Positions 1 through 64,000 of a DNA stretch of 64,000 bases are shown here, piece by piece. The first letter of the stretch is position 1. Each line of letters opens with the position of its first letter. The notes beneath the pieces were generated by a model. That model saw nothing but the letters and a program-made list of their open reading frames with translations, was not told the origin of the DNA and searched no databases. The stretch spans positions 160,001-224,000 of the forward strand of contig CBDCRP010000002.1 of the NCBI GenBank assembly GCA_965221165.1, read 5' to 3'. The position numbers and the translations under genes were made by a program. Source of the DNA: a bacterium (GTDB lineage Bacteria > UBA8248).

Positions 1-843
1 TTCACGCGCTCCTGGTCGAAGATGGGCTCGGCGATTTCGGTCGTGGTCGCGAGCGCGTTCATCTTCACCGGCGCGCGCTACAGCGACATATTTCTGCTCG
101 CCGTCATCCCCTACGCGATGAACATCGTGAACTTCATGAGCTATCCCAAAGAACTCGAAGGCTCGCGCGCGGCGGATACGAAAATCCCCGGCGTGTGGAG
201 TCATCTGAAAGACTCCATGCGCATGGCGTTCACCGACAAGCCGCTGCGCGGCATCCTCGTGGAATCGATGAGCTACGAGGGCACCTATAAAGTGGCGAAA
301 GACTATATTCAGCCCGTCATCCAGCAGGCCGCCCTCGGCCTGGCCCTGCTCGCCACCTGGCAGCAGCAACAGCGCGTGGCCATTCTGGTGGGCGCGGTTT
401 ATTTCGTCTTACACCTGCTCTCAAGCTTCGCCTCGCGCGGGGGACACCGCCTCGTCGCCTCCACGGGTTCCGAGGAAGCCGCCGCGAAATCGCTTTGGGG
501 CGCCACCGCCCTCATCTACGCCGCTCTCGCCTGGGGGCTCTGGACGGGCTGGGAATCCGCCGTCATCGCAGGCTTCGTCGCCCTGGCCGTGCTGCAGAAT
601 TTCTGGCGGCCCGTGCTCATCAGCCGCATCGACGCCCACAGCACGCCCGAGGCCGGCGCGACGATATTGTCCGTGGAAGCGCAGAGCAAATCTGTCCTCG
701 CCATGGGCCTCGCTCCCCTCATCGGCCTTTGCGTGGACCTGTTCGGCCTCGTCGGGATGGGCGTCATTGCGGCGCTGATCACCGCGCCCTTCGCCCTCAC
801 GAGCCTCGGCGGCACGCGCGAGAGGGCGGTTCACCATCCATAG
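1..843 (+). CDS. MFS transporter (5'-truncated by window edge)
   Basis: Frame is open from base 1; multiple hydrophobic TM segments with an MFS-like C-terminal half. Confidence 0.8.
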   Translation, partial: FTRSWSKMGSAISVVVASAFIFTGARYSDIFLLAVIPYAMNIVNFMSYPKELEGSRAADTKIPGVWSHLKDSMRMAFTDKPLRGILVESMSYEGTYKVAKDYIQPVIQQAALGLALLATWQQQQRVAILVGAVYFVLHLLSSFASRGGHRLVASTGSEEAAAKSLWGATALIYAALAWGLWTGWESAVIAGFVALAVLQNFWRPVLISRIDAHSTPEAGATILSVEAQSKSVLAMGLAPLIGLCVDLFGLVGMGVIAALITAPFALTSLGGTRERAVHHP

Positions 844-943
844 ATAGACAAATCCTCCCGAACGTCTGGATTCGCCCATAATAAAATGATAGAGCAGATG
901 CAGTGTTGCGCCTTTAGAGTCTTTATCGGGGAGAGATATACGC

Positions 944-1678
944 ATGGCCAATATATTCGATGATACCGAAAGCATGGAGGACATAGGAGCGATATACGAC
1001 AGGTTGGAGGCCAACTGCCCCGCTCCCTCCTCCACATCCAAAAAACTTTGGAAACGGCGTCATGCATGCGACATTTCTGATCGTAACAAGTCGTCTGAAA
1101 AAATACTCGAAAAAGCCGTAGCCATGCTGGCGCACAATGGGTACATGTGTGGATGGTTCAACCAGTGTCCGGCCGCCTCGGGGATTGGCGACTCATCCAG
1201 GAACAGACACCGCGACGTCGACCTCGTTTATTGGGACGAAGCAAATAGGCACGCCCGCTTGGTCGAGTTGAAAACCGGGAGCGACACTCCGCTTTATGCG
1301 CTGCGGGAGATTCTGCGTTACGGCGCGGCATACGTGTTTTGTCGAATCCACAAGGATAAACTGCTCCTACAGGATCGGCCCTTGATGGAGGCACGACACG
1401 TCTCACTCGAAGTCGCCGCCCCCGCCTTTTATTATCAAGACCATCACGACCTTGCGGGAGCGCTCGCACGGATGCGTAAATTTCTTGACGAATTTGACGC
1501 TGGCTCCAGAATCAATGGATTGACGATGTCCCTGGACGCGCTCGCCTTTCCGGAATACTTCAGCGAGTTGCCGTTCGGGAACGGGGAAGAAGTGAAGCAG
1601 AAATGTGATACCCAGCACTTGACCGCCGAAGGCCGGATAATCTGCGATGCGTTCAAAAATCTGACTTCGATTGTGTGA
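944..1678 (+). CDS. Hypothetical protein, possible PD-(D/E)xK nuclease fold
   Basis: DVDLV...LVELK motif followed by an EILRY helix; RBS GGAGAG; codon usage more AT-rich than neighbours. Confidence 0.5.
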   Translation: MANIFDDTESMEDIGAIYDRLEANCPAPSSTSKKLWKRRHACDISDRNKSSEKILEKAVAMLAHNGYMCGWFNQCPAASGIGDSSRNRHRDVDLVYWDEANRHARLVELKTGSDTPLYALREILRYGAAYVFCRIHKDKLLLQDRPLMEARHVSLEVAAPAFYYQDHHDLAGALARMRKFLDEFDAGSRINGLTMSLDALAFPEYFSELPFGNGEEVKQKCDTQHLTAEGRIICDAFKNLTSIV

Positions 1679-1683
1679 GAAAG

Positions 1684-2865
1684 ATGAGAGAAATAACAGA
1701 CCGATTACCGCGCGACACAGGGAAGCGAGAAGACTTGGACATCACCCTCGGGGTGGAGGAGGAGTTCTTTCTCGTCGATCCCGAATCGCGCGATCTCCTC
1801 GTCGACCCCGACTCCGCCATCTTCGAAGCCTGCGAGGCCGGAATCGGGCCGCACAAGGTCACGCGGGAGGTGCTTCGCCCCCAGATCGAGACGAACACCC
1901 GGGTGTGCAAGTCAGTGGCCGAGGCGCGCGAGGCGCTGCGCGAGACCCGGCGGATCGTCATCGAGGCGGCGGAGGCGCACGGAGCCGGGGTGCTGGGCTC
2001 CTCCACCCATCCCTTCGCGCAGTGGAGGGATCTGACGGTCACGCCGAAGGAGCGCTACACGCGCTTCCTGTTGACGTTCCAGGAGACCATGCGCCGCATG
2101 GTCGTCGGCGGAATGCACATCCACGCGGGCTTCGGCGACCCGGAATCGCGCATCCGGGTCATGACGGCCATCCGCCGCTACCTGCCGGCGCTCCATGCGC
2201 TCTCCACCTCCTCGCCCTTCAACGGCGGACGCGATACGGGCTATAAATCCTATCGCCTGAATCTCATCGGCAACCTTCCGCGCACCAATCTGCCCGGCCC
2301 GCTGCGCTCCCGGGCGGAGTACGAGGAAATCGTCGCCGAATACCAAAGAATGAAGTTCATCGAAAACGGCAGTGAAATATGGTGGGACGTCCGCCCCGCC
2401 CACGCCTTCCCGACGCTGGAACTTCGCATCTGCGACATCTGCCCCAGGCTCGAGGACGCCGTGAGCATCACGGCGCTCTATGCTTCATTGTTGCGGTGGC
2501 TGATGCGCCAGGACGAGGAGGGCGCGCTGCCGCCCGAGCCGCTCACCGAGATCATCGCGGAGAACCGCTGGGTCGCCCACCGCTATGGAACGCTCGCCTT
2601 CTTCGGCGATACGGCCAGCGAGAGCGGACGGGTGGACATCGACGACTTCATGCACGAACTCGTCGAGAAACTCGCCCCCGACGCCAGCGCGCTTGGGTGC
2701 GAGATGGAGCTGCGCCACACGCTCACCATCATCCGCCAAGGCAGCGGGGCGGATCGCCAGGCCGACCTCTACCGCCTGCGCCGCCTGGAGGGCGACACGG
2801 ACGAGGAGGCCCTGCGCCGAGTCGTGGACATGGTGCTCGCCGAAACCAGGGAAGGTGTTTTCTGA
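1684..2865 (+). CDS. Carboxylate-amine ligase (GCS2/YbdK family glutamate-cysteine ligase)
   Basis: TLGVEEEF, GMHIH, SSPF, WWDVRP and TLELRICD motifs. Confidence 0.9.
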   Translation: MREITDRLPRDTGKREDLDITLGVEEEFFLVDPESRDLLVDPDSAIFEACEAGIGPHKVTREVLRPQIETNTRVCKSVAEAREALRETRRIVIEAAEAHGAGVLGSSTHPFAQWRDLTVTPKERYTRFLLTFQETMRRMVVGGMHIHAGFGDPESRIRVMTAIRRYLPALHALSTSSPFNGGRDTGYKSYRLNLIGNLPRTNLPGPLRSRAEYEEIVAEYQRMKFIENGSEIWWDVRPAHAFPTLELRICDICPRLEDAVSITALYASLLRWLMRQDEEGALPPEPLTEIIAENRWVAHRYGTLAFFGDTASESGRVDIDDFMHELVEKLAPDASALGCEMELRHTLTIIRQGSGADRQADLYRLRRLEGDTDEEALRRVVDMVLAETREGVF

Positions 2866-2954
2866 GCGTCTGGCGAGAGAGCGAGGCTCAAATGATAGCT
2901 CCCCGGCGCTTTCGCCATTCGATCATGCCCCCATTCGACAACCCCCCTTTCGGT

Positions 2955-2983
2955 TTGACCCCCCAAGTGAAACAAACTAGACT
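2955..2983 (+). promoter_or_regulatory. Sigma70-like promoter of the TRAP operon
   Basis: TTGACC-N17-TAGACT upstream of dctQ. Confidence 0.55.
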
Positions 2984-3015
2984 TTATTCATCCAACAGAT
3001 AAAGTAAGGCCTGCG

Positions 3016-3543
3016 GTGACATTCCCCGCGCAAGATGGGAAGCCAAACGTGCGAAACATCGAACGAAATCTCTCATGGTTACTTCTGCTCGCGCTCACCT
3101 TGATGCTCACGGCCCAGATCATCGCGCGCTACGTTTTCTACACCTCCATCAACTGGATAGAAGAGTTTTCGCGCATCGTTTTCGTCTGGTTCATCTATCT
3201 TTCGATCAGTTGGATCATCATTCAGGGCCGGCACATACGCGTCACCGCGCTCGACATGATCCTGCCGGATTTATGGAAGTCGTCGTTCTCCATCTTCGCC
3301 GACCTCCTCTGGCTCTGCTTCAATATCGTCATGACCTACTACGGATTTCTTTTCGTCTGGAGTGAAATCGAGCATTATTCGGAAACCGACGTTCTCGAAA
3401 TTCCGGAAGCGATCGTTCACGGCATCATCCCCATCGGCTTCGCTCTCATGACGATCCGCCTCGCCTTCCACATGTACCGGGTCTACATTCTGGGCGGCCC
3501 CGAGGTTCTCTACCAAACGGAAAAACTGGACGAAGAAGTATGA
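3016..3543 (+). CDS. TRAP transporter small permease (DctQ family)
   Basis: 4 TM segments, RYVF...WIEEFSR and HIRV motifs; overlaps the start of dctM. Confidence 0.9.
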   Translation: MTFPAQDGKPNVRNIERNLSWLLLLALTLMLTAQIIARYVFYTSINWIEEFSRIVFVWFIYLSISWIIIQGRHIRVTALDMILPDLWKSSFSIFADLLWLCFNIVMTYYGFLFVWSEIEHYSETDVLEIPEAIVHGIIPIGFALMTIRLAFHMYRVYILGGPEVLYQTEKLDEEV

Positions 3544-4826
3544 ACATGCCCCTCGTTCTGCTCGGTTCGCTGGCCATCTTCCTGGCATTGCGCGTACCCA
3601 TCGGCGTCGCCCTCGGCACCGCGTCGGTCCTGGTTTACTGGCTGACGGACTTGCCGCTGGAGAGTCTCGCTCTCTCTTACTACGACGGGCTGGACAAGTT
3701 CCCCTTCATCGCCGTGCCCATGTTCCTCCTGGCGGGCGCGCTCATGGAAAAAGGGGGCATCAGCAAAAGGCTGATCTCGGTGGCCGACTGCCTGGTGGGA
3801 AACGTCCGGGGCGGCCTCGCCCATGTCACCATACTCGCGTGCATGCTTTTCTCGGCCATCTCGGGCTCCGGCCCCGCCACGACGGCCGCCGTGGGGGGAA
3901 TCATGATCCCCACCATGCTCCGCCGCCATTACGACAGAAATTACTCGGGGGCAGTATCGGCATGCGGCGGCACGCTGGGAATCCTGATTCCTCCGAGCGG
4001 AGCCCTCATCGTATACGGCGTGAGCGCGGACGAGTCCGTCACGCGCTTGTTCGTTGCGGGTTTTCTGCCCGGCATCTTGCTGGGCTGCATGCTGATGATC
4101 TGCGCCTCCTTCATGGCGCGCCACAAAACGCCGAACGAACCGGGCGAGCCATTCCACCTCACCCGCACGCTGCGCACGGTATGGGACTCCCGCTGGGCGC
4201 TGATGGCGCCGGTCGTGATTCTCGGCGGCATCTACGGCGGCTTTGTGACGCCGACGGAGAGCGCCGTCATCGCCGTGCTCTACGGCTATGCGATCGGCGC
4301 TTTCGTGTACAAGGAACTGAACTGGAAGACGACGCAGGATTGCCTGGAGGTCGCTTCACTCATCACCGGAACCATCGCTATCATCTGGGGGGCGTCGCTG
4401 GCGTATGGGGAGTTGATCACCATCCACCAGATTCCCCAGATGGTCACCGCGTTTATCAAAACCATGACGACGTCGCCCTTCCTCATCCTCATCTTGATCA
4501 GCCTCTTTCTCACTTTCGTGGGGATGTGGCTCAACACGATGGCGCAGATCATCATTCTGACGCCGCTGTTCCTCCCCGTCGTCAAGTCCGTGGGGATAGA
4601 CCCCATACACTTCGGCATCGTTTTCGTGGTGAATTGCGAGATCGGCTATCTCACGCCGCCCCTGGGCACGAGCCTGTTCGTCGCCTTAGGGATCGCGGAC
4701 ACGACGCTGGGCGCCATCGCCAAGGCCGTCCTGCCCTTCATCGCGACGATGTTCTTAGCCGTTCTCATTTTCTCGTATTTCCCCAGCATCTCCCTCATCC
4801 TGCCGAATCTGCTCTTCGGCAGATGA
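3540..4826 (+). CDS. TRAP transporter large permease (DctM family)
   Basis: FSAISGSG, GILIPPS, TPTES and TPPLG motifs; 428 aa hydrophobic. Confidence 0.95.
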   Translation: MNMPLVLLGSLAIFLALRVPIGVALGTASVLVYWLTDLPLESLALSYYDGLDKFPFIAVPMFLLAGALMEKGGISKRLISVADCLVGNVRGGLAHVTILACMLFSAISGSGPATTAAVGGIMIPTMLRRHYDRNYSGAVSACGGTLGILIPPSGALIVYGVSADESVTRLFVAGFLPGILLGCMLMICASFMARHKTPNEPGEPFHLTRTLRTVWDSRWALMAPVVILGGIYGGFVTPTESAVIAVLYGYAIGAFVYKELNWKTTQDCLEVASLITGTIAIIWGASLAYGELITIHQIPQMVTAFIKTMTTSPFLILILISLFLTFVGMWLNTMAQIIILTPLFLPVVKSVGIDPIHFGIVFVVNCEIGYLTPPLGTSLFVALGIADTTLGAIAKAVLPFIATMFLAVLIFSYFPSISLILPNLLFGR

Positions 4827-4851
4827 GGAGCAAACCCAAAGGAGGCAAGAC

Positions 4852-5862
4852 ATGCGACATCTGAAAAAAGGTTTCACCATGATCATGGGCGTCATTCTCA
4901 TCGCGGGTCTGGTCGGCATCGCCACTCCCCGGGCAGAGGCCGCCAAGTACGTCATGAAGTTCGCCCACAACAGCCCCCCGAAACCCGACATGCTCTACAC
5001 GGCAGCCGCCACGACCTTTCAGAACTACCTGCGCATCTACACCGCTGGGGAAGCCGACGTCCAGATATTCCCCTCCTCCCAACTCGGGAAGGACAGCATC
5101 GCCGCGAAGAAGGTCCAACTCGGATCGGTGCAGATGCAGACGGTCGTGACGAACAACATCTCCCGTTTCGACCGCCGGATAGACGTCTACACGCTTCCCT
5201 TCCTTTTCAAGAACTTCAGGAGCGCCGCCAAGGTGTTGAACAGCGACATCGGCATGAAGATCGCCGAGGACTACAGGAAGAAATCCGGCATCCGCATCCT
5301 GAGTTCCTGGCCGTGCTCATTCCGAAAAATGGCGAACAGCAAGCACCCCATCCTGAAGCCGTCCGACCTGGGCGACCTCCGCATGCGCATCGCCAAGAAC
5401 CCGGTCATGGTCGAGACCTACAAATCATTCGGCGGGAGCACCATCGGCATGGCGCCGACCGAGGTCTTCAGCGCCCTCGCCCAGAAGGTCGTCGACGGCC
5501 AGGACGGCGGGACGACCTGGCAGTGGTCGATGAAGTTCTACGAGGTGCAGAAGTACATGTCGGTCACCAACCATCAATTGACGGTGTGCGTGATCATCAT
5601 CAACGACAAGTACTTCAACGGACTTCCCAAGGATATCCAGAAAGGCGTCCAGAAGGCTGCGACCGACAGCACGGCATGGCTGACCGGCTATTCCGAGACT
5701 CTCGATAAAGAGCTGGTCGGCAAGTTCGAAGCCAAGGGCCTCAAAATCGATCGTCCCGACCTCAAGCCCTTCGTGGCGGCCGTGAAGCCGGTCTACAAGA
5801 AATTCGGCAAGAAGCTCGGCGGCATGACCCTCATCAACAAGATCCTCGACATGCAAAAATAG
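4852..5862 (+). CDS. TRAP substrate-binding protein (DctP family)
   Basis: Signal peptide; FPSSQLG, DLGDLRMR and ALAQKVVDG motifs. Confidence 0.92.
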   Translation: MRHLKKGFTMIMGVILIAGLVGIATPRAEAAKYVMKFAHNSPPKPDMLYTAAATTFQNYLRIYTAGEADVQIFPSSQLGKDSIAAKKVQLGSVQMQTVVTNNISRFDRRIDVYTLPFLFKNFRSAAKVLNSDIGMKIAEDYRKKSGIRILSSWPCSFRKMANSKHPILKPSDLGDLRMRIAKNPVMVETYKSFGGSTIGMAPTEVFSALAQKVVDGQDGGTTWQWSMKFYEVQKYMSVTNHQLTVCVIIINDKYFNGLPKDIQKGVQKAATDSTAWLTGYSETLDKELVGKFEAKGLKIDRPDLKPFVAAVKPVYKKFGKKLGGMTLINKILDMQK

Positions 5863-5876
5863 CGGGAACCCCTGCG

Positions 5877-5912
5877 GCGCGCGGCGGCCCGGTGTCGCCG
5901 CGCGCTTTTTTT
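5877..5912 (+). terminator. Rho-independent terminator or attenuating hairpin after dctP
   Basis: GCGCGCGGCG...CGCCGCGCGC followed by a T-tract. Confidence 0.7.
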
Positions 5913-5938
5913 CTCAAGAAAAGAAAAGGATAAGCGCA

Positions 5939-6694
5939 ATGAGCGGTTTCGAGGGGCAAAGCGCCATCGTCACGGGCGCGGCAACGGGCATCGGCGAATC
6001 CACGGCGAGAATCCTCGCCCAAAGGGGGGCTGCGGTCACCGTCATGGATTTCGACGCAGCAGGCGCCGAGGCCGTCACGAAATCCATCAACGAAAGCGGC
6101 GGCAACGCCCACCTCGCCGTGGTCGACCTCACCGATTGGGAGGCGACCCGTACCTCGGTGAACGAGGTTCACAACCGGGCAGGCGGTATTGACGTTCTCG
6201 TGCACAGCGCGGGCGGCTTTCCCAAGTACGTGGGCCTGCTCGAATGTCCCGTAGAGGCCTGGGACGGCGTGGTGGACTCGAACCTGAAATCGATGTTCTA
6301 TCTCTTGAAAGCCGTCGCCCCCCTCATGGTGGCGGCGAATTACGGGCGCTTCGTCACGCTCTCGAGCATGGCGGCGCGCAGCGGCGTGAACCCCAATCCG
6401 CCGCATTACACCGCCGCCAAGGCGGGTGTGCTCGGCCTCACCCGTCAGGCGGCGCTCGAGCTCGGCCCCCACGGCGTCACCGTGAACGCGGTCGCTCCCG
6501 CGAACGTAAATAGCCCGCGAGGCCTCGCAAACCGGACACAGGAGCGCATCGCGCATATCAAGAAATCATCGCCCATGGGCAGACTCTCAGAACCCCACGA
6601 GATAGCGGAAGCCGTGGTTTTTCTTTGCAGCAGGGAGGCGGCCTACATCACCGGCGTCACGCTCGACGTGAACGGCGGCGCCACGATGGTGTGA
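5939..6694 (+). CDS. Short-chain dehydrogenase/reductase (FabG-like SDR)
   Basis: TGAATGIG, catalytic YTAAK, ITGVTLDVNGG. Confidence 0.93.
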   Translation: MSGFEGQSAIVTGAATGIGESTARILAQRGAAVTVMDFDAAGAEAVTKSINESGGNAHLAVVDLTDWEATRTSVNEVHNRAGGIDVLVHSAGGFPKYVGLLECPVEAWDGVVDSNLKSMFYLLKAVAPLMVAANYGRFVTLSSMAARSGVNPNPPHYTAAKAGVLGLTRQAALELGPHGVTVNAVAPANVNSPRGLANRTQERIAHIKKSSPMGRLSEPHEIAEAVVFLCSREAAYITGVTLDVNGGATMV

Positions 6695-6732
6695 GGGCGC
6701 CTTGGAAGAAAACTTGGAAAACCGCGGGGGCA

Positions 6733-6915
6733 GGACAACCCAAAAGGGTTGTCCCTACGAAACCTATGGATCGTTCAATATACATGCGATTATTTCACCT
6801 GTAGGGGCCGCATACATGCGGCCCTTCCGCTCCCCTGCAAAAGGCGGGTCGCATATATACGTGGGGCAGCCCCGAGGAGTCGGTTCCGACCGGAGAGGGA
6901 GGGACTGCCACCTAC
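6733..6915. repeat. Cluster of GTAG-type REP-like palindromes
   Basis: GGACAACCC-AAAA-GGGTTGTCC-CTAC (6733-6758), GTAG-GGGCCGCAT-AC-ATGCGGCCC (6801-6824) and a degenerate inverted repeat 6861-6915 ending in CTAC; lies between convergent genes. Confidence 0.75.
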
Positions 6916-6965
6916 AGAAGGATTTACGCTTTTCGTGGATTTCCAGGGGCTTCGGGAATGCGTTT

Positions 6966-7865
6966 CTAGGTTTGTTCGAGCGCTTGTTTAACGAGGGGTA
7001 CGATTTCCGAGAATCGCTCCGCGACGAGGACGCCGGCATCTCTCAGCAGTCTTTTCTTGCCCGATGGCGCGCCCCGGCCCCGCTCGATGAGCGCGCCGGT
7101 GTGGCTCACGCTCGCGGGCGTGGGCGAGGTCTCCCAGAATTCACCGGGAATCATCGCCACCACGGGTTTCGTGAACCCGCCCGAGGCGATGAAGCGCGCC
7201 GCTTCTTCTTCCCTGTCCGTGCCCGGTTCGCCGAACATGACGACGGCGCGGGTCTCGGGGTCATCCTCGAACAGGGCGAGCATCTCCACGAATGCCGATC
7301 CGATCAGCAAATCACCGCCTAGAGCCACGTAGGTACTCTGGCCGATACCCGCCCGCGTCAGGAAAAGGCATATCTCAGCCCCCATGCCGCCGCTTCTGCT
7401 CACCACGCCCACGGGCCCGGGGCGGAACATGAGGTCGGGCACCTCGCCGCCCGTGCCGCCGAGCTTCGCCTTGCCGGGGCTCACCATGCCCTGGCTGTTG
7501 GGGCCGATGACGAACGTTCCCATCTCCGCCGCGCGCGTCAAAAGCGCGCAGGCGTCGTGGTGCGGCACGCCCTCTGCGAGAACGTGCACGGTGGGCACGC
7601 CCGCCTCGATGGCTTCCAGAGCCGCCTCGCGCACGAAGCGCGCGGGCACGAACAGCACGGAAAGATCCACCTCATGGTTCTTCAGGGCGTCGGCCACGGC
7701 GCCATAGACCGGCACGCCGCCCACCGACTCGCCCCCTTTACCGGGGGATACGCCCGCCACCACGCGGGTGCCGTAGTCCGTCATGGTGGGCAAAAGACGC
7801 CTCGCCTCGGCCCCCGTGGCTCCCTGCACGAGCACCCGGGTTTCTGAATCCAGCAAAATGCTCAA
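6966..7865 (-). CDS. Acyl-CoA synthetase alpha subunit (SucD/ACL-like)
   Basis: VLVQGATG CoA-binding fold, IGPNS, SRSGG, phospho-His motif SHTGA. Confidence 0.88.
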   Translation of the reverse strand: MSILLDSETRVLVQGATGAEARRLLPTMTDYGTRVVAGVSPGKGGESVGGVPVYGAVADALKNHEVDLSVLFVPARFVREAALEAIEAGVPTVHVLAEGVPHHDACALLTRAAEMGTFVIGPNSQGMVSPGKAKLGGTGGEVPDLMFRPGPVGVVSRSGGMGAEICLFLTRAGIGQSTYVALGGDLLIGSAFVEMLALFEDDPETRAVVMFGEPGTDREEEAARFIASGGFTKPVVAMIPGEFWETSPTPASVSHTGALIERGRGAPSGKKRLLRDAGVLVAERFSEIVPLVKQALEQT

Positions 7866-9076
7866 CTTTCATCGCTCCCGTAAACGCGCGCCACGATCCT
7901 CTTGGCCAGGTCTTCTATCGACGCCTCATCCTCGTGCCATTCCACGCCCGGAACCTCGGCGATGAGTCTTCTGGCCTCCTCCACTCCCGGACCTGCGTAG
8001 CGGATGATGACGGGAAATTTATCGTAATCTAAGTCCGCTTCCTTGAGGGCGCGCACCACGCCCGCCACTTTAATATCCACGCGCGTGAAATTGCTCACGT
8101 TCCCCGCCAGAAGCAATCCCTTGATGCCGGGTTTTGAGAGCACCGCCTTCACCGCCTGGCGCATTTTCTCCTCGTAGCGTCCGGGCGTGATGTCGAACGT
8201 GGTGGCCGGCTTGCCGCCTGAGTCCAAAAGGGCTTCGAGGCTCGAAAGTCCGTAGCCGCCTCCGGTGACCATGAAGCCGATGTCGCCGTCGAGTTCGCTG
8301 AAGCGAATCGCGCCCACGTGGGGGTCGATGGCGTCTATCTCGCGCATTCTCATTTCTAACAGGGTGAAGGGCCGCCAGCCGTTTCCGCCCTCCACGCCCA
8401 GCTTGGCCTCAAGCTCCGGGTGGCGGAAAAGCGCCTGCGCGTCGAGCTGCACCACGCCCGCGGCCGCCGCCACGCGGCCATCGGCCAGCTCCGCCAGCGG
8501 GTTCACCTCTATCATCTCGCAGTCATGGGCGCAGAAGACTCCGTACATCGCGCACACCGCGCGGCCGACCTGGCTTGCCAGATCACCCGAAAGACCTGCG
8601 CGACCCACCAGTTCGAGAGCGTCTTCGACCGTAAATCCCTCCAAGATGTTCACGGGCCATTCGAGCAGTTTGTCGGGGTGATGTTCTGCCAATTCTTCGA
8701 CGTCCACGCCGCCCTCTGCGCTGAAGAGAATGAGCGGGCATTTTCTCTTCGCATCGAAGGAGATGGAGCAGAAGATTTCGCGCTTGATGTCGAGCGCTTC
8801 CATCACGATGAATTTTTTGACGGGAAAGCGCCGCACTTCCATCCCGAGAATCGCTTCGGCGTGTTCGCGGGCCTCTGACGCCTGCGCGGCGAATTTCACC
8901 GCGCCCGCCTTGCCTCGTTTGCCGACAGGCACGAGCGCCTTGATGACGGCGCGCCCGCCCAGGCGATCGAGGGCGCGGGCGGCTTCTTCCGCCTCCGTGC
9001 AAACCTCGAAACGAGGAACGAGGAGGCCGCCTTCGCCCAGCAGCGTCAGGGAATCGTTTTCCAGAAGGCGGGACAA
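7862..9076 (-). CDS. Acyl-CoA synthetase beta subunit (SucC/ACL-like ATP-grasp)
   Basis: VIKA...GKRGKAGAV, EGGVDVE and EVNPL motifs; probable TTG start at 9076 after GGAGG. Confidence 0.88.
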   Translation of the reverse strand: MSRLLENDSLTLLGEGGLLVPRFEVCTEAEEAARALDRLGGRAVIKALVPVGKRGKAGAVKFAAQASEAREHAEAILGMEVRRFPVKKFIVMEALDIKREIFCSISFDAKRKCPLILFSAEGGVDVEELAEHHPDKLLEWPVNILEGFTVEDALELVGRAGLSGDLASQVGRAVCAMYGVFCAHDCEMIEVNPLAELADGRVAAAAGVVQLDAQALFRHPELEAKLGVEGGNGWRPFTLLEMRMREIDAIDPHVGAIRFSELDGDIGFMVTGGGYGLSSLEALLDSGGKPATTFDITPGRYEEKMRQAVKAVLSKPGIKGLLLAGNVSNFTRVDIKVAGVVRALKEADLDYDKFPVIIRYAGPGVEEARRLIAEVPGVEWHEDEASIEDLAKRIVARVYGSDES

Positions 9077-9280
9077 GTGCGGCCTCCATCCGAGGAGCGT
9101 TCGTTTTTGCGCGAAAACCTGCAAGGCGAACAATTGCTAGCATCTAGGGCTTTTGGCGTCAAGATTTGCGGGGAAAAAGCGCGAATTGGCGGATACACCG
9201 CTTGCGAAAGTATCCTGATCCGCTAGAATCATCCCATAGGTAAAACTTGTTTCTCTGTCATTTCAACGGAGGGGGATTTT

Positions 9281-10276
9281 ATGCGCATCCACAAAAAACT
9301 GATCGTAGCAACTGCCGTTTTCGCCGTGGCCGGCTTCGTCGCCTCTTTGGCGAGCGCCGCCACCAACATCACCATCGTCGGAGCGGGCAAGGGCGCGGGC
9401 GCGTTCCGCATGGCGGCGGGTCTCGCCGAGGCCGTGAACAAGACGAGCAAGACCGTCAACGTCACCAACCGCGAGTCGAAGGGCTTCGTCGCCAACACCC
9501 GCCTCGTCGCCAGCGGCCGCTCCGAGATCGGGATGACGAACGGGATTTTCGTCGACTTCATCCAGCGCAAACAAAAACCCTTCCACAAGGGCAAGGCGAT
9601 GAAGACCATCCGGGGGATCGGCCCCGTGTCGACCTCCTGGTTCCAGGTGACGACGTTCCACAAGTCCGGCATCAAGAGCTACAACGATCTCGCCGGCAAG
9701 CGCGTGAACATGGGACCAAGGGGAAGTTCCACGCTGTTCATGATGAAGTTCATCACCGACAACCTCGGGATCACCGACAAGATCCGCAAGGACTACATGG
9801 GCTGGGCCGCCGCCGCCACCAACATGATCGACGGCAAGCTCGACGCCTTCGGCATCCCGAACCCGGTTCCCTCGCCCTCGATTCTGCGCGCCTCGCGCAG
9901 CGGCCCGCTCCGCATCCTGAGCATTCCCGACAAGGTGCGCGACAAGTTCGTCGCCCTGAGTTCGGGCTACTACAAGGACAACAAGGACGCCAGCCCCTAC
10001 CAGGGGATGAAGGGCAAGAAGTTCAAGACGGTCGCCTACACCATCTTCGCCGTGGCGAACGAAAAGGTTCCCAACGACGTCATCTACGAGGTGACGCGGC
10101 GGGTGTATGACAAGGCGAACCGCGACTTCCTGATCAACGTCTTCAAGGGCTGGAAGATCGGGCTGGACTTCGCCGCCAAATCGGATGAGTTCATCAAGCA
10201 GATGGGCAGCTTCAAATTGAAGGTCCACCCCGGCGCCGCACGCTACTGGAAGGCGAAGGGTTATATGGTCAACTAG
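9281..10276 (+). CDS. TAXI-family TRAP solute-binding protein
   Basis: Signal peptide; DLAGKRVNMGPRGSS and HPGAARYW motifs. Confidence 0.92.
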   Translation: MRIHKKLIVATAVFAVAGFVASLASAATNITIVGAGKGAGAFRMAAGLAEAVNKTSKTVNVTNRESKGFVANTRLVASGRSEIGMTNGIFVDFIQRKQKPFHKGKAMKTIRGIGPVSTSWFQVTTFHKSGIKSYNDLAGKRVNMGPRGSSTLFMMKFITDNLGITDKIRKDYMGWAAAATNMIDGKLDAFGIPNPVPSPSILRASRSGPLRILSIPDKVRDKFVALSSGYYKDNKDASPYQGMKGKKFKTVAYTIFAVANEKVPNDVIYEVTRRVYDKANRDFLINVFKGWKIGLDFAAKSDEFIKQMGSFKLKVHPGAARYWKAKGYMVN

Positions 10277-10294
10277 GCGTTTCCCGGATTCGTA

Positions 10295-10330
10295 GATTCC
10301 CCCGGAGGGCGACCGCCTTCCGGGGGGTCT
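10295..10330 (+). other. Intergenic stem-loop between TAXI binding protein and permease
   Basis: AGATTCCCCGGAGGGCG...CGCCTTCCGGGGGGTCT inverted repeat. Confidence 0.6.
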
Positions 10331-10366
10331 GGTTGAAGCGTCACAATCGAAATCGGGTGAGAAAGG

Positions 10367-12979
10367 GTGGCGATGGGGAAGTTTTTCGATTTTCTCTGGG
10401 GGTGGATGCGGTTCATCTTCGCCCCGGAGTCGGCCATCCGCCGGGATATCGAGCCCGGCCTCCAGAAAAAAAACATACCCGTCTGTGTGTTTCTCTCCTG
10501 TCTTCTTCTCGCTTACATCCTTTTCTTCGCCGGAAGAACGTACAATCTCTACCTCCCTTATGAGATAGCCTGGGAGTGGCAGGAGGTCGAATTCCCCGCT
10601 CTCGAGTTCTGGCTCTACGCCCTCATTTGGCTCTACGTGTCGGGCCTGTGCATTCTGCCGAGGGCGGCAATCCTGCTCTCCTCGTTCGTGTTCGCCGCCT
10701 ATTTTCTCTATGGCGCCGCGAACAGGGCCCCGGTGGATTTCGGCCTGGGCTTCGGCGAGGTCATCGTCTACGTCCTCTCCCCGCTCCTCACGGCAGGGAT
10801 GGAGAAATCCCTTTCGGCGATATGGGAGACGCTCCACTTCCCGGGGCTGGCCATCTATGCGTTTCATTTCTATCTGCCCCTGTACGTGATCTTCACCGCC
10901 ATCCTGACGTTCATCTTTTATCCCGCGCGGGCGGGCGCTCCGACGAGGCGGCCCTCCGCCGTGGACCTCCTGCTGTGCGCGGGCGTGGTCGTCTTCACGG
11001 TGGAATACATCATGAACTTCGCCGACAGGGGAGACCGGGCGGGTCTCGTCCTTTGGACGGACGTCGCCATGGGAACCATCGCCGTCATCGTCTCGATCGA
11101 AATGTGCCGCCGGGTGCTGGGCTGGGTGCTACCGCTGCTGGGTCTCTTTTTCTTCTACTACGCCATGTACGGCAACTATTTCCCGGGCAGGCTACTGCAC
11201 AAGGGGTTTTCCTATAACGAGGTCGTGAACTTCATATACGGGACGTCCGGCATCTTCGGCGTCATCGCCAACGTGTATGCGAGTTATGTGTTCCTGTTCA
11301 TCCTGTTCGGCGTCTTTCTCGAAAAGACGAAAGTCGGCGACGTGTTCATCGACCTCTCCTACGCTCTGGTGGGCCGTCTGCGCGGAGGAGCCGCCAAGGC
11401 GTCGGTCGTGTCGAGCGGCTTGGTGGGCTCGGTGGTGGGAAGCGGGGCGGCGAACATCGTCATCACCGGAACTTTTACGATTCCGCTCATGAAGCGCGCG
11501 GGCTACAAACCCCACTACGCGGCTGCGGTCGAGGCGGTCTCCTCGATAGGCGGCCACCTGCTTCCGCCCATCATGGGCTCGGCGGCCTTTCTCGTGGCGG
11601 CGTTCACCGAGACGGACTACGGGTGGATAGCGCTCATATCGCTCGTGCCCGCGCTGATGTACTACTTCTCGGTCTACATGTCGGTTCACTTCCGCTCGGG
11701 GCTGGACGGCATCCACGGCCTCTCGAAAGAAGAACTGCCCGAACTGCTGCCCCTGCTGAAAAAAGACGGCTACCTGCTGCTGCCGGTGGCGCTGCTCATC
11801 TGCCGACTCATCATCGGGCGCTCGCCCTTCGACGCCGCGCTGTGGTCCATCATCCTGGCGATGGTTCTGGGATTTTTCCGCGAGGACACCCGCCTGCTGG
11901 CCCTGCCGCCCGTTCTCGCGCGCCTCATTGGCCGGCCCGGGTGGAGCACCCGCAACGACAGGCTCGAATACCAGGCCACGAATCACCTTAAAAAACTCAT
12001 GGTGTCGGGCAAGAGCCTGGAAGATGCCGACTCCGAGGCGGCCGCCTACCTGGAAGCGGCGAAGGCCGAACCCGACGGTAACCCGCTGATGGAGAACTGG
12101 CCGCTGCTCGCCGGGCTGGGGCTTTTGATCGTTCTCCCGATGGCGGGGCATACCATATTCGAGGCGGTTTTCTGGGCGGTGCTCGCGGCGGCGATGCTCT
12201 CTTCCCCGCGCGTTCTCGACGGGCTCGAAAGAGGGGCCGTCAACTCGCTCATCATCGGCGTGACGGCGGGCGTCATGGGTATCGTGCTCGCAGGCGTGTC
12301 GATGCCCGGCCTCGGCATCAAGTTCTCCTCGATCATCCTGGGCTACGCGTCCTTCCTCGACAACGCCTTCGGCATCACCGGAACCGCGCTTCCGGTGGCG
12401 ATTCTGCTGTGCACCGTCGCCAGCTACATCATGGGGATGGGCATGACGATCACGGCGAGCTACGTGCTACTCTCGATTCTCGCCGTGCCGGCGCTGGTGG
12501 AACTCGGCGTCCCGCTGCTGAGCGCGCACCTGATGATCCTGTGGCTGAGCCAGGACGCCTCGCTCACGCCGCCCTTCGCCCTGGGCGCGTTCATCGCAGC
12601 GGGCGTGGCGGGCGCAGACCCGATGCGCACCGGCTTCGCCTCGCTCAAGCTCGGCAAGGCGCTCTATATCGTCCCCTTCATGATGGCTTACACCCCGATC
12701 AACATGACGCCGGGCTCGGAGTGGTTCGACATCCTCGTCGTATGGGGAACCGGCTTCATGGGCTTTTTCTGCACCTCGGCGTCGCTCGAGGGCTACATGC
12801 GGAGAAAGCTGGAAATTTGGGAGCGAATCGTCTTCGCCCTGGCGGGTGGTCTGCTGTTCTTCTACGTGGCCTGGATGAAGATAACGGGCGCGCTCATCAT
12901 GGCCGTCATGATCGCCATCCAATACATGGACCCGAAGGACGAGAAGAAACTTTCCGCAAGCCCCGTGGCGTCCTCCTGA
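10367..12979 (+). CDS. TAXI-TRAP fused 4TM/12TM permease
   Basis: FLFILFG, TGTFTIPLMKR, PPIMGSAAF, LGMGM-like and TPP motifs. Confidence 0.93.
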   Translation: MAMGKFFDFLWGWMRFIFAPESAIRRDIEPGLQKKNIPVCVFLSCLLLAYILFFAGRTYNLYLPYEIAWEWQEVEFPALEFWLYALIWLYVSGLCILPRAAILLSSFVFAAYFLYGAANRAPVDFGLGFGEVIVYVLSPLLTAGMEKSLSAIWETLHFPGLAIYAFHFYLPLYVIFTAILTFIFYPARAGAPTRRPSAVDLLLCAGVVVFTVEYIMNFADRGDRAGLVLWTDVAMGTIAVIVSIEMCRRVLGWVLPLLGLFFFYYAMYGNYFPGRLLHKGFSYNEVVNFIYGTSGIFGVIANVYASYVFLFILFGVFLEKTKVGDVFIDLSYALVGRLRGGAAKASVVSSGLVGSVVGSGAANIVITGTFTIPLMKRAGYKPHYAAAVEAVSSIGGHLLPPIMGSAAFLVAAFTETDYGWIALISLVPALMYYFSVYMSVHFRSGLDGIHGLSKEELPELLPLLKKDGYLLLPVALLICRLIIGRSPFDAALWSIILAMVLGFFREDTRLLALPPVLARLIGRPGWSTRNDRLEYQATNHLKKLMVSGKSLEDADSEAAAYLEAAKAEPDGNPLMENWPLLAGLGLLIVLPMAGHTIFEAVFWAVLAAAMLSSPRVLDGLERGAVNSLIIGVTAGVMGIVLAGVSMPGLGIKFSSIILGYASFLDNAFGITGTALPVAILLCTVASYIMGMGMTITASYVLLSILAVPALVELGVPLLSAHLMILWLSQDASLTPPFALGAFIAAGVAGADPMRTGFASLKLGKALYIVPFMMAYTPINMTPGSEWFDILVVWGTGFMGFFCTSASLEGYMRRKLEIWERIVFALAGGLLFFYVAWMKITGALIMAVMIAIQYMDPKDEKKLSASPVASS

Positions 12980-13035
12980 CGTCGACAATACGTCGAAACA
13001 GCTTTAAGAAACATACTTATCTAACTGAAAGAACT

Positions 13036-13974
13036 TTAGTTCGTAAAATAACGATTGAGATATTCCTTCAGCGCGCCGCCGCAGTAGGAACAAGCGAAAT
13101 CCTCCCCGTGCGCGGCGCTCAGGCGCTCTGCGAAGCCTCCTATCCCCCAGACGCCCCTGAATTCATCGAACAGACGCCTTCCGTCGGGATCGGGCCGGTT
13201 GATGCCCGCAAAGTCGCTGCCCAGCACCACCTGATGGGCGGCGACTTCGGCCAGAAACTCTATTTCCTCCATATGACGCTCGAACGCGCCCACGAACCCC
13301 GGGTGCGGCGTGAGGCCGATGAGCGCGCCCGTCTCGAGGAGCCTCCTGGCCATATCTCGCGGAAGCCCCCGCTCGCCGTAAAAAGATGAAACCGGATCGT
13401 CCAGATACCCGTGTGAGTAGTGCATCTCCTGTCCGGTGACGAGGGCCAGATCGATCATGTCCGATTTCGTCCGGTGGTTCGCGTGCGCGCAATCCACCAT
13501 GAAACCCATCCGCCAGGCCTGCATCAAGAAAGCGCGGCCCAGGGGGGTGAGGCCGCGCGCGGGGTCTCCCTTGGCCCCGCCGCCCAGCGCGTTGTCCTCG
13601 TTGTAAAGCGGCGCGACGCTCCGCACGCCCTCCGCCCACAACCATTCGAGGTGTTTCAGATCACTTTCGCTCTCGATGAAATAGACGCCTTCCGCGTGTA
13701 TCAACTGCCTCCCCACGCCTTCCAGGTCCTTTCGTGTGAGGACGACGCTTAGACCCTCCGATTCCCGAATCAGCCCCAAATCACGCTCAAGCGCATCGAA
13801 TTGCGCCTCTTGCGGCGCATCAGCCAGCCTGCCCAGGGCCGAGAACACCCCGCCCAGTTTCCCAGCCGTGGGGATGTCTATCTGCTCGGTGATGTAGGCG
13901 TCTTCAACGGACGAATCGGCCAGAAAGCGCAAATCGGTGTGAAAATCCCAAACGTCCTTGAACTCTATCGGCAT
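13036..13974 (-). CDS. Membrane dipeptidase-like (M19 amidohydrolase)
   Basis: DFHTD, GLTPLG, VDCAH, YSH and GSDF motifs. Confidence 0.75.
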   Translation of the reverse strand: MPIEFKDVWDFHTDLRFLADSSVEDAYITEQIDIPTAGKLGGVFSALGRLADAPQEAQFDALERDLGLIRESEGLSVVLTRKDLEGVGRQLIHAEGVYFIESESDLKHLEWLWAEGVRSVAPLYNEDNALGGGAKGDPARGLTPLGRAFLMQAWRMGFMVDCAHANHRTKSDMIDLALVTGQEMHYSHGYLDDPVSSFYGERGLPRDMARRLLETGALIGLTPHPGFVGAFERHMEEIEFLAEVAAHQVVLGSDFAGINRPDPDGRRLFDEFRGVWGIGGFAERLSAAHGEDFACSYCGGALKEYLNRYFTN

Positions 13975-14114
13975 CCGCGTCTTCTCCCGGAATCAGGGTC
14001 GGGGCATTTTTCCGGCTCAAAACGTCATCATAACATGCGGGAGTCGGGGTCCGCCTTTGCGCTCTCACCGAAGCTCGCATAGGCTGTCGGCTTTATTTTC
14101 AGGGAGGATGTTTC

Positions 14115-14903
14115 ATGTCGACGAGGAAACCTTTGGTGCTGGTCGAGCGCGACGGCCCGCTCGCCACGCTCACGCTCAACCGCCCTGAAAAAAGAAACGC
14201 CATCAATACGGAGATGACAGACCAGGCGAAATCGGCGATGGCCGAGCTTGCGGGAGTGGATGATTTGCGCGTCCTGATAATAGAGGGCGCGGGCAGCGTA
14301 TTCTCCGCCGGGGCCGACGTGGTCGAAATGGGCGCGTTGAGCGAAGAAACCGCACGCGCCTTCATCTCGAACCTGCATTCCCTCATCATCAGCGTGCGCA
14401 AATTCCCGCATCCGGTCGTCTGCAAGTGCCGGGGATACGTTCTGGGCGGCGCGCTGGAGTTGATACTCGGCTGTGATTTCCGGGTCGCCGCGAACGATAC
14501 GAAATTTGGTATGCCCGAGGTGAGGGTCGGCGTGCCCTCCGTCATCGAAGCGGCGCTGTTCCTGCCCTTTTGCGGTCTGGGTGCCGCGCAGGACATTCTC
14601 CTGACCGGCAGGACGTTCGACGCGCGCGAAGCGCATCGTCTGGGAATCATTCAGAGGATATGCCCGCCGGCAGACCTGGAAGAAACGACGCGAAAGGCCG
14701 TCGCGGAACTTCTCCAGGCCGCTCCTGGTGCTCTCAGCGCCCAGAAAGAGCTCTTGAGGCGATGGATGAAAAACTATCTCGATGCCGCGGTTCCGCCTTC
14801 CATCGACGCCTTCGAGGCTTCATTTCGAACCGGCGAACCACAAGAGGGCATGGCCGCGGCGCATGAGAAGCGTCCCCCCGCCTGGGCGCCCGGGGAAGGA
14901 TAA
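14115..14903 (+). CDS. Enoyl-CoA hydratase/isomerase family protein
   Basis: LNRPEKRNA, FSAGAD, GGALEL and FGMPEV motifs. Confidence 0.92.
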   Translation: MSTRKPLVLVERDGPLATLTLNRPEKRNAINTEMTDQAKSAMAELAGVDDLRVLIIEGAGSVFSAGADVVEMGALSEETARAFISNLHSLIISVRKFPHPVVCKCRGYVLGGALELILGCDFRVAANDTKFGMPEVRVGVPSVIEAALFLPFCGLGAAQDILLTGRTFDAREAHRLGIIQRICPPADLEETTRKAVAELLQAAPGALSAQKELLRRWMKNYLDAAVPPSIDAFEASFRTGEPQEGMAAAHEKRPPAWAPGEG

Positions 14904-15048
14904 GACTCGAGAGAAAACGCACCCTCGTCCCTGCGGTGGCGTTCGCTCATTCCTTGTGGCATCTTCAATCCTCTCGTTGGACACTGATGCGGCGTATGGC
15001 GTATCGCTTCCAGGCGCCACACGAGAACCGCTGGGGTGAGACAGGAGA

Positions 15049-15384
15049 ATGAAGGTGACGGAAGACGAGGCGCTGATCGAGCGGATACGCCCGATTCTCA
15101 AACGCCGCAAGGGATTTTCCGAAAAGCGGATGTTCGGCGGCGTGTGCTTCATGATCAACGGCAACATGTGCGCCGGCACGTGGAAGGGCGCGCTCATCGT
15201 TCGGCTCGCCAGGGAGAATCACGAGGCGACGCTCGCAGAACCGCACACGAAGCCGGCCGACATGGCGGGCCGCGTGATGAAGGGCTGGGCGCTGGTCGAA
15301 CCGGCGGGGATTGCGACCGAAGACGCCCTCAAGGCCTGGGTGCGCCGGGCGGCGAAGTTCGCCGGCTCGCTTCCGCCCAAGTGA
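15049..15384 (+). CDS. TfoX/Sxy N-terminal domain protein
   Basis: EKRMFGG.CFMINGNM and MKGW motifs; RBS GGAGA. Confidence 0.85.
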   Translation: MKVTEDEALIERIRPILKRRKGFSEKRMFGGVCFMINGNMCAGTWKGALIVRLARENHEATLAEPHTKPADMAGRVMKGWALVEPAGIATEDALKAWVRRAAKFAGSLPPK

Positions 15385-15452
15385 GGTATGGCATAGCGCC
15401 TCTTGTACGCTTGTTTCATGGCGCATGGATTCACTCTCATGAAGGATGAGGA

Positions 15453-16448
15453 ATGAAAGCAATAACCGTACAGGGAGACGCCGGAATCGAAGGACTGGTA
15501 TACGGCGAGGTGCCCACGCCCGAACCGGGAGAGGGCGAAGTGCGCGTGAAACTCCTGGCCTCGGGCATCAACCACATCGACGTCTACCAGTGCACCCCCG
15601 CCATGGTGCGCCACGAAAAGCCTCACACCATGGGGGCGGACGGCGCGGGCGTCGTGGATAAGGCGGGACCGGGAGCGCGCTTAAAGCCGGGCAATGAAGT
15701 CATCCTCGACCCCAACCTGGGCGACCCCACCCAGCCTGGCTACGGCCTCGTGGGCGCGCAATGTGCGGGCACGCATGCGGAGTTCATCGTGTTGCCGGAG
15801 AAGAATTTCTTCCCGAAGCCTGAGAATTTGACGTTCGAGGAAGCGGCGGCGCTTCCCCTGGCCCTATGCACGGCCTATCGCCAGCTCATCCGCCGCGCGC
15901 GGCTTACAGCGGGCGAGAGCGTGCTCATACACGGGGTGGGAGGCGGCGTCATGCTCTATTGCCTGCAACTAGCGGCGCAAGCGGGGGCTTTTTCCATCGT
16001 CACCTCATCGAGTGAGGAAAAGCTCAAGACCGCCAAAGGCCTGGGCGCCGACGTCTGCATCAACTACAAGACGACCGACGTCGCCCGGGCCGTGATGGAA
16101 GCCACCGGGGGCCGGGGAGCCGACGTGGTGGTCGACAACGTGGGCGCGCCCACCTTCGCGCTGAGTGCCAAATGCGTCGCGCTGAACGGGCGCATCACCA
16201 TCGTGGGCGGGGCCGCGCATCACGTGATCCCGGAGGTGAACCTGCGCGATCTGTTCTTAAAGCAGATCGACATCCACACCTCCACAATGGCGACCCCCGA
16301 TGAATTCAAGGAGGCGATGGCCCTCGCCGCCGAGGGTAAGGTGAAGGCGCACATCGACTCCACATACCCCCTCTCCCGGTTCCGCGAGGCCATCGGGCGC
16401 GTGGCGGAGGGCCGGCAATTCGGGAAAGTGGTGATTACAAGAGATTAG
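15453..16448 (+). CDS. Medium-chain dehydrogenase / NADPH:quinone oxidoreductase family
   Basis: GEVRV...INHID, G.DGAGVV, LIHGVGGGV and FGKVVI motifs. Confidence 0.9.
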   Translation: MKAITVQGDAGIEGLVYGEVPTPEPGEGEVRVKLLASGINHIDVYQCTPAMVRHEKPHTMGADGAGVVDKAGPGARLKPGNEVILDPNLGDPTQPGYGLVGAQCAGTHAEFIVLPEKNFFPKPENLTFEEAAALPLALCTAYRQLIRRARLTAGESVLIHGVGGGVMLYCLQLAAQAGAFSIVTSSSEEKLKTAKGLGADVCINYKTTDVARAVMEATGGRGADVVVDNVGAPTFALSAKCVALNGRITIVGGAAHHVIPEVNLRDLFLKQIDIHTSTMATPDEFKEAMALAAEGKVKAHIDSTYPLSRFREAIGRVAEGRQFGKVVITRD

Positions 16449-16512
16449 GGGCGAGGCGTTTGCGCCTCTCGTTACTTCGCCGATAATTCATCTTTGGAGA
16501 AAGTATAAAAAC

Positions 16513-17661
16513 ATGAAAAGACACATCGCCAGAACCGTCGCCGCGACCTCGGGCGGAGAGCGCGCCGGCTACATGACGGCCAAAAAGCCGCCGGGCATGG
16601 TGCCTCTCGATTCGGGAACGCCCAACTTCCCCACTCCCGGGCACATCACGAATGCCGCCAAGGAAGCGCTCGACCAGGGCCTCACGGGCTATGCGCCGGG
16701 CCAGGGGGACCCGGAGTTTCTCGCAGCCGTATGCGAACACATCGAGCGCGAGGCGAATGCGAAATATGCGCCCGATTCCATCATCGCGACGAACGGCGCC
16801 AGTTCGGGCATCTACGCCGTCATGACGACGTTCCTGGACCCGGGGGATGAAGCCATCCTGATGGACCCCACGTTTTCACTCTACGCCCACGTCGCGCTAC
16901 AGTTAGGAGCCGTCCCCGTCCATGTGCCGCATGATGCGGATTATCAAATCGACGTCGAGGCCGTTCGCCGCGCCGTCACCCCGCGCACGCGCCTGATTTT
17001 CATCAACAACCCGAACAACCCCACGGGCGTGGTCTATCGGCGCGCCGATCTGAAGGCCCTGGTAGAACTCGCCGAGTCGCATGATCTCATGGTCGTATCG
17101 GATGAGGCGTATGCGAAAATCCTGCAGCCCGGCTTCGAGCACGTGCCCCTGCTTTCGTTCACCGAACACAGGGATCGCCTCATCCTTCTCGACACCTTCT
17201 CCAAGACCTATTCGATGACCGGCTGGCGTCTGGGCTTCATGGTAGTTCCGGAGGATTTGCCCCGGACGATGTTCAGCGTGCATCGCTCCATCAACGGGCC
17301 GATCAACACCTTCGTCCAGCGCGCGGGGGCGGCGGCGCTCAGAAACTCCCAGGAATGCGTGGAGGAAATGGCGCGTGAATACCACAAACGGGGCCGCCTG
17401 ATTCATGAAATGGCGCAAGCCATTCCCGGCCTCATTCCCATCCAGCCCCAGGGCGGTTTCTATCAATACTGCCGGTATGAGTACCCTCTTCCCTCGGTCG
17501 AGGTGAGAAAGCGCGTCTGGGAGGCGGGGGCGTCGATTCGCAGCGGTTCGGAGTTCGGCGAGGCGGGGGAAAACCACCTGCGCTTCACCTATTCGGTGGA
17601 TGAAAAAGTGATTGAAAAGGGCATGAAGATCGTGGGCGAGGTATTCCGCCACCTCGGTTGA
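16513..17661 (+). CDS. PLP-dependent aminotransferase class I/II
   Basis: NNPNNPTG, SDEAY and FSKTYSMTGWRLG motifs; start may be the later ATG at 16573. Confidence 0.92.
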   Translation: MKRHIARTVAATSGGERAGYMTAKKPPGMVPLDSGTPNFPTPGHITNAAKEALDQGLTGYAPGQGDPEFLAAVCEHIEREANAKYAPDSIIATNGASSGIYAVMTTFLDPGDEAILMDPTFSLYAHVALQLGAVPVHVPHDADYQIDVEAVRRAVTPRTRLIFINNPNNPTGVVYRRADLKALVELAESHDLMVVSDEAYAKILQPGFEHVPLLSFTEHRDRLILLDTFSKTYSMTGWRLGFMVVPEDLPRTMFSVHRSINGPINTFVQRAGAAALRNSQECVEEMAREYHKRGRLIHEMAQAIPGLIPIQPQGGFYQYCRYEYPLPSVEVRKRVWEAGASIRSGSEFGEAGENHLRFTYSVDEKVIEKGMKIVGEVFRHLG

Positions 17662-17694
17662 TCCGCCCACATTTCCAGGGGAAAGGAAATCTCT

Positions 17695-17922
17695 ATGGTG
17701 TACGGAAAATCATCGCTCCTGCTGTCGGGTCTGCTCCTGATGGGCCTCTTTTTCCTCGGGGGATGTTCCGAGGAGGAGAAAAAACCAGAAGTTTCGGCAA
17801 ACCTTTGCCTCACGCTGCCCAACGAGATGGTTCTCGGCCCATACGACACGAAAGAAGCCTGCCAGACGGCGCGCGAGAACATGCCCGATGGCGTATGCGC
17901 TCCGTGTGAGCAGAAAAAATAA
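17695..17922 (+). CDS. Small Cys-rich lipoprotein
   Basis: RBS AAGGA; hydrophobic signal with LGG-C lipobox; four further Cys residues. Confidence 0.7.
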   Translation: MVYGKSSLLLSGLLLMGLFFLGGCSEEEKKPEVSANLCLTLPNEMVLGPYDTKEACQTARENMPDGVCAPCEQKK

Positions 17923-17957
17923 AAAAGGGCCGCCTCCATGGCAAGGAGCGGCCCTTT
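17922..17957. terminator. Bidirectional terminator
   Basis: AAAAAAGGGCCGC...GCGGCCCTTT between convergent genes. Confidence 0.7.
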
Positions 17958-17966
17958 CCGGCTTCA

Positions 17967-18905
17967 TCAATAGACCGGCAGAATATCCTTCTCGTACGTC
18001 TCATCGACGCCCCGGGCGGCGGCGTAGAATATTTCTTGCAGCCTGCGCGTGATTTTCCCGGGTTTTCCGTCTCCCACATCGATGCGATCGAGAGAGAGCA
18101 CAGGCGCAACCTCGGCGGCCGAGCCGCATATCATCGCCTCATCGGCCACATAGATTTCCGTGCGATCCATGGGTCGCTCCACGGGTTCGGGGCCGATGTG
18201 CCTCCCGAACATCTCGAGCACGCTGTCGCGCGTGATGCTCTCTAAAATAGAGTCCGTCACCGGCGGTGTGATGAGCTTGCCCTCGCGCATGATCATCACG
18301 CACGTGCCCGTGCCCTCGGCCACCGTGCCCCTCTGGTTCAGCAAGATGGCGTCGTCGTACCCGTTCACCCGGGCCTCCACGCCTGCGAGCCTGCCGTTCT
18401 GGTAGTTGGCAGACGCTTTCACGCGCGGCGGCACGGAATCGTCCGAAATGCGCCTCCAACTGCTCACGCACAGGTTCACGCCCTGCTCTTGACGCTTGCG
18501 GTTGCTGTTCAGCCCGCCGCTGATGAAGACGCACGTGTCCACCTCATCCGCCGCATAGCCCTTCATGTCCAAAGGCCCCGAATCGTCAAAGTACACGTTC
18601 AAGCGGAAGTGGAGGTCATCCTTGAACTCGTTCGCCCGTATCCACTCGATGACGGCGCCCTTGAACTCTTCCGCCGTATAGGGCGGCGTCATCCGCATCA
18701 CCCGCATCGAGTCGAACAGCCGCCTGATGTGCGGATCGATCTTCCAGAGGAAGAGATTGTTTCTCTCCTCGCTCCAATAGGCGCGAACTCCCTCGTACAC
18801 GCTCGAGCCCCTCAGAACCGCCTGGCTGAAAACGCTGATCTTGGCGTCCTCGGGCGGAACCACCTCTCCGTTGAGCCATACTTTCGCATGATCGTAGCTG
18901 GGCAC
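17967..18905 (-). CDS. Branched-chain amino acid aminotransferase-like (class IV PLP)
   Basis: YEGVRAY, K in PRVKAS.NY, EGTG, ILESITR and GSAAE motifs. Confidence 0.9.
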   Translation of the reverse strand: MPSYDHAKVWLNGEVVPPEDAKISVFSQAVLRGSSVYEGVRAYWSEERNNLFLWKIDPHIRRLFDSMRVMRMTPPYTAEEFKGAVIEWIRANEFKDDLHFRLNVYFDDSGPLDMKGYAADEVDTCVFISGGLNSNRKRQEQGVNLCVSSWRRISDDSVPPRVKASANYQNGRLAGVEARVNGYDDAILLNQRGTVAEGTGTCVMIMREGKLITPPVTDSILESITRDSVLEMFGRHIGPEPVERPMDRTEIYVADEAMICGSAAEVAPVLSLDRIDVGDGKPGKITRRLQEIFYAAARGVDETYEKDILPVY

Positions 18906-19053
18906 GTGAATCTCCTCTTTGGAAGCGAATCATCGATCCGGAAATGAAAACGGGGTATCATGGACAATAAAAGAGTGGTTTGACAAGAGGCGGCAACACT
19001 GCAAGTGTGCAAATAAAGACCGGAATCATTCACAAAAAATGGCGGGAACTCGC

Positions 19054-19791
<738 letters not shown>

Positions 19792-19837
19792 TCTCAGGCT
19801 CGAACAATCTCGGCTAGGCGCGCGCAGGATAGAAAAT

Positions 19838-20524
19838 TCAGACGGCCGTCGTATCCTCGATGGCCTGCTGGCCCTTCAGTCGGCCCAGCCGGTTCCCGTA
19901 CTGCGACAGCGTGAAACAGCAGACGAAATAGACGGCCGCGATGAAGGTGAACACGGCGAAGGACGCGTTTTCACGCCCGTTGACGATGGTCCCCGAGCGG
20001 AAAAATTCGATGACGCCGATTACGAAGGCGAGCGACGTATTTTTGAAGAGCGCCACCGTTCTGTTCATGATGGCGGGAGCCATGTTGCGCAGCGCCTGGG
20101 GCAGCACGATGTAGCGCATCGCCTGGATATAGCCCAGCCCGGTGGAGTACGCCGCCGCCATCTGCCCCCTGGGGACGGAGTCGAGCCCCGCGCGGATGAT
20201 TTCCGCCGCATACGAGCCATTGTGGAGCATGAGCGCCCAGACGGCCGCCCAGAACGGGCTCAGCGAAAACCCCACCAGCGGCCTGCTCAAAAAATACACC
20301 CAGACGACGAACATCAGGCCGGGCGTTCCGCGTATGACTTCCACCACGGCAGCGGCCGGCAGCCTGAGCCACCAGAGTTTCGAGTGCCGCATGGCGCCGA
20401 AGACGACGGCGAACGTCCAGCAGCCCACCCAGCTGATGGCGAAAATCTCGATGGTCAGCTGAAACGCCTGGGCGAAAAATCCGAAGTTCTCCGGAATGAC
20501 GTGCCACTTCCAAAAAGATTCCAA
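19838..20524 (-). CDS. Polar amino acid ABC transporter permease
   Basis: RGTP, AEIIRAG and IVLPQA motifs. Confidence 0.92.
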   Translation of the reverse strand: MESFWKWHVIPENFGFFAQAFQLTIEIFAISWVGCWTFAVVFGAMRHSKLWWLRLPAAAVVEVIRGTPGLMFVVWVYFLSRPLVGFSLSPFWAAVWALMLHNGSYAAEIIRAGLDSVPRGQMAAAYSTGLGYIQAMRYIVLPQALRNMAPAIMNRTVALFKNTSLAFVIGVIEFFRSGTIVNGRENASFAVFTFIAAVYFVCCFTLSQYGNRLGRLKGQQAIEDTTAV

Positions 20525-20552
20525 CGAAAATTCCCCTTCCGCGATCCGGTCG

Positions 20553-21449
20553 CTATGTGCCCGAGCGAACTTTCAGGCCGAAGTAAGACTGGACCCCGTA
20601 AATTACGCTCACCGTCATCAGGGTGAGCAGCAGGAACAACAAAGTCCCCGTACTGTACGCCTCGAAACCGGCGAAGGTTTCCTCTTCTATCTTTTGCGAG
20701 AAATACATGAGATCGGTGATGGCTATGGTCATCGCCACGGCCGAGTTTTTGATGATGTTCAAAACCTGGCTCGACATCGGCGGTATGACGATGACGAGCG
20801 CCTGGGGGAGGATGATGTAGCGCCAGGTTCGGGCGCGGGACAATCCCGTGGAGGCGGCGGCCTCCCACTGGCCTTTCGGAATCGAGCGGATGCCCGAGCG
20901 GACCACCTCGCCCATGTAGGCCCCCGTGTAGAGGGAGAGGGCAATAACGCAGGCGAAGGTGCTGGGCACGAGAATCAGAATCCCCAGGGGCTCGTTGATG
21001 ACCGCATTCAACACTTCCTGCAAGCCGAAATACGCCCACCACATCTGCACCAGCAGGGGGATGTTCCTGAACACCTCGACGTATGCGGTCGAGAACGCGC
21101 GTATCCACCGAATTTCCGTCGTCCTGCCGATCCCGCAAAAAACGCCGAGCACCAGGCTGATCACGAGCGACCACGCAAAGATATACATCGTCATGCCCAC
21201 GCCTCGGAGCAGGAACATCCGGTAATCCCAGATCACGCCCCAGCGCCATTGGTAGCTGAATTCCGTCTCGAAATCGATGGGCCACAAATCGAAGATGAAG
21301 TACCAGACGGCGAATAGCGCGACGCTCCCCCAGGTGAGGAAAAACGCATTTCTCTCCCGAGGACTCTCAAAGAGCTTCCACTTCCATTTCTTCGCGCTTC
21401 GAATCACGCTTGCGCCTGACGCATCGCCAACCATCCACACTCCCGCCAA
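20553..21449 (-). CDS. Polar amino acid ABC transporter permease
   Basis: YVEVFRNIPLLV, GQWEAA and IILPQA motifs; start uncertain. Confidence 0.92.
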   Translation of the reverse strand: MAGVWMVGDASGASVIRSAKKWKWKLFESPRERNAFFLTWGSVALFAVWYFIFDLWPIDFETEFSYQWRWGVIWDYRMFLLRGVGMTMYIFAWSLVISLVLGVFCGIGRTTEIRWIRAFSTAYVEVFRNIPLLVQMWWAYFGLQEVLNAVINEPLGILILVPSTFACVIALSLYTGAYMGEVVRSGIRSIPKGQWEAAASTGLSRARTWRYIILPQALVIVIPPMSSQVLNIIKNSAVAMTIAITDLMYFSQKIEEETFAGFEAYSTGTLLFLLLTLMTVSVIYGVQSYFGLKVRSGT

Positions 21450-21528
21450 GCGAAAGCGGCCACCCGGAGCCGGGCGGCCGCATCCGCCTTAAATGAACAT
21501 TAAAGGCTCTCGCTCGGATAATTCCCCT

Positions 21529-22326
21529 TTATTTCGGGAACCACGGCAAGGTGAAATCCGGATTCTTGCCGAACCATTTTCTCCAGATGGCGTGGTATCT
21601 CTTCGTCTCCCAAAGCTCCAGGATGACGTTGTTGATGTAATCGCGCCAATCCGAGTCGTTTTCCCGAAGGCCCATGCCGTATGGCTCGATGGTGTAGAGT
21701 TTGCCCGGAACGACGAGACCCGGGTTATTCGCCGCCAACCACTGGAGGAGAATATCGTCCGTCACCATGGCGTCCACCTTCTTTTGCTTGAGCGCAAGGA
21801 GGTTCTCCGTGTGCTCCTGGAAGGGAACGATGATGGCCTTGGGCTGAACCTTGAGGAGGTTGGGGCCGGAGTTTCCGCCCTGAACGGAGGCGACGCGCTT
21901 CCCGGCCAACTGAGAGATGTGCTTGATGCCGGTGTCCTTGCGGGTGATGAAGCGCTGCCCCGTGATGAGGTAGTGCATGGAGAAGTCGATGACCTTATCC
22001 CGCGCGCGCTTGTGCGTCATCGTGGCCGCGATCAAATCCACGTTGCCGTTCACGATCAAGGGAATACGCGTCTTTGAAAGCGCCTGGACGAACTTCACCT
22101 TCACGCCCAGTTTCTTGGCGATCTCCCTGACGAGGTCCACGTCGAAACCATCCGGTTTCCCCGTTTTCTTGTTGATGAAGCCCATCGGAGGAAAGTCGAA
22201 TTTCACCCCGGCAACGAGGGTTCCCCGCTTCTTCACTTTCTCCAGTAGCGATTCGGCCGATTCCCCGCTCACGCCCAGAGACAGCGCGAATACGAACAAG
22301 ACCAATCCGAGAAACAATCGTCTCAT
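21529..22326 (-). CDS. Polar amino acid ABC transporter substrate-binding protein
   Basis: Signal peptide; FPPMGF, GFDVDL and EPYGMG motifs. Confidence 0.92.
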   Translation of the reverse strand: MRRLFLGLVLFVFALSLGVSGESAESLLEKVKKRGTLVAGVKFDFPPMGFINKKTGKPDGFDVDLVREIAKKLGVKVKFVQALSKTRIPLIVNGNVDLIAATMTHKRARDKVIDFSMHYLITGQRFITRKDTGIKHISQLAGKRVASVQGGNSGPNLLKVQPKAIIVPFQEHTENLLALKQKKVDAMVTDDILLQWLAANNPGLVVPGKLYTIEPYGMGLRENDSDWRDYINNVILELWETKRYHAIWRKWFGKNPDFTLPWFPK

Positions 22327-22597
22327 TTATTCTCCCTCCCTTATCTGCCGAAAAAAATGATTCCAGGCGGCCCTCACAGCCGTCCGGCCAACCGAAACCC
22401 TCAGGCAAGCAACTCATCCATATATTTTTGCTGACCCCATAGGCACACTATGAAAGAGGCTCCAAGCCGTGTCAAACGATCAAAAATCACTCTTTTTCGC
22501 GGAGGCGCTTCGGCCTTCCCGCCTTGACGCTCGGGCGCGCTTGGGCGTAGCGTTATCCCCAACAGATTTTCAAAATCCCACCCTTCTGGAGATTTTC

Positions 22598-23968
22598 ATG
22601 CAGCAGCCCACGGACACTCCCAAACTCGCGGACGCTTATGCCGAATCCCTGCCCGCTTCGCGCGCCCTCTACGATCGGGCGAAGGAAATTTTCCCCGACG
22701 GGGTGACGCACGACACCCGCAGGATGCAGCCCTTCCCCATCTACGTCGAGCGCGCCGAGGGCGCGTACAAGTGGGACGTGGACGGCAACCGCTACATCGA
22801 CTACTGGATGGGCCACGGAGCTCTCTTGTTCGGGCACAACCCGCCCCACATCCGCGACGCCGTGAGTAAGGCCGTACTCCAGGGCTCGCACTACGGGGCT
22901 GGCCACAGGCGGGAGGTGGAATGGGGCGAATGGGTGAGCCGTCTGGTGCCCTGCGCCGAGCGGGTGCGCTTCACCGCCTCGGGCACCGAGGCCACGCACA
23001 TGGCGCTCAGACTCGCGCGCGCTTACACGGGCAGAAAACGCGTGGTCAAGTTCGCGGGCCACTTCCACGGCTGGCACGAGGGGCTCGAGATCGGCGTGCG
23101 CGCGCCCTACACGAACGAACCCGAGGCGGGACAACTCGAAGAAGTCACCGATCTGGTCACCGTATGTCCGCCGGATAATCTGGAAGCCGTCCGGGGCGCG
23201 CTCGCCTCGGGAGAGGTCGCCGCACTCATCCTCGAGCCGACGGGCGGGCACTTCGGCACCATCCCGATGAAGGGGGATTTCGTGGCCGCGCTCAGGGAAG
23301 AGACCCACAAGGTGGGAACCCTCCTTATTTTCGATGAAGTGGTGAGCGGCTTTCGCGTATCGCCGGGCGGGGCGCAGGCGCATCTCGGCGTGACGCCGGA
23401 CTTAACGAGCCTCGCCAAGATACTCGCGGGGGGCCTGCCGGGCGGGGCCGTCGTCGGTCGGGCGGACGTGCTCGAATACCTCGCCACCAAGCCGGACCCC
23501 GAGGTGAACCGCCGCACGAAAATCGCCCACCACGGCACCTTCAACGCGAACCCCATCTCCTCTGCCGCAGGCGTCGCCATGCTCTCCTCGCTGGCCGACG
23601 GCCGGACGACGGAAGAGGTGAACGCGCAGGCGCAAAAGCTGAGATACGGGATGAACGAGATTCTCGCGCAAGAGGCGGTGGCCTGGAAGCTCTATGGCGA
23701 ATACAGCGACTGGAAAATTTTCTTTGACGCCGACGCCCCGCCGCTTGATGGGGCGGATCAGGACGTAAGCGGAATCGAATGGCGGCGGCTCGATTCCAAA
23801 AACGCGCAGAAAAGCCGCGCCTTACGCCAAGCCCTGATCCTCCACGGGGTGGATTTCAACGGCGCCCGCGCCCTCGTGGGCGCGTGCCACACGGACGACG
23901 TGATTGACAAGACGCTCGCCGCCTTCCGGGCTGGGGTGCAGACCATGAAGGAAGAAGGCATCGCCTAG
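22598..23968 (+). CDS. Class III aminotransferase (GSA aminomutase-like)
   Basis: WDVDGNRYID, SGTEA, FDEVVSGFR, LAKILAGG and GTFNANP motifs; ATG 22598 after GGAGA. Confidence 0.9.
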   Translation: MQQPTDTPKLADAYAESLPASRALYDRAKEIFPDGVTHDTRRMQPFPIYVERAEGAYKWDVDGNRYIDYWMGHGALLFGHNPPHIRDAVSKAVLQGSHYGAGHRREVEWGEWVSRLVPCAERVRFTASGTEATHMALRLARAYTGRKRVVKFAGHFHGWHEGLEIGVRAPYTNEPEAGQLEEVTDLVTVCPPDNLEAVRGALASGEVAALILEPTGGHFGTIPMKGDFVAALREETHKVGTLLIFDEVVSGFRVSPGGAQAHLGVTPDLTSLAKILAGGLPGGAVVGRADVLEYLATKPDPEVNRRTKIAHHGTFNANPISSAAGVAMLSSLADGRTTEEVNAQAQKLRYGMNEILAQEAVAWKLYGEYSDWKIFFDADAPPLDGADQDVSGIEWRRLDSKNAQKSRALRQALILHGVDFNGARALVGACHTDDVIDKTLAAFRAGVQTMKEEGIA

Positions 23969-24021
23969 AATTTCGGGCATTGCTGCCCGCCACCGGGAAT
24001 GATTATTGAGGAGAACCAACC

Positions 24022-25272
24022 TTGCACAGCGCGCTGAAAGGCCATTTGAGCCTCGATTCCGGACGTATCGTGGACGACATGGAACACCCCTTCACCTGCC
24101 CCGATACGGGCGGGAATTTACAGGGCAGCTACGACCTCGAGTGGATAAGGGCGCATGTGGACAGGGACGAGGTCGCCCGCAGACCCCGGGGCATCTGGCG
24201 CTGGCGCGAACTCCTGCCCGTGCGGGATGAGCGAAACGTGGTCTCGCTCGTCGAGGGCGACACCCCCCTCATCCACGCCGAGAGGCTCGGGGAATCGCTC
24301 GGGTACGGCAACCTCTACATCCTGGATGAATCGAGAAACCCCACGGGCTCGTTCAAGGACAGGGGCGGTTCGGTCACCATAAGCAAGTGCAAGGAAGTGG
24401 GGGTCGACCGCATCGTGCTGCCTTCTTCGGGCAACGCGGCGGCTTGTTTCAGCGCGTATTGCGCGCGGGGCGGAATCGAATTCATCGGCTTCGTGCGCGA
24501 CGACAGTTCGGCCGTTCATTGCTTGCAAGTAGGGGCCTACGGGGCGTTTGCGCTCATCATCGAGGGCGATCAGGGCGTGGGCGGGCGCTTCGCCGAAGAA
24601 GTGTCGAAAGAACTGGGCTGCCTGCACGCCACCCTGCCCCGCAACCTCTACAGAATCGAGGGAAAAAAGACGGCTGCCTATGAGATATCCGAAAAACTCG
24701 GCTGGCGCGCGCCCGATCGCGTCGTCTGCCCCACGGCGGGCGGCACGATGGCGCTCGCGATGGACCAGGGATTCCGCGAACTGCTGGCCCTGGGCTGGAT
24801 AGACAAGATGCCGGCGATCGACATCGTGCAACCCGATGGCTGCGCGCCCATCGTCAAAGCCCTCCACACGGGCGGAAAGGTCGAGCCCTGGGGCGAGGTG
24901 AGCACGAAATCGGCCGGCCTCACGAGCCCCTTCCCCGGTGCGGGCGAGCGTGTGGCCGCGGTGGTGCGGCGTTCGGAGGGCCACGGCGTGCTCGTGAGCG
25001 ATGCGATGAACCTGGAAGCCGAATTCCAGATCGCCGGACGCGAGGGGCTGTTCTTACAACCGGCTTCTGCGGCGTCCGTGGCAAGCCTGATGGAGGGCGC
25101 CGAGCGGCCCGGGAAGCCGGAAGCCGACGAGATAATCGTCTGCATCGGCACGGGCACGGGCAAGAACGCGGCGGAGGTGGCGGGCGAGGCCCTCGGCAGG
25201 CCGGGACGCATTCCGCCCGATATCGAGGCCTTCAAAAAAGCGCGCGCATCCTGGCGAGGAAACGGCTCCTGA
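24022..25272 (+). CDS. Threonine synthase-like PLP fold-II enzyme
   Basis: EGDTPL, NPTGSFKDRG, SSGNA, EGKKT and TGTG motifs. Confidence 0.85.
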   Translation: MHSALKGHLSLDSGRIVDDMEHPFTCPDTGGNLQGSYDLEWIRAHVDRDEVARRPRGIWRWRELLPVRDERNVVSLVEGDTPLIHAERLGESLGYGNLYILDESRNPTGSFKDRGGSVTISKCKEVGVDRIVLPSSGNAAACFSAYCARGGIEFIGFVRDDSSAVHCLQVGAYGAFALIIEGDQGVGGRFAEEVSKELGCLHATLPRNLYRIEGKKTAAYEISEKLGWRAPDRVVCPTAGGTMALAMDQGFRELLALGWIDKMPAIDIVQPDGCAPIVKALHTGGKVEPWGEVSTKSAGLTSPFPGAGERVAAVVRRSEGHGVLVSDAMNLEAEFQIAGREGLFLQPASAASVASLMEGAERPGKPEADEIIVCIGTGTGKNAAEVAGEALGRPGRIPPDIEAFKKARASWRGNGS

Positions 25273-25433
25273 GTCACTGGATAAACGCATGTAATTCTCT
25301 GGAGCTAGCGCTTATAACACCCCCAAAAAGCGAAGAAAAACTCCCCTCCTCTTTTATTTTCATGATCTTCTACTTCAACACTATCCGATAAGTAACTATA
25401 GTTAAATATATTATAGGTTTGTTAAAAAATGTA

Positions 25434-25462
25434 TTTACTTTCGTTTTATTTTCGTATATGAT
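25434..25462 (+). promoter_or_regulatory. Sigma70-like promoter with a direct repeat in the spacer
   Basis: TTTACT-N17-TATGAT in an AT-rich region; TTCG-N7-TTCG at 25440-25454. Confidence 0.6.
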
Positions 25463-25499
25463 TTTCTCCTTCACGTCAATCCACACAGGGAGAACAATC

Positions 25500-26747
25500 A
25501 TGGTGACGGAAAAAACCCTCCACAAACTTGCCATTCTCGGCGGACAATCCTTTGACGACAGGGAGGGCCCGCCCGGCATGAGAAAACGTCCAAAAGACCG
25601 GCGCAAATTCCTGGCCTCGGACACGCCGGCGATATTTCCGGTGCCCTTCTCGGGCGGGCGCATCATGCCGCTTCTCTCCACCATGATGACCAACGCCTGC
25701 AGCTATGATTGCCGCTACTGCCCCATGCGGGCTTCGCGCAACATGCCGCGCTACTCCTTCAGCCCAGAGGAGTTGGCCGACACCTTCATGGCGCTCAGGA
25801 AGAGAAACCGCGCCGAGGGGCTTTTTCTCACCAGCGGGATTCCGGGCAGCGGCGTCACCGGGGTGGACAGGATGATAGCCACGGCGGAAATCCTGCGCTT
25901 CAAGCATCGTTTTAACGGCTACATCCACCTCAAGATGCTGCCGGGCGTGGAGGACTCCCAGCTCGGCCGCGCCGCCCAGATAGCCACGAGGCTCTCCGTG
26001 AACTTAGAAGCCGCCACGCAGAGGGGTCTTCAGACCATGGCGCCCGAGAAAAATCTGGAATCCGACCTGAAACCCGCCCTTCGGTATGTGGGGAAAATGG
26101 CGCGCGAGTCGTTTTTCGAAAGAACGGGCCTCATCACCGGCGGCGTGACGACGCAGTTCATCGTGGGCGCCAGCGGGGAGAGCGATATGGACGTGCTATC
26201 GGCCTCCCACTCGCTCCAGAAGAAGGGTCTTTTGCGCCACACCCATTTCAGCGCCTTCAAGCCGGTGGAGGACACGCCGATGGACGGCGTTCCCTCGGTC
26301 TCCAAAACACGCGAGCACAGGCTGTATCAGGCGGAACACCTCTTGCGCGAGTATGAGTTCGGGCTCGATGAGATTCCCGCCTCGGAGGGCAATCTGGCCC
26401 TCGATGAAGACCCGAAAACGACGTGGGCCAGGCGAAACCTCTCCAAATTTCCGGTGGAGATCATGACCGCAGACCCCCGGACGCTGATGCGCGTGCCGGG
26501 CATCGGCCCCACGTGGGCGAAGCGCCTGGTCCAAGTCAGGAGAAAGGCGCACATTCGCGATTTCAGGGACTTGGCACGCCTGGGACGAATCCGCAAATCG
26601 GCGGCGGGCTGGCTCATGCTGCGCGGCAAACGTCTGGGGCCGGAGCCCGTGCTCGCCACGCAGTTGAGCCTCGAACTGCAATACAAGCGCAAAAAAAGGC
26701 GCGTTCATCCCTCGAGAAACATGCTGCCGCCGTGTTCTTTTCGCTGA
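25500..26747 (+). CDS. Putative DNA modification/repair radical SAM protein with helix-hairpin-helix (TIGR03916-like)
   Basis: CSYDCRYC, GLFLTSG, GYIHLK, LSVNLE, REHRLYQA and HhH RVPGIG motifs; ATG after GGGAGA. Confidence 0.85.
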   Translation: MVTEKTLHKLAILGGQSFDDREGPPGMRKRPKDRRKFLASDTPAIFPVPFSGGRIMPLLSTMMTNACSYDCRYCPMRASRNMPRYSFSPEELADTFMALRKRNRAEGLFLTSGIPGSGVTGVDRMIATAEILRFKHRFNGYIHLKMLPGVEDSQLGRAAQIATRLSVNLEAATQRGLQTMAPEKNLESDLKPALRYVGKMARESFFERTGLITGGVTTQFIVGASGESDMDVLSASHSLQKKGLLRHTHFSAFKPVEDTPMDGVPSVSKTREHRLYQAEHLLREYEFGLDEIPASEGNLALDEDPKTTWARRNLSKFPVEIMTADPRTLMRVPGIGPTWAKRLVQVRRKAHIRDFRDLARLGRIRKSAAGWLMLRGKRLGPEPVLATQLSLELQYKRKKRRVHPSRNMLPPCSFR

Positions 26748-26780
26748 TGAGGGAATGATGGATGGATTGCGCGCGCCCGC

Positions 26781-26809
26781 TTGACGCGAAAAACCGATGG
26801 GACTACCCT
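26781..26809 (+). promoter_or_regulatory. Putative tRNA promoter
   Basis: TTGACG-N17-TACCCT. Confidence 0.45.
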
Positions 26810-26872
26810 TCCGTCTCTCGCATCACGCCGTTTCATACCGAACGCGCGCGATGCGGGCGGACACCGCTTCAT

Positions 26873-26947
26873 GGCCCCTTCGTCTAGCGGTCAGGACACC
26901 GGCCTCTCACGCCGGTAACAGGGGTTCGAGTCCCCTAGGGGTCACCA
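26873..26947 (+). tRNA. tRNA-Glu (anticodon CTC)
   Basis: Cloverleaf: GGCCCCT/AGGGGTC acceptor stem, CCGGC-CTCTCAC-GCCGG anticodon arm, GGTTCGAGTCC T-arm, encoded CCA. Confidence 0.95.
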
Positions 26948-27060
26948 AAACATACGAAACTCTTCGGTGAAATTTCATACGTCATTGCATCAGCGCCAGC
27001 CCGGCGTATGACATGGGGCTTAATAAACCAAGGGCCTGCGGTCGCTCGGCGAAACGATCC

Positions 27061-27705
27061 TCACCCCCAGGTGTTCATGTGCACGATTTCATCGAGCGGG
27101 CGCCTCGTGGCGGGTCTGAAATTCGTCCCCAGCGTGTAGGCCACCGGAATGAGCGCCACCTGCATGAAATCATCCGGCACGCCGAGGAGTTCCGCCGCCT
27201 CCGCCTCGCAGCGCAGGTGCAGCGTGGTGAAAACAGAACCCAGTCCACGCGATCTGAGTGCTAATTGAAAACTCCACACCGCCGGAATAATGGAGCCCAA
27301 AAGGCCCGCCCACATGAACCTCGGCGGACTCTCGGGCAGAAAATTCTCGATGCAGGGAATCACGTGCACGGGTGCGCGCTCTAAATTCTCGGCCAGGTAC
27401 ATGGCGGAATCGAAGACCCGCTCGTTTTGCGCGGACCCGCTTTCTCGCGCCTGCGCCATGCCTTGCTCCAGGTAGTCTCCGGTTCCTTTGCGATAAAGCC
27501 GCCCGAGTTCACGGCGTATGCCCTCATCCGTCACCACCAGCCAGCGCCAGCCCTGGCGGTTCGAACCCGTGGGGGCCTGAAGGCCGAGTTCGAGACATTC
27601 CCTCACGACTTCGAGCGGCACTTCGCGCTCGAAATCGAGGCGCTTGCGCACGGAGCGCGTCGTGGAGAGGAGTTTATCGGTCATTTCCAGGTCAAAATCC
27701 GCCAT
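27061..27705 (-). CDS. Nitroreductase family protein
   Basis: TTRSVRK, APTGSNRQGW and LALRSRGLGS motifs. Confidence 0.92.
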   Translation of the reverse strand: MADFDLEMTDKLLSTTRSVRKRLDFEREVPLEVVRECLELGLQAPTGSNRQGWRWLVVTDEGIRRELGRLYRKGTGDYLEQGMAQARESGSAQNERVFDSAMYLAENLERAPVHVIPCIENFLPESPPRFMWAGLLGSIIPAVWSFQLALRSRGLGSVFTTLHLRCEAEAAELLGVPDDFMQVALIPVAYTLGTNFRPATRRPLDEIVHMNTWG

Positions 27706-27869
27706 GCGGTGCTCCTTTCAGATGCGTGTTCCGGTGGTTTTTCGGTCGAGATGGCGCATGTTACCAAAACGGCGAGCCCAGCGTAACGCGCAGCACTCTC
27801 AGGTTCCCAACCGAGTGGAGGTTCCTCTATAATCCCCCAAAAATTCCTACAACGAAAATGAGGGAAACC

Positions 27870-28553
27870 ATGTCAGACCAGGCAATCCAAGGGAGCAAAA
27901 TTCCACTCTTAGACCCCGCGGACGCCACGGGCGATACGGCGCGGTACTTTGAAGCCACGCGCGAGTTTCTGGGCCGCATCCCCAATTCCGCACTCGCGAT
28001 GGCGAACACGCCCTACATCGCGCGGCTCTATCTCCCCTTCAACGCCACGCTCCAGCGCGAGGGCATGGGCGGGCTTCTGACGTGCAGGATAAAAGAGATC
28101 GTGGTTCTCAAGACGAGCTTCGTGAACGCCTGCGCCTACTGAATCGCGCACAACACGGCGCTTGGTCAAGCGACGGGAATCACGGAGGCGCAAATCGAGG
28201 CCATCGCCTCGGACGATTACATGACATCTCCGGCTTTGAATCCGCGCGAGCGCGCCGCCTGCCTGTGGGCGGAGCATTTCACGAGAAACACCGCGCGCGA
28301 GAACCCGGGCGTGCTCGAAGAGGTCAAGCGGCGCTTCACCGACGGGGAGATTGTCGAGATGTCCCTCATGAGCGGCAAGCAGGGGATGATGAACCGCTTC
28401 ATGGATTCGTTCGCCATTCCGATAGAGAATGAGGGCGAGGTGAACAAGATCAGGAAATCCGTGCGCGGCAACCCCGACAAGATGAAGGCCTACCTGCAAT
28501 CGCTCATCGACAACTGGCCCGAGGATTTCCCCGAACCCAACCCGGATGAGTAG
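27870..28553 (+). CDS. CMD/AhpD-like selenoprotein (CxxU; TGA at 28140-28142 read as Sec)
   Basis: Continuous frame through TGA giving EIVVLKTS.VNACAY-U-IAH; candidate SECIS hairpin 28156-28175; C-terminal FTDGEIVE...NRF is typical of the CMD family. Confidence 0.85.
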
Positions 28554-28625
28554 GAACACCCGAGGCGGTCGGCGGGTTAGCCAATTTCACCGACTCCTCC
28601 ATCCTGCCCTGGCGTCGAAATGGGT

Positions 28626-28860
28626 GTAGGGGACGCATATATGCGTCCCTGCTTTTTCGCCGCCACGATATGGGTCGCATGTATGCGACCCCTACAAACC
28701 CCCCGTGGTTGTCTTTCGCCAGGGCGGGCGCAATAAAACGGGCGGACACGGGGGTCCGCCCCTACAATCCCCGAATCGAAGGATTCCGGCATTTCCCCCC
28801 TCCTCAGCCGGAATTGAGGTCGGAATGACGGGTTTCGGCATCCCTCCCCGCGTGGGGATG
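28626..28860. repeat. Cluster of REP-like palindromes (GTAG and CGTC types)
   Basis: GTAGGGGACGCATATATGCGTCCC (28626-28649), inverted copy 28672-28695, GGGCGGAC..GTCCGCCCCTAC (28740-28765), CGTCATTCCG...CCGGAATCC on the minus strand (28781-28830). Confidence 0.8.
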
Positions 28861-28874
28861 TTACGATCTCACCA

Positions 28875-29091
28875 TTACAAATACTCCCCCACCTCCACCG
28901 TCCTGCCCAGGCGCGAGTTCGCGTCCGCCGCGTATACGACGGCGAGGTTCTCGCGCGCGGCGCGGCCGTCGACTTCGGGCGTGCGGCTGAAACACGAGAC
29001 GAGCCTCACCTTGCCTCCGCGCAGCGGCGGCGAGCACGCCTGCCCGGCGTCCCAGGCCCATCGAGGCGGCGCGCACGGGTTCTAACGACAT
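28875..29091 (-). pseudogene. Collapsed Gfo/Idh/MocA oxidoreductase remnant
   Basis: N-terminal VRAASMGLGR.AGVLA, a frameshift, KVRLVSCFSRTPE fused directly to C-terminal PEVDGRAARENLAVVYAA..NSRLGRTVEV*. Confidence 0.65.
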
Positions 29092-29211
29092 GTCTTCCCT
29101 GCTTGAAAAATGAAAAATCCCGATGATTGCTGAAATCCGGTAACCACGAGGGCGGCAGGAAACCCGGGGAGCACGCCGTAATTCCCCGGAATTCTTCCCC
29201 TTGGCGTATGG

Positions 29212-29670
29212 CTATATGCTCACCTGGAAGTTCGGCAGGCGGACGCCGTCTTTGTCGCCCGTCGGCGGCGCGCTCAACTCCTCCAGCGTGGTTTCGCGTA
29301 GCGTCTTGTCTATCGCGTTTTCGAGTTTTTTCCATAAAACCCGGCTTCCGCACACCGGGATGTTCGGGCACGGCGAGGAAGGCGGCGTCTCCCCGCAATC
29401 CACGGGCTGAATCGTCTCCCCCACGGCGGAGAGAACGTCGCGCATGTTGATTCGAGAGGGCGGCAGCGCGAGGATGTAGCCGCCTCCCGGCCCCCTCGTG
29501 CTGCTCACCAGAGAGGCCCTGCGCATCTTCACGAACAACTGCTCGAGGTAGTGCTGGCTGATTTCCAGATTGCCGGCTATCTGTGGCAAGGGAACCGGGT
29601 GCGTCTGCGAATGCCTGGCCAGCTCTATCATGGCGAGCACGGCGTATCGTCCCTTGGTCGATATCTTCAT
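29212..29670 (-). CDS. Rrf2 family transcriptional regulator (IscR/CymR-like, 3 Cys)
   Basis: MKISTKGRYA, YLEQLF, S.RGPGGGY and C-x8-C-x5-C motifs. Confidence 0.93.
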   Translation of the reverse strand: MKISTKGRYAVLAMIELARHSQTHPVPLPQIAGNLEISQHYLEQLFVKMRRASLVSSTRGPGGGYILALPPSRINMRDVLSAVGETIQPVDCGETPPSSPCPNIPVCGSRVLWKKLENAIDKTLRETTLEELSAPPTGDKDGVRLPNFQVSI

Positions 29671-29708
29671 CGGCGAAATCCTCTCATCGGGTGTTTCGGC
29701 CTCATCCG

Positions 29709-30527
29709 CTAAACGAGCGACCCCTGTCCTTCGGGGGTTCCCGGGGTCTTGGCTCGACTGCGCCCGGCGAGCGCGCAAACCGGACAATCCGGGTCCTGCT
29801 CCACGGGCAAGCCTCCAAAGGCGTTGTTCCAGAAATCGGCCGTCATCAGTCTGTTCGACCAGGCGGGCTCAAGCCTCTCGAGAACCCGGAGCGCATCGGC
29901 GGCCTGCGCCATGCCCACGAAGCCCGCCACGGCGCCTAAAACGCCCGCATCCCCACAGTCGAGGCCACGCGCATTTGCGCCCTCCTCTCCCACCAGGCAG
30001 CGCAGACACGCGCTCTCACCCGGCAGAATCGTCATCACCTGGCCGAAAAAGCGCAAAACGCCCCCCATAATCCACGGCTTGCCCGATAGCGCGCATGCGT
30101 CGTTCAAGGTGAGCTTCGTGGCCAGATTATCGCTTCCATCGAGAATGACGTCATAAGGCGCGATGATCCGGGCGGCGTTCTCGCGCGTGAGCTTCAGTGG
30201 AATCTTATCGACCGCCACTTTGGCGGAGAGCCTGAATATGGAATCTGCGCCCGAGTCCACCTTCAGGCGACCCATATCTTCGGCTCTGTGCAGAATCTGG
30301 CGCGCGAGGTTGTCGAGCGTCACCGTGTCGTGATCCGCCAGGCCGATGCGCCCCACGCCCGACGCCGCAAGGGCGAGTGCTGCGGACGAACCCAGGCCGC
30401 CTGCTCCTACGATGAGGGCGGATGAGGCCGCCGGAGCGTTTTCATCCCCCAAGCGGCCCTTGGATGCGCCTGGGGAGGCCACCGGATTTTTTGGTGAGGA
30501 ACCCACGTGCGCCTTATGAAAATTCAC
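29709..30527 (-). CDS. ThiF/MoeB-family E1-like adenylyltransferase (active-type, lacks N-terminal RYxR)
   Basis: IVGAGGLG, D.D.V..DNLARQ, DGSDN, CLRC, catalytic-loop Cys and CPVC; GTG start overlaps the JAB stop. Confidence 0.9.
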   Translation of the reverse strand: MNFHKAHVGSSPKNPVASPGASKGRLGDENAPAASSALIVGAGGLGSSAALALAASGVGRIGLADHDTVTLDNLARQILHRAEDMGRLKVDSGADSIFRLSAKVAVDKIPLKLTRENAARIIAPYDVILDGSDNLATKLTLNDACALSGKPWIMGGVLRFFGQVMTILPGESACLRCLVGEEGANARGLDCGDAGVLGAVAGFVGMAQAADALRVLERLEPAWSNRLMTADFWNNAFGGLPVEQDPDCPVCALAGRSRAKTPGTPEGQGSLV

Positions 30528-31018
30528 GCGCCCGCCTCCTCCAGTATCTCCAGATTGCTCTCGACGAAAATTTTTCCCGCCGCTTCCCAGGAAAACACCT
30601 TTTGGCCGAGAACCACGCCATCGCGAACGCTCATGACGACGTGCTCCGCATCCGGGAACGCGGGAATATCCCCGAAAGGAACCGCCGCATCCACGTCTTC
30701 CTGTGAAAAATAGGCGTCCTCATCCGGGTGGCTGTGAAATATGCCGCGAACCACTTCGCCCGCCTCCTCCGCTTTTTTTACGATGCGCTCGAACTCGAAG
30801 GGATCGATCAAAAAAGCGCGCCGCGCCGTTCGGGGATATATTTCCGGGTCTTTCTCGTGCATCTCGTTTTGCACGTTTCTACAGGGCAGCAGAGCGAGAG
30901 CCTCTTCTTTCTCTCCCACTGCGCGCGGCGGGCCGATAATCAACCCGCAACACTCATCGGGATAAGCCGCGCGCGCATGGCGGTGCATCGCCTCCACCTG
31001 TTCACGATTCAAGCGCAC
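30524..31018 (-). CDS. JAB/MPN (M67) metallopeptidase, CysO-cysteine peptidase-like
   Basis: YPDECCG and JAMM motif FHSHP....FS.ED. Confidence 0.92.
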   Translation of the reverse strand: MRLNREQVEAMHRHARAAYPDECCGLIIGPPRAVGEKEEALALLPCRNVQNEMHEKDPEIYPRTARRAFLIDPFEFERIVKKAEEAGEVVRGIFHSHPDEDAYFSQEDVDAAVPFGDIPAFPDAEHVVMSVRDGVVLGQKVFSWEAAGKIFVESNLEILEEAGA

Positions 31019-31029
31019 ATCAAACCTCC

Positions 31030-31968
31030 CTAGCGCGCCTCGCTCAAGTACCTGTCCCCCCCGTCGGGGAACAGGGTGACGATGACGCCCTTGCCTATCC
31101 GTTTCGCCACCTCACGGACGCCGACGAGCGCGGCGCCTGCGGAGTGACCGATGAAAAGGCCCTCTTCTTTCGCTATTTTCTCGGCCAGGTCGTAGCTCTC
31201 CTCGGTGCTCGCCGGAATCAGGTGATCGTGCACGCTCTCATCGTAAATACCCGGGCGAATGGCCGTGGGTATGTGTTTCATTCCCTCCAGGCCGTGAAAC
31301 GATTCCGAGGGCATGACGGCATGGACCACGACGCCCGGCTTCCTCGCCTTGAGGCCCCGCCCCGTGCCCACCAGCGTGCCCGTCGTGCCGAGACCGGCCA
31401 CGAAATACTCCACGCGCCCCTCGGTCTGCTCCAGAATCTCGACCGCCGTGGTCTCGACGTGGGCGAGCGGGTTGGCCGGGTTGTCGTACTGGCACGGCAG
31501 GAAATATTTTTCCGGCTCATCGCGATACATCTTCGCCGCGAGGCGCTGCGCCCCGTCCGAGCCTTCCAAAGGGTCCGAGAGAACGATATCGGCCCCATAG
31601 CTCTTCAACGTCGCCTTGCGCTCATCGCTCGCATTCGCAGGCAGGACGAGGCGGACGGGAACCCCAAGCGCCGCTCCGATCATGGCGTAGGCGATGCCGG
31701 TGTTCCCGCTCGTGGAATCGAGAAGAATCTTGCCCGGCCGCAACTGCCCCGACTCCAGGCCGTCCTTTACCATGAAGAGCGCCGGCCTGTCCTTGACCGA
31801 GCCGCCCGGGTTGAACCACTCCGCCTTGGCGTACACCTCCACTTCCGGGAACTCGCCCTCGAACAACTTGATTTCGAGCAAGGGGGTGTTGCCGATACAC
31901 TTGATGATTGCGGAATCCTCTAAATTTCTGAATGCGCTTGTGGGATTCTCCACCGTCGATTCGACCAT
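31030..31968 (-). CDS. cysM: Cysteine synthase (CysM-like)
   Basis: IGNTPL, NPGGSVKDR, TSGNTG, GLGTTGT and DGGDRYLS motifs. Confidence 0.88.
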   Translation of the reverse strand: MVESTVENPTSAFRNLEDSAIIKCIGNTPLLEIKLFEGEFPEVEVYAKAEWFNPGGSVKDRPALFMVKDGLESGQLRPGKILLDSTSGNTGIAYAMIGAALGVPVRLVLPANASDERKATLKSYGADIVLSDPLEGSDGAQRLAAKMYRDEPEKYFLPCQYDNPANPLAHVETTAVEILEQTEGRVEYFVAGLGTTGTLVGTGRGLKARKPGVVVHAVMPSESFHGLEGMKHIPTAIRPGIYDESVHDHLIPASTEESYDLAEKIAKEEGLFIGHSAGAALVGVREVAKRIGKGVIVTLFPDGGDRYLSEAR

Positions 31969-32000
31969 TGATATGGCCCTCGTGCTTGATCCTGAAAGTT

Positions 32001-32645
32001 TCAGGAAATGCGCGCGCTCGTTTCCATGAAGCCACGCGAAAGATCGAAACGGGCCTGCGCAGTCGACCCCACCGTATCCTCTTCATCCACCAGGCGCCGC
32101 AAGACCCTGACGGCCAGCCACGCGCCCAAAGCTCCCTGGGTCGCCACCGTGCGCGCTCCCCTTTCACGCGAGGCCGCACCCGGCCTCCCGAGTGCGGCGG
32201 TTCCTTCGAGAATCTCACCCGCCTCACCTGCGGAGACGCCTTGTATGGTGAATCTTCCCGAAGGCTCGAATTTCTCGAAATCCGCAGATGCCTCATCTCC
32301 CAACCAGACGAGCGCGTCGAAAACCTCCTCCTCGTCCAGGTAACGGGAAACCAGCGTGCAATCGGGATTCAAACTCCTTACGCCATCGCCCACACAAGCG
32401 CCCAGGAAGGATGAAAGCGGCGATTCTTCCTTCAATCCATCGGCCCCATCCAGCGGACACCAGCCGACCCGCCCCACGCCCCCGGCGGCCAGATAGACCA
32501 GGGCGACGAGGGCGGCGCTTTTCTCTTCTGCCGAAAACGCGATGAGCACGGAAGAAGCCAGGAGGCGCTCCTGGCCGATCCCTCCCACCCCGGGCAGAAG
32601 AATGTGCCGGCTGTAGCGCTGAATCTGCTCTTCGCTCAAACCCAA
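32001..32645 (-). CDS. Degenerate ThiF/MoeB paralog (keeps RYSRH; lacks P-loop and Zn cysteines)
   Basis: LSEEQIQRYSRHILLPGVGGIGQERLLASSVLI, YLAAGGVG and SLNPD; TTG start after GAGGAG. Confidence 0.75.
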   Translation of the reverse strand: MGLSEEQIQRYSRHILLPGVGGIGQERLLASSVLIAFSAEEKSAALVALVYLAAGGVGRVGWCPLDGADGLKEESPLSSFLGACVGDGVRSLNPDCTLVSRYLDEEEVFDALVWLGDEASADFEKFEPSGRFTIQGVSAGEAGEILEGTAALGRPGAASRERGARTVATQGALGAWLAVRVLRRLVDEEDTVGSTAQARFDLSRGFMETSARIS

Positions 32646-32679
32646 GGGACGGTTCTCCTCTCGGGAGTATTGCGGGAGA

Positions 32680-32958
32680 TTAGAGGCCGCCCGCGATGGC
32701 CGGCACGATGGAGACCTCATCGCCATCGCTCACCGCCGTTCCCTCTCCCTGCAGGAAGCGGATGTCCTCCTGGTTCACATAAATGTTCACGAACCGGCGC
32801 AGCTTGCCCTGCTCGTCGTAAAGGCGCTGGCGAATGCCCGCAAATTGCCGGTCGAGGTTTTCGAGCACTTCCTTGATATCCGCGCCCCCGATCTCCACGG
32901 CGTCCTGCTGCTGGGTGAACTCCTGTAAAGGTGTCGGAATACGAACCGTTACCGCCAT
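32680..32958 (-). CDS. MoaD/ThiS/CysO-like ubiquitin-fold sulfur carrier
   Basis: V.VRIPTPL, RRFVNIYVN.EDIR, C-terminal IVPAIAGG-L; RBS AGGAG. Confidence 0.93.
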   Translation of the reverse strand: MAVTVRIPTPLQEFTQQQDAVEIGGADIKEVLENLDRQFAGIRQRLYDEQGKLRRFVNIYVNQEDIRFLQGEGTAVSDGDEVSIVPAIAGGL

Positions 32959-33014
32959 TTCTGTCTCCTGATCTGTCTGAAACCCCTCTTTTCGGGGTGA
33001 ACGAAATAAGATTT

Positions 33015-33974
33015 CTAATGAAATTGCTGCTCCAGACTATAATACCTCTCCCAGCCATCGGGAATGACGACCACCACGTTTTCCTCCGGACTCATCCGCC
33101 GCGCTACGCGCAGGGCCGCGCAAACGGCCGCGCCCGCCGAAATGCCTGCGGCCATGCCCTCCTCCCGGCTCAGGGCCTTGCTCATGTCGTAGGCGTCCGA
33201 ATCGCTCACCTGCGCCATTTCGTCGATGATCGCCCGGTTCAACACCCCGGGAATGAAGCCGGCGCCTATTCCCTGTATATGGTGCGGTCCCGGCTCCCCG
33301 CCCGAAAGAACGGGCGATGCGGCGGGCTCCACCCCCACGATGAGGGTTTCGGGGCTTCTCTCCTTCAGTACCTCGCCCACTCCCGTGATGGTGCCTCCCG
33401 TCCCCACGCCCGCCACGAAGGCGTCTATCGATTCCGCGCCCATGTCGCGCAAAATCTCGCGCGCCGTGGTCCTGCGGTGGATTTCCGGGTTGGCCGGGTT
33501 GTTGAACTGCTGGGGCATGAAATAGTCCGGATTTTCGGCCAATATGGCTTCCGCCTTGACGAGGGAGCCGTACATGCCGCCTTCGCTGGAGCTGAAGACC
33601 ACCTCCGCCCCATAGCCGGTGAGCAGGGAGTGCCGCTCGTGACTCATGCTCTTGCTGAGCACGATGATGGTCCTGTAGCCGCGTATGGCGCCGATGAGCG
33701 CCAAGCCGATCCCCGTGTTGCCGCTCGTAGGCTCGATGATCGTTCCGCCGGGCTTCAGGAGTCCGCGCCGCTCGCCGTCGAGCACCATGCTGAGCGCGAT
33801 GCGATCCTTCACGCTTCCGCCGGGATTATATTGCTCGAGTTTGGCGAACACGCGCGCGCCGGATGCGTCGGGCAGACGCTGCAACCGGACGAGGCTCGTG
33901 CCCCCTATGCGATCGATGAGCGAGGGAAGCGCCCTTAAAATCTGGGGCGGGCGACCCCGTGTGCCCAATGCCAT
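33015..33974 (-). CDS. cysK: Cysteine synthase A (CysK-like)
   Basis: NPGGSVKDR, EPTSGNTG, QQFNNPAN, GVGTGGT and HHIQGIGAGF motifs. Confidence 0.92.
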   Translation of the reverse strand: MALGTRGRPPQILRALPSLIDRIGGTSLVRLQRLPDASGARVFAKLEQYNPGGSVKDRIALSMVLDGERRGLLKPGGTIIEPTSGNTGIGLALIGAIRGYRTIIVLSKSMSHERHSLLTGYGAEVVFSSSEGGMYGSLVKAEAILAENPDYFMPQQFNNPANPEIHRRTTAREILRDMGAESIDAFVAGVGTGGTITGVGEVLKERSPETLIVGVEPAASPVLSGGEPGPHHIQGIGAGFIPGVLNRAIIDEMAQVSDSDAYDMSKALSREEGMAAGISAGAAVCAALRVARRMSPEENVVVVIPDGWERYYSLEQQFH

Positions 33975-34015
33975 GAGAGTACCCTTCCAAATCTTTTCAC
34001 CAAGACTCAGCCGAG

Positions 34016-34052
34016 CGTGAGACTATAATTCCTAAACAAAATTGTCAAGAAT
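34016..34052 (-). promoter_or_regulatory. Promoter of the cys operon overlapped by an Rrf2/IscR-type operator
   Basis: Minus strand TTGACA-N17-TAGTCT; 25-bp imperfect palindrome ATTCTTGACAATTTTGTTTAGGAAT (34028-34052). Confidence 0.7.
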
Positions 34053-34180
34053 TCCCCATTAAAGAATTTTTTGTTTTTTCTCCTTTTCGGCGCACCCTCG
34101 CCACACTCCCAATATATTCTCCGTGTGCTACATTCTCAGGACGCATCGTTTTATGTTGGATGAGAAAAGGAGAGCGCGAG

Positions 34181-35002
34181 ATGCCCCATTCCGCAGACGT
34201 TCCCCCCATTGCCTTGACGATAGCGGGTTCGGACTCCGGCGGCGGCGCAGGGATTCAGGCCGATCTCAAGACCTTCAGCGCATTCGGCGTCTATGGCGCC
34301 TCGGTCATCACCGCGCTCACGGCGCAAAATACCGTGGGCGTACAGGGGGTGCACGGCGCTCCGCCCGATTTCATCGCGGCGCAATTCGACTCGGTGTGCT
34401 CGGACTTGGAAATTGCAAGCGCGAAAATCGGCATGCTCGCCACGGTCGACGTCATCGAGGTCGTCGCCGAGAAGCTCAAGGCGCACGCGCTCGCGCGCGT
34501 CGTGCTCGACCCGGTGATGGTCGCCAAAAGCGGCGATCGTCTCCTGGCGCCCGACGCCAGAGACGCGCTCGTCGAAAAACTCTTTCCGCTGGCCGAGGTC
34601 GTCACCCCCAACACGGAGGAGGCGCGCGACATTCTGGAGATCCCCGAGATAGAGAACCTCGCACAGATGAAGGACGCCGCCCGAACCCTCCACGAGCGGG
34701 GGGCGAAATGCGTTCTGCTCAAGGGAGGCCACATCACCGACGGGGCGGTGGATATTTTTTTCGATGGAGAAACCGAGGTCGCCCTCGAGGGCAGGCGCAT
34801 CGACACCCCGCACACCCACGGCACGGGATGCACGCTCTCCTCCGCCATTGCGGCGGGGCTGGCCCTGGGCGACTCCACCATCGAGGCGGTGAGACGGGCG
34901 AAGGATTTCATTCAGGGCGCCATCGAGAACGCGCTGGCCATCGGAAACGGCAGAGGCCCGCTCAATCACATGTACCGTCAGCCCAAAGAGAAATCACCAT
35001 GA
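34181..35002 (+). CDS. thiD: Hydroxymethylpyrimidine/phosphomethylpyrimidine kinase
   Basis: LTIAGSDSGGGAGIQADLKT, DPVM, TPN and HTHGTGCT motifs. Confidence 0.95.
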   Translation: MPHSADVPPIALTIAGSDSGGGAGIQADLKTFSAFGVYGASVITALTAQNTVGVQGVHGAPPDFIAAQFDSVCSDLEIASAKIGMLATVDVIEVVAEKLKAHALARVVLDPVMVAKSGDRLLAPDARDALVEKLFPLAEVVTPNTEEARDILEIPEIENLAQMKDAARTLHERGAKCVLLKGGHITDGAVDIFFDGETEVALEGRRIDTPHTHGTGCTLSSAIAAGLALGDSTIEAVRRAKDFIQGAIENALAIGNGRGPLNHMYRQPKEKSP

Positions 35003-35086
35003 GCCGTGAACTCTCGCAGAGCCTGATTTTCATATTCCAGGCTGCGATTCGACCAGACGACGATTCAACCAAAGGAAGGAGTCCCC

Positions 35087-35494
35087 ATGAGTGATCACCA
35101 TAAACCCTTGCGCGTGCGGGAGAGCGAAGCCCTGAGCGGAGAGCTGCCCGTGCCCGGGGGGAGAAGCATGTTCCGGATTCTGCTGGATGAGGAGAGCGTG
35201 GGCGCCAAGCAGTTCGCCTTGCTCATCAACGAATTCGACCCGGGACTCACCTCCACCGCCCACAAGCACGACACCGAGGAACATGCCTTCTACATCATCA
35301 GCGGAACGGGGGTGATCGACATCGAGGGGGATAAGATATCGGTCGAGGCGGGCGACGCGGTTTTCGTGCCCCCCGGCAAGATGCACCAAATCACGAGCAC
35401 GGGTGACTCGCTGTTCAAATATGTGGTTTTATATTCGCCTCCGGGTCCCAATGTGGCGCTCAGGGAAAAAGGCGCCTATGGACTCGCTGAATGA
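35087..35494 (+). CDS. Cupin domain protein
   Basis: HKH..EE.FYII.G.G and GD.VFVP.G..H motifs. Confidence 0.88.
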   Translation: MSDHHKPLRVRESEALSGELPVPGGRSMFRILLDEESVGAKQFALLINEFDPGLTSTAHKHDTEEHAFYIISGTGVIDIEGDKISVEAGDAVFVPPGKMHQITSTGDSLFKYVVLYSPPGPNVALREKGAYGLAE

Positions 35495-35572
35495 TTCGGG
35501 TTTGATGCGCTGAATCGTTTTCATGGAATCGGTGTACCAGGGATAAACCAAATTCCTTATCGGGAAGAAAAA

Positions 35573-38122
35573 ATGACTACTGTACTTTCGTTTCAGGTAG
35601 TGCCCAGCATTCCTCCCGAACTGGGAGAACTCGAAGAAATCGCCGACAACATCGCCTTCGACTGGAACCATCGCGCGCGCGCGCTGTTCAGTAGGCTGGA
35701 CGAGACCCAGTGGGAAGATTGCCACTACAACCCCGTCACGATGCTGAAATCCGTCTCTCAGGAGCGGCTCGATGCGGCGGCGCGCGATGCGCATTTCCTC
35801 CGCGAGATGAAAAGCGTGGTCAAAGAGCTTCACGCATATCTCCACAAACCATCCTGGTACCAGAACCTGCCCGAGAGCGAAAAGAGCGAGAACCTCCGCA
35901 TCGCCTACTTCAGCATGGAATTCGGGCTCACGGAATCCGTGCCCAACTACTCGGGCGGCCTGGGCGTCCTCGCCGGCGATCACATGAAATCCGCGAGCGA
36001 CTTGGGACTGCCCCTCATCGGCGTCGGCCTCGCCTACAGCCAGGGATATTTTCGCCAACACCTAGGCCCCGACGGCTGGCAGCAGGAGCGCTACCCGGAC
36101 AACGATTTCCATCACACGCCGTTCCATCTCGAGCACGATGCGGACGGAGCGCCCATCACGGTGGAGGTCGACTACCCCGACGGCCTCCTCACTGCGCAAG
36201 TCTGGCACGTGCAGGTGGGCCGCAACCCCATCTACCTCCTGGACGCCAACGTTCCCGGAAATGCTCCCTCGCTACGCGAAATCACCCTGGCCCTCTACGG
36301 CGGGGACATGGAAACGCGGATTCGCCAGGAGATACTGCTCGGCATCGGCGGCGTAAGATTGCTCCACAAACTGAACCTCCCCCCCGTCGTCTGCCACATG
36401 AACGAGGGACATTCCGCCTTCCTGGCGCTCGAGAGAATCCGTTTTTCCATGGGAAAATTCGGCATCGACGCCGGCGCTGCCCGGGAATTGACTTCTGCGG
36501 GAAACGTTTTCACGACGCACACGCCCGTTCCTGCCGGCATCGACATTTTTCCGCCCGACATGATGGAAAAATACTTTCGAAAATACGCGCAATCCCTCTC
36601 CATGGACTGGGGCGACTTTCTGGGCCTGGGCCGGGTGAACCCCGGACAGGGGGATGAGCCTTTCAACATGGCCGTCCTCGCGCTGCGTCTTTCCTCGGCG
36701 GCGAACGGCGTCAGCAAACTGCATGGCGAGATTTCACGAAAGATGTGGCAATCCATGTGGCCGGAAGTCCCCGAGCAGGATATTCCCATCGACTCCATCA
36801 CGAACGGCGTCCACTTTCCCACCTGGGTATCGCCCGAGATGAAGGACTTGTTCGACAGGCATCTGGGCGGCGGCTGGGTGGATGAGACGGACAAGCCGGA
36901 GAAGTGGGAGAGAGTCGCCTCCATCCCGGCGAGCGAGCTCTGGAGCGCAAGGGAGAAAAGCCGCGAGCGGCTCATCGCGTTTTGCCGCGCGCATGCCCAC
37001 AAGCGGCCATTGGGAAGCGTTACCCACCCCAACGTCACCATGCTCCCCAACCCCAAAACCCTGACGATCGGATTCGCGAGACGTTTCGCCACCTACAAGC
37101 GCGCCACCCTTTTGCTCAAAAGGCCCGAACGCCTCGTTTCACTCCTCACGAACGCGGAAAAGCCCATTCAGATCATATTCGCCGGCAAAGCCCACCCGAG
37201 AGACATGGAGGGCAAGAGCTTCATCCGCGAACTCATCCACTTCGCCCGAAGGGAAAACGTGCAGGACAGGCTCGTATTCGTGGAAGATTACGACATCCAC
37301 GTCGCGCGGCAACTCGTGCAAGGGGTCGATTTGTGGCTCAACAATCCCCGCCGCCCGCAAGAAGCGAGTGGTACGAGCGGCATGAAGGCCGCCGCGAACG
37401 GCGCCCTGAATCTGAGCATCTTGGACGGCTGGTGGGCGGAGGGGTATGCGAGCCGCTTGGGGTGGGCCATCGGCGGCCTGGAGACCTACAACGACCCCGG
37501 CTACCAGGACGAGATGGAGAGCGAGAGCTTGTTCAACACCCTCGAACAAGCCGTGGTTCCGCTTTTCTATGAACGCAGCGAAGAGGGCATTCCATCCCGC
37601 TGGGTGGAGATGATCAAACACTCCCTGCAATCCCTGTGTCCCTATTTCAATACGAGCCGGATGGTGCGCGAATACGCCGAAAAATTCTATCTGCCCCTGG
37701 GGGCGCATCATGCGCGCCTCATGGCGGATGAGAGGGTGCCCGCGAAGGCGCTCTCCGAATGGAAGGAGCACGTGCGCCGCGCATGGCCCGGGGTGGAGAT
37801 CACCCAAATATCAATGGCGCAAAACGGCGTCGTTCCGTTGGGCGCAAAAATGCGGGTCGAGGCGGAGGTTTCGCTCGGAAGACTCTCGCCCGAAGAAGTT
37901 CGCCTCGAGATTTACGAGGGCGCCTGGAAGGAGGAGAAACTGTTGTCCGGCGAGATCATCTCCCCTATGGTTTTCACGGAAGACTTAGGGGGCGGCGCGT
38001 ACCGTTTTCAGGGCGAGATCGAATGCCGCAGACCGGGCATGCACGGCGTGTCGGTGCGCGCAGTGCCCCATCACCCGCATCTCATTCATCCGTTGAGTCT
38101 GCATCTCTTGACCTGGGGTTAG
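35573..38122 (+). CDS. glgP: Alpha-glucan (glycogen/starch) phosphorylase
   Basis: AYFSMEFG, YSGGLG, HMNEGH, FARRFATYKR and EASGTSGMK motifs. Confidence 0.95.
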   Translation: MTTVLSFQVVPSIPPELGELEEIADNIAFDWNHRARALFSRLDETQWEDCHYNPVTMLKSVSQERLDAAARDAHFLREMKSVVKELHAYLHKPSWYQNLPESEKSENLRIAYFSMEFGLTESVPNYSGGLGVLAGDHMKSASDLGLPLIGVGLAYSQGYFRQHLGPDGWQQERYPDNDFHHTPFHLEHDADGAPITVEVDYPDGLLTAQVWHVQVGRNPIYLLDANVPGNAPSLREITLALYGGDMETRIRQEILLGIGGVRLLHKLNLPPVVCHMNEGHSAFLALERIRFSMGKFGIDAGAARELTSAGNVFTTHTPVPAGIDIFPPDMMEKYFRKYAQSLSMDWGDFLGLGRVNPGQGDEPFNMAVLALRLSSAANGVSKLHGEISRKMWQSMWPEVPEQDIPIDSITNGVHFPTWVSPEMKDLFDRHLGGGWVDETDKPEKWERVASIPASELWSAREKSRERLIAFCRAHAHKRPLGSVTHPNVTMLPNPKTLTIGFARRFATYKRATLLLKRPERLVSLLTNAEKPIQIIFAGKAHPRDMEGKSFIRELIHFARRENVQDRLVFVEDYDIHVARQLVQGVDLWLNNPRRPQEASGTSGMKAAANGALNLSILDGWWAEGYASRLGWAIGGLETYNDPGYQDEMESESLFNTLEQAVVPLFYERSEEGIPSRWVEMIKHSLQSLCPYFNTSRMVREYAEKFYLPLGAHHARLMADERVPAKALSEWKEHVRRAWPGVEITQISMAQNGVVPLGAKMRVEAEVSLGRLSPEEVRLEIYEGAWKEEKLLSGEIISPMVFTEDLGGGAYRFQGEIECRRPGMHGVSVRAVPHHPHLIHPLSLHLLTWG

Positions 38123-38221
38123 GCGGCGGCGCGCGTAAGAGCGCATTTCATGTTTCTCTTCGCTCTTGATAAGCTAACCGAAAAGGAGAACCGGCTCGCA
38201 GCGCGCGTAGGAGAATAGTTC

Positions 38222-38536
38222 ATGATCGAGAAGAAGCCACTCATTGTCGAAATCGGTCAAGGGGGGAGAATCCATCTTCCGAAGGATGTCATGAAATCCC
38301 TGGACGCCGGGCCCGGGAATCAAATCAGGTTCGAGGTCGAGGGGGAATCCGTGCGGATTCTGCGGCACCAGGTAAAAGACCCGTTCGCCGAAGCGGCCAG
38401 GAAGAAGAGTCCCGACATCCAGGAGTTGATGAGCCAACAGGCGGCCAGAAAAAAAGAGGCCGCCGACCTTTTCGACAAGGGAATGCAGGAGAAACACGAA
38501 ATCAGGCCCGAGGACAGGGAGGATTTCTGGCGATAG
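38222..38536 (+). CDS. AbrB/MazE/SpoVT-family DNA-binding protein
   Basis: IGQGGRIHLPKDV...GNQIRF swapped-hairpin signature; RBS GGAGA. Confidence 0.75.
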   Translation: MIEKKPLIVEIGQGGRIHLPKDVMKSLDAGPGNQIRFEVEGESVRILRHQVKDPFAEAARKKSPDIQELMSQQAARKKEAADLFDKGMQEKHEIRPEDREDFWR

Positions 38537-38571
38537 CGGCGAAGAGCAAGAGTAAACCGCCGCGAAATCCC

Positions 38572-40470
38572 CTACAGGCTGAATCCTTCCTCAAAGCGGA
38601 TGTCGGCTGCTTGCCTGAGTTTTTCCAGATACCGACTGAACACCATCGCCTTTTTCAAGCGAAGCGCGCCTTGCCGGAAATCCGCTTTCTCGGACTCGAA
38701 TTTCTTCATGTCCGCCTTGGGCCCCTCCAGTACTTCGAACAAAATCACGTCGTTTCCGGATTCGGCCGTCCCGAATGCGCCCCTGGCAAGGGTGAATGCG
38801 AGGTTCGAGACCTCCTGAGAAGACCCGAGCGCAGGAGGAACGCCCGTTCGTTTGAAGGCTTCGGGCTTGAGCACCTTGAGTTTCAGCTCCTCGGCGATGG
38901 CCGAGAGGTCACGCTTTTCATCCTTCAACTCCTGAAGCCAAAGCGCCGCTTTTCGTTTCGCGATCTCAGCCCCCTTGAACCGCAGGAATGCGCTCTCCAC
39001 CTGTTTGCGCACATCCGGGAATTTCGGAACGTAAGGCGCTCTTTTCGCTTCGAGCCGCACGAAGCTGACGCCGCCCTCCCCTTCCCGCTCCCTGGATATC
39101 TTTTCCTCTCCCCTCAGGCCGAAAGCAAGCTCACTCACGATGTTGGCTGCAGGCACTTTCCGTGAAAGACGGCCACTTTCAAAGAAACCGGTTTCTCCTT
39201 TTTTCAGCCCGTCGAGATAAGGCTCCGCCTTCTTGTCCTCCACCGCATAGCGGATTTTTCTGAGTTCGCTCCTCGCCCGCTGCTTGGCGCGCAAGTCCCG
39301 CAAATCCCTTTCCACTTCCTTTCGAACTTCCTCGAAGGGCTTCTCCCCGGGCAACAGCCGATCCCGCACCCACAAGAGGTGCATCCCGAAAGAAGTCTTT
39401 ACCGGCTTGCTCACCTCTCCCTTTTTCAGGCCATACGCCACATTCTCCAGTTCGGGCAGCATCTGCCCTCTACCGAACGTGCCGAGATCACCACCTCGCT
39501 TCGCCCCCGGGCCTTCGGAGTGCGCTTTCGCCAGTTCGGTGAATTTTTCGCCCTTCATGATGCGCTCGCGCAACCCGTCGAGCTTATTCCTGCTCGCTTC
39601 CACCAGCTCTTTTTTCGCATCGGGAGGAAGTTTCAAAAAGATTTGATTCACCGATACGCTCTCCTTGCGCGTATATTTCGTGCGGGTTCGCCCGTAGTGA
39701 AACCTCAAATCCGCATCCCCAAGCTCGATTCCTTTCGACATTGCGGAAAACGGGAGATGCCACCAGGATACCTTCCTCTGCGGGCCGGTCTTGAACTGAT
39801 TTTTATTTTTTTCATAATGGGCTTTCAGATCGGTCTCCAACTTCGACACTTCCCCGGCGAACATCTGCGGTCGCAGGCGAATGGCGGCCACCTTGATTTC
39901 CGCGTTTCGCCATTCATAAGCGCGGCGCGCTTCTTGCTCAGTGACCAATACGCCCGTGTCCACATAGTCACGAAGCTGATTGAGGAGAACAACCCTTTTT
40001 TGGTCCTCCTCGAACTGGCGCGGGGTGATGCCGTTCGATTCCAGGATGTCACGATATCGCTGGGCATCGAATTTCCCGTCTGTCTGAAAGGGGGGGAGCG
40101 TTTGTATCTGAAGGGCGACTTGGGCCTTGGTGGCCTCAATTCCGATCCGCTGCGCCTCGCGCAGTTGAAGTTTTTCCAATATGAGGGAATCGAGCGTCTG
40201 GCGCCTCAACCCGAGCCGGCGCGCGAGTTCTTCGTTGTAGGCGGCGCCGAGTTGTCGTCTGAGCCTTTCGGCCTGTTGATAATAGCGCTGCTCGAATTCG
40301 CGCACGGATATCGGCGTATCGCCGACCCACGCCGCGACCCGCCCACCTCCGGGATTGTTCTGTCTACCCGTGAGCGCGAACCCGCCGAAAGATACGAATG
40401 TAAGCGCCACGAAGCCGAGCAACGCCTTCAGGACCCAGCTTTTTCCCTTCTCTCTCAAAAAGCGAAGCAT
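38572..40470 (-). CDS. ppiD: PpiD-like periplasmic chaperone / parvulin PPIase
   Basis: N-terminal membrane anchor, SurA_N-like region, parvulin motifs GGDLG.F and FG.H; divergent from mreB. Confidence 0.85.
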   Translation of the reverse strand: MLRFLREKGKSWVLKALLGFVALTFVSFGGFALTGRQNNPGGGRVAAWVGDTPISVREFEQRYYQQAERLRRQLGAAYNEELARRLGLRRQTLDSLILEKLQLREAQRIGIEATKAQVALQIQTLPPFQTDGKFDAQRYRDILESNGITPRQFEEDQKRVVLLNQLRDYVDTGVLVTEQEARRAYEWRNAEIKVAAIRLRPQMFAGEVSKLETDLKAHYEKNKNQFKTGPQRKVSWWHLPFSAMSKGIELGDADLRFHYGRTRTKYTRKESVSVNQIFLKLPPDAKKELVEASRNKLDGLRERIMKGEKFTELAKAHSEGPGAKRGGDLGTFGRGQMLPELENVAYGLKKGEVSKPVKTSFGMHLLWVRDRLLPGEKPFEEVRKEVERDLRDLRAKQRARSELRKIRYAVEDKKAEPYLDGLKKGETGFFESGRLSRKVPAANIVSELAFGLRGEEKISREREGEGGVSFVRLEAKRAPYVPKFPDVRKQVESAFLRFKGAEIAKRKAALWLQELKDEKRDLSAIAEELKLKVLKPEAFKRTGVPPALGSSQEVSNLAFTLARGAFGTAESGNDVILFEVLEGPKADMKKFESEKADFRQGALRLKKAMVFSRYLEKLRQAADIRFEEGFSL

Positions 40471-40713
40471 CAATGTTGAACTCCTTCAAAATCGACCGCA
40501 TATAGGATCGAACACGATTTTTGCGGCGAGCAAAAGAGAAAATAGCCCACCTCTGCTCGCATCGCAAACGGGAGAAGGTGAATTTTTCGGGCCCCGCCCA
40601 TCGCACATGGAAATTTTCATAGGCTAAAGGCTCGTTTATTCTTGAAATTGGTACTTCCCTTGATTATTCTCACTTGGGATGCTAATCATACTGCAACTAC
40701 CGCCCGTGGATGA

Positions 40714-41772
<1,059 letters not shown>

Positions 41773-41851
41773 CCGAGACGCTTCACCGGAGCCTCGGCCA
41801 CTGCCTGCAATAGTGCTTTCGCACTCTACCCCGAATGAACCCTAGAACATT

Positions 41852-42685
41852 ATGTTCCAGTTTTTTATCGAACGCCGAAACATTGCCCTCCTCCTGGGGC
41901 TGTTTCTCGTCTGCTTCACGCTCATGACACTCAGCGTGCGCTTTCGGGGCCAATCCACTTTAATAGAGAGAGGGCTTTTGTCCCTCAGCGGAGCGGCCAT
42001 CCAGATGGCCGACACCCCCAGAAAATGGTCGGTCGAAGTCTGGCAAAAATACCTGCTCCTGAAGACCGCACAGGAAGAAAACGTCGTGTTGAAGCAAAAG
42101 CTGCAATCGCTCAATACGCATCATGCGCAGATACAGGAGTTGAAATCGGAAATCGCGCGTCTCGAGAAATTGCTTGGCGCTTCGAGGAATTTGGCGGCGC
42201 CCGTTCGCCTCGCGCGGATAGTGGCTCACGGCAAAAGCATCTATGGGCAATCGCTGATAGTGGACATCGGCTCGAAAGACGGCGCGCGCAAGAATATGCC
42301 GGTCATGCACCAGAGGGGACTCGTGGGGAGAATCTCCCGCGTGGGGAATAACGTGAGCCAGGTCTTGACCCTCCTCGACTCGAGAAGCGCGGTCAATGTC
42401 ATCGCGCAGCCCTCGCGCGCGCAAGGGGTTTTCTCCATTTCCTCGGCAGGAGAAGGCGAGGTGCGCTACATGCCGCTCGACATGGGAATCAAGAAAGGAG
42501 ACTTACTCGTTTCCTCCGGGTTGGGCGGTATTTTCCCAAAAGGATTCCCCGTGGCCCATATAACGCAGGTCATTGACGCGAATGGATTGTTTCCCAAAAT
42601 AAGGGCCAAGGCGATTGTAAATTTTTCTAACCTGGAAGAAGTGATGATCCTGATGACGAAGCCTAAGGAAAATCCCTGGAAATGA
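41852..42685 (+). CDS. mreC: Rod shape-determining protein MreC
   Basis: TM plus coiled coil, GLVGRI and SSGLGGIFPKG motifs; synteny. Confidence 0.95.
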   Translation: MFQFFIERRNIALLLGLFLVCFTLMTLSVRFRGQSTLIERGLLSLSGAAIQMADTPRKWSVEVWQKYLLLKTAQEENVVLKQKLQSLNTHHAQIQELKSEIARLEKLLGASRNLAAPVRLARIVAHGKSIYGQSLIVDIGSKDGARKNMPVMHQRGLVGRISRVGNNVSQVLTLLDSRSAVNVIAQPSRAQGVFSISSAGEGEVRYMPLDMGIKKGDLLVSSGLGGIFPKGFPVAHITQVIDANGLFPKIRAKAIVNFSNLEEVMILMTKPKENPWK

Positions 42686-43203
42686 TTGTTTTATTTTATG
42701 CAATACTCGCCATCCTGGCTATCGCCTTTCACACGTCGGTGGCGCAATACTTTTCGGATTGGGTTAACGCCAGGCCGGATGCTATCCTTCTCACGACGGT
42801 CTTCCTGGGTCTGCATCGCCGTAGAGAAACGGGTCTCATCGGAGGATTCAGCCTCGGGATTTTTCAGGATGTGCTTTCAGGGGGTTTGTTGGGCTTCAAT
42901 GCGCTTCTGAAAGGGCTGATTGGTTATTACACGGGCCGCCTGAGACGCAACATGACGGCGCGAATCTTCTTTTTTCACTGCGCCGTGGTGTTTTTCGCCT
43001 CGGTATTCGATATTTTGTTTTCAGCGCTTCTCGTGCAAATATTTCTGCCCGCTCAATTTCTGACCATCAATTATTGGATAGAAGGAATCAAGACCGTGGG
43101 GTTGAATGTCGCGCTGGCGCCGTTTGTCATGAATTTTCTGGCCCAAATCGAACACAAAGTCTTCCCGTCCGGCACGGGCGCACCCTACGCAGAGCGATCC
43201 TGA
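42682..43203 (+). CDS. mreD: Rod shape-determining protein MreD
   Basis: Hydrophobic, PD and G...D motifs; synteny. Confidence 0.9.
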   Translation: MIVLFYAILAILAIAFHTSVAQYFSDWVNARPDAILLTTVFLGLHRRRETGLIGGFSLGIFQDVLSGGLLGFNALLKGLIGYYTGRLRRNMTARIFFFHCAVVFFASVFDILFSALLVQIFLPAQFLTINYWIEGIKTVGLNVALAPFVMNFLAQIEHKVFPSGTGAPYAERS

Positions 43204-43204
43204 G

Positions 43205-45106
43205 ATGAAAGAGTGGCAGGTCAATTCGAATCCCGAGGCGACCGACGCTCTCAGGCGCCGCGTTCTCATATTCGGCGCCTGCTTCGGCCTCATCCTCTTC
43301 GGCTTGTTCATCAGACTCTGGAACCTTCAGGTGATTCAGGGCGCAAAATTCCGATTCCTCTCCGAGGACAACCGGATCGCCTATCGCCTCGTGCAAAGTC
43401 CCAGGGGCATGGTGTTCGACTCGAAGGGAGAACTGCTTGCGGACAACCGCGCGTCGTTCAACATTTACATGATTCGGGAGAATGCGAAAAAATTAAAGCC
43501 GACCATTCGGGTGCTGGCCGAAATCACCGAACAATCCTTTAAGGAACTCGACAAGAAAGTCCGGCGCGCGAACCCATTCCGCCCATTTCTCATCAAGGCG
43601 GACATCAGTCGGAAAACCATGGCCTTCCTGGAAGAACACAAGCCCGATTATCCCGGCGTATTCGTTCAGGTGACGCCGCTCAGGCAATACCCCTCACAGG
43701 AGCAAGCGGGGCATCTTTTGGGTTATATGGGCGAGATTAACGACCGGCAGTTGCAACGCTTGAAAAAACAAAATTACCGGCAGGGAGATTTGCTGGGCAA
43801 ATACGGAATCGAGCGAACCCAGGAAAAATTCCTGCGCGGCAAAAGCGGTTTCAAGCAGGTGGAAGTAGACGCCTACGGGAGAGAATTGCGCGTCGTGCGC
43901 CCATTCGTGGAAAAACCCGGAAACAACGTCTACCTGACGATTGACCTGGAACTCCAGAAAAAGGCGGAGGAGTTGTTTGAACAACACGAAGGCAGCATCG
44001 TCGTCCTCGACCCATCGGATGGCGCCATTCTCGCCTTGGTCAGCAAGCCGTCATTGAATCCAACCATCTTCGCCGGCGGCATTGACGCCAAAACCTGGGA
44101 AACCCTCTCGAAAGACCCTCTGAAACCGCTCGAGAACCGGGCTACGCGAGGCCAATACCCCCCGGGCTCGATTTTCAAAATCTTGATGGGTTTCGCCATT
44201 CTGAACGAGAAAATCGTCGGTTCCAATGAAAAAATAAGCTGCCACGGCTCTTTCCAATTCGGGAAAAAACTATTTCGCGACTGGAAACAGGGCGGGCATG
44301 GACCTGTAGACTTCACGCAGTCCCTGGCCCAAAGTTGCGACGTCTACTACTACATTAACGGGAACAAGCTGGGCATCGAGAGAATCGCGCGTTACGCACG
44401 CATGTTCGGCCTGGGGTCGCCCACCGGCTTCGCCGCCGCCGAAAAAGGGGGCCTCGTGCCATCGGACGCGTGGAAGCGCCGCCGATTCAAGGAAAAATGG
44501 TATGACGGCGAGACAATCAGCGTGTCCATCGGCCAGGGCTTCAACCTCGTCACGCCCTTGCAGGCGGCCAACCTCATCGCCACGGTGGCGAACGGCGGTT
44601 ACCTCTGGAAACCGTATGTCGTGAAAAAAGTGCTGCGCACCGACGGCAGGCCGCTTTTCGAAGCCAAGCCCCGACTCATTCGCAAAATTCCGATATCACA
44701 AGAAATTTTCCAGAAAATTCGAGAAGGACTCAAAGAGGTCGTCCACGGCGAGCGGGGCACGGCGAAAAAAGCGCAGGTGCCGGGAATCTTCGTCGGCGGC
44801 AAGACGGGCACCGCCCAGACGGTCGACCTGAAATATACGGGCCGTAAAAGAAAGCCGGAAGAACTCCCGCGAAAATTCAGGGATCATGGATGGTTCGTCG
44901 CATTCGCTCCCTACGAGAATCCCACCATAGCCATCGCCATTCTAGGAGAAAATGCCGGCAGGCCGGGGTCATTTTTCACCCCATACGCCAAAGAACTGAT
45001 TTCCTTCCATCTCGAGAAAACCGGGCAACGGATTCTGGCCTCCGGCGCGGCGGATCGGGAAAAAACGAGCCCCTCGAACGTCCGGACGCCTGGAGAGCGC
45101 AGATGA
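43205..45106 (+). CDS. mrdA: Penicillin-binding protein 2
   Basis: PGSIFK (SxxK), SCD and KTGTAQ motifs. Confidence 0.95.
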   Translation: MKEWQVNSNPEATDALRRRVLIFGACFGLILFGLFIRLWNLQVIQGAKFRFLSEDNRIAYRLVQSPRGMVFDSKGELLADNRASFNIYMIRENAKKLKPTIRVLAEITEQSFKELDKKVRRANPFRPFLIKADISRKTMAFLEEHKPDYPGVFVQVTPLRQYPSQEQAGHLLGYMGEINDRQLQRLKKQNYRQGDLLGKYGIERTQEKFLRGKSGFKQVEVDAYGRELRVVRPFVEKPGNNVYLTIDLELQKKAEELFEQHEGSIVVLDPSDGAILALVSKPSLNPTIFAGGIDAKTWETLSKDPLKPLENRATRGQYPPGSIFKILMGFAILNEKIVGSNEKISCHGSFQFGKKLFRDWKQGGHGPVDFTQSLAQSCDVYYYINGNKLGIERIARYARMFGLGSPTGFAAAEKGGLVPSDAWKRRRFKEKWYDGETISVSIGQGFNLVTPLQAANLIATVANGGYLWKPYVVKKVLRTDGRPLFEAKPRLIRKIPISQEIFQKIREGLKEVVHGERGTAKKAQVPGIFVGGKTGTAQTVDLKYTGRKRKPEELPRKFRDHGWFVAFAPYENPTIAIAILGENAGRPGSFFTPYAKELISFHLEKTGQRILASGAADREKTSPSNVRTPGERR

Positions 45107-46245
45107 AAGGCATCGTTCCTTCCCAATCATCCCCTTTTCGGCGAGCCGTCTCTCAGATGGACTGGCTGCTCCTTCTCACCACACTATTGCTCAGCTTGAC
45201 GGGCATTTTCATGATCTACAGCGCGATTCATTCCAACCCCGTTTTTCTGAAAAATTCCCTGCACCTCAAACAAGCGCTGTGGTCATCCATCGGATTGGGC
45301 ATATTACTTTGCATTCTCTTTATCGACTACCACATTTTTACGCAATGGGCCTATCTTTTTTACGCCCTCGTCATCGTTCTGCTCATCGGCGTCCTCTTCT
45401 CGGGCCAGGTGGTCTACGGCGCGAAACGCTGGCTCGTTTTCGGGCCCTTTCGCCTGCAACCCTCCGAATTTGCGCGCCTGGCGGTCATTCTCGTGTTCGC
45501 CAGGTACTTCGGCTCTCGCGGAGAGGAAGAGCCCGTCGGCTTCAAAGAGCTTCTCGCGCCATTTCTTCTGGCTGTCGCGCCCGTGCTGCTGATTGTGAAA
45601 CAACCCGATTTGGGCACCGGGCTCACGGTCCTCCTCATATCGGGAGCCATGATCCTGGCCGTTGGCGTCAAAAGAAGAGTCATCATCACCATGGGAAGCA
45701 TGGCGGTCGCGTGCGCGCCCCTGGGCTGGTTTTTTCTCAAGGACTATCAACGCCGCCGCATATTGACGCTCCTCGACCCCGAGGCCGACCCCCTCGGCGC
45801 GGGATACCAGAGCATGCAAAGCATCATCGCCGTTGGCAGCGGGGAAATCTGGGGCAAGGGGCTTCTCCAGGGCACCCAGAGCAGGCTTCATTTCCTGCCG
45901 GAGAAACACACCGATTTTATTTTTTCCGTACTAAGCGAGGAACTGGGTTTTATCGGCAGCGCCACCGTGTTGGCGTTGTTCTTCATTTTTATTTTACGGT
46001 GCCTGAGCGCGGCGCTGAACGCCGCCGACAAGGAAGGCGCGCTGCTCGCCGTAGGCATCACCACGGCGTTTTTCCTCTACATGATATTCAATATCGGAAT
46101 GACGCTCGGCCTGATGCCCATCGTCGGAATTCCGCTTCCGCTGGTCAGTTACGGGGGAAGCGCCTCCATCTCATCTTTCATCGCCATCGCCCTGGTCTTG
46201 AACGTCAGCATGAGAAGAAAAAGCCTCACTCCCCTGTTCGGCTAG
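45103..46245 (+). CDS. rodA: Rod shape-determining protein RodA (SEDS)
   Basis: GAKRW, QPSEF, QPDLGT, LPEKHTDF and PLVSYGGS motifs; ATG overlaps the mrdA stop. Confidence 0.96.
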   Translation: MKGIVPSQSSPFRRAVSQMDWLLLLTTLLLSLTGIFMIYSAIHSNPVFLKNSLHLKQALWSSIGLGILLCILFIDYHIFTQWAYLFYALVIVLLIGVLFSGQVVYGAKRWLVFGPFRLQPSEFARLAVILVFARYFGSRGEEEPVGFKELLAPFLLAVAPVLLIVKQPDLGTGLTVLLISGAMILAVGVKRRVIITMGSMAVACAPLGWFFLKDYQRRRILTLLDPEADPLGAGYQSMQSIIAVGSGEIWGKGLLQGTQSRLHFLPEKHTDFIFSVLSEELGFIGSATVLALFFIFILRCLSAALNAADKEGALLAVGITTAFFLYMIFNIGMTLGLMPIVGIPLPLVSYGGSASISSFIAIALVLNVSMRRKSLTPLFG

Positions 46246-46252
46246 CCTGCCC

Positions 46253-47716
46253 TTATTCTCCAGTTTCCTTCTCTCCCGGTGGCGGGGACGCGAAACTATT
46301 GCCGATGGCGATGACGGCGTCGCGCCCGCCGTGTCGCTCGACCAGCGCCGCCTGCTCCGCTTTCGCGCGCCTATCCACCTCATCCGGGTCGAGGATGCGC
46401 AAAAGACGCGCTTCCAAATCCGAAAGGACGGATTGATGCGCAGGACTTCGGGAGATGTCGTGGCGTTCTTCGGGGTCGTCTTCCAGATCGAATAGTTCGG
46501 GGTCGTGCCCCACGTAGTGGATATACTTGTAGCGTCCGCGACGAATCATGAACAATCCCGTTTTGGCGCCGAGCGCATGGAATTCACTGAAAATCTCGCG
46601 CTCCGAATCATCCGGTTCGTTCGCGATTCGGAACAACGAGGCGCCGTGCAGCCCCTCGTCCTCCTCACTCTCCAAAAGGCCGGCGCCATCGAGCGCGGTC
46701 GGATACAAATCGATGAGCGAGACCGGCGTTCGCGATACCTCCCCCCTCGGAAGGTCCGGGCCGGAGACGATGAGAGGGACGGCGACGGATTCTTCATACA
46801 TGGTGGATTTTCCCCAAAGACCACGCTCGCCCAGGTTGTCGCCATGGTCGCTGGCGAAGAGCACGCGCGTATTTTCCCCAAATCCCGATTCTTCCAGGGC
46901 GTTCAGGATTTTTCCGACGTTCGAATCCACATAGCTGATCATGGCGAAATAAGACGCCAGGGCGACCCGGCGCTTATGGTCATCGAAATACACGTCATAA
47001 GGGGCGCATTCGTGAAGCGCCGCAATCCAGGGGTGCCAATCGTAGCCACCAGAGGAGTGCGGCCTGGGGAGCGGGATATCTTCCGGCGGATAGAGGTCAT
47101 AAAACCCGGGCGGCCCGATGAAGGGAAAATGCGGACACGTGAGGGAGACGAACAATGCCCAGGGGCGCCCAACGTATTTCGGCGCTTCCCGGGCAAGCCA
47201 TTCGCAGGCCAAATCCGTGACTTGTCCGTCATACGCAATGTATTGGGAATCTCCCGGCCCGATGCGCTCGGCCATCCACTCCGGATGGTTCCTGGGCGGC
47301 AAGCCTTTCTCATCCCGAACCGCGCTGAAAATATCGCCCACCCCCCCCTTGGGTAAATGCAGGGGGATGATCTGCTCGTCGAAACCGGCGGGGAATTCGG
47401 CGTTTCGGTAATGAAGCTTGCCGACCGATGTGGTTCTCACGCCGTTTTCCTGCAGACGGTGGCCCCAACTCGGGGGTGCTCCCTCATAAGGGTGCGCATT
47501 GTCCCAGGCGCTGATTTCGTGCACATACCTGCCCGTGGCGAAACTCGCGCGCGCCGGCGCGCAGATGGGGCAGTTCGTGTAGGCGCTCTCAAAGCGCGTG
47601 CCCGACGCAGCGAGCGCATCGAGGTTCGGCGTCTTGACGAGGGGATGGCCATAGCAACCCAGGGTATTCCGGGTGTGTTCATCGTCCATCAGGAGCAAAA
47701 AATTCATCGGCTTCAT
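46253..47716 (-). CDS. Sulfatase (choline-sulfatase-like)
   Basis: CAPAR formylglycine motif, GKLH, SDHG, KSTMYEES and ELFDL..DP.E motifs. Confidence 0.92.
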   Translation of the reverse strand: MKPMNFLLLMDDEHTRNTLGCYGHPLVKTPNLDALAASGTRFESAYTNCPICAPARASFATGRYVHEISAWDNAHPYEGAPPSWGHRLQENGVRTTSVGKLHYRNAEFPAGFDEQIIPLHLPKGGVGDIFSAVRDEKGLPPRNHPEWMAERIGPGDSQYIAYDGQVTDLACEWLAREAPKYVGRPWALFVSLTCPHFPFIGPPGFYDLYPPEDIPLPRPHSSGGYDWHPWIAALHECAPYDVYFDDHKRRVALASYFAMISYVDSNVGKILNALEESGFGENTRVLFASDHGDNLGERGLWGKSTMYEESVAVPLIVSGPDLPRGEVSRTPVSLIDLYPTALDGAGLLESEEDEGLHGASLFRIANEPDDSEREIFSEFHALGAKTGLFMIRRGRYKYIHYVGHDPELFDLEDDPEERHDISRSPAHQSVLSDLEARLLRILDPDEVDRRAKAEQAALVERHGGRDAVIAIGNSFASPPPGEKETGE

Positions 47717-47982
47717 CCGCGAAACTCCTCGAGTTGACAAAAAATCCTGAAAATTCGTGAAAGAATAATATCTCCTAAAATACGGGATTGGGAAATACAT
47801 CTCCCCGCACATCACGCCGAAACGCCCCTTCCCACATTCCTTGGTTGCTTATTCCGCACATATACTTCAGTATGTGAAAATCCGTTCGCCCAGGCCCCCG
47901 AGATACAAGGCGCAGGCCGGTGAACAGAGGTAGAATATATCGCCCTTCGCATATGGCGAGAGGCTTTAACAGGTCGAACATA

Positions 47983-50805
47983 ATGAATTTAGACTACGCA
48001 CGGGACGTTTTCCCTTTCGTCCAGAAACCTTCGCGTTATCTGGGGAACGAGGTCAACGCGATCCATAAAGACCTCGCCGAGGTCAGGAGTCGTGTAGCCT
48101 TGGCCTTCCCGGATACCTATGAAGTCGGCATGTCGCACAACGGCATCCGCATACTCTATCACCTCCTGAACGCGGATGAAGACGTTGCGGCGGAGCGCGT
48201 TTTTCTCCCCTGGAATGATTACGAAGCCATTCTGAGAAGCAAAAACGCATTGCTGACCACGCTGGAGAGCCGGACGCCCGTCCGGGAATTTCATATTCTG
48301 GGAATATCGCTTCTATACGAACTGGCCGCCAGCAACATCGTAGTGCTGCTCGATTTGGCCGGCATACCCAGGCGCACCGCCCAAAGGCGCAAGCAAGACC
48401 CGCTCGTCATCGCAGGCGGCCCCGTGACGTTCAACGTAGAGCCGATGGCGCCTTTCTTCGACGCCGTCGCCCTCGGGGACGGTGAAGAGCTGTTCCCCGA
48501 AGTCATCAAAGTGCACGAAAAGTGGCGAGAGACGAACGAGCCGAGAGAAACGCTGCTGGAGATGCTCGAGGAGATTGACGGCATTTACGTTCCGAGCCGC
48601 TACGTGGTCGAGTACGACCCCACCGACGAGGTGAAAAGCTTCCACCACGTCACCGGACATCAAGAACCCGTATTGGCGCGCGTACTGGAGGATTTGAACA
48701 ATTCGCCCCACCCCACGCAGCCCATTATTCCCTATACCCAGGTCGTGCACGATCGGGTAACGCTCGAGGTTCAGCGCGGATGCACGAGGGGATGCCGGTT
48801 TTGTCACGCAGGAATGGTCTATCGCCCCGTGCGGGATCGGGATCCGCACAAGGTTCTCGAACTTGCGGAAGAATCCCTCAAAAATACGGGTTATGAAGAA
48901 ATCAGCCTCTCATCGTTGTGCATCGCCGATTATCAACCCCTGAAAGGGCTGGTTCCCCGCATGATGGAGCGCCTCGCCCCCATGCAGACCTCCATTTCCC
49001 TGCCTTCCCTTCGCGTGGGAGCGATGAGCCCGGACCTGTTGGCCCAAATCGCGCGCGTGCGCCGCACGGGGTTCACTCTGGTGCCGGAAGCGGGCAGCGA
49101 GCGTCTGCGAAACGTCATCAACAAGGTATTGACCGAAGCGGATCTCAAGCGAAACCTTCAGGATATCCTCGATACCGGCTGGCCGGGCGTGAAATTCTAT
49201 TTCATGCTCGGTCTTCCCACCGAGAATTTCGACGACTTGCAAGAAATGGCGAACATGCTCACCTCCTGCATGAGAATGCGCTCACGGGAAACGGGCGAAC
49301 CATTCCGCTTCATGAACGTCAGCCTTTCCACTTTCGTGCCGAAGCCACATACGCCGTTCCAGTGGTTTCCTCAAAACACGAAAGAAGAAATCAGGGAAAA
49401 ACTCGATTTCATCAAACGGGCGGTGCCCGATCGGAGAATCAAGCTGCACTGGTCGAACCCCAAGCACAGTTTTTTGGAGGCCGTCATCTCGAAAGGCGAT
49501 CGCCGCCAGGCGGACGCCATCGAAACAGCGGTCGACATGGGGTGCAAATTCGATGGCTGGATGGAGTTTTTCGATTACGAAAAGTGGATGGCCGCCTTCA
49601 AAACCCATGGCCTCGACCCGGAGTGGTACGCTTACCGCGAAATACCGGAAGACGCGCCCCTGCCCTGGGACCATCTCGACTGCGGGGTGACGAAGGAGTA
49701 TCAGCTCGCCGACTGGAAACGATCCCTGCGGGAAGTCACCATCGGCGATTGCCGCTATGAGGCATGCGGCCAATGCGGCATTCTGGATAAATACAAGGGC
49801 ATCAAATACCATTATGAAAAACCCATGCCCCTCGAAAATTCCTCCCTGCCCATCATCAACGGGCCGGCGAGGACGGGCGACGCCCTTCAGGCGGCGGATT
49901 TGGCTCCCGGTCAGGACATCCCTCCCGCAGAGCCGGTAGAACTCGCAATCGCCAAAACCCGATTGAACCCGAGGCGGCCCAAGCAAAAACGGCGCAAAAA
50001 CATCGTTCGCGAATCCGGACCCGTCCCGGTAGGTTTCGAGGGCGCCCACGACGACAACCCCGGCCTCGCCGAGGAGCAGCCGGACGCGCCCATCCGCAAA
50101 TTCAGATTCATCTATGAAAAATCCGGCGATCTCCGTTTTTTGAGCCACCTGGAGATTCTGAGGACTTTCATCCGCGCGATTCAGCGCGCGGGCTATCGCC
50201 TCGAACATTCCAGGGGGTTCAACCCGCATCCGAAAATCGTTTTCTCCCATGCGCTTCCCGTGGGCGTGGAGAGCCGGGCGGAAGTGGTCGATTTCTCGCT
50301 TCTGGAGACCAACGGACAAATTCGGTTGCGTGATTTGTTCAAAAACCTGAAACGAGAACTCCCCCGAGGCCTCAAGCCACGCTCGGGCCGGCGCATCGAG
50401 GGAAAAGCGCCTTCATCGGCCAATGCGCTGAGGGCCGCGACGTATGAGGTATCCTTGTTACGAGAAGATTTGGTCTCGCCGGAACCGCCGGATTCACATA
50501 TCGGAACCGCCATCGAAGATTTCATGAATGAGAAAAGCATTGAAATATCGCGCGAGCACAAAGGGAAAATAAAACATTTCGACGCGCGGCCATCCATTGT
50601 TCGCTTTTCGCTCGAACCATCGACAGACTCCGCGGTTCGCCTGCACCTCACGCTGCGCTATGGCGATGGGATGAAACCGAAAGTAACGGAAATACTCGCC
50701 AGGTGCTTCGGGCTGTCTCCCGAGGCATGCCTGAGGGCCCGGATTCGGAAAATTTCCGTTCACTGGAGAGTGGGAGCTTACCGCGTGACTGCTAATGCCG
50801 TCTGA
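47983..50805 (+). CDS. B12-binding radical SAM protein (TIGR03960-like) fused to a TIGR03936-like domain
   Basis: KPSRYLG.E, FPDTYEVGMS, RGCTRGCRFC; C-terminal K.G..RFLSHLE...GFNPHPK. Confidence 0.9.
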   Translation: MNLDYARDVFPFVQKPSRYLGNEVNAIHKDLAEVRSRVALAFPDTYEVGMSHNGIRILYHLLNADEDVAAERVFLPWNDYEAILRSKNALLTTLESRTPVREFHILGISLLYELAASNIVVLLDLAGIPRRTAQRRKQDPLVIAGGPVTFNVEPMAPFFDAVALGDGEELFPEVIKVHEKWRETNEPRETLLEMLEEIDGIYVPSRYVVEYDPTDEVKSFHHVTGHQEPVLARVLEDLNNSPHPTQPIIPYTQVVHDRVTLEVQRGCTRGCRFCHAGMVYRPVRDRDPHKVLELAEESLKNTGYEEISLSSLCIADYQPLKGLVPRMMERLAPMQTSISLPSLRVGAMSPDLLAQIARVRRTGFTLVPEAGSERLRNVINKVLTEADLKRNLQDILDTGWPGVKFYFMLGLPTENFDDLQEMANMLTSCMRMRSRETGEPFRFMNVSLSTFVPKPHTPFQWFPQNTKEEIREKLDFIKRAVPDRRIKLHWSNPKHSFLEAVISKGDRRQADAIETAVDMGCKFDGWMEFFDYEKWMAAFKTHGLDPEWYAYREIPEDAPLPWDHLDCGVTKEYQLADWKRSLREVTIGDCRYEACGQCGILDKYKGIKYHYEKPMPLENSSLPIINGPARTGDALQAADLAPGQDIPPAEPVELAIAKTRLNPRRPKQKRRKNIVRESGPVPVGFEGAHDDNPGLAEEQPDAPIRKFRFIYEKSGDLRFLSHLEILRTFIRAIQRAGYRLEHSRGFNPHPKIVFSHALPVGVESRAEVVDFSLLETNGQIRLRDLFKNLKRELPRGLKPRSGRRIEGKAPSSANALRAATYEVSLLREDLVSPEPPDSHIGTAIEDFMNEKSIEISREHKGKIKHFDARPSIVRFSLEPSTDSAVRLHLTLRYGDGMKPKVTEILARCFGLSPEACLRARIRKISVHWRVGAYRVTANAV

Positions 50806-52402
50806 AATCGTCGTCAACGCCGAGCCGTTCGAGACACGCATTGCTCTGCTCGAAAACGGAGTAGCGGCTGAACTGTATATCGAACGGGAAGGCGGGAAAA
50901 GCATCGTCGGCAACATCTACAAGGGAAAAGTGACCAAAGTCCTGCCGGGGATGCAGGCGGCGTTCGTAGACATCGGGCTGGAAAAAGCGGGCTTTCTGTA
51001 CGTGAGCGACGTGGACACCATCGAGTCCATTGAAAATTACCGGAAACTTGCGGCTGAAGAAGCGGACGATGACGATGATCTCGATTTCGACGCCAACGAC
51101 TTCGGCAACGGAGACGACCACGAAGGCGGCGATGACGAGCAACAGAACGGCTCGCACCGCAACATCATCGGAAGGCGTTCGCGTCGTTGGGAGAAAGAAC
51201 GGCATATAGAAGACCTGCTCAAGGACGGCCAGGACGTCATCGTTCAAGTCAGCAAAGAACCCCTGGGCACCAAAGGCTCGAGGCTGACGAGCTACATCAC
51301 CCTGCCCGGTCGGTACGTCGTCTACATGCCCACGATCAAGCAGATTGGCATCAGCAGGCGAATCGAGAACGAAGAGGAAAGAAAAAGGCTCAAAAAGCTG
51401 GTCCGCAGGAACCGCCAACCCGGGGCCGGGTACATCGTACGCACGGCGAGCGAAACCATGCCCGCCCAGGACATCGAAGCCAACGTGAATTTCCTGCATG
51501 CCCTGTGGGAAGACATTCTAACCAAAAATGAATCGGCTTCCGCTCCATCCCGGATTCACCTGAATCTGAACATCATAGAACGAACCGTAAGGGATTTGTT
51601 CAATTCCTCCGTCAACAAGATGATCATCGACGACAAGGAACAATACCTGAAGACCAGGAAATTTCTGCAAAACTACTACCCGCACCTCGTTCCCAAACTC
51701 CACCACTACGATGGAGATGAACCGATATTCGACTATTTCGGCGTCGAACTCGAACTCGAACGCGCTCTCGGGCAGCGCGTGTGGCTCAGAAACGGCGGTT
51801 ACATAGTGATTGATCAGACCGAGGCGCTTACGACGATCGACGTCAACACCGGACGCTTCGTGGGCAAGAAGAGCCCGGAGGAAACGATTCTCGAAACCAA
51901 TCTGGAGGCGGTGCGGGAAATCGTATCCCAATTGCGCCTCCGGAACCTGGGCGGAATCATCATCGTCGATTTCATCGACATGGAAAACGAAGAAAACAGG
52001 GAGAAAGTATTCAACACCTTCAAGGAGGAACTCCGCAAAGACCGCTCGCGAACCAATATCTTGAAGATAAGCGAACTGGGGCTCGTCGAGATGACGCGAA
52101 AGCGTGTTCGGGACAGCATTCAGAGAACACTCTGCACCGCATGCCCCTATTGCGAGGGACGCGGCCAGGTGAAATCCGCGATCTCGGTAAGCTATGAAGC
52201 CATGCGAGAGGTGCGCCGAATGAGAAGAGCACACAAGGACGCGGCGAAATTCCTGATTAACGTCCACCCCGAGGTCGTCGACATCCTCCTCGATGAGGAG
52301 AGAAAACACGTGGAGGAACTCGAAAGCCTGCTCAGCATACAACTCGTCATCAAAGGCGACGCCGAACTCCATCGCGAAGGATTCGAAGTCGTTCGGCTAT
52401 GA
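50795..52402 (+). CDS. rng: Ribonuclease G (Rne/Rng family)
   Basis: GNIYKGKV.KVLPGMQAAFVDIG, IDVNTG, LRNLGGIIIVDFIDM and CPYCEG motifs. Confidence 0.95.
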   Translation: MPSEIVVNAEPFETRIALLENGVAAELYIEREGGKSIVGNIYKGKVTKVLPGMQAAFVDIGLEKAGFLYVSDVDTIESIENYRKLAAEEADDDDDLDFDANDFGNGDDHEGGDDEQQNGSHRNIIGRRSRRWEKERHIEDLLKDGQDVIVQVSKEPLGTKGSRLTSYITLPGRYVVYMPTIKQIGISRRIENEEERKRLKKLVRRNRQPGAGYIVRTASETMPAQDIEANVNFLHALWEDILTKNESASAPSRIHLNLNIIERTVRDLFNSSVNKMIIDDKEQYLKTRKFLQNYYPHLVPKLHHYDGDEPIFDYFGVELELERALGQRVWLRNGGYIVIDQTEALTTIDVNTGRFVGKKSPEETILETNLEAVREIVSQLRLRNLGGIIIVDFIDMENEENREKVFNTFKEELRKDRSRTNILKISELGLVEMTRKRVRDSIQRTLCTACPYCEGRGQVKSAISVSYEAMREVRRMRRAHKDAAKFLINVHPEVVDILLDEERKHVEELESLLSIQLVIKGDAELHREGFEVVRL

Positions 52403-52453
52403 GAGGCATCCTCCCTCCCGTCCACGATTATGCCGCCATCGAGGATAGATGAA

Positions 52454-53245
52454 ATGCGGCGATGCTTATTCGCTTTGGTTTTCGTCATGTTGGCGGCCGG
52501 GTGCGCCAATCTCTTTCAACCCAAGCCGGAGTCCACCTCCTCGGAAGCGCCTCGGAGTGCTTCCGACATCAAGTCTCTCGAGAAAGAATCGTCGTCCGCG
52601 AAAAAACGGAATGCGGGCCTGGAGGCCCGTGTCTCCGGGACCGCCAGGAAACTCGAGAAACTGACCAAGGCCGTTCAGGACCTGAAAAGGAAAAACAGCG
52701 CCCTGGAAGTCACCGTCGAGCGACTGAGGCGAGAAAATATCACCAAAAAGAACTTCTCGATTCCATCAACCCCGCGAGGGAAGATGGGAGTGCGAAAACC
52801 CTCGCCCGGGGTGCGAGCCATGCCGCCCCAAAAGCCGAGACCCGGGCCAATCACCCCGCAAGAGCTCTACAACAGGTCGTATCGCGCCGTCAGGGACGGG
52901 AATACCGGTGAAGCCGTTCGTGGATTTCGCCGTTTCTTGCGCCTGTTTCCCAAGAGTCAACTGGCGCCCCATTCCCAGTATTGGCTCGGCGAGGCCTACT
53001 ACGCACTCAAGCAATACCCACAGGCTCTGGATGAATTTCTCAACGTCATCACCAGATACCCCAAAAGCCGCAAAATTCCGGATGCTTATTACAAACGAGG
53101 GCTTGCCTACATTCAGCGGAAATTTCCTGCCAACGCAACGCTTGAATTTGAAAAACTAATCCGACGTTTTCCCTCTCACCCGCTATCCAAACAGGCGAGA
53201 GTTCAACTCCAAAATCTCAAGCACTTCACCCGAAAAAAGCCCTGA
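52454..53245 (+). CDS. cpoB: Cell division coordinator CpoB/YbgF (TPR lipoprotein)
   Basis: Lipobox LAAGC, coiled coil, TPR motifs YWLGE and PDA.YK.G. Confidence 0.85.
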   Translation: MRRCLFALVFVMLAAGCANLFQPKPESTSSEAPRSASDIKSLEKESSSAKKRNAGLEARVSGTARKLEKLTKAVQDLKRKNSALEVTVERLRRENITKKNFSIPSTPRGKMGVRKPSPGVRAMPPQKPRPGPITPQELYNRSYRAVRDGNTGEAVRGFRRFLRLFPKSQLAPHSQYWLGEAYYALKQYPQALDEFLNVITRYPKSRKIPDAYYKRGLAYIQRKFPANATLEFEKLIRRFPSHPLSKQARVQLQNLKHFTRKKP

Positions 53246-53356
53246 TGGGGACAAATGAATCATCCTCCCGCTCGTCCCTGGGCTTTTCCCATGTCTTGAC
53301 ACGAGATACGGCCTCCGTGTTATGGATGCAGGGGTAATTATCGCCGGAGATCGTGA

Positions 53357-54547
53357 ATGAGCACCTGGAACTCCATCATGCGCTCTCAAAATCAAGGCTC
53401 TTTGGGCCTCGCCGACGCTTGGCTCGTCCTGCAGACCCTCCCGGGCATGACTCCCGAACGCCTGAATCGATTGACGGAGGCGTTTCCGAATCCTGCGGAG
53501 GTTTTCGAGGCGCCTCCCGATGTGTTCGCGCGCCTTTGCGGCCGGAAAGCGCGTGAAGTTCTCGAAAAGGATTCTCCCTTCGATCTCGCCGCCAAAATCC
53601 GCCAAGAGGCGTCGAAACTAGGCGCAGAGATAATTACGCGCGATTCCGGGCAATATCCCGAGACCCTGCGCGAGATTTATTCGCCACCGGGCGCATTTTT
53701 CGCCGAAGGTGAAATTCTGGCGGCGGATAGCCTGGCCGTCGCCATCGTCGGCATGCGGCGTCCCACGGACTATGGAAGGCGGGTGGCGAGAGGGCTTGCG
53801 GCCGACCTCGCCAGAAAGGGAGTCACCATCGTCAGCGGCATGGCCTACGGCATCGATGCGGAAGCCCACAGGGCCACGCTCGAGGCGGGAGGCAGAACCA
53901 TTGCCGTCCTCGGATGCGGCCTGACCCAGAACTACCCGGCCGACCACAAGGAACTCAGACAAGAGATAGCCGCCAACGGGGCCGTGGTATCCGAATTCCA
54001 CCTTCGCGCGCATCCGAGGAAAGAGAATTTTCCGAGGAGAAACCGCCTGATCAGCGGCTTGTCTCTGGCGACCATCGTCGTCGAGGCCGCGCAGCGAAGC
54101 GGGGCGCTCCTGACCGCCCGGCTGGCGCTGGAGCAAGGTCGCGAGGTGATGGCCGTGCCGGGGCCCGTTCATACCCAAAAGAGCACCGGCTGCCATCGTC
54201 TGCTCAAAGAAGGGGCGCATTTGGTGGAAAATGCGGACGATATCGTCAACGCTCTTCCAGAATACACACGAAGTATGCTAGATAATCCAGCGCAACTCCG
54301 GGTCAAGGCGTTGCGCCCTGAAACAAGCGAAGCGGAAGCAGTGGCAAGAGCGGCGCCGCACCCGAATCTCACGGATGATGAAAATGCGCTTTTGCGCTTG
54401 CTGGAGAACGGGGACAACACCATAGAGGAATTGACCCGACAGCGAGGACTGCCGGCGCAGGAAGTCTCATCCGCTTTACTGCGCCTGGAATTGGAAGGCT
54501 TGGTAAGACAAACGAATTCAGGTATGTACGAACGGATTCCGTCCTAA
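53357..54547 (+). CDS. dprA: DNA-processing protein DprA
   Basis: VSGMAYGID, FPRRNRLISG and SGAL.TA motifs; C-terminal winged helix. Confidence 0.95.
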   Translation: MSTWNSIMRSQNQGSLGLADAWLVLQTLPGMTPERLNRLTEAFPNPAEVFEAPPDVFARLCGRKAREVLEKDSPFDLAAKIRQEASKLGAEIITRDSGQYPETLREIYSPPGAFFAEGEILAADSLAVAIVGMRRPTDYGRRVARGLAADLARKGVTIVSGMAYGIDAEAHRATLEAGGRTIAVLGCGLTQNYPADHKELRQEIAANGAVVSEFHLRAHPRKENFPRRNRLISGLSLATIVVEAAQRSGALLTARLALEQGREVMAVPGPVHTQKSTGCHRLLKEGAHLVENADDIVNALPEYTRSMLDNPAQLRVKALRPETSEAEAVARAAPHPNLTDDENALLRLLENGDNTIEELTRQRGLPAQEVSSALLRLELEGLVRQTNSGMYERIPS

Positions 54548-54764
54548 GGGAGAATCTTGCTTGCCGATAGGGAATCTCAGCCTTGCGCGATAAAATGTAT
54601 CCGTTGGCGAAACGCCCGGTGGCATCCTCGTTAGAAGGCGAAAACGTCATCCTGAAAGAACGTGTCAGCGCAAGCGACCGCAAGTCGAGAGACGATAGCC
54701 GCCCACCGAGAAAATTTCTCCGCCTATTTCGCCCGAAGGGCAATCAGTGGGTATGAGTAAATAA

Positions 54765-57335
54765 ATGACCGAAAAAAAAGCATCAAACAAAGCGGCAGCG
54801 AAACACTCTTCGACCAGGAGCAAAAAGACGCCTTCGGGCAAAAGCGCCTCCCGGGGCGCGCAAAACAAAAAATCCGCGTCCAAACTCCTCATCGTGGAAT
54901 CGCCGACGAAAGTGCGCACCATCCGGAAATTCCTGGGCTCGGATTTCGACATCCTCGCATCAAGAGGCCATGTGCGGGATTTGCGGAAAACGGGTGAGCG
55001 CAAAATGGGAATAGACGTCCACAATGATTTTGAAGCCGACTACGGCGTCATCCAGGGAAAACTGAAAACGATAGCCCAGTTGCGCAAGGCCGCCACGGCG
55101 GCGAAAGAAATCTATCTGGCCCCGGATCCGGACCGCGAGGGGGAAGCCATTGCCTGGCATATCCAGGAACTCCTCGAGGGTTCCGGCGCCGAGAGAGAAT
55201 TCTATCGGGTAACGTTCAACGAGATTACACGAAGAGCCGTGCAGGAGGCGCTCTCGAAACCCGGACGAATCGATCAGAGAAAAGTGGACGCGCAGGAAAC
55301 CCGCAGAAAGCTGGACCGAATCGTGGGCTTCAAGCTCTCCGGTGAAATCCTCTGGAACAAGGTAGCGTTCGGCCTCAGCGCGGGACGGGTGCAGTCGGTC
55401 GCCCTGAAACTCATATGCGAGCGGGAAGAGGCGATAGAGGCCTTTGAACCGAAAGAATACTGGAGCATCACGGCGCATCTCGAAAAAGCTGGCTCAGAGC
55501 CCCGGTTTGAAGCGAAATTGCACCGGATCAACGGAAAAGAAGAGGAAATCCCGAACGAATTCCGGGTGAGGGAACTGGCGGAAAAAATAGCGACCGGCGC
55601 TTTGAGGGTTTCCAAAGTAGAGAAAAAAGAGCGTCGGCGCAGACCGTCCGCTCCCTTTATCACCAGCACCTTGCAGCAGGAAAGTTCCAGCAAATTGCGT
55701 TATGGCGCAAAAAAAACCATGAGCATTGCGCAATCCCTGTACGAGGGGGTGAATTTAGGACGGGATGCGGGAAACGTCGGCCTCATCACCTATATGAGAA
55801 CGGACTCCGTTCGCCTGGCGCCCGAATCCATCGCCGCGGCTCGCTCATATATCGAGACGAAATACGGAAAGGACCACCTCCCCCCGAAACCCAACTTCTT
55901 CAAGACGAGAGAGACTGCCCAGGACGCGCACGAGGCGATTCGTCCCACCGACGTCCTCCTCACGCCCGAGAAGGTGCGGTCTTTCCTGAAACCCGAACAA
56001 TTCTTCCTCTACAGCCTCATCTGGCGGCGCTTCCTTGCGAGCCAGATGGCGCCGGCCGTCTACGATCAAACGAGCGTGGATATCTCCCTGGATCGCCACG
56101 CGGAAAACATCGCGGCCGAGGAGAAACTCCTTCTGCGGGCGAGTGGTTCGGTCTTGAAATTCAAGGGTTTTCTCAGCGTCTACCAGAACACCACCGAATC
56201 CCTGAACGATGCGAATGCCCCGAGAGCCAAGCCGTCCAATTCCGAGCAGGACAGGCTCCTGCCCCCTCTGGAAGACGGCGACCCTCTATCGCTCGTAAAA
56301 TCCGAATCCGCTCCCACCGGCGTTGCGCCCGAGCAGCATTTCACCCAGCCTCCGCCACGCTATACGGAAGCCTCTTTGGTGAAAGAACTCGAAGAAGACG
56401 GCGTCGGCCGGCCGAGCACCTATGCGAGCATTCTGGATACGTTGGAAAAACGCAAATACGCCACCATCGAAAGAAAACGCAGACAGTTTACGCCCTCCCT
56501 TCTCGGCCGGGAGGTGAACCGTCTTCTCATGCAGGGCTTTCCCGACCAAATCGACGTGGGCTTTACCGCGAAAATGGAAAAATATCTGGATGACATCGAA
56601 AACGGGACGACTCCATGGCTGCCCGTCATGAAAGATTTCTATGACAGTTTCGACAAAAAAATTCAGATAGCCAAAAAGGAATTGCCGAGTCTGAAGACGA
56701 AAGGAGAGCCAATCGGCAGAAACTGTCCTGAATGCGAGCGCGAACTGGTGAAGAAATTCAGCAAAAACGGCTGGTTTATTTCCTGCTCGGGATATCCGGG
56801 CTGCCGTTATTCAGAAAACATTCCCGGCGAGAGTGAGCCTGAACCGGAAGCAGCGGAGGAGATGGCTCGCATCGAGGAAATCGCCTCGCCTTGCGAGGAG
56901 TGCGGCGCGCCCATGCAGGCGAAGCGCGGACCTTTCGGATTATATCTATCCTGCACGGCATTCCCCGATGCGCACAAGAAAAGAAAAGCACCCGCCAATG
57001 GACAGGCAACCACAGGCCCCAAGCCGACCGGCGTGCGTTGTCCCCGTGATGGCTGCGACGGGGAACTGGTGGAGCGGCGTTCTCGTCGCACCGGAAAACC
57101 ATTTTACGGGTGCAATCGTTTTCCGGCGTGCAAGACGGTCTCCTGGGATTGGCCCGTGGCGCAGCCCTGCCCTTCTTGCGGGCACCCCATCCTCAACATC
57201 AAGACGACCAAGAAAAACGGAACCCGGCTCGTTTGCCCCCAAAAAGACTGTGGCCACGCGGCGCCATGCCCTCCAGAACGCATCGAGCAGATGGAAGCCT
57301 CTAAAACCCCTTCAACCCAGGAGGCTTCGGCTTGA
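54765..57335 (+). CDS. topA: DNA topoisomerase I
   Basis: IVESP.K, DPDREGE, SAGRVQS, ITYMRTDS and GRPSTY motifs; C-terminal Zn ribbons. Confidence 0.97.
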   Translation: MTEKKASNKAAAKHSSTRSKKTPSGKSASRGAQNKKSASKLLIVESPTKVRTIRKFLGSDFDILASRGHVRDLRKTGERKMGIDVHNDFEADYGVIQGKLKTIAQLRKAATAAKEIYLAPDPDREGEAIAWHIQELLEGSGAEREFYRVTFNEITRRAVQEALSKPGRIDQRKVDAQETRRKLDRIVGFKLSGEILWNKVAFGLSAGRVQSVALKLICEREEAIEAFEPKEYWSITAHLEKAGSEPRFEAKLHRINGKEEEIPNEFRVRELAEKIATGALRVSKVEKKERRRRPSAPFITSTLQQESSSKLRYGAKKTMSIAQSLYEGVNLGRDAGNVGLITYMRTDSVRLAPESIAAARSYIETKYGKDHLPPKPNFFKTRETAQDAHEAIRPTDVLLTPEKVRSFLKPEQFFLYSLIWRRFLASQMAPAVYDQTSVDISLDRHAENIAAEEKLLLRASGSVLKFKGFLSVYQNTTESLNDANAPRAKPSNSEQDRLLPPLEDGDPLSLVKSESAPTGVAPEQHFTQPPPRYTEASLVKELEEDGVGRPSTYASILDTLEKRKYATIERKRRQFTPSLLGREVNRLLMQGFPDQIDVGFTAKMEKYLDDIENGTTPWLPVMKDFYDSFDKKIQIAKKELPSLKTKGEPIGRNCPECERELVKKFSKNGWFISCSGYPGCRYSENIPGESEPEPEAAEEMARIEEIASPCEECGAPMQAKRGPFGLYLSCTAFPDAHKKRKAPANGQATTGPKPTGVRCPRDGCDGELVERRSRRTGKPFYGCNRFPACKTVSWDWPVAQPCPSCGHPILNIKTTKKNGTRLVCPQKDCGHAAPCPPERIEQMEASKTPSTQEASA

Positions 57336-58666
57336 ACGAGAGGCTGCGAATAATCGGCGGAGGTCTCGCGGGCTGCGAGGCCGCATGGCAGGCGGCCAAA
57401 CGAGGCGTTGGTGTCGATCTGTACGAGATGCGTCCCCACATCAAAACGCCCGCGCATGAAACGACCGAGTTGGCCGAACTCGTTTGTTCAAACTCTTTTC
57501 GCTCGAATTCCATGGAAAACGCCTCGGGCCTGCTGAAAGAAGAGATGCGCAAGCTCGATTCGCTCATCCTGCGGGGTGCGGATTCCTGCCGGGTTCCCGC
57601 AGGTCTGGCGTTGGCCGTCGATCGTTCGTCTTTCAGCAAGACGATCACCGAAATAGTCGAAAACGACCCGCGAATCACCCTTCATCGAGAGGAAATCAGG
57701 GATTTAGAAGCCAAAATTCCCACCATCGTCGCCACCGGCCCGTTGACGAGCGATTCCCTTTCCGCAGAAATCGCCCGCCTGACGCAAGGCAAGTATCTGT
57801 ATTTCTATGATGCCATTTCGCCCATCCTGCACGCGGACAGCATCGACATGTCGGTGGCGTTCATGGGCTCGCGCTACGGAAAGGGCAACGAGGAAGGCGG
57901 CGAGGGCGACTATCTCAACTTGGGGCTCAACGAATCGGAGTACTATGAATTCGTCGAGTATCTCCTGGCCGGCGAGAAAATACCTCTCCGTGAATTCGAA
58001 CGCGCGATCTACTTCGAAGGGTGCCTCCCCCTCGAAGAAATGGCCGCTCGCGGAAAAGATACCCTGGCATTCGGGCCGATGAAGCCCGTGGGTCTGGAAC
58101 ACCCCGAAACGGGAGAAACATACAGCGCGGTCGCTCAACTCAGGCGCGAGGATTTAACGGGAGATTACTTCTCGATGGTGGGCTTTCAGACCAGGCTGCG
58201 CTACCCGGAGCAAAAGCGCATTTTCTCGACGCTTCCCGCTCTTGAGAACGCGCGCTTTTTGCGCTACGGCAGCCTGCACCGGAACACCTACATCAACGCG
58301 CCGCGCCTGCTGCGGATTACCTTGCAACTCAAGCGTCACCCGCATATCTTCATGGCGGGCCAGCTCACCGGCGTCGAAGGGTACCTCGAATCGGCCGCCA
58401 TCGGCCTCCTCGCGGGAATCAACGCGGTCGCCACCATCCAGGGAGAACCGGTCGTTCCCCCGCCCCCCACAACGGCGCTCGGCGCTTTGAACCGCTACAT
58501 CATCGAAGCGAATCCGAGAAATTTCCAGCCCATGAACATCAACTTCGGCCTTTTCCCGCCCCTGGAAAAACGAGTCCCCAAAAAGTTCAGGAAAAGGCAC
58601 GTCACCAATCGCGCCATCAAGGATTTGGAGCAATGGCGAAACACGCTCGCATCACAAACAGCCTGA
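57332..58666 (+). CDS. trmFO: Folate/FAD-dependent tRNA (U54) methyltransferase
   Basis: IGGGLAGCEAAW, ELVCSNS, FEGCLP and GFQT motifs. Confidence 0.96.
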   Translation: MNERLRIIGGGLAGCEAAWQAAKRGVGVDLYEMRPHIKTPAHETTELAELVCSNSFRSNSMENASGLLKEEMRKLDSLILRGADSCRVPAGLALAVDRSSFSKTITEIVENDPRITLHREEIRDLEAKIPTIVATGPLTSDSLSAEIARLTQGKYLYFYDAISPILHADSIDMSVAFMGSRYGKGNEEGGEGDYLNLGLNESEYYEFVEYLLAGEKIPLREFERAIYFEGCLPLEEMAARGKDTLAFGPMKPVGLEHPETGETYSAVAQLRREDLTGDYFSMVGFQTRLRYPEQKRIFSTLPALENARFLRYGSLHRNTYINAPRLLRITLQLKRHPHIFMAGQLTGVEGYLESAAIGLLAGINAVATIQGEPVVPPPPTTALGALNRYIIEANPRNFQPMNINFGLFPPLEKRVPKKFRKRHVTNRAIKDLEQWRNTLASQTA

Positions 58667-59592
58667 GCGAGGCTCGGGAATGGTTCGAAGCGCATCTGCG
58701 CGATGAGCGCGACAGTTCCGAGCACACGATTCGCGCCTACGCGGCGGACTTGAAAGACTTCGATGCGTTTCTCGCCGACTGGGCGCAGAAGCCTGTTCCG
58801 CTGGACGAAATCGACTCTTTGGCCATCCGTGGCTATCTCGGCTTTCTGTACCGCAGGGGAACCTCCGCAACGACTGTAAATCGACATTTGTCGAGCATAC
58901 GCAGCCTCTTTCGCTTTTTAAGGCAAGAGGGTTTCTCCCTCGCCGACCCGGCGGCTGAAGTGCCCTCCCCCAAGGAAAAAAGGCCCTTGCCCACCTTCTT
59001 GCCCGTCGACGACGCCGTTCGCCTCATGGAGATGCCCGACACCTCGACCCCCGAAGGCCTCAGGGACAAGGCGATTTTCGAGCTTCTTTACGGCTCGGGC
59101 TTGCGGGTCAGCGAATTGACGGGGTTGAACCGCGCTGATTTGAACATGGGGGAAAGGCTCATCCGCGTTCGCGGAAAAGGAAGAAAAGAGAGAATCGTTC
59201 CCATCACGAAAGAGGCGGCCAAAGCCGTAGCCGGCCACCTCGCGCAAATGGAAATGGACCCACTCGAGGATTCGCCTCTTTTCATCAGCAAGCGAAACAA
59301 AAGGATTTCTCCGGCCTTCGTGCGCTCCATCTTCCGCGCGTATGAAAAAAAAGGCGGTTTCAGCTATCATTTCACACCTCATGCCCTTCGCCATACGGCG
59401 GCGACGCATTTGCTGGAGAGCCAGGAGGCCGACCTGAGATCGATTCAGGAACTTTTGGGGCACGCGAGCCTATCCACGACACAAAGATACACGCAGGTGG
59501 ACTTCTCTCATCTGCGCGCCGTGTATGACGACGCGCACCCCAGGGCGAAGATGAAAACGCAAACGAGGATGACCAATGACGACGCCGGGTAA
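58633..59592 (+). CDS. xerC: Tyrosine recombinase XerC
   Basis: GLRVSEL, GKG.KER, HALRH, LLGH and TQRY motifs; trmFO-xerC-hslVU synteny. Confidence 0.9.
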
Positions 59593-60124
59593 AATCATTC
59601 GCTCGACCACGATTCTCACGCTGCGCTACAAAGGCCAAACGGCCTTGGGGGGAGATGGGCAGGTCACCATGGGGGACGCGGCCGTAAAACACGGAGCCGT
59701 GAAAATCCGCAAGCTCGGCAACGGGAAAGTGCTCGCCGGTTTTGCGGGTTCGGCTTCGGACGCCATCGCCCTGTTCGAGCGATTCGAGGGGAAACTCGAA
59801 GAATACCGGGGAAACTTGTCGCGCGCCGCCGTGGAGATGGGCAAAGACTGGAGGACGGACAGGGTCCTGCGCCGTCTGGAAGCCCTTCTGGCGGTGGCGG
59901 ACAAGGAAACCTCGCTCATTCTTTCCGGCACGGGCGACATCATCGAGCCGGATGACGGCGTACTCGGAATCGGCAGCGGCGGACCCATGGCGACCGCCGC
60001 CGCGCGAGGCATACTGAGTCTGGAGCCCGACCTCGGCGCCGATGAAATCGTAAGGAATTCTCTGGAAATCGCAGCGGACATCTGCATCTACACCAACAAG
60101 AACATTTCAGTGGAAGTGCTTTGA
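59576..60124 (+). CDS. hslV: ATP-dependent protease subunit HslV
   Basis: TTIL after a short propeptide, GDGQVT, GFAG and GSGG motifs. Confidence 0.97.
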
Positions 60125-61482
60125 TGGAAAACCTCACACCCGCACGAATCGTCGAGGAACTCGACAGATACGTCATCGGCCAGCAAGACGCCAAAAGAGC
60201 GGTGGCGATTGCGCTCAGAAACCGCTGGCGCAGACAGCAACTGCCGCCCGAGATGGCGGAGGACGTAGCGCCCAAGAACATCATCATGATAGGCCCCACC
60301 GGCGTGGGGAAGACCGAGATCGCAAGACGCCTGGCCAAGCTCACGAAAAGCCCCTTCATCAAGGTCGAAGCCAGCAAGTTCACGGAAGTGGGCTACGTGG
60401 GCCGCGACGTCGAGAGCATGATTCGAGACCTCGTCGAGCTGGCGCGAAACATCCTTCAGGAAGAACAGCGCGAGATCAACAAGAACAAAGCCCAGGAACT
60501 GGCCGAAGAGCGCCTCCTGGACATGCTTTTGCCGCATCCCCCCGGATTCGGCGCAATGGACGAACGCGGTCAATCCAAGGACCCGCTCGGCGAGGAAAGC
60601 TACCAGCGCACACGGGAAAAATTTCGCGCCCTGCTGCTCGAGGGCAAACTCGACGACCGGGAAGTGGAACTGGAAGTGGCGGACAAAGGCCCCGAAATTC
60701 ACTTCATGGGCGGGAACGACATGGAGCAAATGGGCATCAACATGAAGGAAATCATGGGAAACTTCATGCCCCAGGGCTCCAAGAGCAGGCGCATGAATGT
60801 GCCGGAGGCCTTTGCATTCCTCGCCCAGGAGGAGGCGGACAAACTCATCGACCCCGACAGCCTCAACACCGAGGCGATTGAACGCACGGAGCAATCCGGC
60901 ATCGTGTTTCTCGATGAAATCGACAAGGTCGCTTCTCAAAACAACGGACGCGGCGGCCCCGACGTCTCGCGCGAAGGCGTGCAAAGAGACCTGCTTCCCA
61001 TCGTGGAGGGCTCCACCGTACAGACCAAATATGGCCCCGTAAAGACAGACCATATCCTGTTCATTGCGGCGGGAGCGTTCCACATCGCCAAACCATCGGA
61101 CCTTCTGCCCGAGTTGCAGGGCCGGTTCCCCATCCGCGTGGAATTGAACTCCCTGGACCGCGGTGATTTCATCCGCATACTCCAGGAACCCGAGAATGCG
61201 CTGGTGCGGCAATACCCCGCTCTCCTGGCGACGGAGGGCGTCACCATTACTTTCGAGGAAGACGCCGTAGAGGAAGTGGCCAATTTCGCCTTCCGCATCA
61301 ATGAGCAGACCGAGAACATCGGGGCCAGAAGACTGCACACCATCATGGAGCGGCTCCTCGAGGAAATTTCCTTCCAGGCGCCGGAGATGTCCGGGGAAAA
61401 CGTGAAGATCGACGCCGCCTACGTGCGCGAACGCCTCAGCGATATCGTCGAAGATATTGACTTAAGCCGTTATATTCTCTAA
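60124..61482 (+). CDS. hslU: ATP-dependent protease ATPase subunit HslU
   Basis: [18 protein letters not shown] and DLSRYIL motifs. Confidence 0.97.
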
Positions 61483-61585
61483 ACCTTCTCTCCCTCCCCC
61501 TTGGCTCGAAACCGCAGGGGAGTGTATATTTCTCGACTTGTGACGAGAAACCCGTACTTTTTTCTTTCTTTTTGAAGGTTTTCGC

Positions 61586-62461
61586 ATGGAAGCAAGAGAC
61601 AGAGCGGCGACACTGGTTGAAGCGCTGCCCTATATCCAACAGTTTGCGGGCAAGACCATCGTCGTCAAATACGGCGGAGCCGCCCAGGTGCAGCCGGAGC
61701 TCCACGCCCCGTTCGCCCAGGATATCGTGTTGCTCAAGTATGTGGGGATCAACGTGGTAGTCGTTCATGGCGGCGGCCCGCAAATCGGCGAGACCCTCAA
61801 GAAAATCGGCAAAACCAGCGAATTCATCGAAGGCCTCAGAGTGACGGACGAGGAGACGGTCGGCGTGGTGGAGATGGTGCTTTCCGGCTCCACGAACAAA
61901 AGCATCGTGAGGCTCATCAACCGGCACGGGGGAAACGCCGTGGGTCTTTCCGGCTCCGACGCCGGCCTCACGACGGCCAAGAAACTGACCATGAGCAGAA
62001 AAGGACCGGGCGGAGAAGACGTGGAGTACGACCTGGGGCGTGTCGGCGAGGTCCTTGCCATACGGCCCGACATTATTCACCACCTCACGGAGGGCGGGTT
62101 CATCCCCGTCATCGCTCCTTTGGGTGTCGGGAAGGACGGCAACATTTACAACATCAACGCCGATTCGGCCGCCGGCGCCATCGCCGGAGCGCTCCATGCG
62201 GAAAAATTCATACTCTTGACGGACGTGCCCGGCATTCTGGACAAAAGCGAAAACCTCATCAGCACCGTGAAGCGCGATGAGGTCGGTAAATTGAAAGACG
62301 AGAAAATCATCACCGGCGGAATGATTCCGAAAGTAGACGCCTGTCTGGACGCCCTCGCATCGAGCGTGACGAAAACCCACATCGTGGACGGCAGGGTGCC
62401 TCATGCGGTTTTACTCGAAGTGTTCACGAAAGAAGGCGTGGGCACGCAAATCGTCAGATAG
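61586..62461 (+). CDS. argB: Acetylglutamate kinase
   Basis: EALPYI, VKYGG, VHGGGP, NINAD and GGMIPK motifs. Confidence 0.97.
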   Translation: MEARDRAATLVEALPYIQQFAGKTIVVKYGGAAQVQPELHAPFAQDIVLLKYVGINVVVVHGGGPQIGETLKKIGKTSEFIEGLRVTDEETVGVVEMVLSGSTNKSIVRLINRHGGNAVGLSGSDAGLTTAKKLTMSRKGPGGEDVEYDLGRVGEVLAIRPDIIHHLTEGGFIPVIAPLGVGKDGNIYNINADSAAGAIAGALHAEKFILLTDVPGILDKSENLISTVKRDEVGKLKDEKIITGGMIPKVDACLDALASSVTKTHIVDGRVPHAVLLEVFTKEGVGTQIVR

Positions 62462-62481
62462 CTTCATTTTTGGGGAAAAGC

Positions 62482-63675
62482 ATGGACAATTCCACACTGA
62501 TCTCGGACGCCGAACTACACGTAGCCCCCACGTACGGACGTTACCCCATCGCTTTGGTCCGTGGCGAAGGCTGCCGCGTCTGGGATGCGGACGGAAAAGA
62601 ATATCTGGATTTCGTATCCGGCCTCGCCGTCTGCAACCTCGGGCATTGCCACCCCGGCGTGGTGGCCGCCATCAGGGATCAGGCCGGGAAACTGATTCAC
62701 GTCTCGAATCTCTACCATATCGAGCCCCAAATCGAGTTGGCGAAAAGACTCAACCGGCTCTCTTTCGGCGATAAGGTTTTTTTCTGCAACAGCGGCACGG
62801 AGGCCGTGGAAGCGGCGCTGAAGCTCGCCAGAAAATACTCGTACAAAAAATACGGGGAAGGCAGGCACGAAATACTGAGTTTCGACATGAGCTTTCACGG
62901 CCGCACGATGGCTTCGCTCACCGCCACGGGCCAGACGAAATTTCACGGGGCGTTCAAGCCGCTGCTGCCCGGATTCCGCTACGTGCCCTTCGGCGACGTG
63001 GAGTCCGTGGCCGCTTCGGTTTCGGAGCAAACCTGCGCCATCATGGTGGAGCCCATTCAGGGCGAGGGGGGCGTGAACGTGCCGCCCGATGGCTATCTGA
63101 AGGGTTTGAGGGAGATTTGCGACGCGAACGACCTGCTCCTGCTCTTCGACGAGGTGCAGGTCGGCCTGGGCAGGACGGGCAAACTCTGGGCGTATGAGCA
63201 CGAGGGCGTGGCGCCGGACGCCATGAGCCTGGCGAAGGCCCTGGCGGGCGGAACCGCCATCGGCGCGCTGGTCGCCTCGGACAAGGCCATGGCGTTCGAG
63301 CCGGGCGATCACGCGGCGACGTTCGGGGGCAATCCCCTGGCCACCGCCGCGGGGTGCGCCGCGATGGACGCCATCACCGCGCCCGGCTTCTTAGCGCACG
63401 TCGAGGAAATGGGAGCGTACGCCACCGCAGGTCTCGAGGATTTGGCGGCGCGCCATTCCATCATCAAGGAGATCAGGGGCAAGGGGTTGATCATCGGCTG
63501 CGAGGTGGACGTGGACGCTACTTCCATCGTCACCAAGGGGCTCGAGGCCGGTTTTTTGCTCAACGTGGCCGTCCAGAAGGTCATCCGGCTCATCCCTCCC
63601 CTCGTCGTGGAAAAAGAGATGATCGACAAGCTGATGAATTTCCTGGATGACGCCCTCGCGGATTTGGTGAAATGA
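62482..63675 (+). CDS. argD: Acetylornithine aminotransferase
   Basis: NSGTEA, FHGRT, EPIQGEGG, DEVQ.G.GRTG and TFGGNP motifs. Confidence 0.95.
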   Translation: MDNSTLISDAELHVAPTYGRYPIALVRGEGCRVWDADGKEYLDFVSGLAVCNLGHCHPGVVAAIRDQAGKLIHVSNLYHIEPQIELAKRLNRLSFGDKVFFCNSGTEAVEAALKLARKYSYKKYGEGRHEILSFDMSFHGRTMASLTATGQTKFHGAFKPLLPGFRYVPFGDVESVAASVSEQTCAIMVEPIQGEGGVNVPPDGYLKGLREICDANDLLLLFDEVQVGLGRTGKLWAYEHEGVAPDAMSLAKALAGGTAIGALVASDKAMAFEPGDHAATFGGNPLATAAGCAAMDAITAPGFLAHVEEMGAYATAGLEDLAARHSIIKEIRGKGLIIGCEVDVDATSIVTKGLEAGFLLNVAVQKVIRLIPPLVVEKEMIDKLMNFLDDALADLVK

Positions 63676-64000
63676 CAAAACGCGACTACCTCACCGGCGA
63701 TGAACTGAGCGCCGCGCAAACGCTCGGGCTCATAGAAGAGGCGCTCGTCCAGAAAAAAGAAACGGCCCGGGGGATACTGCGCCCTGCGTTGGCGGGAAAG
63801 AATTTTGCGCTTGTTTTCGAAAAGCACTCCACGAGAACGAGGGTTTCTTTCGAGGCGGGTCTCTCGCAACTGGGCGCGAACTCTATTTTCCTGGCTCCGA
63901 ACGACACGCAAATCGCCCGGGGGGAAACCCCCGCAGACAGCGCCAGGGTTCTGAGTGAGTATGTGGACGGCATTATCGTCAGAACCTATGCGCACGCGCG
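63672..64000 (+). CDS. argF: Ornithine carbamoyltransferase (3'-truncated by window edge)
   Basis: Own translation MTKRDYL...FEKHSTRTRVSFE...RGET..DSARVLS; ATGA overlap with argD. Confidence 0.93.
   Translation, partial: MTKRDYLTGDELSAAQTLGLIEEALVQKKETARGILRPALAGKNFALVFEKHSTRTRVSFEAGLSQLGANSIFLAPNDTQIARGETPADSARVLSEYVDGIIVRTYAHA

Follow-up and report, generated by a model that had tools for sequence, protein, structure and literature searches.

In the heterodimeric E1 enzymes of eukaryotes, the inactive subunit donates an arginine. NAE1(APPBP1)-UBA3 and SAE1-SAE2 are described as pseudo-symmetric dimers of an inactive and an active adenylation subunit. The pairing of a dead with a live adenylation unit in an E1 has been regarded as a distinguishing mark of the ubiquitin-type systems of eukaryotes, BilD being the exception among bacteria. 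In the accounts drawn on here (PMC12355090, PMC10557695), the E1-like enzymes of bacterial sulfur carriers form homodimers whose two sites are equivalent. In homodimeric MoeB and ThiF, the N-terminus of one monomer completes the active site of the other, according to a 2026 study (PMC13139853) whose text also states that the trans arginine (R14 in MoeB, R11 in ThiF) is dispensable for catalysis; E. coli TcdA, according to the same text, works as a homodimer although it has no such arginine. BilD, from type II BilABCD anti-phage operons, is presented as a bacterial E1 whose inactive and active adenylation domains form a one-site pseudo-dimer, all other known bacterial E1-like proteins being homodimers by its authors' account (PMC10557695); it is said there to be a single polypeptide with a CYS domain that works with an E2 in defence. 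In yeast, the tRNA ct6A dehydratase consists of two ThiF paralogues, of which Tcd1 is reported as inactive but required, its arginine finger R59 complementing the Tcd2 site, and species with a single gene as forming homodimers (PMC13139853). The combination of inactive and active adenylation units is thus already known in bacteria (BilD) and yeast (Tcd1-Tcd2). As to sulfur carriers used in cysteine synthesis, operons with a ThiS/MoaD protein, an E1, a JAB peptidase and a cysteine synthase were catalogued in 2006, by the account in PMC1779556, and mycobacterial CysO is reported to be sulfurated by MoeZR (PMC3227635).

The locus analysed here lies in a 64,000-nt window (the whole stretch of DNA examined), where the minus strand carries, in this order, cysK, cysO, a gene we call A, cysM, a JAB peptidase gene, a second gene we call B, and an Rrf2 regulator gene (Table 1). 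Like the mycobacterial CysO/CysM/Mec+ pathway, it combines a ThiS/MoaD carrier ending in a C-terminal GG with a PLP enzyme of the CysM type and a JAB peptidase. The mycobacterial E1, however, is one rhodanese-fused protein, whereas here it would be split between A and B, neither of which has a rhodanese domain in a Pfam search; a rhodanese-ThiF protein is encoded elsewhere in the genome (G000:C3; L119, 3355-4656). The open reading frame list and the Pfam and NCBIfam profiles gave no E2-like gene in the operon. The CysO C-terminus is GG followed by one or two residues in 19 of 20 copies, and the GTG start of B overlaps the stop codon of the JAB gene (GTGA). Of 20 fetched loci, 19 have this gene order and one is cut by a contig end; the order is also seen in L033-L038, L132 and L133 as far as their contigs allow.

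Table 1. Operon genes and the motifs of A and B, with positions in the 64,000-nt window.
Feature	Position	Strand	Remarks
cysK-type cysteine synthase A, first gene of the operon	33015..33974	-	TIGR01139 cysK 398 bits (cut-off 351); Pfam PALP
CysO-like ThiS/MoaD sulfur carrier, 92 aa, AIAGG+L end	32680..32958	-	Pfam ThiS 63.7 bits; TIGR01687 at cut-off
A, 214-aa degenerate ThiF-fold protein, proposed inactive subunit	32001..32645	-	TTG start
A: RYSRH, residues 10-14	32604-32618	-	R13 corresponds to the MoeB/ThiF trans arginine
A: IAFSAEEKSA, degenerate	32514-32543	-	replaces the GxGxxG nucleotide loop
A: VGSTAQARFDLSRG, conserved C-terminal motif, residues 192-205	32031..32072	-	V192, G193, S194, T195, A198, R199 and F200 invariant
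cysM-type PLP enzyme	31030..31968	-	TIGR01138 339 bits, below cut-off 394; Pfam PALP 214 bits
Prok-JAB (Mec+-like) metallopeptidase	30524..31018	-	PF14464 72.6 bits
B, 272-aa ThiF/MoeB catalytic subunit	29709..30527	-	lacks the N-terminal RYxR helix
B: N-terminal tail, residues 1-33	30429..30527	-	low complexity, variable; dN/dS 0.67
B: GAGGLG nucleotide loop	30390-30407	-	
B: NLARQ	30297-30311	-	R76 aligned with MoeB R73
B: DGSDN	30126-30140	-	D133 aligned with MoeB D130
B: zinc pairs (region 29775..30008)	CLRC 29997-30008; CPVC 29775-29786	-	
B: Cys191 in DCGD	29949-29960	-	catalytic-loop Cys, between the zinc pairs
Rrf2-family regulator (IscR/CymR-like), last gene of the operon	29212..29670	-	Pfam Rrf2 123 bits, match from residue 42 of a long ORF

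Gene A begins at a TTG codon (32643-32645) with a Shine-Dalgarno-like GAGGAG upstream; the start is TTG in 19 of the 20 copies examined and ATG in one. A 241-aa reading frame from the ATG at 32726 was rejected as the A gene, several relatives having an in-frame stop five codons upstream of the TTG. An alignment of 31 family members, with identity down to 38%, has 33 invariant columns, among them R10, Y11, S12, H14, L16, L17, P18, G21, G22, G24 and Q25; R13 is kept in 30 of the 31 and is His in P0059. The nucleotide-loop position reads FS.xEE.AA, and NLxRQ, DxxD and both zinc CxxC pairs are absent throughout this alignment, as the earlier note had read from the single sequence. The conserved C-terminal motif, modelled with pLDDT below 50 in the monomer, is not retained in one genus (P0122; A of L132). 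In Pfam nothing exceeds threshold for A, ThiF included, and NCBIfam MoeB models cover only residues 28-94 of the 241-aa frame (profile positions 9-72). The Rossmann core of A is nevertheless homologous to that of B (hhalign, A 26-152 aligned with B 30-163, probability 88.5%, E 2.8e-6), and its AlphaFold2 monomer model, of moderate confidence (pLDDT 69, pTM 0.72), has ThiF 1zud (E 6.9e-9), Uba4 and MoeB 1jwa (TMq 0.63) as top Foldseek matches (E 7e-9 to 5e-7, TMq 0.57-0.63 for the three), with SAE1 chains also listed. A is therefore predicted from its model to have a ThiF/E1 Rossmann-type fold.

B is recognised readily by Pfam ThiF (PF00899; 204.2 bits, threshold 28.1), with a match that begins only at position 20 of the 238 in the profile. 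Its best NCBIfam equivalog, NF006444, scores 216 bits, below the cut-off of 449, so that B is a ThiF/MoeB family member outside every named NCBIfam equivalog. Its matches to the family profiles begin only at about positions 20-32. The cysteines C174, C177, C191, C248 and C251 and the ATP-site residues G41/G43/G46, R76, K89 and D130/D133 are invariant in 20 of 20 copies; G44, R76, K89 and D133 align with G41, R73, K86 and D130 of MoeB, whose roles (e.g. that of R73) are taken from the description in PMC12355090. None of the 20 copies has an RYxR helix. Residues 1-28 are disordered in the monomer model (pLDDT below 50; 62, moderate confidence, for the whole protein), and in five of the 20 copies the tail is short, with only 7-11 residues before the first strand. 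The full catalytic motifs and low-complexity N-terminus of B, like the positions and motifs reported for both genes in the earlier note, were all confirmed. A and B thus hold complementary half-sets of MoeB: A aligns to residues 4-64 of the E. coli protein, and B covers residues 28-248 (1jw9_B), those before 28 being unmatched. Their sequences support the view that A and B descend from a single CysO-linked MoeB and have since diverged, each with the loss of a different, complementary part.

A co-occurrence search, which the earlier note had proposed as a check, was run across all 51 genomes of this small bacterial phylum and found A and B together in 29, neither in 21, A alone in one and B alone in none. 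Of the 30 genomes with A, 29 also have a B orthologue (E <= 6e-68), and none of the 21 genomes without A has one. The single genome with A alone, G004, has a contig broken on both sides of the locus. B sits 1.46-1.92 kb downstream of A on the same contig, except in G024, where the contig with B ends inside A (3′ part only) and a different contig carries a further A match that contains an internal TGA. Deletion relics mark at least three independent joint losses of A and B, with cysO, cysM and JAB retained every time. In the sister genomes G001 and G006, nested within the genus with support 0.99, A is reduced to its last ~25 codons (E 4e-8 and 1e-5, the G001 copy being frameshifted) and B is lost; G046 has relics of both the N- and C-terminal ends of A (E 8e-6 and 8e-7) with a stop codon; and in G041, sister of G043, which has both genes, what remains of B is a C-terminal relic (E 3e-10). 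All four retain cysK-cysO-cysM-JAB-Rrf2. This distribution supports, at the level of gene content, the conclusion that neither gene is kept, or lost, without the other; joint loss is evidence of one functional module, not of physical contact. The A/B system is dispensable, and lineages without it are presumably served by the rhodanese-ThiF enzyme encoded elsewhere in the genome. In the outgroups G034, G036, G039 and G040, a cysK-cysO-moeB arrangement contains one complete MoeB of 270-280 aa. Since this single moeB occupies the slot directly after cysO, which is that of A, A is probably the degenerated original and B a copy inserted after JAB. The A/B pair has an independent origin, within one bacterial family.

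Could A nonetheless be a functionless, decaying remnant of a duplicated or disrupted moeB? It has no Pfam match, evolves fastest in the operon (identity ~65%, against 77-93% for the other genes) and has left genuine relics in G001, G006 and G046. Yet its reading frame is intact in 20 of 20 copies examined, 29 of the 30 genomes with A have a full-length match that no stop interrupts, the gene is preceded by the GAGGAG and a conserved start codon, and 33 columns stay invariant down to 38% identity. By dN/dS (NG86 medians or sums), the check that the earlier note had suggested for the degenerate copy when it argued against random decay, A as a whole gives 0.33-0.35 and its N-terminal 61 codons (residues 2-62) 0.145, with a relaxed middle part (0.4-0.5); the corresponding values are 0.18 for the B core (34-255), 0.67, nearly neutral, for B residues 2-33, and 0.08-0.09 for cysK, cysO and cysM. 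A that truly decays shrinks to less than 360 nt, and B is gone too. The sequence comparisons thus support purifying selection on A rather than random decay, and a mere remnant is scarcely credible.

Structure prediction bears on how the two proteins might act together. B, ATP and A were modelled with custom alignments, and the three runs gave ipSAE of 0.92, 0.92 and 0.91 (best of three controls, 0.00), to be read against a mark that 58 of 80 solved complexes attained, as did 2 of 110 mismatched pairs, in a calibration set-up that differs in its alignments and has no ATP. The runs had at least 90% of contacts in common, and partner pLDDT was at least 79. The model uses the canonical dimer face: residues 6, 9-14, 16-18 and 20 of A, in and around the RYSRH helix, are predicted to contact B residues 70-72, 74-76, 78 and 81-83 (the NLARQ loop), and A residues 196-209 to lie in the interface with B 226-239, which takes in none of B residues 1-33. 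Sixteen of the 33 invariant A residues fall within the 55-residue interface (Fisher p 0.002). The high score may partly reflect memory of, or likeness to, solved MoeB, ThiF and E1 dimers. The prediction is thus in line with the placement of the RYSRH helix that the earlier note had expected, in a model built with ATP present.

We consider it probable that A and B make up an inactive-plus-active, heterodimeric E1-like enzyme that adenylylates CysO. The two would pair 1:1 in a pseudo-symmetric dimer that has one active site. In it A, unable to bind nucleotide, would contribute the RYSRH helix at its N-terminus and the surface on which B dimerises, and R13 of A would enter the ATP-phosphate site of B, just as R14 of MoeB enters that of the adjoining subunit; the heterodimer and this contact are those suggested by the model. 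By analogy with the mycobacterial CysO pathway, the JAB peptidase would first remove the residue after the CysO GG, B would take ATP and the processed C-terminus to form CysO-adenylate, and thiocarboxylated CysO (CysO-COSH) would be used by CysM for cysteine, which the JAB enzyme would free.

Alternatively, B could be an ordinary homodimer that does without a trans arginine, like TcdA, and A an accessory pseudoenzyme of the same module that might serve as a docking partner for CysO, CysM, the JAB peptidase or a sulfur donor and so offset the absent rhodanese domain. All catalytic and zinc residues are present in B, whose dimer helix (195-214) resembles that of homodimeric MoeB; joint loss is compatible with any two parts of a module; and the arginine finger is dispensable in MoeB and ThiF by the account cited above. 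Such an accessory role is nevertheless unlikely, because the most constrained part of A is precisely the MoeB N-terminal helix, with its invariant RYS.H, the same helix is gone from B in all copies examined, the model places it at the NLARQ loop of B on the canonical dimer face, and B-only genomes number 0 of 51 despite the repeated losses. Less likely still is that A is regulatory, turning two-site B homodimers into one-site heterodimers or holding B inactive so as to tune CysO activation. This would fit the predicted interface, the TTG start of 19 of the 20 copies, which may set a different expression level, and the Rrf2 regulator within the operon, and fine-tuning of this sort is among the speculations of the yeast Tcd1-Tcd2 authors (PMC13139853); but without an arginine helix of its own B would be crippled as B:B, not as A:B, and an inhibitor could vanish without B, yet no genome with B alone was seen among the 51.

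For the heterodimer that we favour, the published work on the arginine bears on how strictly the partners depend on each other. The earlier note had proposed an obligate pair. Since MoeB and ThiF are reported not to require the residue, and TcdA to lack it, arginine donation need not make the pair obligate, and B might be active alone. The little effect reported for R59A of Tcd1 (PMC13139853) likewise cautions against assuming an essential arginine in A.

Set beside known systems, the proposed enzyme shares fold and chemistry with the E. coli MoeB-MoaD and ThiF-ThiS pairs (1jw9/1jwa, 1zud), MoeB and ThiF being the closest solved relatives of B by sequence (E 2.6e-36 and 1.7e-35) and of A by model fold. 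These, however, are one-gene homodimers with two sites, whereas A and B split helix and core and would have at most one complete site per dimer. The arrangement would resemble NAE1-UBA3 and SAE1-SAE2 in its predicted pseudo-symmetric pairing, but B is a bare ThiF domain, with neither the catalytic-cysteine domain insertion nor the ubiquitin-fold domain, there is no E2, the substrate would be a sulfur carrier for cysteine synthesis rather than a protein modifier, and the origin is independent. The parallel with eukaryotic E1 design drawn in the earlier note would lie in the predicted inactive/active pair and would not be the first in bacteria, as BilD precedes it; unlike BilD, A and B are two genes spaced by cysM and JAB and belong to primary sulfur metabolism. 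Judged by analogy, yeast Tcd1-Tcd2 is the closest mechanistic counterpart, although it is eukaryotic, acts on tRNA and, as described, has larger fold parts and extra C-terminal domains in both subunits.

If real, the A/B pair would be a living example of the route thought to have given rise to the NEDD8 and SUMO E1s, in an E2-free bacterial system, and a small model for the role of the inactive subunit and its arginine helix. Such architecture could then come from simple subfunctionalisation in primary metabolism. The repeated joint deletion of A and B with cysO-cysM-JAB kept would mean that a general rhodanese-ThiF enzyme can stand in for a dedicated E1, and the reverse. In other phyla, short ThiF-like proteins keep RYSRQ, with a degenerate nucleotide loop and no NLxRQ (P0130, P0132, P0134, P0159, P0164, P0183, P0237), so that stand-alone inactive ThiF paralogues may be a wider, unnoticed class with A as its first recognised member; A-type proteins are now annotated as hypothetical, which gives a reason for reannotation. 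We suggest, tentatively, that a two-gene E1 evolved independently in primary sulfur metabolism, by duplication and complementary degeneration to an obligate heterodimer, and may be the first recognised of this wider class.

The degenerate ThiF-fold gene (A) and the catalytic ThiF/MoeB gene (B) belong to a run of seven closely packed genes on the minus strand (window 29212-33974), and every motif that the earlier note had listed in them was found where it had placed it. This seven-gene order is kept in 19 of 20 fetched loci, the twentieth being cut at a contig end, and also in further loci. A begins at a TTG that is preceded by GAGGAG and used in 19 of 20 copies; a 241-aa ORF from the ATG at 32726 was ruled out as the A gene because several relatives have an in-frame stop five codons upstream of the TTG. 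In 19 of the 20 cysO copies compared (loci L013-L032; window 32680-32700), the encoded ThiS/MoaD-like sulfur carrier, CysO, extends past its C-terminal GG by one or two residues (L, R, LY or VG), so its sequence implies trimming by the JAB peptidase of the operon ahead of activation. The cysO copy in locus L025 (genome G015) has a differing C-terminus as its ORF was called, perhaps through a frameshift or an error in calling. Scanning for promoters and terminators gave site counts no higher than in shuffles (2 versus a mean of 1.0; 6 versus 4.6). A search for sequencing runs gave two DNA-type contig sets from one study and no RNA set, which bears neither way on expression. Divergent from the operon is a phosphomethylpyrimidine kinase gene (ThiD-type, PF08543, 328 bits), and elsewhere in the window lies one for another PLP-dependent enzyme, of the threonine-synthase/cysteine-synthase fold.

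Genes of the operon and its surroundings, with dN/dS estimated by NG86 from 19 copies
Feature	Position	Strand	dN/dS
cysK, cysteine synthase A	33015-33974	-	0.08
cysO-like carrier, ThiS/MoaD-type, C-terminus AIAGG+L	32680-32958	-	0.085
A, degenerate ThiF-fold protein	32001-32645	-	0.345
A residues 2-62			0.145
A residues 63-110			0.40
A residues 111-165			0.52
A residues 166-214			0.31
cysM-type PLP enzyme	31030-31968	-	0.09
Prok-JAB peptidase	30524-31018	-	0.12
B; GTG start shares bases with JAB stop (GTGA)	29709-30527	-	0.24
Rrf2 regulator	29212-29670	-	0.12
ThiD-type kinase	34160-35002	+	
PLP-dependent enzyme	24022-25272	+	

At the level of sequence, A and B are complementary. A gave no match in a Pfam search, MoeB models cover only its first ~65 residues, and the family alignment lacks the nucleotide loop, NLxRQ, the DxxD motif and both zinc pairs. 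Invariant in the 31 members of the family, down to 38% identity, are R10, Y11, S12, H14, L16, L17, P18, G21, G22, G24 and Q25, with R13 retained in 30. B has a Pfam ThiF match of 204 bits that begins only at profile position 20, and it aligns to residues 28 to 248 of E. coli MoeB. Its G44, R76, K89 and D133 stand opposite MoeB G41, R73, K86 and D130, listed as adenylation residues in the relevant part of a 2025 review (PMC12355090); little or no change is seen across 20 copies in these four, in Cys191 or in either CxxC pair. The N-terminal ~33 residues of B are low-complexity and variable (with a length of just 7-11 in 5 of the 20 copies), evolve at a dN/dS of 0.67 (NG86) and are disordered in the predicted model.

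Judged from its AF2 model (pLDDT 69, pTM 0.72), A still has the ThiF fold: Foldseek matched it to ThiF, Uba4 and MoeB (E 7e-9 to 5e-7, TMq 0.57-0.63), with SAE1 chains scoring lower, and hhalign aligned its Rossmann core to that of B at a probability of 88.5%. Simple gene fission, in which the N-terminus of A and B would be two pieces of one gene, was rejected because A carries a complete, degenerate Rossmann domain of its own. Outgroup genomes (G034, G036, G039 and G040) have cysK-cysO-moeB with one complete MoeB of 270-280 aa that matches both B and the N-terminus of A. A occupies the slot of this moeB, directly after cysO, and we therefore infer duplication followed by complementary loss, in which A would be the original gene, degenerated, and the copy, B, would have been inserted behind JAB.

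The earlier note had argued against random decay of A, and the substitution rates bear this out. No other gene of the operon evolves as fast, yet A is clearly under constraint, most strongly in the arginine helix, and so it is maintained rather than decaying. A second conserved segment, VGSTxQARFDLSRG at residues 192-205 (32031-32072), shows almost no variation across most A proteins, but one genus (protein P0122, locus L132) has a shorter, AGFDF-type end in its place.

We modelled B with ATP and A, each protein with its own alignment. The A:B models reached ipSAE values of 0.92, 0.92 and 0.91, against 0.00 for the best of three controls; in the calibration, 58 of 80 solved complexes attain this mark, as do 2 of 110 mismatched pairs, counts that are only rough here because own alignments and a riding ligand were used. 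At least 90% of contacts are common to the runs, and partner pLDDT is no lower than 79. The predicted interface is the canonical dimer face, where helix 191-214 of B would pack against residues 166-183 and 43-56 of A. Residues 6, 9-14, 16-18 and 20 of A contact B 70-72, 74-76, 78 and 81-83, the NLARQ loop, in the model, and the conserved C-terminal motif of A, disordered in the monomer model, becomes ordered only against B, at residues 226-239. Sixteen of the 33 invariant residues of A fall in the 55-residue interface (p 0.002), and none of B residues 1-33 does. Members of a family in which dimers have been solved can pass such a test through the predictor's familiarity with them; the model therefore indicates likeness to solved dimers, not binding.

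In a survey of 51 species genomes of the phylum, A was present in 30, all within one family: 20 of 22 in genus g1 plus the window's genome, 5 of 5 in g2, 1 of 1 in g3, 2 of 4 in g17 and 1 of 1 in g18. A B ortholog (E <= 6e-68) was found in 29 of these 30, beginning 1.46-1.92 kb past the end of A, and in none of the 21 A-less genomes, where the highest-scoring proteins (E 1e-43 to 1e-49) are long enzymes of the rhodanese type. The sole A-bearing genome without it, G004, has contig ends adjoining A and JAB; in G024, the contig carrying B has only the 3' part of A, at the contig end. Apart from G004, none of the 51 shows just one of the genes. The fragmented genome G025, of the same order, yielded an A-like match over residues 29-104 only (E 1.3e-12) and a B-like piece 48% identical, both below thresholds. 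The G005 bin holds two full operon copies (contigs C6 and C8; loci L015 and L016), with A 69% and 79% identical to that of the window; with the bin 16% contaminated, two strains have probably been binned as one.

A-less members of the family retain cysK-cysO-cysM-JAB-Rrf2, and some carry relics. G001 and G006, sister genomes nested within their genus (support 0.99), have nothing left of A in the cysO-cysM spacer but its final ~25 codons (E 4e-8 and 1e-5; in G001 with a frameshift), and B has shrunk to a 125-148-nt spacer. G046 has N- and C-terminal relics of A (E 8e-6 and 8e-7) in which there is a stop codon, and G041, sister of the A- and B-bearing G043, has a C-terminal relic of B (E 3e-10). 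G048 and G050, with just 8-9-residue VGST-type matches (E 0.35-0.4), were not counted. On a FastTree phylogeny of five concatenated operon proteins, which is not a species tree, there were at least three independent joint losses, in which both non-adjacent genes went and the intervening genes were kept. Joint loss is evidence of one module rather than of contact.

Only eight representatives matched the A profile at E <= 1e-30 (50%-cluster level, 1.84 billion proteins), and the A family is therefore small. Scanning genome contigs beyond the phylum with the A profile gave at least 80 loci, 6 of them true A genes among the matches listed, from which records near the window's genome may be missing; the other 74 listed are ordinary MoeBs with RYSRH, NLxRQ and the GxGGLG loop (73 of 74; L075 has GAGGLS). 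Seven short ThiF-like proteins of 215-232 aa from other lineages (P0130, P0132, P0134, P0159, P0164, P0183 and P0237; source names include Binataceae and Nitrospirota MAGs) keep the zinc CxxC pairs and an N-terminal helix with RYSRQ or RYCRQ, with a degenerate nucleotide loop and the NLxRQ segment missing, and may be further stand-alone inactive E1 subunits. A metagenome scan with P0134 returned a single weak locus (L123, 27% identity), and P0164 had no match in the 51 genomes.

In mycobacteria, CysO is thiocarboxylated, CysO-COSH is used by CysM, and cysteine is freed by a JAB peptidase. By our proposal, A and B would form a 1:1 heterodimer with one active site, in which B would adenylate CysO after JAB trimming, with A contributing the RYSRH helix and the face for dimerisation. 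The three later steps would, by analogy, run as in mycobacteria. B has no rhodanese domain. The window's genome encodes a second E1-like enzyme (contig C3; locus L119, 3355-4656, plus strand) of 433 aa, with an RYSRH of its own, an N-terminal rhodanese domain and a complete ThiF domain whose match starts at profile position 1. Of the 51 genomes, all except 3 gave a match to a counterpart, and this enzyme is presumably the stand-in where A and B are deleted. Alternatively, B alone might work, since the trans arginines of MoeB (R14) and ThiF (R11) are described as not essential, and TcdA as without one, in a section of a 2026 paper (PMC13139853).

The proposed heterodimer has known relatives. 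Bacterial MoeB, ThiF and Cap2 are homodimers according to passages of reviews and of the BilD paper (PMC12355090, PMC10557695), the latter presenting BilD as the single-chain inactive-plus-active exception among bacterial E1-like proteins (PMC10557695); A and B, by contrast, are two genes. Yeast Tcd1-Tcd2 is described in its paper's pertinent text as a two-gene ThiF pair in which one subunit is inactive and donates an arginine (PMC13139853), but is eukaryotic, whereas the A/B pair is bacterial. The portion of a 2006 survey of prokaryotic Ubl operons that covers ThiS/E1/JAB/cysteine-synthase operons with rhodanese-fused E1s makes no mention of an inactive E1 partner (PMC1779556), and we found no description of a two-gene inactive-plus-active ThiF/MoeB pair in bacteria in the open literature (CC-licensed PMC, bioRxiv). 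The proposed A/B pair would be a variation on the inactive-plus-active ThiF/E1 architectures already known from BilD and Tcd1-Tcd2.
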